From assembly GCF_963506605.1 (NCBI RefSeq), contig NC_083290.1, positions 30,132,001 through 30,196,000 of the forward strand: a stretch of DNA of 64,000 bases, given 5' to 3'. This document shows, piece by piece, positions 1 to 64,000 of the stretch. Numbering within the stretch: the stretch's first letter is position 1; every line of letters starts with the position of its first letter. The notes under the pieces were generated by a model. The model was not told where the DNA came from. It did not search any database and worked only from the letters and a program-made list of their open reading frames with translations. The position numbers were made by a program, and so were the translations under genes. The stretch is from Zootoca vivipara. Taxonomy: Eukaryota.

Positions 1-104
1 ACTTCTCCCCCCACAACTCCACAGTGGTAGCGCAAAAGAGGGAAGGAGCAGGCAGTTTAAAGGTCCTGGGGGTTGTGGAAGCCCAGGCAGGGCCACAATC
101 CAGA

Positions 105-3100
105 TCACAGAGTCCCTTCCAACTGCTCTTTTTCTTTCTTCCGCTCTGCCAGCCACTGCTGGATCCGCTCCTTGAGTTCAGTATTTGGTCTGATCTGGTC
201 CATGGTGAGGGGGCTCCGGTTGAAAGGATCAGTCTGGTCACTACAAGGGATAAAACACCAGGAAGCATGTAAAGGAGAGATTAGCTGGTAGCACAGATAT
301 GTGGGCAGGAGGCAGTGCCACCAACCTTTGGAGATGGACACATAGGCCTGCCCCCACCCCACCAGATGGATATCAAATCAAGGAGGAAGTCATCTGGCAG
401 AGACCAAGTCTGCCTTTTATTTGACCACAGTTGTGGAAGCCCAACATGGTGCTCTGACAGCCCCCCAATGTGCAGCCATTGCTGTGAGGGAGCATTTTGT
501 AGTGATAGGAATTTGCTTATTTTAGAAAATTGGGTATGCCTGGAATAGTAGAGCTAACTGAGGCAGACCCAGGGATAAATTGGGCTACATTAACACCAAA
601 TGACTTGGGGGGGGGGAGGTACTTGGAGCTATAGCCACCTAATGTTTTCCTAGACGAGATAAGCAATCAGTTGTTCAGCCTTGACCCTGACCCCTTCCCA
701 TCCTTGTGAATACCTCAGGAGGTGCCTGGCAATTGTTGATCTATCTACAGTGACCCGAGAGGAAGGCAGCAACACCGGGTCCATCATTAAAGTACTCATG
801 ATAGGGTCCAGAAATTCATCACAGGCATCCGCGTAGGTCTCCTCTTCCTGCAGTTGGCGGTCTGCAAGGGACTAGAAGAAAGCCCAACAGTTGTTAAGAG
901 AGGTCCCTGCCTGCTCAAGTCAACGGTGGTCTGGATGAAAGAGGGAAACCTCTGCCCGCCACACCCGAGAAGCTGAGCAATGACTGGTTGCCGCCAAGCC
1001 TTTGTTTAAGGGCAACAAATGAGAGCAAAGTTATATTCTTGGGCCTGGCTTAGCTCCAGGAAGTGGCAAGGAATGTAATTCTGGCTTATGGAAGGGGCTA
1101 ATGCTCCCACTACACTCAGTTTTGTTCCCTTGCCTTTCCTTTCATGCAGGGACTTAGTGAAAGCCTACAGCTCAGAGGGTCTCCTCCTTGCACATGCTAC
1201 TAGGCAGAGAAAGCCTCCTTCCCGCAAGAGAAGCTGCCCAGCTCAAAATGCCAACCGCAGAGGATCAGGCACCAACAAGCAGCTCTCCAAAAAGGAGGGT
1301 TCCTTTGTGGAAAGTAGGGAGGAAGCTAGCGCCAGCTCCCGTCCACCACCCCTCACCTTGATCCTCTGTGCCAGGTTGCTAAATGCTACAATCATGTTGC
1401 CAGGCTTGTGAATCTTCTTCAGGACTCTGACTGTCTGAGCAAAAAGAGTTGGGGAATACGATCGCCCGTCCTTGGGCACTGTGGCACAAAAGTTGTCCTC
1501 GTCCCTGAAAGAGAAGAGGGTTGAGAGAACACTGGGAGTGGCAGGGCCCTTCCACACATTCAAGGAAAGAAGGGAGCTTCTCCACTTTCTTCCCTAGGCA
1601 AGCCCAGTCTGCCTTACGGATTTCCACCTTTGGCATTCTCTCGCTCTCTCACACTTCCACAAGCATACCAATGCTCTTGGGCTTGGACAGACCAAAGGCT
1701 CAGCTGGCCCTGCCCTCTTTTTGCAACATTGGTCAACAAAATGCTCCAAAAAAGGGAATGATGGAGGAAAGCGTTCACTGATTTTCCCTGATACTCAGAG
1801 GGCTGCCGCAGCCACCACCACCAAGTTGCTCTCTCCTTCCCAATACACATACCCCAGATTTAAGTAGATGGTGCAGATGTCAGAAACCAACTGTTGGGGT
1901 TTGAAGTCAAACTCGCTGAAGTCTTTGACCTTTAAAGCCCCCATTTTGGGGCCCACCAAGTGCTGCAGGAAGTAGTTGAGCATGGAGATAATGCGCTCAG
2001 CCAGGAAGGGGTGCACAAAGAGGGACTTGATCTCTGCAATGTAAACCAGATCTCTGTGAGGTCCCCTGAACAGCCCAGCTCCCCTCCTCACTCCTAGCTG
2101 GAGAGTGCTGTCTTTACCTGAAGTCAGGAAGGCCAGGGTCCCAATTGTCTCATTGGACATGATGTTGTGGAAGCGAGCCAGCTGCCCAAACATCTGCAGG
2201 CTGGCTTCCTTCTCACGCCGCAGCTCTGTAGACAGGGCATCCCACTCACCCCGGTCCTTCTCAATCTGCTGGATCTTGATCTTACTCAGGTACTGCAGAG
2301 CGATTTCAGGTGGGGGAGAAAGGGAGAGAAGGAAGAGGGTGTATGAAGCACACCATAGCTCAGTAGTCCTCTGGCCCATTTTCCACAATCTTCTATTAAG
2401 GAGATGGACAGCAGCTGAGAGGGGCAACAGCAACAGATCAGCCAGACTCAATTTCCGGAATGGGCCTCTTTCCTCAACACAGGCCAGATGCAGCCCTCTT
2501 AGGCAGGCATGGCAGAATAGAGTTCTCCAGCTCACACCAGCAGAGGAAAGGTTGAGAAAAGGCAGTAGAGCAAGTGATGAACACACAACAGTATTCAGTA
2601 GGGGCAGGGGGAATGAATCTTACAAGCATGGGTAATGCAACTGAAGTTGGTCTAAAGCAGTGTTTCCCAAAGTGGGTGGTACCACCCCCAGGGGTGGGGG
2701 TGGGATTACTTAGGGGGGTGCTAAGAGGCAAGGGGCATTGGTGGTGGTGGGGCATTGAAGGTGTAAATGACTATCAAACTTTGAAAAGTTTGCATCACTG
2801 GATCTTGTTTATCAATTTTGTTGCATTAATTAGACTAAATAGTTTAAATTGGGCTCTGAACAAATGTGCAATTAATTGCTCCTGCTCTGAATTTCGTTGT
2901 GTTGTAATTTTCCTTAAAAGGTAAAGGGACCCCTGACCGTTAGGTCCAGTCGCGGACAACTCTGGGGTTGCAGCGCTCATCTCGCTTTACTGGCTGAGGG
3001 AGCTGGCGTACAGCTTCTGGGTCATGTGGCCAGCATGACTAAGCCAACCAGAGCAGCGCACGGAAACGCCGTTTACCTTCCCGCCGGAGCGGTATCTATT

Positions 3101-6100
3101 TATCTACTTGCACTGCATGTTTTCAAACTGCTATGTTGGCAGGAGCTGGGACTGAGTAACGAGCTCACCCCGTCACAGGGATTCGAACTGCCGACCTTCT
3201 GATTGGCAAGCCCTAGGCTCTGTGGTTTAACCCACAGCGCCACCCGTGTCCATAGTGGACCGCTATTTCGAATAATGCTTTTTAAAGGGTGGGGGCACTG
3301 GGGGTGAAACCATGGAACCGAAGGGGTGGTGACCCAAAAAAGTTAGTGTCTCTACACACACAAACCCTTCAGGAGAAGTGTCTCTACACACACAAACCCT
3401 TCAGGAGAACTGGCCTCAGTGCCACAGAGGCTGCCAGAGAAACTTCCTTCCACTCCCTCTCCTGAGCTAGTTTACAATGATCAGTTCAGAGATATCTAAT
3501 CCTCCGAGAACTTTCAATAACTCTCCCCCCACCCTCTCTCTCACACACAAACAAACACCCTTCCTGGTACTATTAGAGTAACTGCAGGTGGCAATTCCTT
3601 TCATGGCTATGAGAAATTCTTGTTTCATAGATTTTGGGACCGTTTTATTTTCCTATTTGGTGCTCCCTCCCATCATCAAAAAATAAATAAAAATGCTTTA
3701 CCTGAATGGCCTCATCCAACAAGAAGATGGCATCATTCATGAGCAAGTTTAGGAAGCGCAAAAAGAGAGGGGGATTCATTGCTTCTAGGTTCTTTGAGGC
3801 ATAGTCGGCGAGTGCCTGCAAGAAGAGGGAGGGGGAGAAAGAGATGTTTCCCTCCCAGAGATTATTGCTGTCCTGGCTGAAGCAACTCATGCACCTCCCG
3901 AGCCTTACCTTGATGCTTTCCCGGTAGGAATCAATGCCCCACATATACCTGAGGATGGGGTACATAGGCCTGCGATAGTTGAACTTCTGCTCGAACTGAT
4001 GGGGATCCCCTAGGCAGGGGGAAAAGAACAGGCCAAGCCAAAATGAATGCCAAGATCTGGCAGCACCACAAAACCAAGGAAGGGATGTTTTGCTCACAAT
4101 ATGGCAGGTCCTCCTGCTTTAAAGCTGCATCTTGGCATGACAGTGTGCTACTGAATTTCCAGAGAGAACAGCAAAGGGCTGGCACTTTCCACCCTCCACT
4201 TTCATGATTTACACTCAAGAAAAAGCAGAGCCATGAATGGTACAGGGAGAGACGTCACCCATGTCTGGTGCAGAATAAGGTGCTCAGAGGACTTGGGAGA
4301 AAAGGAAAAACCCCTTGCCCCTGAGCACTGCTATCACATATGCAAAGCACGGGACTGGGAAGATGGCTCTGTTGAGCAGGAATGGAAATGGCAGCAGCTC
4401 AAGGAGGAGGAAGAAGATGAAAGTGGCAATGCTAGAGCAAGGTCCCTCTTTCCCACCTCCTCCTTACCAGTGAATTCAATGTCCACAAAGACCTTGATGA
4501 GCGCCTCAGCAAGGTAGGCAGCATGCTGGTAGGAGCAGAAGACCCTCTTGCGATGGAAGACACTGGAGACAAGGGGATTCTGCACCTGGTCCATGTGAGG
4601 CATTACAGCCTCTAACACTTCAGCCAGCTTGGCTCGCAGGTGTGGGTTCTTCATCCTGCAGGAGGGCAAATGATGATCAACCACCTGGGAGGACATTCAA
4701 GGATGACTGTTAGCCCTGCCATCATATCCCAGAAGCTTTGCTTCTTAGTGGCTTCCTCGTTGTCTGCTGTTGACCACAATTCAGAGACACCGACTGGGGC
4801 AGAACTTGGAAGATGCCAGAACCATGAGGCAAGTGCCCTAACTTCTGCAAGTGTTACCTGATTTCTTCTTGGCTCAAGTGGAAATGTGGGATTTGATCTC
4901 CTAAAACCCCAAAAGCTTGGACACTGAGGACCTTAGAGGCTAACCCTATAATCAGCAGGGGAAGCCCTGCTGGTGGTGTCATTGCTGGCGGTGACCCAAA
5001 ACATGACCTTCTTTAGTGGCAGTTACCCTTTAGTGGAATACCCTCCCTTGTGAGCTTCATTAGTCTTCCTCGCAATCAACTTTTAGGGAAAAAAAATTAA
5101 ACGTTCCTATTTGCCCTGGCATTTCTTGGCTGAAAGTCTTGTCCCTAGTAACCTTGAAATTATTAGTTTGAGTGTAGGTAATTAATTTTAGGCATTTTTA
5201 ACTGTTCTTAGAAGTTTCAGTTGCACTGTTTGAGTACTAACATGCTTGCCATCCTGGGCTCCTTTGGAGGAAGGTGCATGATATAAATTTAATAAACAAA
5301 TAAACAAAAATAAATAGCTATCTCACAATGCAGCAGTCAATGTAGTTGTTAGAGCAAGGGTGGGGAACCTCCAACCTCCTGACCAAACATGGACCTGTAG
5401 GTATCTTTAGGCCTGCCAGGCCATTTTCAGAAAGCCATACCCAACACCTGACAGGTAAGGGCAGGACTTCAAAGCCCCCAGTTGTTCCTTTGACAGAGAA
5501 AGGGTCTCAAGCTGACAGTCTCTGTTCAAGAATACAGAGGGAGGCAGAACAGGAAGCCATTACCAGCTGCCTGAATGGCTTAAGATTTCTGCACTGGCCT
5601 GGTCTTCCGTGCTAAGGTATAGGAGCTGTAGCATCACTGCCTGGCTCAAAGGGGATTGATTTGATCTGGCCATAACCTCTCTCCCTGCCTTGGTACTCCC
5701 AAATATTTACTGGTGACCACCCTTGAAGCCTGGATGAAGGGAGATGAGGTGGACAAGTGGCTGGAGAGGCCATTACCTGTCCACATCCCCAGTGAAGATA
5801 GTCACAAAATGAAGGATGTGCTCCAGGGAATCAGCTGACGTTTCCAGAAGATCATCAGCAAAGCGGCGCAAGAATATGAAGAAGTCACCCAAGTTGTCAG
5901 CAAAAAATTCTGCAAATACAAAGCTCCAAATGAGGTGCTTGCTGGGAGAATGTTCAGGCCCAGACCTTGATCAGATATAAAGAACTCAATAGTACAAAGA
6001 CTCCTCTGGAACAGGACGGCATTTTAGCTTCTCCAAAGTCAATAAGCAGGTCAAACTAAACATACTCCAAGACACCACAGCCTGGCCTTGCCTAAAGCTC

Positions 6101-9100
6101 ACAGGAAGAGAAACCTATATGTCAACATGGAAGGTGTTGGAAATGGATGCACACTTGTAGCTATTTCACATCTAAGGATAGAGACAGATGTGTTTGTGTG
6201 TCACCATCCATTTCACTGTCTCTCTAAGTTTAGCTTTTTAGGTAGCATACACCATCCCTGCCAGCAAGACAGACACCTCTTCTGGAGTTGTACATCTTTC
6301 TGGCACTAAGGGAGAAGGTCCCTAAGATGTAGCAGGGGAATCTTTTAGAGCAATGTGGAATCTGTACAGCAAGTGATGTCCGATTTTGTGTGGTGTCCTG
6401 GGAAGAACAGCTTTTTTTCTTTTGGAAAAGATGCATTTGTCCTTAATTGCAAAGACAAGCCTAAAACCACCTGGGCCTTCAGTGCCTGCTCGTGGGGGGC
6501 TTCCAGGTCTGGTGTTTTTGCTGCCGGCGTAATTCTCAGGCCCTCTTATACATCAGCATATCTTCCCTTCACAACTCCAGAAGCCTCAACCTTCCATCTC
6601 TAGCGTGGAACTAGAGACTGCACACAAGCACAGCCAATGCAATGTTTTGTCCCAATTATTTCAGTGATTCTGTGTGGATTTTTTTGGGGTTGCCAGACTT
6701 AAGAATCCTAGACCATGGTCACCACTGCCACCTACCTACCTACCCAAGGATGCTGTAATAAGCCAGCTAGGCCTGCTCCAGAGAGAGCAGAACTAAAGGC
6801 CCCTGCTTGTAAACTATTTCGCTCCATCCCAGAACTTTTCTAGGTCTACTAAACCCTGATGAAAACTACAAAAGGGTATATTTTATAATTCTCTAGATGC
6901 CCTTCAGTCAAGGGTGCTCTTAACTTTCAGGAAACTGCTGGAGGAAAAGAGGTGTTCAAAACCTTGGGATGCCGTCATAGGCCAAAGAGATAAGCCCAAC
7001 ATTTCCAAAGGGGAAGCCCCTTGCTGGTCACCTGGGACATAGGCCAGAGCATTCTTCTCCACCTCAGACAGAGGGAACGTCAGGTCTACCAGCTCGGTCC
7101 CTTGGTTTCCAATGGCCAGCTGGACCAGGAGAATAGCCATGGAGACCTGCAGGTGAAGACAGTTCTGCAACATCTGTGGCTCTGTCATAGCTGTTTTGGT
7201 GGAGAGATAGATGGTCATGAGACGCTCAAACTGCTCCCGAAGGTTGTCTGCTGAAGGGCTGGAGCTCTGCTGAGCCTCTCGCCAGGCCACCTGCAGCCGG
7301 TGAAGGCTTTGGTTTAGTTTGATCATCTGGTCATGCAACCTGTACAAGCAACAGAAATACATACATTAACCAGAAGGACAGGAGCAAAGTGGGGTGTACA
7401 AGATAGTCTCTGTAAGTATGGGGGGGTGTCTAAGGCTCCCCCATTGAACTAGAGATGCGAAAAATTCAGGTTTCCCAGGAACAGAACTAATTCTCTCTGC
7501 TGGATCACACAAGCAGCAAACTGGAACAAACTACTGCATCCAGAGGCTTTTTTGCAATCCTTTGTTTGATAGCTGCTTTGATTTGAGGGGGCTTCCACGT
7601 CAAGGAGGGGTGCTTCAAGGGGACAGCTGGAAATCATGTGCATTGGCTTTACTACTTTAGGGTCTTCTTTATAGCAGTAAAATCTCCTTTCTCCAAACCA
7701 ATGTCTGCTTAAACAAATTTGATTGGGGTGCTCTCACATCCCTGTTCTCGTTACAGGCTTTGCCTGTCAGTAGGATATCTCAGGTCACCTCAGTTGCAAA
7801 GGCGGCCAACCAGGCTTTTACAGCCCAATCCTGCTGTGGGCAAATTTTCAGTCTTTAAGGAAGAGGCCCAGGTGGCGCTGTGGGACCCAGGTGGCGCTGT
7901 GGGACTCTGTGGTTAAACCACAGAGCCTAGGGCTTGCTGATCAGAAGGTTGGCGGTTCGAATCCCTGTGACGGGGTGAGCTCCCGTTGCTTGGTCCCAGC
8001 TCCTGCCAACCTAGCAGTTCAAAAGCACGTCAAAATGCAAGTAGATAAATAGGAACCGCTACAGCGGGAAGGTAAACGGCGTTTCCATGTGCTGCTCTGG
8101 TTTGCCAGAAGCGGCTTTGTCATGCTGGCCACATGACCTGGAAGCTACACGCCGGCTCCCTCGGCCAATAATGCGAGATGAGCGCGCAACCCCAGAGTCG
8201 GTCACGACTGGACCTAATGGTCAGGGGTCCCTTTACCTTTACCTTTAAGGAAGAGGCACTTGCAAGGCCTTGCCAATCCCCCACACCCATACACCCTCTG
8301 GAGGCAGTACCTGTGAAATCCTAAATGGAGGGTATACTGGGTCAACACCAAGTTCTCCGTCACGAGGTTGTAGCTGGGGGCAAACTCTGGCTCCTGCTCA
8401 GTTGTGGCTGGGATCAAGCAGGTTTCTTTCTCCAAACCTTGAAGGAAGTTAACAGGAATTGCTTCCCCACCAAGCAACACCTACCAGGAGGATGCCAGAG
8501 CCAATGGGAGCACTCTGGTTTCCTCTAACTATTCCTCTGCCCTTGGCCAGCAGCCTCCTCCCTTACAGGCTGCCTTGCCAAGGGTATGAGGACAAGATTT
8601 CGGCACCTGCAAAGTTGTGGCTCACCTTTCATATGCACATTCTTGCTCCGCTGCTCTTCCTCATTCAGCTCTTTCAGCGCACAGTAGGTAGGGTCAAATG
8701 TGAGGAGCCGGGGAGATCTGGGCTTACAAAAGGGCTGGCATAGCCTGAGGAGGGCGGCCCCCAAGTTCAGGAAGAAGGCATCCGAGGCATACATCTGGAG
8801 GAAAATCTCTGGCATCTGGTTGGCCCATATCTTCGTGCGGCCTGCATTAGCATGGAGACAGTTTCCCAGCCAGGACAGGATTCGGTGCTTTGTTTGTGGT
8901 GATAGCTGCAGCAGGTTCTTGAGCATCTGGTAGATCTTCTCATGGAACTGAGCCATGAACTGTTGCCAAAACATCAGAAGTCTTAAGATGTGTACAACAC
9001 GAACACACTTGCTCAGTCAACTTAAAGTGGGATCTTCCACATGCAGTGTCTGTGCTCTACCCACTGAGCTATGTTGCCTCTCTCCTAAATTCCATAACTT

Positions 9101-12100
9101 TCAGCAGTCTTCTCAAATACCCCAAGCATCATGAATTTCCTGCGGAGGTTTTCACTATACTTTGATGTTGACAATCTGTGACTTAAGGAACAACCAAGAA
9201 CCCACCAAATCACACTAGAAAGATAAGTTTAAGAGAGAGAAGCTGCCATTTTCCACTGCTTCCCCCTCTACTCTGCCTGGTTAAGCTACACTGGTATGAA
9301 ACGTGCACATCCACCCACCTGATGGATGTTGGATTCCTGCACCTTGATCTCCTGAGGGCTGGACCGAGAGGGATTCAAGAAGTAATCGTGGTTCTCTACC
9401 ACACCTGGGGTCTTCAACAAGCATGAGATGCTCAAGATAGCTCCCAGCAAAGTCTTCTGGTAGAGCTGCCCGTTGGCTGGGTCCTTTGGCTGGATGTACT
9501 CTACAAAAACCTGAACAAACAGAAATAGAAGGTACTGCTAGTCAGCCAGTACTGTACAGGGTAAGCCCTGATGTAAGTTGTGGAATGAAGGACACCCTTT
9601 TATGGAATGATGGCTCTGCCATATTGGCCAGCCTATCATTGATGCATGTTGCAACCACGGCACAGAATCAGGAAGGCCATTCTCCCTTCACAGTGAAGAG
9701 AACAAGCAACTATCCCTCTACCCAGGAGGGAGGCTGAAGATGGCCATGACTGATTGGTTTGCTGCTCCCTGGCACCCTGAAGAGAGGCTAGCCAAATGCT
9801 CACTTTCGCTATATCTTTCTGCCTAGTGAAGTACAGGAGCATGTCCAGGTAGGAGTATAGCAGGATCTGGCAAAGGTGCAGCTCTCGGATCCGTCCCAAG
9901 AGGATATCGAAGACAGGCACCATTACTTCCTCAAAGGTCCTCACTTCCTCATCCATGGTGAGGACTTCTATGACTTCCTCCAGGAACTCAGTTACATCTT
10001 CAAAGCCTACAGTAAGAGAGTAGGAGAGAAGTGAACACCCAGACATTTATTCATTCACACACACAGAAATATACAGATACCCCAACACATTTATAACTGT
10101 AATAAAAAGGTGGGATATCTTTGAGGGACCTCCTGCAGTTGTAGCCCGTTAACAACTTCTAGGGTGCCCAGCTCTGCCTCTTTAACTTACATGCTCCTCT
10201 AAGGGACTCCAGCATCAAGTCCACTAGCTGCTCATAGACATTTTGGTTGATATAGATCTCCGGGGTGAGGAGGACCGTGCGAGTGTTGGACACGGAAAGG
10301 TTTCGGCAGCGCATGGCAAAGGGCAACAGGTTCTCTGGCACTTTGGTAATCTAGGAGAACAGAGGAGAGCACTTTGTCTCTGGTCTGCTGGTCTGCTCTG
10401 CTCAGGCAGTCAGACTTGCTGACAGGGATGTGGGGCATTGACCCACCTCCTCCTTTGCCCTCTGGAAGCTGGCAAAGAGGTAGCGAAATATGTGCTTCTC
10501 CCCTGCATCTCTTTCAGCTGATAGATTCTGTATGCCAGCCGAGGTCATGTGAATCAGGTGATTCCCTGGTTCAGGGAGGAGTAGCCGGGTAAAGAGAGCC
10601 TGGAGAGACATGCCAAGTCAAACATAAATGGTCAGTACACAACCCTGCCCACCCACCAGCCACACAGAGCAAGTGCCCAGCTATGTATCAAAAACACACA
10701 GTAAGACCCGAAGGCCATCCAAGACAATCCCTGTGGCTAAGGCCAGATCCTTCACCCACATTATCATGAGCTGCAAGCAAATGGGTGATAGGATTCAGGC
10801 ACCCAGCTCAGACAAGTCTGTTTGATTAAACAAGAAGTCCAAAATGCAACGTTGGTGGCTCTAGAACAGGGGTGGCTAACTTGTGCCCCTCCAGATGTTG
10901 TTGGACTATAACTCCCATCAGCCCCAAACCAGTATGGCTAGTGGTTGAGGATTATTCAAGTTAAAATCCAACAACATTTGCAGGTCCATAGGTTAGCCAG
11001 CCCTACTCTAGAAAGTGAGCACTACAAAAGGAGAGAAGGCAAATGTCTTCCATTCACAAGACTGATCCACCTGAAGGGTCCTTCAAGAACATCAGCACAG
11101 AGAACAGTGTGTCCTGAAGGGCAAAGCCTGCATCCTTCACCAAGGCTCATGGATGTTCTGCCAGGCAGAAAAATCAACTGCATTTGCATGTGCACAGATA
11201 CCTGCTCCACATTCTCCATGTCAAGCCAATCCTGATCCTCCAAGTCTGTTGCCATTTCCTCCAAGTACACACAGCGTGCAGGAATCCCATTGCCACTTTT
11301 GAGATTGGGGTCACCTGCAGGTTGGGAATCATCAAACCAGCAACATCAGTAACACTACAAGCATGAATCTGTGTCCCTACAAGCGCCCAACCCATACATC
11401 ATCCTCCCGCCCCACCTTCTTATTTATTTTATTTTATTTTATTTTAATTTTATTATTTTATTTTATTTATATACCACCCTCTACCCAGAAATCTCTGGGC
11501 GGTTCACAGAACAAAATCAAAATATATAATCAAAATAAAAACAACTACCCAATAACCCCCCTCCCTAGTTTGGCAGACGTTAACTTCATTTTTCCTTTAT
11601 TTTTATCAGTTCACTGGGGAAGAGGAAGGGAGAGATTTAAGCTTTGTTTTATTGAGTGCCAGTGGCACAGCACATGCCTGAAGGGACACAGCCATTCCAG
11701 CATTTTAGAACTCTTGAGAGACTTTTAAGGCAACTGATGCACATGGGGATCCAAGCTTGAGGGGTTCTCTTGCCCCACACAAATCATTGTGCAGCAGAAT
11801 AGAGCAGCACTATTACAGGAAACACTACTACCTGCCACCACACTTGGTGTGTCAGGAAAGCATTTATACAGTGACAAGCACAGTGTAAGAGAAACCAAAC
11901 CCAGCCAAGTTCTTCTTTAGGAGATTCTGCAGCACATAGTACAGCAAAAGGTGTTACAAGTGGAAGATTATCTGTGTTGAGTCTACAGCCACCATAGAAA
12001 ACTGCAGCCCTACTCTTAGTAAGCTGCAAAAACCCTAGTATAACTGAGAGTTCCTCCTAGTCTGGATCCCAGGAACTAACGCCCCATACTCACTGTTGTC

Positions 12101-13132
12101 AAGCGTGATCAGGAAGATTCTCTGGATCATGTGGTTGATGTTGAGCTGCTCACAGAGCTCCTGCTGGGAACGGAATGAGCGGCTGATCTCAGCCACAGAG
12201 TAGTCACAATCATCCAGGCTTTCAGACACGCTGTTGTCAGAATCATCTTGGCTGGCCGAGGTTTCCTCCACTGGAGAAGTAAAACTAGTTAAGAAGCAGC
12301 CTAACTTGGCCCCACCAGGCACCAGCCACGCAACCTGGCCTTTTGCCCTGGAGGGCTCTGCGTCAAGAAGAAGGAGGGACCAGCATGGCCTATGCCTCAG
12401 ATTTGGCTTCTTGATAAGGTGTCAGGCACCAGGCAAATACAGCTACCAGCCACAAAGTCAGCTTATCACAAATCACAAACATATTGTTGTCGCCTCTAGA
12501 AAACACATGTAGGCTGGTTGCCAGCCCCACATGGGTACCATTTGTACCTTATCACCCAAACACAATTTGTTTGCCTAGCCAGGCCAGTCAAGACACAAAA
12601 AGGCTGCCTCAGTGACTATCCCACCACCACGAACTGTCTCTGCTCTTCCAAAGATTTGCACAAGCTGAAGCAGAGAAAAAACCTTTCCAGCCTGGGGTTA
12701 AGCCAGTGAAAAATTGAGGATTTCAGCATCTACTAGATTTTATCCATTTTAATCCAATTCTTCTTTGTACCAATTCCTTAAAATCCGGATTAGTTTTTGC
12801 AATCTATGGTTACTGATGCCCAACTTTTGGTGGGTAACTTTTGTCGTTTAAAATAAGGACAAGGAGGGGTGGGGGTACAGATAAGATCACTCAAGTGCTT
12901 TCACCAATGCCTCCACGTGGGATTCAACCTTCGATCTGACCCAATGTTTCCTAGGCCAGGGGCGTCAACCCCTCCCCCCCAAAGCGAGGCCGCCTCTCCC
13001 CCTCTCACCAACGGGCGGCGTCACTTGCTGTTGCTTCTGGATCTCGGCGAAGTGCTTGGCGTCGGCGACGGAGCCGAAGAGGGCGGCGAAGGGGTTACTG
13101 GAGATACTGTTGTTGTTCTCCTGGTCGGTCAT
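105..13132 (-). CDS. UBE4A: Ubiquitin conjugation factor E4 A (U-box E3/E4 ligase), ~1074 aa, 19 coding exons
   Basis: Exons (minus): 13009-13132, 12094-12270, 11202-11314, 10447-10599, 10191-10350, 9804-10006, 9319-9510, 8626-8959, 8311-8437, 7032-7339, 5777-5909, 4468-4655, 3909-4009, 3702-3815, 2118-2292, 1853-2033, 1357-1504, 714-871, 105-240. All GT-AG and phase-consistent (3225 nt). Protein starts [21 protein letters not shown] and ends in the U-box ([65 protein letters not shown]). Confidence 0.98.
2916..3251 (-). mobile_element. Sauria (POM/Squam1-type) SINE nested in a hAT-like MITE (~2658-3345)
   Basis: Reverse complement of the copy at 7867-8244, with the ACCTTT tail at the left end. 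Confidence 0.85.
7867..8244 (+). mobile_element. Sauria SINE, full length, with TSD TTAAGGAAGAGG
   Basis: tRNA-like head (GGTGGCGCTGTGG...GGTTCGAATCCC), (ACCTTT)n tail, TSD at 7855-7866 and 8245-8256. Confidence 0.9.
10867..11005. mobile_element. hAT-type MITE
   Basis: Imperfect TIRs CAGGGGTGGCTAAC...GTTAGCCAGCCCTA with 8-bp TSD CTCTAGAA. Confidence 0.7.
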
Positions 13133-13800
13133 TTCCCCGCCAGGCGAACTCCATCCAGGGCTGGGGACCAAAGCGAGAGAAGGGCCTCAGAGGCCGACTC
13201 AGAAGCCCTCTTTCCAGGGCCCGAGGAGGGAGCCTAGGAAGGCCCGACGCCGCTGACCCGCAGCTGCGGCAGAAGCGCCGAGCCAGGAGGCGACGGTGAC
13301 GGCGGCTCCCGCACACGGAGGGCCTCCCGGCTGGGCCGAACAACCTGCACCGCACCAAGGCTTCCCCAAATCAGGGCAACCCCACCGGCCTGGCCTGGTC
13401 CTTCCAGCCCAAGGCTCGGAGCGACAGGACTCGCCGCTTCTTCGCCTGCTTACCGGTCCGCGACCGCTTCGATGCCACTTCCCAGTCAGTCAACTTGACA
13501 ACGCGTGACGCCACTGGATCGCGCCAATACGTCATCGTAGAGGGTCGGAAGCGGGCCCCACCAATGGAAGAAGGGAAGGCGGGAACGCATGGGGGCGGGG
13601 CGGGGGGAAAGAGAGAAATTAGAGCCACAGAGATAGGAAAAAGAAAGAGAGGACTACGTGGTTCTGTTCCTAGCTCGCTTTCCCGTTTCCCGTTTTGAGA
13701 TGTGTAAAATCCAAGATCATACAGCTATTGACTGGGCAGCAGCCATCCGTTGCACTACGCCCCGAAGGTAGCAGAAGACCCAGGTGTCGCCTCGTAGGAA
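12960..13800 (-). promoter_or_regulatory. UBE4A CpG-island promoter with probable non-coding exon 1
   Basis: CpG-dense. Minus-strand donor GTAAG at 13449-13453 and acceptor near 13345. CRE half-sites (13506, 13529), CCAAT (13524, 13561), ETS CGGAAG (13546), tandem GC boxes 13591-13607. Confidence 0.8.
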
Positions 13801-15657
13801 ACGTTTGCTTCTCCCACAACCCGCCACCCGTAAATTCCAGTATTTGCAAAATTAGCCAACACCAATTCTAAAACAAATACATTCTGCCGTCCTCATGCCG
13901 CAAGCATAGCTGTCAAGTTCTCCCTTTTTTTTAAAGGGAAATTCCTTTATGCTGAATAGGCTTCCTCGCGAGAAAAGGGAAAACTTGACAGCTATGCGCA
14001 AGTTGTAGAAAGGGGGCTGCGGCCGAAGGATCACATCTCGTGAAAGGCTTGCAGGGCCGTTTGCTCTGAATAGGGACAGCTGGGAGGGTGAAATCGTCCC
14101 CTCTGACTCGCAACAGCCCTCCTGGCAGGGGGTCCCTGGTCACAAGTCATCCCCCGCCCCCGCTTACAGCCATGATGATGTGTGTATCATATCCCTGCTA
14201 TTGCAACTGAGGGTGATGTATCCGAGGAAGTGGCCTCTTGTCCCCGAAAGGTTATAGCATAAGGATATTTGTTGGAACATGAGGAGCCACGAGCCTCTTT
14301 GTTGCTTTTTGCTTGCAATAACTGCTCCGAAGGTTCTTTAAACTGTAAACACTTTGAAATCGTAGCTCTGTAATAGGATCAGATTGACCGTTCACGTTCC
14401 TGAAGGCGGGGCTTCCTGGCTGTATTTGAAGCCTTGCTTTCCCACTTCGCCTGCCAAGGTAAAAGTGACAGCTGTTCATATGAAACAATGGAGAGAGATC
14501 CAGTTTTGCTTTGCTCTTGTGTAGCTTTGTTTGGGCAGCAGCATATCCATCCTTACCCACTGCCCACACATATAGAAGCGGTGGTGGAAGTTCATACACA
14601 CTCTTTCTATATCTCTACAGTATATCTGTATCTATTCTAGCACTGCAGCCGAGTTCATACTGTTTCATGCTCAGATATTCTTGTGAAAATCAATGCAGTT
14701 TCAAATGGTTCTTTAAAATATTTCAAAAATGAAAATCAAATCTACAAGCATTGTCTTCATGTTGCAGTATGAGGGCTGTGGCCAAATTTAAGTACTGTAG
14801 AGGTGTGTCGCTGGACCAAACCCAATGGGGACCCATCTTATTCAGCCTCCTGTTTTCCACAGTCGTCAGCCAGATGCCTTCTTGGGAAGCCCACAAACAG
14901 GACATGGAGAGGAGAGGGAGAGTTATGTAACAATCCTACAATGCAATCCTTCTTTCTCATATACCGTACTAGACAGTGCTTTGCAATGCCACAGTGGAAG
15001 TTATATCCTGCCCTGGCCCAGCCCAGCCCACAATTGTCATTTTCTGCCAGCGGCTGTTTTGGGTTTCCAGGATTCACCTCACCACTTTCCCCACCAAAAT
15101 ACCCACCCTCTGATGGTGTGATGGCTGCATGCCACCCCCAGCGAGTACACCACTTCTCTAGACAACAGTTCATGAAGTTGGCAGATCTGGTGGGGGGGGG
15201 AATAGTGTGTGGTGAGGAATCAGTTAAATTTCCATGTTCTGCAGGCTATTTCCTTCCATTTAAGAACATAAGAAGAGGCTGCTGGGTTAGATCAATGGCC
15301 TTTTAAGTCCAGCATCCTATTCACATACTATCCTACCTGCCTGTGAGAGACCCTCAAGCAGGTCCCAAACACAAGAGCACTCCCCCTCCCCTGTGGTTCC
15401 CTTCGGAAATTGTACTCTTTCTTAACATCTATTCACTCATTCATTTTCACGCACAGCGGGGACAGAGAGGCCTCCCACCCACAGGTTTCCTGTTCTTGGC
15501 TGACTACAGAGATGTTTTCTTCTACTTTCATATCCAGCTCAGCACAGCACTGAGCAAAGAAGTTGCACTTCTTTGTGGGTGTCTTTTTGCAAAGTGGGCA
15601 ATTTCCTTTCAAGGGAAAGAATAAGCGGGTTATCAGCACACACTCTGAAGAAGGGTC

Positions 15658-16165
15658 ATGGGACGCAGCCAGCATCTCTTGTGTGCAACCTTCCTCTTTG
15701 GATTGCTCTTCTCCAAAGGTAGGACCTCGCTCAAAGGCCCTTGAGTCTAGCCTCAGGAAAGGATCTCACATTTGTGGAGGTGGGGGAACAAAGACAGAAA
15801 AGTAGAGAAGTCGGGTCCTTGAGTGGGAAGACAACTAACCCATTCACCTTAAAATGTTCATTGACAAATCCTTTCCCATATTGTTTTATTTTGCCTGTAA
15901 TTGTGCTCTAAAACGCTTCCAAAAACCTGTATATATCAAATGCTTGAAAAGAAGATGCTCGCCACAGTTAGCTTCTATGTCCCACCCTGAAAGGCATCAG
16001 GCCTTACTGGCCGCTGGACCCTATGAAATGTTAGTGCCTTGTTCAGAGGATAAAGCAGAACCACCAACCACAGGAGATAGGTTCCATTTGGCCATCAGGA
16101 TCAATCGCCAACCTACATTAATAATAGCTATCATCACCACATCTTGTGCCAGAGAATTCCACAAG

Positions 16166-16232
<67 letters not shown>

Positions 16233-19200
16233 GAATGTCCCACTCTTCCACTTCATTGTACAACTCTGGGTTGTTGTAGTAGTAGTGTGTGTGAGTGTCT
16301 GTGTGTGTTTGTATAAGAGAGAGAGAGGAGCAGAAGCAGACTTTCCTTTGTCCAATGTGCATAATATAAACCTCAAACATGTCCCTTTTCCCCACCACCA
16401 TTTTTTTTAAAACTAAGACACCACAAACACATTAGCTTTTCCTTGTGACAGCGGGTGTTCTGGCCTCTTAATCGTTTTGGCTGCCCCCGCTGGTTTTTTT
16501 TGTTTTTTTTTAAGCTCTTTGGTGTCCTTATCGAGATGTGGCAGCCAGTAGTTCCAATGCAGCCACACTGTGATTTACATAATGCTGGGTCCATCTGATT
16601 GTCAGTCCCTTTCCTAGCTATCCCTAGTGTGGTATTTGTCCTTTTCATTCTGCCACTACTGCTGAACACCAAGTAATTGCTTCCATTGTTTTGAGGTGTA
16701 CAGCCTGGTGGGAGGATGCAGGTGTTTGTGTTTGGGCTGCAGACATTGTCCTGACTTCTGTGTCCAGATCTGGGCATAGTCCCCACTCCTTGACACCAAT
16801 AAGCCCCTTCCCACAAAGCATTTAAAAGGCCATGTTTCTGTTTCAGAAGTGGGCGAAGTAGCGTGATGTGGCTGACTCTTGGCACAACTTAATTCCCACC
16901 CTCTTTTATTGGACCATGGAATGACTTGGCTTTCTTCATAGCTCAGTTGGTTAGAGCATGGTGCTGATAACGCCGAGGTTGCAGGTTCAATCCCCATATG
17001 GGACAGCTGTATATTCCTTTATTGCAGGAGGGGGTCAGCCTAGTAGCTTCCTCCTCTTCCAGCACAAGCAATGTAGTCTATGTTTTTTATCACTTTCCTG
17101 TGAGAGGGTCTTTACCTTAGGGTTGTGGTCTTCCTTTGTGCATCCCAGCTGTGGCTGATCTTGCGTCCCTCTGAGTGTTAGATGAACCAAGGGCACTGCT
17201 GCGGGTGTTTCACTCCACCTTGTCATTCCTTCCTCATAGGTATTGCTGCGGCATCCATCACAGTGAAGCAGCATAAGAATAACATTGTCCTCTACTGTAA
17301 AGAGGATAACAACCACCCAATAAGCTGGAAGAAAGATGGGAATGCATTAAACCACGGAAACACTAGCCTGTCTTTGGGTGCCATCCTGGATGACCCGAGA
17401 GGTGTCTTTGAGTGCAATGACGCACGTCTTCAGGTGTTCGTCCGAAGTGCGTGAGCCCTTCCTCCCCCATGTGAAGGGAAAAGAAAGCAGTGCTACTCCA
17501 GAGAGTCACACAACTGAGGAGATGGTGGGAGGGGGACACACCCAGATGTGTGGCCACTTGGTGGGGACCACAACAACCCTGTCCAGTGTGAATGTGCTTA
17601 GCCTGGCAGTTGTGATGTTGTCAATGGCCCTGGTGGAGCCTGCTTTCTTTGTATCCTTTTTTTTAAAATACAGTATATAAATTTTATTTTTTGGTTTTTC
17701 AATTTTTTTGCAAACATACAAATTGCAAAAACACAAATTACATACATTTCTAATGCACACATATTTGACTTCCTCCCTTTTGTGGTTTCCTTCTGATTTT
17801 AATTTTTATGCTCCATTTTCCACATTACTCCATCTAAAGTTATTCTTTAGTTTCTCATAATAATATGTTTAACCACTTGTTTTACATTAATCCTGTTAAT
17901 GATCTATTTGCATACATGGGTTTTTCACATTTTTCACAAATTTCTCCCAATCTTTAAGAAATTTTTAGTACACCCATTAACCTTGCCATTTCGGCATAAT
18001 TCATTAATTTAATTAGCCACTTTTCCAGGGTTGGTACTATATCTTCTTTCCATCTCTAGGCAAAAAACATTCTAGCTGCAGTTGTGGCATACATAAACAA
18101 TTTGGGTGGGGTGTCTTTTGGTATATCACTATCTACTATCCCTAAAAAAAGCTTCTGGTTTTTAATGTTAAAAGTTATCTTAAACATTTTCTTCAATTTG
18201 TTATAAATCATTTCCCATAAAGCTTTTACTCTCTTACAAGATCACCGCATATGGTAGAGAGTACTATCTTTTTCTGGGGCTTGTTTCCTAATTAATTGGT
18301 TAAACTAAATGAACAATCTTACTTCAAAAGCAGACTGCTGTTGCATGAAAGATCTCAGACACCATCAAAGATTGGCAGCTTCTGCATGGGAGCTGTCAAA
18401 TACTCACATCAGATCTGACTGTGATTTCATTTTTTAAAGAAGTTGAAATCAAATATCAAATATCAAATATCGTTGGATATCACACAATGGCATCAAACTT
18501 AGAATACCTTTCAGATGAGAATTTTGAATGACAAAATTTGTTTCTGTTCCACTTTTAAGCCTCTCGGCTGGCTTGTTCTTTTGTTAGTGGTAAGTATCCT
18601 GCTAAGCATATTGCGCAGGTCTCTCTGCTGGTTGTGGTGCAGCAACAGTCCCTGGGCTCCGGGACTTGTTTTGTTGGATTGATGGGCTGTTTGGATGTTA
18701 GGAGTTGTGTTGGTCGATGATCTCCGGCGGGCTAGGGACAAAGGTAAGAGCTGTTTCCTTGTTCTGCTGGATCTCTCAGCGGCTTTTGACACCATCGACC
18801 ATAACATCCTTCTGGACCGTCTAGAGGGCTTGGGAGCTGGGGGCACTGTCATGCAGTGGTTCCGCTCCTTCCTCCTGGGCCGTGTTCAGAAAGTGGTGGT
18901 GGGGGATGAGTGTTCAGACCCCTGGGCTCTCACTTGTGGGGTGCCTCAGGGTTCTGTCCTCTCCCCCATGCTTTTTAACATCTATATGCAGCCGCTGGGA
19001 GAGATCATCAGGGGGTTTGGGCTGGGTGTCCATCAGTATGCTGATGATACCCAGCTCTACCTCTCTTTTAAATCAGAACCAGTGAAGGCGGTGAAGGTCC
19101 TGTGTGAGTGCTTGGAGGCGGTTGGAGGATGGATGGCGGCTAACAGATTGAGATTGAATCCTGACAAGACAGAAGTACTGTTTGTGGGGGACAGGAGGCG

Positions 19201-19973
19201 GGTGGGTGTGGAGGACTCTCTGGTCCTGAATGGGGTAACTGTGCCCCTGAAAGACCAGGTGTGCAGCCTGGGAGTCATTTTAGACTCACAGCTGTCCATG
19301 GAGGCACAGGTCAACTCTGTGTCCAGGGCAGCTGTTTATCAGCTCCATCTGGTACGCAGGCTGAGTCCCTACCTGCCCACTGACTGTCTCTCCAGAGTGG
19401 TGCATGCTCTAGTTATCTCTCGCTTGGACTACTGCAATGCGCTCTACGTGGGGCTACCTTTGAAGGTGACCCGGAAACTACAACTAATGCAGAATGCGGC
19501 AGCTAGACTGGTGACTGGGAGCGGCCGCCGAGATCACATAACACCGGTCCTAAAAGACCTACATTGGCTCCCAGTACGTTTCCGAGCACAATTCAAAGTG
19601 TTGGTGTTGACCTTTAAAGCCCTAAACGGCCTCGGTCCGGTATACCTGAAGGAGCGTCTCCACCCCCATCGTTCTGCCCGGACACTGAGGTCCAGCTCCG
19701 AGGGCCTTCTGGCGGTTCCCTCATTACGAGAAGCCAAGTTACAGGGAACCAGGCAGAGGGCCTTCTCGGTAGTGGCACCCACCCTGTGGAATGCCCTCCC
19801 ACTAGAGGTCAAAGAGAACAATTACCAGACCTTTAGAAGGCATCTCAAGGCAGCCCTGTTTAGGGAAGCTTTTAATGTTTGATGGATTTCTGTATTTTAG
19901 AATTTCTGTTTTTTTGGAAGCCACCCAGAGTGGCTGGGGGAACCCGGCCAGATGGGCGGGGTATAAATAATAA

Positions 19974-20023
<50 letters not shown>

Positions 20024-23000
20024 CTAGAAAACCCACCCTACAACCAGAAGTGCTTTTCATCTAGTCCCAGATGGCAAATGGCTGTTTCCAGTGCTTTTTT
20101 TTTAATGTTTAGGGTTACTAATGTTTTTAATGTTTAGGGTTACTCTCATTTTGACTCAAGAAAACCACCATTTTATAGTTCAAATCAGGAGAAATAAATA
20201 CAGTAAATGGACAAAAGTACAAAGATTCATAAAATGTTTAGGGGCATGCATCCGCCTGCATCCCCCCCCGAAGAAAAAAAGCACTGGCTGTTTCTAGTCA
20301 CTCAATGGCGAGGGACCGGCCATTTATTGATTATTCTTGTCATTTAATAAATTTCTATCCTGCCCGTCCCCCCAAAGGAGCCCAGGGTTGCAAACATCAA
20401 AATACTAAAGCACTACAGTTCCCATGTGCTCAGAGGCACACTCTATTCAAATCAAGCCACATGTGGACAAAACTCAGGTGTGCTTGTGAGCATAGGATGC
20501 ATGTTGAGTTCTCTTCCTCTTGCCACAGTGTGCCAGAATTGTATTCGTCTGGACCTTGCCGCCATCATGGGGATTCTGACGGCCAGCATCGTGGCTACGC
20601 TTTTCATGGCTGTTGGTGTGTACTACATTGCTGCAGGGGAGCCGGGCCGACGATCTCAGGGTGAGCATTGGGGGACAGACAATTGCTGGGAGATGGGGAA
20701 ACATCATTGGAAAAGGGAGCAATGTCCAAGTTGGTATCCACATTCCCATACCTGGTATGTTTAATGTTTAATTTTGTTAATCCCCCACTTGGAGTCATCC
20801 TGACATTTCCTGTTTTGACTTTGCAGCTTCTGACAAGCAGACCTTATTAGCCAATGAGCAGCTCTACCAGGTGAGTGGGTGCCTGTGGTCAATCTCTTCC
20901 TCTCCTCCATGGTGGTGTTTTCCTGGACAGCTCCTCCCAAGCTGTGAAATGAGGGGCCCTTTGCATCCAAGAATTCCTTGACTTCTGCAAAGCTTCTTCT
21001 GCCTCAGCCTAGGGTGCTGCTTTGCAGAGACAATATACTGTCATACCTCGGTTTAAGTACACCTCGGTTTGAGTACTTTCAGTTTAAGTACTCCGCGGAC
21101 CTGTCTGGAACGGATTAATCCACTTTCCATTACTTTCAATGGGAAAGTTCACTTCAGGTTAAGTACGCTTCAGGTTGAGTACGGACTTCCAGAACCAATT
21201 ACACTCATACTTCGGGTTAAGTACGCTTCAGGTTGGGTACTCTGTGGACCCGTCTGGAACTGGATTAATCAACTTTCCATTACTTTCAATGGGAAAGTTC
21301 ACTTCAGGTTAAGTACGCTTCAGGTTAAGTACAGACTTCCAGAACCAATTGTGTACTTAAACCGAGGTACCACTGTATTCTTCTGGGAATCATGATTCTG
21401 TCTGTGTGTTCTTTTAAAAAGCTAGTTTCTAGCCCTCGTGGCCAGAGATTAGCCTCCCAGTGGGGTAAAATGAAGAGACTGTGGTGGCAGAAAATCCCAA
21501 AAGCAACTTCATTTGAAAAAATAAAAATAAAGGAAGAATAAATGAAGGATGAGAACACCCACAGTCCTTTCCGGACACCTGAAGTTTGCTGTGATATGGG
21601 GTGTGTAGCAGGAAGCAGGGCGAGTCCTCCATCCCTTGAAACAGGAGCAGCAGCTGTTTCCAAATCCAGTATGAGGTGTGTTGGTGCTTCCAGCCCTTTC
21701 CTCTCTGGCTTGGAGTCAAAGGCCATTCTTAAGCCTCCATTCTTAAGTGGAAGAAGCACTCAGCCTATACCTCTCCTTCTACAGGAAACAGAGCAGCTTT
21801 CTTTTCTTCCCTAGATAGCAGCCTCCTTGGACACAAATACATAGGCTGAATCCAAGAGGTCTAGGCACACAATCTCTCCCATGAGTAAGCAATGCTAGAT
21901 TTAGGGTGGTGGCACTGAGCCAAGGGGGCGCATGATATTGTTGTTGTTGTTGTCGTCGTTGTTGTTAATCCCTATGTTTATATTGGTACTAAGAAGATTC
22001 ACAAAAAATCAGCTGCACCAAAATGAATTGTTGAGAAAATAAGATTTTTTGTGTGTGTGTGTGTGTGCCAAATTTTGTCCTTGCTTAGGGCGCCCCTATT
22101 ACCAAAGTCTGCCCCTGGAGTGAGCAGTTGCAAACACACATCAAACTCCAGTGGCACAATTTTAAGAGAGTTTACAGTATTATGAATGAGGCTTCCGAAA
22201 ATAAGCATTTGAGGGGGAAAGGAATGTTGGCAGTGTTCTGTTTTTAAGAGCTCTTGATTCAGGTGGGTTCTGATTGACAGGTGGCTCTGGCATGCTGATA
22301 GGAATAGAAGCATGGAGCCAGGGTGGGTGCCACCTTTTGGAAGTGGGGAGAGTGGGCTTTCACGAATTCATCACTGCAGGAGTTGCCCAACTTCCCTCTG
22401 CTTGTGCATTGGAGGGGAGACTAGGGTGGGGTAGGGTGGGGTGCAAGCTCCCCACTTAAACATGATAGAGAATCAGAGCAGCTGTGGTACTCTAATGGGG
22501 CTGAACTAAATTTCCCACCATCCCTGTCTGCTAGCCAGACTTGCTGGGGCTGATGGGAGTTGTAGTTCAGCAAAGGCTGGGGAGGGGGGGGAGAGTCCCA
22601 GCTCCTGGTCTAGAAAAACTGGGTACTCTTAAAGGGACAGGCTAGGTCAGAACCAGGTTAGACCAGCATTGAGACATTTCAAGTGGTCAGGGGACTACAG
22701 GGTGAGCAGCCCTTGCAACAACTCTTTCATACAGAGCCTGCTGTAAGGTCCGTGCATGTTTGTCACTACTCTGGGAGTTCATTGGGATAGCTGCTGGATT
22801 TCCTGGTCTTTTTTAAAAAAAACAAGGAGTAGACAGACAGAGAAAGTGAATCTAAGGTTGCAAAAGCTTCTGCTGTAGTAAACTTGTTAAATCTTTTAAC
22901 GTGCCATGAAAAGGCAGGCAATAGTACTAAGAAAGAAGTGACTGTGCTGCTGGTTCAACAGAAACTGTCAGATTTTCTTTTTGTGAGATGGAAGAAATAT

Positions 23001-23454
23001 TGGGAAAACTCTGATCTGTCACGGGCAGGTCATGACACCACCCGACCTCTTGCCATAAAAAAATGAATAAACAAAGGGCAGGGACTCCAGGCTGGGCAGC
23101 TGAAATGGATCCAGCCTTTGCAGGTTTTGCTGCAGCAGACTAACCCAGCTTCCCCCCTGGAAATCCCTGCAGCCTCCAGATAGCTAATGGGAACCCTCAT
23201 CTCCAGTGGCATCAGGATGGGTCAAGTGCAGCTGGGGGGGGGGCTTTCAATGCAGACGCAGTCCGCTAGCACTCCCATGTGCCAGACTAGTCTTGCCCAA
23301 ATCCTCCTCGGTCAACCTGCAAGTCCCTAAGGCAGGTTAAGAAAAGTACAGACCCCTGTTCTAACGGCAGGCCTCTCTTCCCCTCCAGCCTCTCGGAGAA
23401 CGCAACAATGGGCAGTACAGCCACATCGGAGTGGCCAAGACCCGCCACCAGTGA
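15658..23454 (+). CDS. CD3D: T-cell surface glycoprotein CD3 gamma/delta chain (single non-mammalian CD3G/D orthologue), ~169 aa
   Basis: Exons 15658-15718 (signal peptide MGRSQHLLCATFLFGLLFSK), 17240-17446 (Ig: C...W.KDG...DDPRGVFEC...LQVFVR), 20529-20660 (CQNC motif + TM), 20827-20870 (SDKQTLLANEQLYQ), 23389-23454 (PLGERNNGQYSHI..., ITAM). PolyA AATAAA 23813-23818. Orientation and five-exon layout are CD3D-like; the SDKQTLL motif is CD3G-like. Confidence 0.93.
16169..16230. repeat. (CT)n microsatellite in CD3G/D intron 1
   Basis: Direct observation. Confidence 0.97.
16420..16680 (-). mobile_element. Degenerate CR1-like LINE fragment
   Basis: Minus-strand similarity to the CR1 ORF2 3' region (from recall), heavily decayed. 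Confidence 0.5.
16939..17036 (+). mobile_element. tRNA-Ile-derived SINE head (not a functional tRNA)
   Basis: TAGCTCAGTTGGTTAGAGCATGGTGCTGATAACGCCGAGGTTGCAGGTTCAATCCCC carries A and B boxes, but the acceptor stem is absent and the sequence runs into a SINE body. Confidence 0.7.
17655..18275 (-). mobile_element. L1-clade LINE 3' fragment
   Basis: Poly(T) and TTTATT at the left end. Decayed minus-strand ORF2 C-terminus resembling the other L1 fragments in the window. Confidence 0.65.
18705..20022 (+). mobile_element. 5'-truncated L2-clade LINE with uninterrupted RT/C-terminal ORF and (TTA)n tail, in CD3G/D intron 2
   Basis: ORF 18695-19882 has LLDLSAAFDTIDH, GVPQGSVLSP, YADD, SRLDYCNALY and LHWLP motifs. 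Tail (TTA)n at 19974-20022. Confidence 0.92.
21036..21377. mobile_element. Tc1/mariner-type MITE with an internal ~150-bp duplication
   Basis: TA-flanked TIRs ...TACCTCGGTTTAAGTACAC / GTGTACTTAAACCGAGGTACCACTGTA. Internal units ~21084-21200 and ~21235-21350. Confidence 0.85.
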
Positions 23455-23908
23455 GAAGGGGACAAAGTGTTCTTCCTCTGATTTGGCAGCAAAGAGTGAA
23501 TTGCTGATGGCTCCTCCTTTTGCCATGGGGAGCTCAAAAGGGAAGGTTCCTTCAAGCTATAGTTAAGGGTGTAGAAATAGTTTGACTCTTGCTGTGCTTT
23601 CATTTCAAAATCTAACCCCTGTCCTTACCATTGAGCTGGCCTCCCTTTGTTCTTCCTACCCCCCTCCCCACCCCAACTTTCCCCTCTGATTTGAAGGGGC
23701 TCCAATAACTAAGAAAGCCAAAAGGGCTTTTGTTGTTTCTGCAGTGATCCACTTTCAACATTGCCTGTTCGCTGTGAGCTGTTTTATAGCAAGCAATGCA
23801 TAAATAGAATGAAATAAATAATAATCAAGGAAATGCTTCTCCAGTTTCCAGTGAAACTGCATCTCATCCGTGTGCAGCGCATACCTTTCCAAATTACTAA
23901 TTTTACTG

Positions 23909-24347
23909 CCCTGAGTCCAGGGGGGGGGGCTGAATTAGATTTAAGTGTTTAAATGTTATTATGATAAAAGAAATACTATTTGAATGTATGGAAAAAATTT
24001 GGGTATAAATTTGAGGCTAAGGGGAGAAATAGAGGATAGATGGATGGGAAAATAAATTTAGATTTGGATTAAGATGAATTATGGGTGGAAGATAGTCGAT
24101 GCTTTTAAGAATAGAAATAGTTGTGAGATAATGAAAAAAATGTGTTAGAATGATTTAAGATAATAAATGAAAATGGCTTAATTTGGAGTTAAAATTGGAC
24201 CCAGTGCGAGGGGAAACGAGGAAGTCTACAATGTTAATTAAAATGTTAGAATTGATATGTTTTTCTTTTTTATGTTTTTATTCTTGTTTTTGTGAATTTT
24301 TGTAATTTGTAATGTTAGAAAATCAATAAATATTATTTTTTGGGGGG
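23909..24347 (+). mobile_element. L1-clade 3' fragment with ~17-bp TSD
   Basis: AATTACTAATTTTACTG (~23892-23908) and AATTACTTATTTTACTG (~24348-24364) flank an A-rich body ending in AATAAA. Confidence 0.65.
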
Positions 24348-25935
24348 AATTACTTATTTTACTGAAAACAAATTGCAGTCTTTCAAGTGGTGTGTGGCTG
24401 AATGTATTTTGAAGGAAGATCGGTAGCTTGCTCTGAGTTTAAGCACCACACGAAGCCAGCAACTTGCACAAAGGCGCAGCCACACATTGGACGTTGACTC
24501 ACATGCCTTTTGCACGTGGGAGCTGTTTTTTTGCCTTTCTTGAAAATGCAGCTGCGCTTGCCTTGACCACATCCTGCAGAACAAGTGCCGTGGTAGCTGG
24601 GTGCTGAGCGCTCTTACGTGGGACCACAGCTCTTCCCACACCTGCTGCTTCCTGTGGGGCGAGGGAATGAGTGTTTGCCACTTGCCCTTCCCCATCAAGC
24701 AGTCCCTGGGCAGCAGAGAGAATTGAGGGGCTCCCAAGAGGGTGCTCAGCCAGAGTTTCTGGCCCATGGCGTTAATGTAGTCCTGCCTTCTGTTGCCGCC
24801 GCTCTGAATAGCTTACCTTCCTCACCTGCCTTCCTGACAGCTTTTAAGTCTTTCCCACCCTGGGCATAACCAGCAATCCCTGCCTTCTCTGCCCTGCCTT
24901 TTCCCCACTATGCCACATCTGTGAATTTTCTTGAATCCCCTGTTAGTTGCAAAGTCACCAGGAGTTCCCAGCAGGGAACATACCAACCCATTAAAGAATG
25001 ACATGCAAAGAGAGCCAGTGTGATACAGCATGCTGGCCTGGAAGGCACTTTATTAGAATTCCTTGCAAACACAACCAAAACAAAATACATACTGTACAGT
25101 TCTGTGCCCCGAGGGGTCAGCGCATCTACTGTGGTGCCCAAACACAGCATGGCTGGGGGAGAGAAAGGCAGCGGAGGAGTCAGCTGAGGTTATTCAATCA
25201 GGACCAACCCTCCTCCCTGGGTCACAGGAGCACTTTTGGGGTGGGGTGGGGTGGGGACCAGACTACAAAGTGGTTTAAAGGTGGGCTGATGTGGTGGAGA
25301 AGGGCTGGGACTGATGAATGAACAAAGGCGAGATGCCTTAGAACAGGGCTCAGCTTCTGTCAGCCCCCATAGTTAAGGCTCTAGAGATGGGACAAACCTC
25401 TCTGCCCAGCATTTCTTCCCCCACCTGCATGACCCAGCAACCAGCTCCTGCCCAGGTGTGTGGCTAGAGAAGAGGAATCAGGAGAATCTGAGCTGGCTCA
25501 GGGTTGGAACACAGTTCACAGTGTAAGCCCAAGTGGCCTATGACCCTAAGCCCATAACACCCTTCCCAGTCCCCGTGACTTGTCCCCCCTGTGACTCTGT
25601 GCCCCACATCCCTCTCTGCAGTGCAGGGCTGAAGTTGCTCCAGGCATGGCTTGGATACGACGATTGTCTGACCCAGAAGGAAGCACTTCTACTGGGCCAT
25701 CAAGAAGCTGGGAAGGACCCCATCGGAGGTGCACCTGGACCCACTGAAGGGAGTGGACTGAGCTGCAGAAAAGGAGGATGGTTTTCCAGGCTGTGAGACT
25801 CAGGGAGAGGTGTGTGGTGACCCACCTGCCACCAAGGGAAGCTGCTGGTGGCAAAGGGAGACGGCGGTGCCACCAGCAGTCAGCAACAATGAGGTTTCGT
25901 GGCACTGCGGCTTCACCCAGAGACTGTGGTATGTC

Positions 25936-28900
25936 TCAGAAGGCCCTGGGCTCCAGCCCAGCATACACCTCCCGCTGGCCTTTCCGGATGGGCTATTGGA
26001 ATAAAGAGGAGAGGTTACTCACCAAGGGTCCTTCTGTGATGGGGCCATTTCTGTCTCCCCCTGGAGAGGCCATGGGGGTCACCAACAAGCAGGGCCTGAT
26101 TACCTCAGGTGAGCAAGCAGCTGCCCACAGAGGGCTGCGGGGCCTTCCTGCCAGGTGTGCCCAGTCTAGCCCTTGGCCCTCCCAGTGCTGATGGCGTTCA
26201 GGCGACAGGTTATTTGGCTGCCCTCCATAGACTCTCCCTCCTGGCCCCTGGCAGCCACCCTCTGCTGTGCTTACCTCATAGTCTGGGTTTGGGACTGGTG
26301 GGGGGCGGTCCACCTTTTGGCCTGGAAGACAATGCAAAGTGGGTATTTGTTAGCACAACCAAGAATTGGAGGTGGTTATTGCAGGATGGTTAACTGTGGG
26401 GCATCAGCCCCTGTCTGCGCATACAAGGAACTCCTGGGTGCTTTAGCTGAAATACTTTGTGTCAGAACGATGGGGCTGTAAAGTCCCCCCCAGCCCAGCC
26501 CAGAGCCACTGCTGCTGCTATGACTTCTGGGCTGGGCCAATCAGGATCCCTGCTGGGGTCTAGCCAGCCAGCCAGCCAGCCACCCAGCTGGTTTCTCCTC
26601 CAGTTCACCCCTTAAAGCAAGCCCTGAACCAGCTGATCCCATCCCAGCAACACCCAGAGGAGCCTTCAGGTCCCCCAAATTCTTAAGCTGTGGGCGTACC
26701 AGAGCCCACCCTTGCCACCAGATCTGCAACCCTCCCCACCTCCAGCTCTGGATGGGAGCCATATATGCTTGGCATTTATTTACCAATCCAACCCCAGCAT
26801 AGACAACTTCCCATTTTCTCTGTGGGACAACGGAGGAAGCCGAAGGCACCCCTGTGGAGAGCCCTGTGGAGAGTACGAGAGTTACTCACCTCGTGTCCGT
26901 CCCCGTGTGCCTCCCCCTGCGGCCCCCCCACCAAAGCTGGTGGCAGGTTTCTTGCTGCGGCAGTAGTAGACCAGGAACATGATCCCCAGGGTAATGAGCA
27001 GGTCAGCAACGATGATGCCGGCCACCAGCCCGATGCTCAGGTCCACGCAGTCATCACAGGCTGCCCAGGAGAGCAAGAGAGTCAAGCCATAGAAACTGGG
27101 GCAGCCCTACTATTAGGCAGCTTGGGGCAAGGAAGGGGTTGGTGCACAGAGCCAGTGGCATAGCATAGGTTGCTGGCGCCTGAGGCGGGTAAAATGTTGC
27201 ATCCCCTGGTGGATTGGGCAGCCCAGAGTCCAGCACAGGAGCAGAGAGGGAATGCTGCTGCAGCCTCTCCTCCTCTCTGCCTAGGAGTAGAGTGGCTCCA
27301 ATCCTGAAGGCCCAGCCCAGGTGCAGCTTCCTTCTCTGTGGCTCTGGCCTCAATGAGGGAGCCTGTTGTGGAAGCGCCTGGTTGCACCCCTTTAAAAAAT
27401 GTATCCGGGGAGACGGCCCCCCACAACCTCACCCATGCTACACTCTGCACAGAACCTACCCTCCAGCCTCTGGATGATGGGTAGGCAAACTAAGGCCCGG
27501 GGGCCAGATCCGGCCCAATTGCCTTCTAAATCCGGCCCTCAGATGGTCTGGGAATCAGCATGTTTTTACATGAGTAAAATGTGTCCTTTTATTTAAAATG
27601 CATCTTTGGGTTATTTGTGGGGCATAGGAATTCGTTCATTCCCCCCACCCCCAAAAAATATAGTCTGCCCCCCCCCAACAAGGTCTGAGGGACAGTGGAG
27701 CGGCCCCCTGCTGAAAAAGTTTGCTGAGCCCTGCTCTGGATGCTCCTACACATACAAGGGGGTGGGTGGGACTTGTCTTGTCCTTCCCTGCAGGCAGCAA
27801 AATGTACTGGGATGTCCAGGCACACTCTGGCTTTGGAGAAAGATCTCACTGGGGTGCGGGGGCTGTCTCCTCCAGTTTTATCCAAGTCTGCTAGGGCCGA
27901 GCAGGCTTTGTTTGCAAGGTCAGGGAATGGATACCCCAGACTTGGCTTCTGGCACAGGAGGAGGAGAAGCTCTTTGCAGTTCCCTTGGATCCCTCCACCT
28001 TCCACATCAGAGGAGCCCTGCAGCTGGGTCAAGCCAAAGGTGGCCCAGCTAGTCCAGTGTCACAGCAGCCAATGAGATGCCCCAAAACAAGGCCCGCAAG
28101 CAGGACAAGAGTGGGACGGCACTCTTCTCCCCCCCCCCTTTCAATTCCACCAACTGGTATTATTCAGAGGCATACTGGGGGGGGGGGTAGAGCATAGTCA
28201 TCCCTCACAGTAGCTCTCGCCTGAAGAAAGCAGAGGATTTCTAGTACCAGAACCTCAAACTTGAGCACTGACCTTTGATTTGCAGATAAATCTTGTTGGA
28301 TGTCTTGCCATCCTGACAGGTGAAGTCACCCTTGACCACTTCGTTGTCATTCATGGCTTCAATGGTCAAGGTTTCATTTTCTCTGGTGACATGATGATTT
28401 CCATTCATTTTATCGTCCTCGTCCCATTTGGCATTTTGTAGAGGGCAGGTGACAGTTACGCGGCGCCCAGAGATGTCCACTTTGTGCGATTCAGAGGATG
28501 AGGCTGGAGAACAGAAGAAAAGACAGGTGACCACAAGGCTAGGGTGAAAAGGTCTCCACTCTGCCTTTTCCTTGGTGCCTCTGGCTGAGAAAGAGCTCTG
28601 ACTTCATTTACCAGCCCCTCAGAAAAGCCTCATCCAAGGCCTTTAGAAACCTTTGGTTCTCTCTCTTTCAGNNNNNNNNNNNNNNNNNNNNNNNNNNNNN
28701 NNNNNNNNNNNNNNNNNNNNNNNNNNNNNNNNNNNNNNNNNNNNNNNNNNNNNNNNNNNNNNNNNNNNNNNNNNNNNNNNNNNNNNNNNNNNNNNNNNNN
28801 NNNNNNNNNNNNNTGGGAGAGCAGAGGTGAGGGAAAAGTAACATCAGCTTCTCCCATCTGTGACAGTTCTCTCTCTACCAGGGCACTTAAGAGGTGCCAA

Positions 28901-30888
28901 GACTCATGCTTTTAACTCAGAGGAGTTTTTATTTGAACCCGACCACAGTTGTTTTAGTCAGGAACATCGGTTAGGATGTTTTCTTTCATATAGCTTTGAA
29001 TCAGAACATTTAGCAGCAGAAATTATGTTGAAGCTGAGGCATATAAATTATGGAAACGCCCCCCCCCCCCCGTTAGCATTTTGTTGTTGTTTAGTCGTGT
29101 CTGACTCTTCATGACCCCATGGACCACAGCACGCCATGCACTCCTGTCTTCCACTGCCTCCCGCAGTTTGGCTAAACACATTTTAGTAGCTTCGAGAACA
29201 CTGTCCAACCATCTCGTCCTCTGTCGTCCCCTTCTCCTTGTGCCCTCAATCTTTCCCAACATCAGGGTCTTTTCCGGGGAGTCTTCTCTTCTCATGAGGT
29301 GGCCAAAGTATTGGAGCCTCAGCTTCAGGATCTGTCCTTCCAGTGAGCACCCAGGGCTGATTTCCTTAAGAATTGATAGGTTTGATCTTCTTGCAGTCCA
29401 TGGGACTCTCAAGAGTCTCCTCCAGCACCAGAATTCAAAAGCATCAATTCTTCGGCGATCAGCCTTCTTTATGGTCCAGCTCTCACTTCCATGCATCACT
29501 ACTGGGAAAACCATAGCTTTAACTATACGGACATTTGTCGGCAAGTTGATGTCTCTGCTTTTTAAGATGCTGTCTAGGTTTGTCATTGCTTTTAGCATAC
29601 CTTCCAACATTTCTCCAATGAAAAAAGGGACATATATTCTATTATTGTTATTATCTCTACCCTGCTCATTTGACTGGGTTGCCCCAGCCACTCTGGGCAG
29701 CTTCCAACATATATCAAACACAATAAAACATTAAACATTTTTTTAAAAACCTTCCCTATACAGGGCTGCCTTCACATGTCTTCTAAGGGTTGTATAGTTA
29801 TGTATCTCCTTGGCTTGGTGGTCGCATAACTCTATACCCTCTAACATTTCTCCAGTGAAAATAGGGGCGTCCTAAGGGGAAAGCAGGACATTCCGGGATC
29901 AAATCAGAAAGCGGAATGGCTTCTGTAAATCTGGGACTGTCCCTGGAAAATAGGGACAAGTACTTGGGGGGGGGGGCGCGCGCGTCTGAGTTAGGTACAG
30001 TATGTGGGTGGGGGACTAGCCCTAATCTGCAGCAGGGCCAAGGTGGGGGGCAAGCTACGCAAGAGAAATGTGGAAGTTAAGATCTCCAGGATTAGTGTCT
30101 GCAAGGAAGCTGCGAGGAATCCAGCTCTGCGCTGCTACTGCTGGGTTGGTTTTCAAAGGATTGAGGGCCTCACCTGCCCAGGGATAGCCTGATCCATGTA
30201 AACATGCTCTTGAGCTTGATGGGGGTGGGGACATTTCCCAGTTCACCCAGTGCCTGTGTCCTTTTCCTGGTGCAATTTAAGCCCCAGTGCCCCAAACCAC
30301 CTATGGCTAGAAACACTTTGAAGCTGCTTGCAGGCAGCTCTGGCACCGTCTAGGAGGGCCCCTCCCTGGTGCCCCAATCATCTCTCCCTCAACAGAACTG
30401 GCTGAAGCATAGAACTGTAGAGCAGGATGGGCCCCCTATGGTCATGTAGTTCAGCCCTCTGCAACGTAGGAATCCTGCCCACAGCCATTCTTGTTCAATG
30501 TTCTGGTTGATAGCCAGATGTACTGATCCACTGCACCACAGCAATGGTCTGGGAGTTTCCTGCGGTGTCAGGAGAGCCTGTTTCAGCATCATCAGCGAGG
30601 GGCAAACTCGTGGACTGGCTGCTCTGATGTAACCCAAATGGGCTCCCATGATGGCAGAGGAGGGCATTGCCTTCGTGCCCAGTTTGTGGGTTTCCAAGTT
30701 CCTCTTGGTGGCCACCGCTAGGAACTGAGGCCTAGATGGACCTTGGAGGGCCCTTTTGACCCAGCAAGGTGATGTGTGTCCTTCTGATGTCCTCCCACCC
30801 AATCCAGCCCTCACACCACAACAAGCCAGGTGTACTTACACAAAGGGAGGACAAGAACAAAGGCTCCGAGACAGACTCCCAGGTGCAT
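25936..30888 (-). CDS. CD3E: T-cell surface glycoprotein CD3 epsilon chain
   Basis: Exons (minus): 30840-30888 (49-nt leader MHLGVCLGAFVLVLPL), 28273-28503 (Ig domain), 26890-27060 (CDDC + TM GIIVADLLITLG), 26275-26321 (RPPPVPNPDYE), 25936-25992 (PIRKGQREVYAGLEPRAF*). PolyA signal on minus strand at 25049-25054. Mini-exon(s) between leader and Ig are unresolved because of the N gap. Confidence 0.96.
27476..27733. mobile_element. hAT-type non-autonomous element in a CD3E intron
   Basis: Imperfect TIRs (GGGTAGGCAAACT...AGTTTGCTGAGCCCTG) and 8-bp TSD CTCTGGAT. Confidence 0.75.
28672..28813. other. Assembly gap (142 N) inside CD3E
   Basis: Run of N. Confidence 1.
29080..29591 (-). mobile_element. 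BovB (RTE) LINE 3' fragment, TSD TTAGCAT
   Basis: Minus ORF ESWTIKKADRRRIDAFEFWCWRRLLRVPWTARRSN...GRQRTRWLD, (CAA)n tail, TSD at 29073-29079 and 29592-29598. Confidence 0.93.
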
Positions 30889-33389
30889 CCTTCTCCGTTT
30901 TCAGCTATCTCCTGGCTCTTGCTTAATTAGACTTCTCTCATCCAATTCGTGCCACCTTGTTTACTCCTGTACAGGGAAAGGGAAGGTATGCTTTTGGGGT
31001 GTCCTGGAATCGCTGAGTAGGAGTCTTGGCAAGTCTATCAGCAAAGAGAGACTGAAGAGACTCAGAGTTTCCACTGCAACATCCTCAGAGCAGCTTGAAG
31101 TGTCTGCGACACACAAGCCCTGCCAGGAAGTACAGAAGCGTAAAGGGCGGGTGGTGGTGGCGGCGGCGGTGCAGCAGCAGCAGCAGAGGCTGCTCTACTA
31201 CAGCTCTCCTGACATGGAGCCCAAAAGGCTGCCGACTGTGGAGGAAAAGGAGGTCTTTGGGACAAGGACAGAACAGAAAGCGGCCCAAAATGAACTCTGG
31301 CCCAAGGTCTCCTCTGAGGCTAGTGCAAGCCCTGCCTCTGTTTCCCCAAGTCAACCCTTTCGACAGCCCCTTATAGGTTTTGGCACCCACTCTGTGGCAA
31401 TGCCTCCCTGTTACCCATATTGTGCCCAGCTGTCCTCCTTGCCCCCTGGGTTGGGTGTTCCTTGCTCCCACCCCAAGGATTCTGCTGGGGGCCTCCCTGC
31501 CCTGGGCTGAGCCCATCTGTTGCAGTAGCTGTTGGCCTCTGTGTGAATTTGGAGTCCCTTAGCTGTGGCTGGATTGCAGTTCTAATCCTGCGGGGCAAGA
31601 CCTGCTGCAAGGGATGTTGGGAGTTGTAGTCCAGCAGCAGAGCCTGGCGCTGTAGGGCTGTTGCTGAGAGGGCTGTAGGAGGACCTCTGGTGGTGTGTGA
31701 ACTTGCAAAAGAAAAAAAAACATAAGATAACACAAGATAAAACTGTCCAAAGTGTGGAGGTTTTTTGCCAGTGCTTTTTTCTGGAAAAAGGTGGGGGAAC
31801 TCACCCCAAGGTTTATTTATTTTTTGCAGTTGTTAAAAAAACCCGGGGGGGGGGGGAGATGGCTTTTGCTTCCCAACTCCCCAAGGGACTGAGTCCTCTA
31901 AGTCCATGGTTAGTCAGAGATGAATGGATGGAGGCAAGATCCATAGAAAATAAGGCAGATCTTTATTTTCTTGTTGCAATGAAGTTCCCTCTCCTCCTTG
32001 CAAAGAGGTAGGAGAGACCCAGAACAATGGTGTGCAAGCCCCTATAAACTTTTGAAATTGCCCACCCTGTGGCCCAAGACCACCCCCCCCAAAAAAATCA
32101 TACATACATCACAGAAGGAGGTGGTCTGCAGCAGATATTTGAGAGGATTGCTTCTCTCCTGCCAGGATACCTGATAATGACTTACTACTTCATTGCCTTT
32201 TCTGGGTAGCCTGGTCATTCCTTTGAGATGGAAAATACTTTGGTTCCAGAATCTCTTGCACATATTGATAGTTTGCTCAGCTTAACAGACTGTATTTGCA
32301 GGGAGGTGTAAAAAGACAATTGTAAAGTCCAGAGACAATGGGAAAGCTTTGCCCATTTCCTTCCTCCTTGCAGAGAAATATTTGAGGTCAATTTGGGAGA
32401 GCCGAAAGGGTTTCAGGATTGCTCTCCTGTACCATTTCAGACACTTGGTTTATATACTTATGTATGTGTTTGCCTGGTAAATTTATGAACATCTATTCCA
32501 TATTTGAGACCTTAGAATTCTTATAACGCAGGCCCAGTCACAGTGCCCAACCCTGGCTAAATGTAATGTGTGATTAATAAAATCAAGCCCACAGTGATCT
32601 GGATTAGAAATAGCCACAACTTTATTGATTACAGATGTAGGTGAATTTTTGACTCAGGCATTGGGTGTATATCCATTCCAGCCGCTACCCCCCCCCCACC
32701 CTGGACAACCCCCCCCCACAATTATTTGTTTTTTAAAAGGTAAGGGAACTCTATTCTCCATAACAGCATATGTTAATGACAGGAGTTCTGATATGGGAGG
32801 CAAGTGGAGTGTGTGTGCTCCTTGTTGGGGAGGCATTGATCCTCCATGTCCCCCTTCTGGGCTGGCACCTCTTACAGGGCAGCATGTGAATACAAGTGCA
32901 TTGTTGTGAATCACCCCCAAACAGAGGCACCAGATTTTGCAATGGCATCCTGTTCCTGAGAAGGGAAGTTTGGTTTTGGCTTGGAGAGGCAGAAGAAGAG
33001 CCTCCATCACTGGAAGTCCAGCTGGCATGTTCAAGCAAGCTTCACTGCAACAGCTCTTGGCAAGTCTGTTGACCGCTCTCTGTAAATCTCTGCCAGCCTC
33101 CCTTATCATTTTTAAATTTAAAAACAAAATAACACAGATTCTTTCTGGAAGCTTTAAACCAAGAATGGTTAAACGAATGCCACTTCTTCCCCTTTTCCTC
33201 TCCTCCCCCCCCATCTACTAATCAAATACTTTTAATCACCTAAAAGGCTCTTTCCAGTAGATGTCCCCAAATATGCCAATTTTTTTCCCCTTTATGTACT
33301 CAGCTGAAAAGAGGAATGGAGATACACTTTTAGAATCCATTTCTCAAACTCTTCCTGGTTGGCACCATTCGAAAACTTTTAAACACCCA

Positions 33390-33830
33390 TACACCATACC
33401 TTCCAACATTTCTCTAATGAAAATAGGGACGTCCCATTCCATAATGATAATTTTACTATTTATACCCCACACATCTTACTGGATTGCCCCGGCCACTCTG
33501 GGCAGCTTCCAACATGTATATAAAAACATAATAGAACATTGAACAATAAAAAACCTTCCCTATAAAGGGATTGACTTCAGATGGCTCGGGGGTTTGATAA
33601 CTCCATACCCTCCAACATTTCTCCAATTAAAAATAGAGACATCCTATCATACCCTCCAACATTTCTCCAATTAAAAATAGAGACATCCTATCATACCCTC
33701 CAACATTTCCCCAATGAAAATAGGGGCATCCTAAGGAAAAGTGGGGCATTCCAGGATCAAATCAGAAACCGGGATGTCTTCTCTAAATCAGGGATGTCCC
33801 TGGAAAATAGGGACACTTGGAGAGTCTGCA
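33390..33830. mobile_element. Non-autonomous repeat (CATACCCTCCAACATT family) with 3x 44-bp tandem units; related copy at ~29596-29965
   Basis: Units start at 33604, 33648 and 33692. Both copies embed a piece of an L2 3' end. Confidence 0.7.
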
Positions 33831-33870
33831 TACACTGCCGGAAAGACTTAACTATTCCTATTATTTTGAG

Positions 33871-34157
33871 TAGTTACAGGTAGGTAGCCGTGTTGGTCTG
33901 ACGCAGTCAAAATAAAAATAAAAAATCCTTCCAGTAGCACCTTAGAGACCAACCAAGTTTGTCATAGGTATGAGCTTTCGCGTGCATGCACATAACAGAA
34001 GTGAAACAGAAGTGAAACAGAAGTAATATACATAAGGGTCTGGTTACTTCTGTTTCAGTGTATCTGAAGAAGTGTGCATGCACACGAAAGCTCATACCTA
34101 TGACAAACTTGGTTGGTCTCTAAGGTGCTACTGGAAGGATTTTTTATTTTTATTTTG
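33871..34157 (+). mobile_element. Penelope-like element remnant (inverted terminal repeats) with 14-bp TSD
   Basis: Inverted arms 33908-33992 / 34073-34157. TSD CCTATTATTTTGAG at 33857-33870 and 34158-34171. Contains a hammerhead motif. Confidence 0.85.
34060..34097 (+). ncRNA. Minimal type I hammerhead ribozyme (Penelope-associated)
   Basis: GUAU-CUGAAGA-A-GUGUGCAUGCACAC-GAAA-GC-UC^AUAC: conserved core, palindromic helix II, 4-bp helix I, self-complementary AGCU helix III. Confidence 0.75.
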
Positions 34158-34789
34158 CCTATTATTTTGAGCTCAACTTGGGCATAAAAGCTGGTGCCTT
34201 TCCCAGATAGGAATCTTTTGATCAATAAATACTAAAAATCCTCAAATAAATACTTGCAGGTGTTCAGGCTCACTCCCCTCTCTCTTCCTTGGCAAGCCCA
34301 TCAGCAGGCAAAACCCTCACTCTCTCCCTTCTTCCCCTATACAGTATTCAGGTTTCAGCCCCATCGGGCCCTTCTTTCTTGCAGAGATCGCCTCCCCTTC
34401 ATAGAACCACAGAGTCCGAAGGGAACCCCATGGGTCATCTAGTCCAACCCCCTGCGATCCAGGGATCTCAGCTAAAGCATCCATGACAGATGACCATCGA
34501 AACCTCTGCTTAAAAACCTCCATGCCCCAAACTCTTCCAGTTGCTTTCTTCCGATTCTTGCCCCCAAACCTTCCCTAGACCCCTTACCCAACCCCCCTTC
34601 CTCCTCTGCAAACCTCCCCTTCTCTTCCCAGAGCAAGTAACCCTTTCAGCACTCCAGCCAAATTTCCTCCTCCTAGCCAACAACAACTTTTTTGCCTGGC
34701 CACATCTCCTAGTTTTCCTTTGTGTTATCCAAGTGAGGCCTGGCCGAAAGGCTCAGCATCTTTTTCTTTTTGCCTTAGCCCCATCCCCG

Positions 34790-35600
34790 GCCGTCCATTG
34801 TCCTACCTGGCCGGGGGCGGGTCAAAGGCCAACCTGAGCTGGTGGGAGGCACCCGCCCAGGTAAGCCCCGCTCTGTGCCGCAAACCCCGCCCACCTGTGG
34901 GGAAGGGAGGGCGGAAATTGCGAATTAGGGGGAGCCATCTCTCCCAGGCCACCCAGGGCTGATCCAGACGCAGGAGTTCGGAACCACACCGAGGAGACCC
35001 AAACCGACGGGCTGGAGAAAAGGTGAAGCCCCATCCAACCTTCAAAGGCAGAAGGGGAGGTGGGGGAGCAGCTGAACGCCGGGAGAAGCAGGGAGGGAGC
35101 CCGGCCATGCGCTCTGCTTTAGAGCAGATCCCGAAGCAAAACAAGGGAGGAAAGGAGAAGCGGGGAGATCATCCCCACGTTTCGCTCCGTCTCCGGATCT
35201 CCCCCCCCCCAACAAATGGGAGACCCAGGTTCAGACCCGGGTCCCGAGTCGCCAGCGACTCTAACATTTTGGGGAGAGGGACGCAGCGACCGCGCCACCG
35301 GAGAGCCGGGACCGCGAGGCTCAGGAGGAGGACCGCGGCGACTTCTGACGCTGCCTCCTTGAAATCACTGCTGTCGCTTTGACCCTCGGCCAGCTGGGCC
35401 TGCGGAGCCGGCTACCGTGGGTCGGGACCCCCCAAGCCCAGCCGGTCCGCTTTGGACTGGGTGAGAGCGGAGGAGACGGAGAATGGTGGCGCCCACGAAG
35501 GAAGCCTGAGCCGACAAAGGCTTCCTCCTGCCTACGCTACCGATCTCCAAGCCTCGTGAGTTCCGAAACGCAGTAAAAAACATCCTCAGGTTGGTGCGCT
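34790..35600. promoter_or_regulatory. Orphan CpG island between CD3E and MPZL2
   Basis: High CpG density, GC box GGGGGCGGG at ~34813, strong donor CAG|GTAAGC at 34860/61. Not at the start of either flanking gene. Confidence 0.55.
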
Positions 35601-36241
35601 CCAACGGAGACTTTAAGAAATAAACAAACATATACATTTTAAAAAATATTTTCTTTAGTGGGGCAATCCCCCTTTTTCTTTTAATCAATTTTCCTTATTT
35701 TTACTATTTTGACGTTTATTTCTTAATCATTACCCCTCCCCGCTTTTTAATATATTTTTTTAAAAAAATATTACTACCGGTACTATTACTACTATTATCA
35801 TTGCTTTCTCCTTTCCCCACCTTTTCTTCTTTCCTTATTAATTTTATCACCATTAGCATTATTATTGTTCTCAATATTTGAATTCCCCACCCTTCCCAGC
35901 ACACCAGGGAGACTGGAGAAAGATATGTTAGCTATGCAGCAGAAATAAACCAGGACTTGGAGTCAGGGAGACTGAACAATACTTTCAAACTTTTTAAATT
36001 CATAACTTTCGCCTCCCCCCCCCGCATTCTTTTGGGTGGGTATATATGTTTTTTATTTCACATTTTAACTTTAATCTTCATTCTGATTTTTATTTTTTAC
36101 TTTAAATTTTTAACTTTACCTTCCATTTTTAAACTTAACTCTCTACCTTGATTTTTGACCTTCATCTTTAAATTCTTATCCTTACCCTTATACTTTTTAT
36201 TTGCACATCTTCATTTTTCTTCTTATTTCAATATTTTACAC

Positions 36242-36338
36242 CAGGCATCCCCAAACTTCGGCCCTCCAGATGTTTTGGACTACAATTCCCATCTTCCCTG
36301 ACCACTGGATCTGGAGGGCCGCAGTTTGGGGATGCCTG
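36242..36338. mobile_element. hAT MITE
   Basis: TIR CAGGCATCCCCAAACT...AGTTTGGGGATGCCTG, TSD TTTTACAC. Confidence 0.85.
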
Positions 36339-37181
36339 TTTTACACACACAATCCCCTACCACCACCCATCCTCCCCTTCTTTCCCCTTGTATCAGGGCC
36401 ATAGCTAGGGGGAGCTGAAGTGAACCTCCGCCAGGGGCGCAGACTAGGGAGGGGTGCAAAATGGGCTTAAAATATGTCCATAAATGTCTGTAAATGAAAA
36501 TATCATTTATTGCATCATAAGAAAAGTTTTTTTAATACAGTAGAGGTTGAATTGAATGGGTGGAGGAGAGGCGGATAGAAGAGCTAATTTGTCCGTGGCT
36601 AGGGGGCACAATCTGGACGGTTCTGTCAGGGGTGCAAGATCACCCAGCTACGGCTCTGCCCTGTACATTTTTACTTGTCTCTTGTATGCTTGCATGTTTG
36701 TCCTTCTCTCTGGTAGTTTGTCCTTGTTTGTCTGTCCATCATTCTGCCACCAGGGTTAACTCAGCCACTGCGGCCCAAGAGAAGCCCTTGGACCAACCAA
36801 CCTGCTCCTGGGAGGTCAGTTGTCCTTAGGGAAGCAAGAGCGAAAGAAAGGCATGGAAAAAGGAAAGAGCCTCACCAAAATCAACGACTGCAACATTTAA
36901 TACCCACAGCCCAGATGCAACAGTGACTGCTGCCTAAGCCCAGAGCTCTGAATAAACCACCCAACAGCAAAGCCTGTATGACCTACAGTACTAACATTCA
37001 CAGAGAACTCTCCCCCCATAAACACGAGGGGTACGTAAGGTGAAAGCAAGGCACAACAGCAAGAGACCTGCAACACCCCACCCCCACTGCCAAAAGCCAC
37101 CACACACAACCTGAAAGAGGGGTCGACGGGAAAGCCAAATTGGCCACAACCAAGGGCAATACCAAAACCACAGAGACTGCC

Positions 37182-37442
37182 ATGGGCCCAGAAAACAGTA
37201 ACACAATACAACCACAACAGGACCCAGAAGACGTTGACCAGGAAGTTAAAGAAACCACTAAAGCAATGGCTAAACTGATGAAACAATTAGAAGAGATGGT
37301 GGCCAAGGTCAGTACTCTCAGAGGCAGCGTTACCGCCTTGGAGAGGAAGAACCAGATACAAGGAAAGCATTTAAAACAACTACATAAAGAAAACAGGGAG
37401 CTGAAAAGCAAGCTAGCGGACCTCGAGAAACGCTTATCTTAA
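37182..37442 (+). other. Candidate 86-aa coiled-coil ORF (L1 ORF1p-like) in a putative terminal exon 36754-~37520
   Basis: GCCATGG Kozak, heptad-patterned C-terminus ...LKSKLADLEKRLS*, upstream acceptor at 36753, AATAAA 37498-37503. Coding status unproven. Confidence 0.35.
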
Positions 37443-38378
37443 CAGTGGTTTCAAACTCTTCCAATGCAGCTTTGTGTTAGTGTGCTGTTTACAATAGAAT
37501 AAAATTTGCTGTTTGTCTCTCTGTTTCATCTGTGCAAACTCTTGGGGTGACCAGCTTGAGAGGGCATCCGGGCCTCAACATCAAGCGATCATTGTGAGTG
37601 TCAGGATTGCATGTGAGAATTGCAGGCTTCTGTGCACCCTGCATGTTTCATACAAGCATGGAAGCAATGCTGCCCTGTGCATGTGCCATGCCTGGGTGCA
37701 GCAGTGGCTGTTAGGAGCCAGAACCAAGGGTTGGGGTTCCAAGTGCCAGCAGAGCAGCCCAATGCAGTTCTCCCCCTTTGCGGTGATATTCATACATCAG
37801 CCAGGAGGTCTCTATAATAACATGCAGGTGACTGTTTGCTTGTTCTGACTGGCATGTTCACAAGCTCATTGAATGTCAGAGCTGGGACTTTGTCCTGGCT
37901 GGGTGGGTCAGTGTTGAGGGCCAGTATGGCTACAACTCATGGGGAGTGGGGCTGAGGATTTTCCCAGGATTTCAAAGGTGGAAGTGTCGTCTGGGAGGAA
38001 TGTCTGGCAGGTGGCGGTTTGTCCTGGATCAACACATTTTGGGGTGTCCTGGGTGTGTTTACTGCTGCTACCAGCCAGCCAGCCATGTGAGGGATAGGAG
38101 ATGGCTTGGGCTTTCCTAAGAGGACTGTCTCTCTTTCCTAAACTGAGCAGTGGGTGCAGAGTTAGGATTGCATATTAAGGCCACAAATGATTCAGTCACA
38201 ATGGCAACTATGAACCCCAAGATTTGGGAGCTCCAAACTGGTGCCAAAGTTTTGTAATAGTTTTGCAGCATTTTGTAGTGCAACCCCCCATTTTGCAGTA
38301 AATTGGACCATATTGGTTTTAGGGGTGTTAAATACGAACCCTGGTTTGAAGTATCAATTTCACAGTTTGGGGTGTGCT

Positions 38379-38533
38379 CAGGGCCGGCTCTAAGGCAAGG
38401 CTGGGTGGCGCAATGTGCTGGGCCGCTAGGGGGGCACTGCGCTGCGCCCGCCAGACAGCCATGCCGGGAAATGGGGTGGGGGCGCCGGAGGGATCTTCGC
38501 ACCAGGGCGCCAGATACGCTTAAGACAGCCCTG
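38379..38533. mobile_element. GC-rich hAT MITE
   Basis: CAGGGCCGGCTCTA...TAAGACAGCCCTG with 8-bp TSD GGTGTGCT. Same family as 47356-47588. Confidence 0.8.
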
Positions 38534-40305
38534 GGTGTGCTACAAAATGTGGGGTTTGCACTACAAAACAATACAAAACTATTACAAAACTTTGGCACTG
38601 GTTTGAAGTGAATCAGACCATGTTGGGTATTGGGGTGATACCTGTGACCCCCCCCCCAGTTTGAGCTTGGTTGCTGCAAAACATGGGGTTTGCTCTGCAG
38701 AACACTACAAAACTATTACAAAACTTTGGCACTGCAAATTTTTTGGGGTTCACAATCAATGACTCTGAGAGTGTGGCTGTGACACTTAGTTTCTCCTTGT
38801 GGTCTTCTTCCCTTTGGGACATCTGGTTGGCAGCTGAGAGAATAGGATGCTGTACCTTGTGGGTCCCCTTTTGCCTGCTGCATCTGTTGCAAAATTATTC
38901 TGATTCCCCTGTCAGCAGCTTCCTCTTGCCTTTGAATCCAGCTCATTTGGGATGTGTGCTTTCTTCTCTGTGGTAAAGGATCCACAGGATGGGGAGGAGG
39001 GCAGAGGCAGAGAGGATATTAGATTAATTATCTGAGGCGGGGGGGCGGGGAATCAATAAGATCTCCCTGGGGAAAGCTCTCCCAGGAGCCAGGTGACATC
39101 AATATAACATGAATGGAGGATATTTTGTTCCCAAGTAGTCTTGCTGCACACACTGCATGGTCATAATTAGAGGATATTTAGGGGATATTTAGAGAATGTT
39201 TAGAAGGGAGTGCAGAGCACTGGGGGCTCAAAAGTCCGGAGAAGTAGCTGGTGCAGTTCTCTGAGCTGACAGTCCAATCCAGGTTGCGATGACTGACTCT
39301 GATGGCTGCTTCTCAGGCCAGACAAAGGGAAAACCGGCTCAAATGCAATCCATCCTTTTCTGTCGGATCAGCTTTCGGCCAGACCAGAAAGTACAAAGTG
39401 CCTTTGTGGGGCCAGCCCAACTCCCTCCCATCACCAGAGTAGGAACCTGTTCAGCGATCCTTGCTGCTGTTGCTGCATGTTGAGACCTGACCCCAGCTGT
39501 ATGCCCTTCCCACAGCCCCAGAGAAGGAAGCCTCACGGCGCCACGATCCATGCTCTGTTGCACTCTTGGAAGGCACAACGGCCTGGACTGGCAGGGAAGC
39601 TTTGCTGGGAGTGGGGAAGGGCTGCTGTAGGCTGATTCAGCTGCCCCTGTGCTCGTGGTCATGTCACCTGTTATTTGGACCTGGCCTAAGGTGCATAAGA
39701 CACCAACAGGTGCCTGCTCCAGAACCTGCTTGCAAGGCTGGGCTTGGCTCATCACGGGAAGAGAGAGCCTCTGAGCATGTGTGAAATGCTTTCCCATCTT
39801 CACTGCAAAGCCACAAACTAACTGTTTGCCCTCAGAGCACAGATAGTGATGGAAGGAAAGACCCTATTAAACCCCCCCACCTCAATACACACATGCATGC
39901 TTCTCAGGCTTCAGAGTTTGTCATTGTGAAGGCTTCCCTCTTGTCTCTGTCCACCCCGCCAGCAAAGATCTCCCTGCCTCTGTCTTTCATTTTGATATCT
40001 GCCCTGGAGCTCCTTGAAATCCTTATTCTTACTGATCACTTGCAACAAATCATTTTAAATTCTTTATCCCAGCAGCATTAAGGTTGGAAGGCATTCACTA
40101 GGGCTGAGCTGAAATTCCTCAGAAGACATTTTTCTTCTGAGTAAGTGGCCAAGATCTATTTCCCGCCCCCTCACACCCTTAGAAAAAAAGGCAGCCACTT
40201 TTCAGAATGTTCTCCACATATTTTTCCACCATCCCTGTGCCTTGGAACAAGGTTTGATCTGCGGCACATTAAACTAAAAAGTCCCGCATGCTGCAACTTT
40301 CACTG

Positions 40306-40307
<2 letters not shown>

Positions 40308-40384
<77 letters not shown>
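40308..40384. repeat. (CT)n microsatellite
   Basis: Direct observation. Confidence 0.97.
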
Positions 40385-40386
<2 letters not shown>

Positions 40387-40479
40387 GGGAAATGGTAACT
40401 CCTCTGAGTAAGAGGACACATGATAGATGTGTTGCAATTTTGGATAGTATGGAGAAAGTAGAAAGTGGTCAGAGATTCC

Positions 40480-40870
40480 TCCCCCCCCCCATCTCATAAC
40501 ATTAGAATTTCAGGACAGAAAAAATGCAGGGCATAGTTAAGTTATGAAACTCCCACAGGAGGAGGCAGTGATGGCTACCAATTTGGATGGCTTTAAAAGA
40601 GGAGTAGACAAATTCATGGAGGATAAGGCTACCAATGGCTACTAGCCAGGATGGCTACCGTAGTTTGCATATCCTCCGTCAGAGGCACCATGCCTCTGCC
40701 TATCAGTTGCTGGAAAACACAGGAGGAGAAAGCGCTGTTGCACTCAAGTCCTGCTTGTGGGCTTCCCATAATGGGCATCTGGTTGGCCACTATGAGAACA
40801 GGATGCTGGACTGGATGGGCCGCTGCCTTGACCCCACAGCTGGGCTCTTATGTTCTCCTAGTTCCTCTGA
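40480..40870 (+). mobile_element. CR1-like LINE 3' fragment
   Basis: GGCTTTAAAAGAGGAGTAGACAAATTCATGGAGGATAAGGCT...GCTCTTATGTTCT, typical of a CR1 3' end (from recall). Confidence 0.65.
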
Positions 40871-41440
40871 CCACAAACAGGGTGGAGAACTTTGCAAGGC
40901 CATTTACCATACACAGAGCACCAGCATTAGCCTTTTGCTTCTGCCATGACTTAACGGGGTGGCCTGCTTGCTCCTGGTCTGATCATCAGGTAGTTGCCAA
41001 AAGGGAGAATGGAAATCTCTCCTCCCCCTCTGTCGTGGGAGCTAAGCACCCCCTGCTCAGCTATGGAGGAATTGAAGTTAGCAGAAAGGGAGAGGTCCTG
41101 AGCATGTGGGAGAGGGCCTAGGCCTCCCCTGACGAATCACAACCAGCCCTACACACTGAGGAGTGCTACGTGCAGTCAAGCTACAGCCCCAGTTCCTCTC
41201 TGCAAACCACTGCCTGCCCCAGGGAAGTCAGGGTGGAGGCAGTCTCAGCTGTAACAGCAGCAAGACTGGGAGAGGCTTCCTGGTTTGGCCTGTGGGAGGG
41301 AGAGGGGAGGGGAGGAGGAGAAGCAGAGAGCCCTCTTGGCTCCACCTTGTTTAGTCCCGTGCCAGAAGGGCACCTGAGAGGAGTGGCTGTACTCTGCTGC
41401 AGCAGTCCGCCTCCTCTCCACCGTCCCAGCGGCTGTGGAC

Positions 41441-44173
41441 ATGGCACCTTGTTCCCAGGGGCTGCCTGGCCCCAGCTGGGTGGGCTTCCTGCTGCTAGGT
41501 AAGGACTACAGCCCTGCTCTTCTCTCCCTTTGCTTGTCAATCCCTGCCCTGGGCTCTGCTCTTAGGGGCAAGAGCTCCAAAGCAAGCTGGCAGGCCAGCC
41601 CAAGCCAGGCACTTTCTGGGCTGTGCGGACAGTGGGGAGCTCACAGGCGCTCTTGGACAAACAGGTTTGAGGTGTCTTCCAGGCACAGAGAAAGAGAGAG
41701 ACTCCCCTCCACTGCCATTTCCTTGGCCTCCTATGAGAATCACCAGGTGGGGGTGCCCAGCAGAGGGCCCAGGGCCTGGAGGGGATGGCCAGCAGTGGTC
41801 TCATTCTGTTCAGGCCAGCTGGGCTGCTATTGCCTGCCTGTACCTGGACAATGTGGCCTCAACTCTGCTTTTCTCCAGCTGTCAAACTCCAGCTGATTGT
41901 GGACGGTTTACCCTGGTGTGATTGAACAGGGGCTCCGGTGAAAGTATTGTCCTGAGCTCCTGTTTATTCTGTGTGTTTCCCCCCCCTCTCCTGCCAACCT
42001 TCCCCTCCCTCTGGAGGGCTCTGCCAAAAAGAAGGAATGTTTGTGCTCTGCTCCACTGAGAGATAAAGGGAGGCCAATGCGGGAATGCGGGATCAGTTTC
42101 CTCTCCTGCAAGGGCTTGGCTTCTCTGGAGACCCTCCTTCCCTCCCTTGAGAAAACAGACCTTCACACCTTTCCCTAATGCAGCACTTTTAACAAGAGAC
42201 ACTTGGCAGGTTTGGTTTTTTCACTGTTTCGCTTTCCACGCCATTCCCCTTTTCCATGCCGGAAATCGAGGCCAGAAGGCAGCAGCATTCTATGCAAGAC
42301 CAGCCTGGCAATGCCTGTGTCCTAGCATGCCCAAGCCCAGCGCTCTACCCATTGCATCACACAGCCACAGAGTTCATTCGCTGTGGACACAGAATCAACT
42401 CACGTGTTTTGTAAGCCGGATGTAGGAATCAAGCATTTCTATCATAAGGAGTTACCTTACCATGAATCACTTAGAGGAGAAGCAGAGCCAAGGTCTTGGC
42501 AGAAGTTTCTTCCTCCTTCTGCAGAGGCAGCTCTTGGCCTTTCCTCCAACCTGACGAGGGTGGTGGTGGCAGCCTAGGGATTTATGGATCAGGTGGTCCA
42601 GCTACTGCCCAAGGGCAGAGAGACCACTTTGGGGACCTTACCACCTTCCACCCATGAGTACTGGCTTTGCCCAACTTGTGTCCTCAATATTCTAAAAGAA
42701 AGCCGCTTTATTTACCATATTTTTCGCTCCATAAGACACACCTGACCACAAGACGCACTTAGTTTTTTAGAGGAGGAAAACAAGAAAAGAAATATTCTGA
42801 ATCAATGCTGCTGTTGGCAGTGGCAGCTGAGGGAGGAGCAGCCCACTTTCGGGCTGCTCGTCCCGCCCCAGCCACTGGGAGCCATGGCTCCAGTGGCAGA
42901 GGCATCCCTCCAGTGGCAGAGGCTCGAAGGATCCCGCTGCCGTCCAGTGCTTTAGCTCCATAAGATGCACAGACATTTTCCCTTCCTTTTTAGGAGGGAA
43001 AAAGTGCACCTTATGGAGCGAAAAATACGGTATTGTTTCATTTTATTTTGTGCATCGATATCCTGCCTTTGTTGCATCCTGGTCAATGGGAAGGGAATGG
43101 TGATTCCCAGGTGTCATTTCACCTGTGCCCTAAGCAGATAATGAGTGCCTTAGCATCCAAATAGAGGCTGCAACCTTTGGCATCTGGGTAAGGGCAGAGA
43201 CCCTTTCCCTGAAGATTGAAATTAAGGAGCTTCTCAGGGTGAGCTGGAGAAAGAGAAGGGCAGCCAGCAGCCCATTGACTAACACAAGCCAGCTTGGGGG
43301 GGGGGATTTTAGGCATGGGAATCCTTTACTCTAGAGCAGCCAGTGTCCAAAGCTACTGCTCAGTTTTGTTTTGTTTTTTTACTTAATTTATGAATTGCTT
43401 TCCCTAAAACATCCCCATGTGACTTAACAATAAAAATAACAACCACCGTGTTTCTCCGAAAATAAGACACCATCTTATATTTATTTTTCCTCAAAAAACA
43501 AACAAAAAAACACTGGCTTACTTTCAGGGGATGTCTTATTTTTTTCCTCCTCCTGCCGCGGCCGGCATTGCTGCTGCGCCTATCACTATGTCTTATTTTC
43601 GGGGTATGGCTTATATTCCTTGAATGCATAAAAATCCTGCTATGGCTTATTTTATGACTACGTCTTAAAATAGGGGAAACAGGGCATGAAAACATAGATA
43701 CATTCTCAACCCAGTACACATAAAAACGGGGGTGAAAATCTCCATTTAAAAGGCTTTTTGGAAAAGGAACTTATTCCCTAGGTACCAAAAAGTCAGTAAA
43801 TATTCTGCCTGCCTGTTATGTACAGGAGGGGTTTCCAAAGAGTAGTTGCTACACTGGAAGCAGAAACTCATTTTATTTTGGGGTAGCCTCTTCTGCCTGA
43901 CAGCTGCAGGTAGGAGAGATCAAAGTCGCACCAATGCTTACAGTATGTAGCAGGTGCCCATCTTCTTCAGGTGCTGAAGCCAGGCAGGGCACTGAGCCCA
44001 GCCAACTTGCCATCTTTCAGGGCAGTTGAGAAGCCCTCCCCTTCCAGCTAGACCTAAACCCACCAAAAGGGCAGAGTGTCACCCAGGATGCGCAAAATCA
44101 TCCCAAGGAAGGTTTAGCCAGGGCATCACTCTTGGCTCTGGGAGATTATTGGTGCTAAGCTAGAATGCTGACA

Positions 44174-44220
<47 letters not shown>

Positions 44221-47205
44221 TGTAGGGGCTCATTTTCTATGCTTCTTTCCCCTCCAGTGCTCTGGCCTGTGTCAGCTGTGGACATTTACACTCCTAAGTC
44301 CCTGGAAGTCCTGAATGGGACAGAAGTGCGCTTGAAATGCACCTTCCGCAGCTATTCCACAGTCGGGTCAAAGTTGACAGTGTCCTGGCACTTCCAGCCT
44401 GAGGAACCTGGCAGATCTGAGTTTGTAAGTTCATCTCTGCAGCCTTTTCATTGAACATGACCTGGGCTCTTCCCCAGGGTTGTGGCCCCAGTTTGGTGCT
44501 TGGGCCTCCAGAGGATCCTGAGCAGCTGATAAACCTCCCTGTGAAGTTGGGAGTTTTGCAGCCCAGTCTCTGCAACCCTCTCACCACCTGCCTCTACCCA
44601 TGTCCAATATGCTCTGAATAAGCACCCTGCACCCCCGTGGAGCAAAGGGGAGTGAGTGGGTGTCACCTTGTACCATGGCCATGAGGCTCTAGAGACCAAT
44701 CATGCCCAATAAAGTGGGACTTGTGAGTGGCTCTTGCTGATCAAATGTTTACAGATCCTGAAAACGGCTTGTATTATAATGTCTCTGCTCTGAATAGCTG
44801 CAGCTGACATCCATGCAACAAAATCCAGTCCCTGATGGGAAGATGGTTCAGATCCCTCTTTGGAGATCGGCTTAATCAAGGGCAGTTCACCACTGTTGGC
44901 AGGGCTGGCCCAAGGCATTTTGCTGCCTAAGGCAGAGAGCTAAACAGGTGTTCACCCTCTCTAGCCAGGACCCACACTTTGAAAAGTCTTGCTGTACCAC
45001 TCAGACACAAATCCTCTCCCACTCTTGGTGCTGCCTGAAGGAAGTTGCTTCACTCTTTTGCATGGCTGGGCCAGACCTGACCAGTCAATCTCACCCATTC
45101 CCAGGAGTATATTCATTTAGAGAACCTCCTGGCTCCTCCGGTTTCAAAAAATCTCCTGCAGAAGTGGGAGGTGCTATCCACAGAGGACTGAGGTCACTGA
45201 AAAGTGGCTGTCATTTAACACCAGCAGTGGCAGGCATGATAGCTGGGCTTCTCCTTGCAACTTCCTAGGTTTTCTACTACAGTGAGGAGCCTTTCCCGCC
45301 GACATCAGGTCGCTTCAAAGGCAGAGTCACATGGGATGGCAACATCCACAGGAACGATGGCTCCATTATCCTTTGGGACACCAAGCCCAGTGACAACGGG
45401 ACCTTCCAGTGCCACGTGAGGAACCCGCCCGATGTGGACGGTCCGACTGGCGAGATCCAGCTACGTGTGGTGACGAAAGGTTTGTGACTTCGGGGGGAGG
45501 GTGCGGGTGGGGTTGCTGGGGGAGGGAGGGGCTGCTCAGTCGCCAGTGCTTCTGGGGTACAGGGGCCACTGTCTCCCTCTTGCACACCCAACATGCCTTT
45601 CATCCCTGCACAGTGACTTTCTCAGAGATCCACATCCTAGCATTCGTTATCGGCGCTGTCTGTTTTCTGATGATTGTCATCGTTGTCGTGGTTGTCATCT
45701 GCCGCTCCCGGAAGAGAAGGCATGGAGATATGGAGTCAGAAGTGGAGGAGACAGAACTGTAAGTGTGTGTGTGGTGTGTGTGTGTGTGTGTAAGGAAGCT
45801 GGCTAGAGCCAATTTGCCTGGCCTTGTGGGAACCACAACTGGTCTCTTGGCCGTCACAGAAAATGGACACCAACTGTTCACTGATATAGGTAAATCACTC
45901 TCTTCAAAAAAAGATGAAGATGACCACACAGCCTTGAGAGATAGAGCAAGGGATGGTTTGGGGCTGGGATCAGTAAGTAATGGAACCAGGAGTGCCAGAA
46001 TTTACTTGCCTGGATCCCATAAAGCTTTAATGGGTCACAGGCAAGTGCCAATGGGCCGGGTTGTTGACAGGCTCTGGTGAACCAGAGAAGTTAAAATGAA
46101 AAAGGCCAAGTCTCTACACATGTGGCAGAATGAAGTGAGCCTATGTGGGAGACCATGGAAGCAGCCCTAGAAGTGATATTCATCACTTCTAAACAGACTG
46201 CATTTTAAAAACTCCTCCTAAACATCTTAGGATCCAGACTCCTGAAGGGATGACTCTTCTCATATTGGTCTGCCTGTGTCTTGAGGTCTTCAGCCAAAAC
46301 TTTCACTCGGGTGTCTCCTTTATTTGGTACTCAACAATGAAAGAAAACGCTTTTTCAGTGGTGGCTTCCCAGCTGGGGAACATCCTTCCAAGAGAGGCTC
46401 ACCTGGTGCCAACAATGAAATCTTTTCAGCCCCACGCAAAAGTGTTTGCTGTCAATTGGTTTTATGAACTGTGTTTATTGCTTTATGGTTGAAATGATTA
46501 TTGACTGCATACCACCCGAAGTTACAAAAGGATGAAAAGCTGTATAAATATGTTTTGTAATAGATAAATAAAACCTCCCTGCCATTGGAAGTTTAGCCCA
46601 CTTGGGGAGAAAAGTTCTATTCCACTCCACTCACAGCTGTGCTAGTTTTCCATCGCAAGCAGTTTTCATTGTAGGGCCATTTAAAGTTGGGACCCACATC
46701 CTGCAGCTACAGTTTTCAGTGTGGTGCACACCATTCTGCTACCTCGTTCATCTGCTACGTATACAAGGCGAAGGAAATTCATTGCAAAACATTTTGATGG
46801 CTTTGTGTCGAAGTGGAGGAAAAGTCGGGCCAGAAACTGAACTGAGTTGCTCCACAACTGCCTGCAAGTGGGGCACATTTGCTGTGTTACTAGCACAGAC
46901 TTGTGACCTACACGGTGAGCGCTGCACCGAGTGGATCAGGACTGTGACTTTGGCAGGACCCAGGACAGCTGAGCTTCACTAGCTTCTAGGCTGGGGTGGG
47001 CCCTCCTGCTGCTCCTCACTGCCTCCCAAATCCAGGAGGGACTCTTGCCTTTCATTTTACACAGCAGCCTCTTTTTTCCTCCCTGACCCCGAGGCCAGAG
47101 AACTTGGCTGGCTCCCTAACTACTGCTTTTGTTGCATTTGATAACAGGTCAGAGAAGGAGAATTCGAAAGAGACAGAGAAGCACTTGCTAGAAGAGGGAG
47201 CCTAA
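41441..47205 (+). CDS. MPZL2: Myelin protein zero-like 2 (EVA1), ~212 aa
   Basis: Exons 41441-41498, 44258-44424 ([23 protein letters not shown]...VSWHF), 45269-45479 ([12 protein letters not shown]...[17 protein letters not shown]), 45614-45758 (TM), 47148-47205. Probable 3'UTR intron 47214-48201 and polyA AATAAA 49571-49576. Syntenic with CD3E. Confidence 0.95.
42713..43032. mobile_element. Tigger/pogo-like MITE
   Basis: TA-flanked TIRs CCATATTTTTCGCTCCATAAG / CTTATGGAGCGAAAAATACGG. Confidence 0.8.
43445..43685. mobile_element. Tigger/pogo-like MITE (same family as 58137-58805, opposite orientation)
   Basis: TIRs CCGTGTTTCTCCGAAAATAAG / CTTAAAATAGGGGAAACAGGG. Confidence 0.8.
44178..44217. 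repeat. (TG)n microsatellite upstream of MPZL2 exon 2
   Basis: Direct observation. Confidence 0.95.
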
Positions 47206-47345
47206 TGTGCCCGGTAGGTACCTTTGGCTTTGCCCCTTTCTCCAGAAGGCATTTCTGTTACCAAGTGGGTGGTAGAGTCCAAGGTGGGTCAGCAGAAGCC
47301 CAGCGGAAGGTGTCTCCATCTAGCCATTCTAAATGTTTGGGGAAA

Positions 47346-47782
47346 GGGCCACAGCCAGGGCCGGCTCTAGGTAGACCCCCGGTGGCTCAGGGCACCATGG
47401 CGCCGGCCCGCCAGGAGGGCGCCACGAGCTGCGCCCGCCCGCTGGCCGGCCAGTCCGCCGGTTCGACACGCAGCTGCGCCTGTGGCAGCCACGCTGCGCC
47501 CACCCACCCACCGCACTGGGAAACTGGGCGGGAGGGTGCCGGAGAGATTCGGCGCACCACGGCGCCAGGGGCGCTTAAAACGGCCCTGGCCACAGTTCAG
47601 TAGCAGAGCACCTGCTTTGCAAGCAGAAGGTCCCAGTTCAATCCCTAGCACTATTTCCTGGTGGGACTGGAAAAAGACCCCTTGTCTGAACCCCTGGAGA
47701 GCTACAACTAGCCAGTGCAAGCAGTATTGACCTAGAAGGGCCCAATGCTCTGACTCTCTATAAGGCAGCTTCCTATGTTCCC
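47346..47782 (+). mobile_element. Squam3-like SINE interrupted at its head by a GC-rich hAT MITE (47356-47588)
   Basis: TSD GCCACAG(C/T) around the MITE. The SINE body continues GCAGAGCACCTGCTTTGCAAGCAGAAGGTCCCAGTTCAATCCC...AAGGCAGCTTCCTATGTTC. Confidence 0.75.
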
Positions 47783-48628
47783 CTATCTCCACAAGAAAGA
47801 GCACTTATAGGAGCTTTTAAATAAGATCTTGTGCTTGAGTTTGGCTTTTTCCTTTTTCCTCCACTCTCCTTTTCCTTTAGTGTTGTGCCATTTTTACTCT
47901 AAACCTGAGGGTAGGGACTATCTTATTGCTGATCACTGTAAACAACTCTGGTAGCATTTTTTTGGCTGACCGACAAGATCCAAATACTTTAAGTGAATAA
48001 AATAAAATTGGAGGGAGCAGAGAACATTGTCACATACCTTGCGGAAAGAGGAATTGAAACCTGTTTATGCAACTTGTTGGCACACCCCTGCAGTGTTGCC
48101 CTTGCTGGCCTAGGTTGAACCCATCACCCTTTCCAGCATTGCCCTCAGGCTCAGGGATGAAGCCTAAGAATAACCTGTGTACCTGTCTGTTCTCCTCACA
48201 GGTCTACTGCCCACCCCCATAGGAGCTGGAGGCTGGTTCTTCAGAGTTCTGGATCAGAGATGGCGGATGCCACAAGACAGCTGTCCCTGATTCCCTTGCC
48301 TTAGAGAAGTGCATCACCACTGTTATCTTCAAAGGCCCTCTGAGGCTGCAGCTCTTGGTGGAAAGACCTTAAGGCTTGGCCTATAGCAGAGTGTGGCGGT
48401 TCCTAGTGATGCTATAGTGTGTGTCTGGAGGGGTCATGGGTGGCTCCCCAGCCCTGACCTGGTGCATATCTGTGGGGAATTATTCCAAGCAAACAACTGT
48501 CAGAAAAGGCGAAGACTCCAACACACAGCCTCTTTCTCAACTAGGACTATGCCACTCTTGCACAAATACAGTCCAACTTTCTAAGTTTTTGGGGAGCTCA
48601 GCCTGGCTAGACTCCTGAGGCTTAAAGG

Positions 48629-48661
<33 letters not shown>

Positions 48662-49629
48662 TATTTGTACCCATAGGAGAAGCCCTCCCTACCCCTCCAC
48701 AGCTAAACTGTTAAGCAGAGAATAGAATCATAGAGTTGGAAAGAACAATCAGTCCAGCCCCCTGCAATGTGGGAATCTTTTTGCCCGAGGTGGGGCTCAA
48801 ACCCACAACCCTGAGATTTTCCTGCTCTGCCAGTTGAGGTGTTGCTCAAGAGTCACAGCCCACAGTGCTCCAATCATCCTATCACCAGCAGTTCAGTATC
48901 CACAGTAGCTCCAATAACTGTAGGGCTGGTCAACATTATGAGCCCAGGAAGAAAGAAGCTGATGATGGGTGGGGCGTCTGGGTTTCTGTTTCTTCACAGT
49001 GAGCCATCACCATCCCTTTCCCTGCACACATTGCACCCCAGGCGCAAGCCAAGATTCTCTTCCTCCTGGAATTCTGGAGATGCAAACTGACTTGTCCAAA
49101 TGCTGCGACAAACCCCTCCTCCCTCAGAATTTGCACCCAGGGCCATTTGCAATTCAACAGCTTTCAGGACTGGAGGCTTTTCAGGAAGCCTCAGCCAGCC
49201 CCCCTCTGCGCTGTATATTTATTGTTCAGAAACTGCCTTTCAGCGCTCTAAACTAGGCCAGTTCAGTCCCGCTTGCCCCACTATTTGGGGAGGGGGCGAG
49301 GTCACATCTGTAGAGCCCCTTCCCCCTCTGCTAGAGGATATGCGGCACGCTCCTTCCCCCGCCAGCCTGCCCTGCAGAGGCGCAGGGGGTCGTCCTGGGC
49401 CGCCGAGTAAACTGCCAAGCATTCCCGGTCTGCTTCTGGATATGGAAAGTGGTCAGGGGAGGGAGGGAGCACCTTGGGGGGCGGGTTTGTCCTTTGCCGG
49501 CCCGGCCCTGGAATTTAGTTGTCCTTGAGAGACTGGTTACGCATTTGTATGTAAATAAGCTGTATTTCACAATAAAAACTGTAAACCTTTGAAAGTCAAG
49601 CGAACTTTGAGCCTGTTTTGTAAGTTTTT

Positions 49630-50450
49630 TTCCGGGCTTCTCGTGGGGAAGCCGGCCAGCTGGGAGGCCCCTCTTCCCGCGGCAAGGGCTCAGCTGAGGG
49701 AGGCAACGCGGGCCGGCAGCGCCCTAGAGAGAGAGAGAGAGAGATGATGCCCTGGCGGCGGCGGCGGCAACATCACTATTCCGTATCCCGCTTGTGGAGC
49801 CGGTGACGCCGCAGAGCGCTTGGATGACGCAGTCGCCACTCGCGTCTTTTCGGCGCCTCTGAGCATGTGCAGATTGCCGGCTGCTGTGCAGGGAGTGTCT
49901 CTGGGCGGCCATTTTGAGCCTCTCCCCTCCCTTTCCGGCCTCACCTGGGCGGACAGGTGTCGTCCGAGGAAGTGGCGAGGAAAATGGGGCTCTCGCGGAA
50001 GAAGCCTGGCGGTGGGGTCCTCCTGCTTCTGTGGGGTGAGAGAGGGGCGGAGGCGGGAGCGGGGCCCTTCCCTTCCCCTCCCCTCCCCTCCAGCAAGCAC
50101 ATAGCGCTGTCCTGGATCTCGGGCTTGCCTCTGGTCCTGTGGCCGACCCGACCGAGAACAGCCGCCCGGGCCTGGTGCCAAACAGCGAGAAGCGCAGCCA
50201 GGTCTCCTCCGGAGCAAGTCGACTCGGCCTGCCGGCGGTACGGGGCCAAGAGAAACATTGGAGTGCAGCGAGGGCTGCCTTCGTGGTTTCCAGGCGGGAG
50301 CGAATCGGGGCCAGAAGCCCCGCGCCCCTTTGCCTGCTGCCCGGGGAAGAGGCGCACGGCCAGCCCGCCTAAGGGAATTTTCTATCCGGAGACGCGACTC
50401 CGCCAAGTGGCGGAGGGAGGCGACGGGGCTCGGCCTTCCCAGTTCCTGTA
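49630..50450 (+). promoter_or_regulatory. MPZL3 CpG-island promoter
   Basis: CpG-rich region spanning exon 1. TGACG half-CREs, YY1-like GGCCATTTT (~49907), ETS GGAAGT. Confidence 0.75.
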
Positions 50451-62496: not shown

Positions 62497-64000
62497 TAAC
62501 CAATTATCAACATCAAACAGTTCTTAATGGAAGTTAAAATCCAATGTCAGCTAGTGGTTCCCCCTTAGATTTGAATTGGAATGAGTCCTAGGACTCAGCT
62601 ACATTAGTAAAAATAAAATGTTATAAATGCATGTGCCTACTTCATGGGAGTTCCAGAGGGTGGCAACATGAGAACAGGTCTTTGCAGTGGTGGCTCCTTC
62701 TTTGTGAAATGCTCTCTTCAAGGAAAGTCACCTGGTATAATCTGTATCTATTTTTAGGCACCAAGCAAAAACCTTCATTTTTACCCAGGCTTTTGGCTTT
62801 GAAGGGGTTTTAAATATTTGTGGCCGCTTTTGGCGGGGCAGGATCTGCTAGATATGTGTTTTGTTTATATAGATGTGATTTTTTAGTTCTGTATTTTTTT
62901 TAAAAAAAGATTTTTAATTGTGTTCATTGTAGTTGGTTTTAGTATTTCTATTGTGCTTGTAAAATTGCTTTGAGTCATTTCCATGAGTAAAGTGGCAAAT
63001 AACTCATCACCAACACAATATGTCCTTTCTTCAACCCTCCTGATAGAAACCAGATCTCTGCATGCTTAGGGTATGACATGATACACACCTTAAGATTTTA
63101 TAGTCGGTTTGAATTACGAGCAGCAGTTTCCTGTCTCAAAAACAGAATTCCTTGTGAAATAGTTGTAATTACATAATGCCCAATTCAAGTTGCATCATGT
63201 TTGATGGAAAGTTTTTATAACTATGGGGAAGTTACAACTTTTGACCCATGGTCCTGGAAGGAGGAAGTCAGTTAATTAAGTTCTTTTATTGTAACAGTTT
63301 ATTAGTCCTGTGCATGTTTACTTGGGAGTAAGCCCTATTGAACTTGATGGAACTTGCCTCTGAGTGGATAGGCATGGGATTGCAGTGTTAGATTTCCGTC
63401 CCATTTACACATTTGTATTATGTTACTTTTCCCACTTCACATTTATTTTTAAACTTCTGTTCTAGACAAGGAATGTCATTTTTGTTATGCACTGCCACGT
63501 AAATGTTGTTTATTCCTAGATTAAATGTGATTTTAGCCTCATAGCATTTGGTTGCTGGTGTTGTAGTATGTCTTTGTATATGTACTGAGAGGATTATTGA
63601 GATCTGTAACTGCGGAGAGTTTGGACTCAGCTACATTAGTAAAGAAACAGGGATTTGAATGCCCTATAAATGTGCAACAGCAGATGGCGGCAGAGAGCAG
63701 GAAATTTTAAAATGTGGTTTTCCATAGGGATTTCTTTCTTTTGTTATGATTGAGTGGAATTCTATGTTAGGAGTTTGCTGTTTTCTATATTTTATTTATG
63801 GATGTTGAGGTTTTCTATACTGCATTTAATTTTAATTTTTGGTAAATTGCTTGGTAATCCTTTCTGATGAAAAGTGGTATAGTCATACCTGAAATAATAA
63901 ATAAGTATATAAAATATGCAGAGTTTAGGCCCAAACAATGAGAATTCATAGAAAACAAAAAGGACACCCCCCACAAAAACTAACAAAATCAAAACTAGCA

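What the first reader, a model, noticed from the sequence alone, without database searches (positions are those of the whole stretch)
20529..20660. The sole CD3 gamma/delta chain lacks the transmembrane acidic residue (Asp/Glu to Ser): possible non-canonical TCR-CD3 assembly
Seen: the TM exon reads CQNCIRLDLAAIMGILTA-S-IVATLFMAVGVYYIA with AGC (Ser) at 20585-20587, and there is no D/E within the hydrophobic helix. CD3E in the same window keeps its Asp (GIIVA-D-LLITL). Established: CD3 delta (GIIVT-D-VIATL) and CD3 gamma (Glu at the same position) each pair an acidic TM residue with that of CD3 epsilon around a TCR lysine to build the complex. Squamates have lost the TRG/TRD loci. GAC to AGC needs two base changes, so a simple base-call error is unlikely. 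The gene otherwise looks intact (CxxC, SDKQTLL, ITAM, splice sites). Inference: both epsilon-containing dimers would carry one acid plus a Ser hydroxyl, implying a rewired intramembrane TCR assembly code in this lineage, possibly with compensatory changes in TCR alpha/beta TM segments.
Basis: partly seen in the sequence, partly recalled or inferred. Interest (0 to 1): 0.85.

Follow-up and report, generated by a model that had tools for sequence, protein, structure and literature searches.

The report
Lizard CD3 gamma/delta lacks membrane acid
In the common lizard, and in every non-gecko lizard and snake sampled, the single CD3 gamma/delta chain of the T-cell receptor has a strictly conserved serine where all other sampled vertebrates keep a membrane-buried acidic residue that reviews call indispensable for receptor assembly.

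Summary
Codon AGC at 20585-20587 (Ser) lies in the transmembrane exon (20529-20660, + strand) of an intact five-exon CD3 gamma/delta gene. It aligns without gaps to Asp111 of human CD3 delta and Glu122 of CD3 gamma.

It is not an assembly error:
- An independent DNA contig is identical.
- A 958-nt spliced RNA contig carries the codon.
- A related lacertid keeps AGC despite six other amino-acid changes in the exon.

The window is Zootoca vivipara. The serine is not species-specific:
- 17 of 17 non-gecko squamates have Ser (skinks, lacertids, an amphisbaenian, iguanians, anguimorphs, snakes).
- Four geckos keep Asp or Glu. Tuatara, turtles and birds keep Asp.
- In the Ser clade only 8 of 42 columns around the helix are invariant, and Ser is one. 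It is therefore selected, not merely tolerated.

CD3 epsilon keeps its Asp. Because geckos keep the acid, the link to gamma-delta TCR loss is loose.

The likely mechanism is inferred, not shown: a Lys-Asp(epsilon)-Ser(gamma/delta) triad replaces Lys-Asp-Asp/Glu. I found no paper describing this. A 2026 review calls both acids absolutely required and conserved in all vertebrates with T cells.

The parts
15658..15718 (+). CD3 gamma/delta leader exon, coding part (ATG at 15658; donor GT at 15719-20)
   Evidence: P0055 residues 1-21 match at 100%; sequence read
17240..17447 (+). CD3 gamma/delta Ig-domain exon
   Evidence: tblastn of P0055; splice sites read; Pfam Ig_4 (PF16680), E 3.9e-16, on P0055
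20529..20660 (+). CD3 gamma/delta exon for the CxxC stalk, transmembrane helix and start of the cytoplasmic tail
   Evidence: independent DNA contig and spliced RNA contig, each with 0 differences
20585..20587 (+). AGC, the Ser that replaces the conserved transmembrane Asp/Glu (residue 109 of P0055)
   Evidence: gap-free alignment to CD3 delta D111 and CD3 gamma E122 of 6JXR; unchanged in X2, X14, X21 and in related species X16
20827..20870 (+). exon 4: SDKQTLL di-leucine motif and first half of the ITAM (LYQ)
   Evidence: joined to the TM exon and exon 5 in the X14 RNA contig
23389..23454 (+). exon 5: second half of the ITAM (PLGERNNGQYSHI) and stop codon TGA
   Evidence: Pfam ITAM (PF02189) on P0055
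26890..27060 (-). CD3 epsilon exon for the CxxC stalk and transmembrane helix
   Evidence: protein P0136 (Zootoca CD3 epsilon) found with the window's Ig ORF
27002..27004 (-). GAC, the retained transmembrane Asp of CD3 epsilon (D-L-L-I-T motif)
   Evidence: Asp and Thr at +4 kept in all 24 squamate CD3 epsilon sequences inspected
28274..28504 (-). CD3 epsilon Ig-domain exon (approximate limits from tblastn)

Best explanation
The window holds the CD3 gamma/delta - CD3 epsilon locus of the common lizard Zootoca vivipara.

Shown: the single CD3 gamma/delta gene is intact, spliced and transcribed. It encodes Ser at the transmembrane position that is Asp or Glu in every other sampled vertebrate. 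This is a fixed, old substitution. It is shared by all sampled non-gecko squamates (Unidentata) and absent from geckos, tuatara, turtles and birds, so it most likely arose once on the stem of Unidentata. The Ser has stayed invariant while most of the helix changed around it, so the hydroxyl is functionally needed.

Inferred mechanism: these animals still build a TCR alpha-beta - (CD3 gamma/delta-epsilon)x2 - zeta-zeta complex. At each of the two TCR lysine sites, the usual Lys plus two carboxylates is replaced by Lys plus the CD3 epsilon Asp plus the CD3 gamma/delta Ser, with the Thr one turn below kept (SxxxT instead of DxxxT). That gives a charge-neutral salt bridge capped by a hydrogen-bonding hydroxyl.

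In mammalian DAP12 a one-Asp-one-Ser dimer assembles very poorly. The lizard complex therefore probably leans on other contacts. Candidates seen here are changes fixed in the same clade in CD3 epsilon: the juxtamembrane Asp becomes Ser or Gly, and a Trp/Leu becomes Gly, which creates a Gxxx[G/S/A] small-residue motif in the outer half of the helix.
For: Real and expressed:
- Sequence and PDB alignment.
- Independent DNA contig with 0 differences.
- Spliced 958-nt RNA contig with 0 differences in the TM exon.
- AGC kept in a second lacertid despite 10 base and 6 amino-acid changes in the exon.

Species: P0055 and P0136 are the RefSeq Zootoca vivipara CD3 gamma-like and epsilon proteins. P0055 matches all five CD3 gamma/delta exons and P0136 the four CD3E exons listed at 100%.

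Distribution (taxonomy):
- Ser in Zootoca, Podarcis, Rhineura, two Anolis, Sceloporus, Pogona, Phrynocephalus, Elgaria, Varanus, Candoia, Erythrolamprus, Crotalus, Pseudonaja and Lerista.
- Ser also in two unnamed sequences: P0018 groups with the skink Lerista in the gene tree; P0010 has a near-identical helix to Lerista.
- Asp in Gekko kuhli and in one unnamed gecko-clade sequence.
- Glu in Eublepharis and Sphaerodactylus.
- Asp in tuatara and in all turtles and birds listed.
- Over 131 sequences the counts are 102 D, 21 S, 7 E, 1 N.

Selection: in 17 Ser-clade sequences only 8 of 42 columns are invariant (C, Q, C, G, A, S, F, V), while neighbouring columns show up to 6 different residues. 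Thr at +4 is kept in 16 of 17.

Single gene:
- tblastn of six CD3 gamma/delta proteins finds no second copy in the window.
- The protein search returned one gene per squamate species.
- In geckos and in Zootoca the gene and CD3E lie on contigs of identical length, presumably the same scaffold.

Partners:
- CD3 epsilon Asp and DxxxT are kept in all squamates.
- Skink TRAC keeps Arg and Lys, and TRBC and TREC keep Lys.

Clade-specific CD3 epsilon changes: W/L to G in 18 of 18 aligned sequences, and juxtamembrane D to S/G in 19 of 19 sequences inspected.
Against: - No assembly or structural data exist for any squamate TCR-CD3 complex, so the Lys-Asp-Ser triad is inference.
- In vitro, DAP12 dimers with one Asp changed to Ser bound KIR only 'to very low levels' (PMC1440944). 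A 2026 review states both acids are absolutely required (PMC13107469). A hydroxyl alone is therefore a poor substitute in the mammalian context.
- The TCR alpha and beta transmembrane segments of Zootoca itself were not seen. Only a skink's were, from a paper.
- The gene tree is too short to resolve the deep nodes. The single origin therefore rests on the accepted species tree.
- The CD3 epsilon changes share one branch with the Ser. That is one event and cannot show co-evolution.
- Dibamids and several families (teiids, cordylids, xantusiids, chameleons, blind snakes) were not sampled.
Confidence: 0.72

Rival explanations
1. Neutral relaxation. In squamates, CD3 gamma/delta-epsilon docking onto the TCR is carried by the ectodomains, the connecting peptides and the CD3 epsilon Asp. 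The gamma/delta acid became dispensable, perhaps after the gamma-delta TCR was lost, and drifted to Ser. The Ser has no role of its own.
For: The transmembrane helix of squamate CD3 gamma/delta is far more variable than that of birds and turtles. Between two lacertids the TM exon differs at 10 of 132 bases, at least 6 of them amino-acid-changing. The adjacent intron differs at 9 of 166 bases. Loss of TRG/TRD came before the change.
Against: A freed position should vary. It is Ser in 17 of 17 sequences from five major clades, while neighbouring columns show up to 6 residues. Geckos also lack gamma-delta TCR genes according to the literature, yet still keep an acid.
Confidence: 0.1
2. Adaptive tuning rather than a like-for-like replacement. 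Removing one buried carboxylate may change the fate of the free chain in the ER, since buried charges mark unassembled subunits for retention and degradation. Or it may loosen the membrane coupling between TCR and CD3, resetting receptor level or signalling threshold. It overlaps with the best explanation and does not exclude it.
For: Ser is strictly conserved. Reviews link the transmembrane charges to quality control as well as to assembly (PMC13107469). Several other fixed changes near the membrane in CD3 epsilon fall on the same branch.
Against: No data on stability, surface level or signalling exist for any squamate. Nothing in the sequence separates this reading from the simple triad model.
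Confidence: 0.13
3. This copy is not the working gene. Either it is a decaying or non-functional gene, or another paralogue with the acid does the work elsewhere in the genome.
For: Only 64 kb of the genome was inspected directly. The RNA evidence is low depth: one contig at word depth 7 and a few raw reads.
Against: - The reading frame, all splice sites, the two Ig cysteines, CxxC, SDKQTLL and the ITAM are intact.
- The RNA is correctly spliced.
- The same Ser-bearing gene is the only CD3 gamma/delta hit in more than ten annotated squamate proteomes. Bird and turtle homologues at 45-50% identity were found easily in the same search.
- The position next to CD3E is the conserved one.
Confidence: 0.03
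4. Sequencing or assembly error, or a rare allele of the sequenced individual.
For: None found.
Against: Runs from three studies hold all sampled words of the stretch. A contig from another sample and study is identical. The RNA contig agrees. A related species and 16 other squamate sequences encode Ser.
Confidence: 0.01

Closest known systems
Non-mammalian CD3 gamma/delta (tuatara P0030; turtle and bird proteins; gecko P0050, P0065)
   Same: Orthologous single gene next to CD3E. Same five-exon layout, Ig_4 domain, CxxC stalk, conserved Gly and Ala before the polar site, Thr at +4, SDKQTLL and ITAM.
   Different: Those proteins have Asp (Glu in two geckos) at the polar site. The Zootoca protein and all other sampled non-gecko squamate proteins have Ser.
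Human CD3 delta and CD3 gamma in the TCR-CD3 cryo-EM structure 6JXR
   Same: The exon aligns over 42 residues without gaps in the helix, so the helix register is the same. The role as partner of CD3 epsilon at the TCR alpha and TCR beta lysines is expected by homology.
   Different: Asp111 and Glu122 are replaced by Ser. One gene does the work of the two mammalian paralogues, so both lysine sites are affected.
DAP12 Asp/Ser heterodimer mutants (Feng, Call, Wucherpfennig 2006, PMC1440944)
   Same: A signalling dimer that offers one Asp and one Ser to a receptor lysine. This is the arrangement predicted for CD3 epsilon with squamate CD3 gamma/delta.
   Different: That was an engineered mutant of a homodimer, and it assembled with KIR only 'to very low levels'. 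Here the arrangement is natural, fixed and conserved, so it must work in its own context.
DxxxT / DxxxS motif of CD3, DAP12 and DAP10 (Chem Rev 2026, PMC13107469)
   Same: A small hydroxyl residue one turn below the polar site is retained: S-I-V-A-T in Zootoca.
   Different: The leading residue of the motif is itself a hydroxyl residue, not a carboxylate. The review describes the acids as conserved among all vertebrates with T cells.

Membership tests
CD3 gamma/delta gene family (orthologue of the single non-mammalian CD3 gamma/delta) | CD3-type Ig domain | tested here: met
   Pfam Ig_4 (PF16680), 59.8 bits against a cut-off of 30.1, on P0055, which is identical to the window's exons
CD3 gamma/delta gene family (orthologue of the single non-mammalian CD3 gamma/delta) | CxxC stalk followed by a single transmembrane helix homologous to CD3 delta/gamma | tested here: met
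   CQNC at 20531-42; the exon aligns to CD3 delta 93-134 and CD3 gamma 104-143 of 6JXR, E about 2e-07
CD3 gamma/delta gene family (orthologue of the single non-mammalian CD3 gamma/delta) | Cytoplasmic di-leucine motif and one ITAM | tested here: met
   SDKQTLL at 20829-49; YQPL...YSHI across exons 4 and 5; Pfam ITAM, 27.8 bits against a cut-off of 22.2
CD3 gamma/delta gene family (orthologue of the single non-mammalian CD3 gamma/delta) | Position next to CD3E | tested here: met
   CD3E lies tail to tail. Its last coding exon (25939-25992) is about 2.5 kb from the CD3 gamma/delta stop codon, and its TM exon is at 26890-27060
CD3 gamma/delta gene family (orthologue of the single non-mammalian CD3 gamma/delta) | Transcribed and correctly spliced | tested here: met
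   958-nt contig of run X14 joins the TM exon, exon 4 and exon 5; raw RNA reads in X21. Tissue not known.
Canonical tripartite transmembrane assembly motif (one TCR Lys with two carboxylates of a CD3 dimer, KDD/KDE) | Acidic residue in CD3 epsilon | tested here: met
   GAC at 27004-27002; Asp kept in all 24 squamate CD3 epsilon sequences inspected
Canonical tripartite transmembrane assembly motif (one TCR Lys with two carboxylates of a CD3 dimer, KDD/KDE) | Acidic residue in the CD3 gamma/delta partner | tested here: not met
   Ser (AGC 20585-87), with no other Asp or Glu inside the helix. It is therefore a variant of the motif, not a member.
Canonical tripartite transmembrane assembly motif (one TCR Lys with two carboxylates of a CD3 dimer, KDD/KDE) | Basic residues in the TCR alpha and TCR beta helices | tested here: inconclusive
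   Not in the window. The published alignment for the skink Tiliqua rugosa shows Arg and Lys in TRAC and Lys in TRBC and TREC. The Zootoca chains were not seen.
Canonical tripartite transmembrane assembly motif (one TCR Lys with two carboxylates of a CD3 dimer, KDD/KDE) | Physical assembly of the three helices | not testable with these tools
   Needs co-translation and immunoprecipitation, surface reconstitution, or a structure

The most novel reading that the evidence does not exclude
The 'one base, two acids' rule of TCR-CD3 membrane assembly is not universal. If the sampling holds, roughly four fifths of squamate species (my estimate from species counts) have used a Lys-Asp-Ser triad at both CD3 sites since the stem of Unidentata. 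It would be made workable by changes fixed on the same branch in CD3 epsilon: loss of the juxtamembrane Asp and a new Gxxx[G/S/A] packing motif. The complex would then be held by a neutral salt bridge plus tighter helix packing, a second natural solution to assembling an eight-helix immune receptor.
Probability: 0.45. Interest if true: 0.85.

Novelty: new variant of a known kind. Interest (0 to 1): 0.75.

Why it matters
The pairing of each TCR lysine with two carboxylates of a CD3 dimer is treated as an invariant of T-cell receptors. A 2026 review calls both acids absolutely required and conserved in all vertebrates with T cells.

A natural, long-fixed exception in most lizards and all sampled snakes matters for three reasons:
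- It shows the rule has a working alternative.
- It supplies a ready comparative system. Gecko or tuatara chains carry the acid and other squamate chains carry Ser. This allows a test of what the second carboxylate really contributes, including its protonation state, which is still unclear.
- It points to candidate compensating residues in CD3 epsilon.

It also bears on squamate immunology, where the gamma-delta TCR is lost and a new TCR epsilon chain has appeared. It could inform the design of transmembrane modules for engineered receptors.

Tried and rejected
The TM exon was searched alone by reference. The public protein P0055, returned by a search and 100% identical to all five exons, stood in for the joined model.
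I could therefore fetch no DNA of other squamates, make no codon-level reconstruction of the Asp-to-Ser path, run no dN/dS test, and make no direct synteny check in geckos.
3. The best hit of the whole-library search, P0001 (1719 aa, 19 matched stretches, 38% identity), is a repetitive hydrophobic protein. I set it aside as a composition match.
4. The gene tree of 25 CD3 gamma/delta proteins did not resolve the deep squamate nodes (9 of 22 inner branches open). It only shows that geckos form one clade (100/100) and that the fewest state changes is 3.
5. The Glu of C-I-E-L-D looked at first like a change co-varying with Ser. It is also lost in geckos and present in Elgaria and Varanus, so I dropped it.
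6. Five literature searches found no description of the squamate Ser. Morrissey et al. 2022 (J Immunol) is not held. Subscription journals are not covered, so prior description cannot be excluded.
7. The TCR alpha and beta chains of Zootoca could not be reached.
9. The N run at 28672-28813 was left untouched.
Full report
**1. What is in the sequence**

The stretch 20529-20660 on the + strand is an exon. It is bounded by an acceptor AG (20527-28) and a donor GT (20661-62). Read from 20531 it encodes the CxxC stalk (CQNC), the juxtamembrane IRLD, a hydrophobic helix ...GILTA-S-IVATLF..., and the start of the tail (AAGEPGRRSQ).

A phmmer search of this 43-residue exon against all PDB chains returns only CD3 delta and CD3 gamma above noise. 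The best matches are human CD3 delta 93-134 (E 1.9e-07) and CD3 gamma 104-143 (E 2.3e-07) of entry 6JXR. The alignment has no gap in the helix, so the Ser falls on Asp111 and Glu122. There is no other Asp or Glu inside the helix.

**2. The gene is whole**

The exons are:
- leader exon, ATG at 15658, coding to 15718
- Ig exon 17240-17447
- TM exon 20529-20660
- exon 4, 20827-20870 (SDKQTLL and the first ITAM tyrosine)
- exon 5, 23389-23454 (PLGERNNGQYSHI, stop TGA)

A search instead returned a public protein, P0055, named 'T-cell surface glycoprotein CD3 gamma chain-like [Zootoca vivipara]'. It matches all five exons at 100%. It carries Pfam Ig_4 and ITAM above their cut-offs.

CD3E lies tail to tail on the minus strand (leader near 30841-30888, Ig 28274-28504, TM exon 26890-27060, then 26275-26322 and 25939-25992). 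It keeps Asp (GAC 27004-27002) in GIIVA-D-LLIT. Its protein is P0136, Zootoca vivipara CD3 epsilon. The window is therefore the CD3 locus of the common lizard. tblastn with six CD3 gamma/delta proteins finds no second copy in the 64 kb.

**3. It is not an artefact, and it is expressed**

- Runs from three studies hold all sampled 31-mers of 20300-20900.
- Run X2 (another sample and study) gives a 626-nt contig covering 20300-20891 with no difference. It includes intron, so it is genomic DNA.
- Run X14 gives a 958-nt contig. It covers 20529-20659 and 23385-23600, and the 41 letters between fit exon 4. The contig therefore joins the TM exon, exon 4 and exon 5 at the predicted junctions. It runs on for 330 nt on the 5' side, which is the size of the Ig exon plus leader. 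It has no difference in the TM exon.
- Raw RNA reads of X21 cover the TM exon thinly (mean depth 3.4). All have the first mate on the minus strand, as expected for a + strand RNA in most stranded libraries. None has a variant at the codon.
- I set likeness to 80% so that a close paralogue would have shown as minority letters. None appeared. Coverage was low, so this is weak evidence.

**4. A relative keeps the Ser while the exon changes around it**

Run X16 comes from a different species. Its contig is about 94% identical over 20374-21035. In the TM exon it differs at 10 of 132 bases, giving six amino-acid changes (L to V, I to V, T to L, L to F, M to L, Y to C). None of the differences is in 20585-87. 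The adjacent intron differs at 9 of 166 bases. The exon as a whole is therefore not evolving slowly, yet the Ser codon is untouched. The numbers are small.

**5. Distribution**

A full-library phmmer search with the exon and a word-indexed search with a full-length hit gave 131 sequences in which the helix could be read. The counts were 102 Asp, 21 Ser, 7 Glu and 1 Asn. Source names and NCBI taxonomy sort them cleanly.

| Residue | Taxa |
|---|---|
| Ser | Lacertidae (Zootoca, Podarcis), Amphisbaenia (Rhineura), Iguania (Anolis carolinensis, A. sagrei, Sceloporus, Pogona, Phrynocephalus), Anguimorpha (Elgaria, Varanus), Serpentes (Candoia, Erythrolamprus, Crotalus, Pseudonaja), Scincidae (Lerista), plus unnamed P0018 (groups with Lerista) and P0010 (helix near-identical to Lerista) |
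| Asp | Gekko kuhli, one unnamed sequence in the gecko clade, tuatara, all turtles and birds listed |
| Glu | Eublepharis, Sphaerodactylus (geckos); mammalian CD3 gamma-type sequences |

In NCBI's classification every Ser-bearing species is in Unidentata, and the acid-bearing squamates are in Gekkota.

The gene tree is too short to resolve the deep nodes. It does show geckos as one clade (100/100), and the fewest changes of state is three. On the accepted species tree this is one Asp-to-Ser change on the stem of Unidentata. From published timetrees, as I recall them and did not test here, that is well over 150 million years ago.

**6. The Ser is under selection**

Among 17 Ser-clade sequences only 8 of the 42 columns from the CxxC to the tail are invariant: C, Q, C, the Gly five residues before the site, the Ala before it, the Ser, one Phe and one Val. 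Neighbouring columns carry up to six different residues. Thr at +4 is kept in 16 of 17. A position that had merely lost its function would be expected to vary like its neighbours.

**7. The partners**

CD3 epsilon keeps its Asp and the Thr at +4 in all 24 squamate sequences inspected.

For the TCR chains I could only use the literature. Sampson et al. 2025 (PMC11754216) state that squamate TCR alpha keeps Arg and Lys and TCR beta keeps Lys. Their Supplementary Figure 4 shows this for the skink Tiliqua rugosa, in TRAC, TRBC and the new TREC. Skinks are in the Ser clade.

I did find fixed differences in CD3 epsilon that separate Unidentata from geckos, tuatara and all others:
- The residue two positions after the juxtamembrane Asp is Gly in 18 of 18 aligned sequences. 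It is Trp in 5 geckos and tuatara, and Leu or others elsewhere.
- With the older Gly four residues on, this makes a Gxxx[G/S/A] motif in 19 of 19 sequences inspected.
- The juxtamembrane Asp itself is Ser or Gly in 19 of 19. One turtle also has Ser there.
- Two adjacent Ig-domain positions of CD3 epsilon (residues 66-67 of P0136) and one of CD3 gamma/delta (Leu57) are also clade-specific.

All of these share a single branch with the Ser. They are candidates for compensation, not evidence of co-evolution.

**8. How it most likely works**

Established background: each TCR lysine is bound by a pair of carboxylates from a CD3 dimer, supported by the Thr of a DxxxT motif. The review PMC13107469 says both acids are absolutely required, that even Asp-to-Asn compromises assembly, and that the polar residues are conserved among all vertebrates with T cells. 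In DAP12, a dimer with one Asp and one Ser bound KIR only 'to very low levels' (PMC1440944).

Shown here: in most squamates both CD3 dimers can offer only one carboxylate (epsilon) plus a conserved Ser and Thr (gamma/delta).

Inferred: the lysine forms a neutral salt bridge with the epsilon Asp. The Ser hydroxyl hydrogen-bonds to the lysine or the carboxylate, taking the place of what may be a protonated second acid in the canonical triad. The energy lost is made up elsewhere, perhaps by tighter packing through the new small-residue motif in CD3 epsilon or by ectodomain contacts. I put this at about 0.6 given that the gene is functional. The factual core (real, old, conserved, sole gene) I put above 0.9.

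**9. [quoted passage not shown]

The literature reports that TRG and TRD were deleted in squamates generally, after the split from tuatara. Geckos keep Asp or Glu. The Ser therefore arose later, on a narrower branch. The loss may have removed a constraint, but it does not by itself explain the change.

**10. Novelty**

The protein sequences are in public databases as automatic predictions. Five full-text searches found no paper that notes the substitution. The most recent review asserts universal conservation. The held library misses most subscription journals, and Morrissey et al. 2022 could not be read, so an earlier mention cannot be excluded. I class this as a new variant of a known kind of system.

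**11. Limits**

- The TCR chains of Zootoca were not seen.
- Several squamate families and Dibamidae were not sampled.
- The tissue of the RNA runs is unknown.
- No structural or biochemical test was possible.
- The N run at 28672-28813 was left as it is.

Noticed in passing
window 27029-27037 (- strand), CD3E TM exon: In CD3 epsilon of all 19 non-gecko squamates inspected, the juxtamembrane Asp of CxxC-x-E-[LMV]-D is Ser or Gly (AGC 27037-27035 here). The residue two positions later is Gly (GGG 27031-27029), against Trp in geckos and tuatara and Leu in birds and turtles. This creates a Gxxx[G/S/A] motif in the outer half of the helix. It is fixed in the same clade as the CD3 gamma/delta Ser.
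   Followed up: partly
P0136 residues 18 and 66-67 (CD3E Ig exon, about 28274-28504, - strand); P0055 residue 57 (Ig exon 17240-17447): Further ectodomain positions whose residues in non-gecko squamates do not overlap those of geckos, tuatara, archosaurs, turtles or mammals. Examples: CD3 epsilon Asn/Asp-Tyr becomes hydrophobic-Glu, and CD3 gamma/delta has an invariant Leu. Whether they lie at an interface was not examined.
   Followed up: no
protein P0016 (Sorex araneus CD3 delta, XP_054989231.1): The only other non-acidic residue at this site among 131 sequences is Asn, in the shrew CD3 delta model. That model is only 136 aa long and ends before the ITAM. It could be a model error or a decaying gene.
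   Followed up: no
window 18683-19879 (+ strand), intron between the Ig and TM exons of CD3 gamma/delta: An open 399-codon frame with a reverse transcriptase domain (Pfam RVT_1, E 2.9e-26) in the same orientation as the gene. It is a retroelement remnant or copy inside the intron.
   Followed up: partly
window 29026-29730 (- strand), CD3E intron: An open 235-codon frame with no Pfam match at E 0.001. It lies beside the N run at 28672-28813, which was left untouched.
   Followed up: partly
window 20966-21409 and 22520-22630: Very high-copy dispersed repeats in the intron after exon 4. Summed contig depth reaches about 1,000,000 in a DNA run, and there are thousands of raw RNA reads at 80-95% likeness. 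Internal 16-bp tandem units occur at 21045-21332. They are probably SINE-like elements.
   Followed up: no
window 20529-20660 compared with run X16: Between two lacertids the TM exon differs at 10 of 132 bases (six amino-acid changes, three silent bases). The adjacent intron differs at 9 of 166 bases. The exon is thus evolving at about the intron's rate while the Ser, the Ala before it and the Thr at +4 stay fixed.
   Followed up: partly
proteins P0050, P0054 (Asp) and P0065, P0084 (Glu): Within geckos the acidic residue switches between Asp (Gekko and an unnamed relative) and Glu (Eublepharis, Sphaerodactylus). This mirrors the Asp/Glu difference between mammalian CD3 delta and gamma.
   Followed up: no
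window 16169-16230 and 19974-20023: Perfect microsatellites: (TC)31 between the leader and Ig exons, and (ATT)16.7 in the intron before the TM exon.
   Followed up: no
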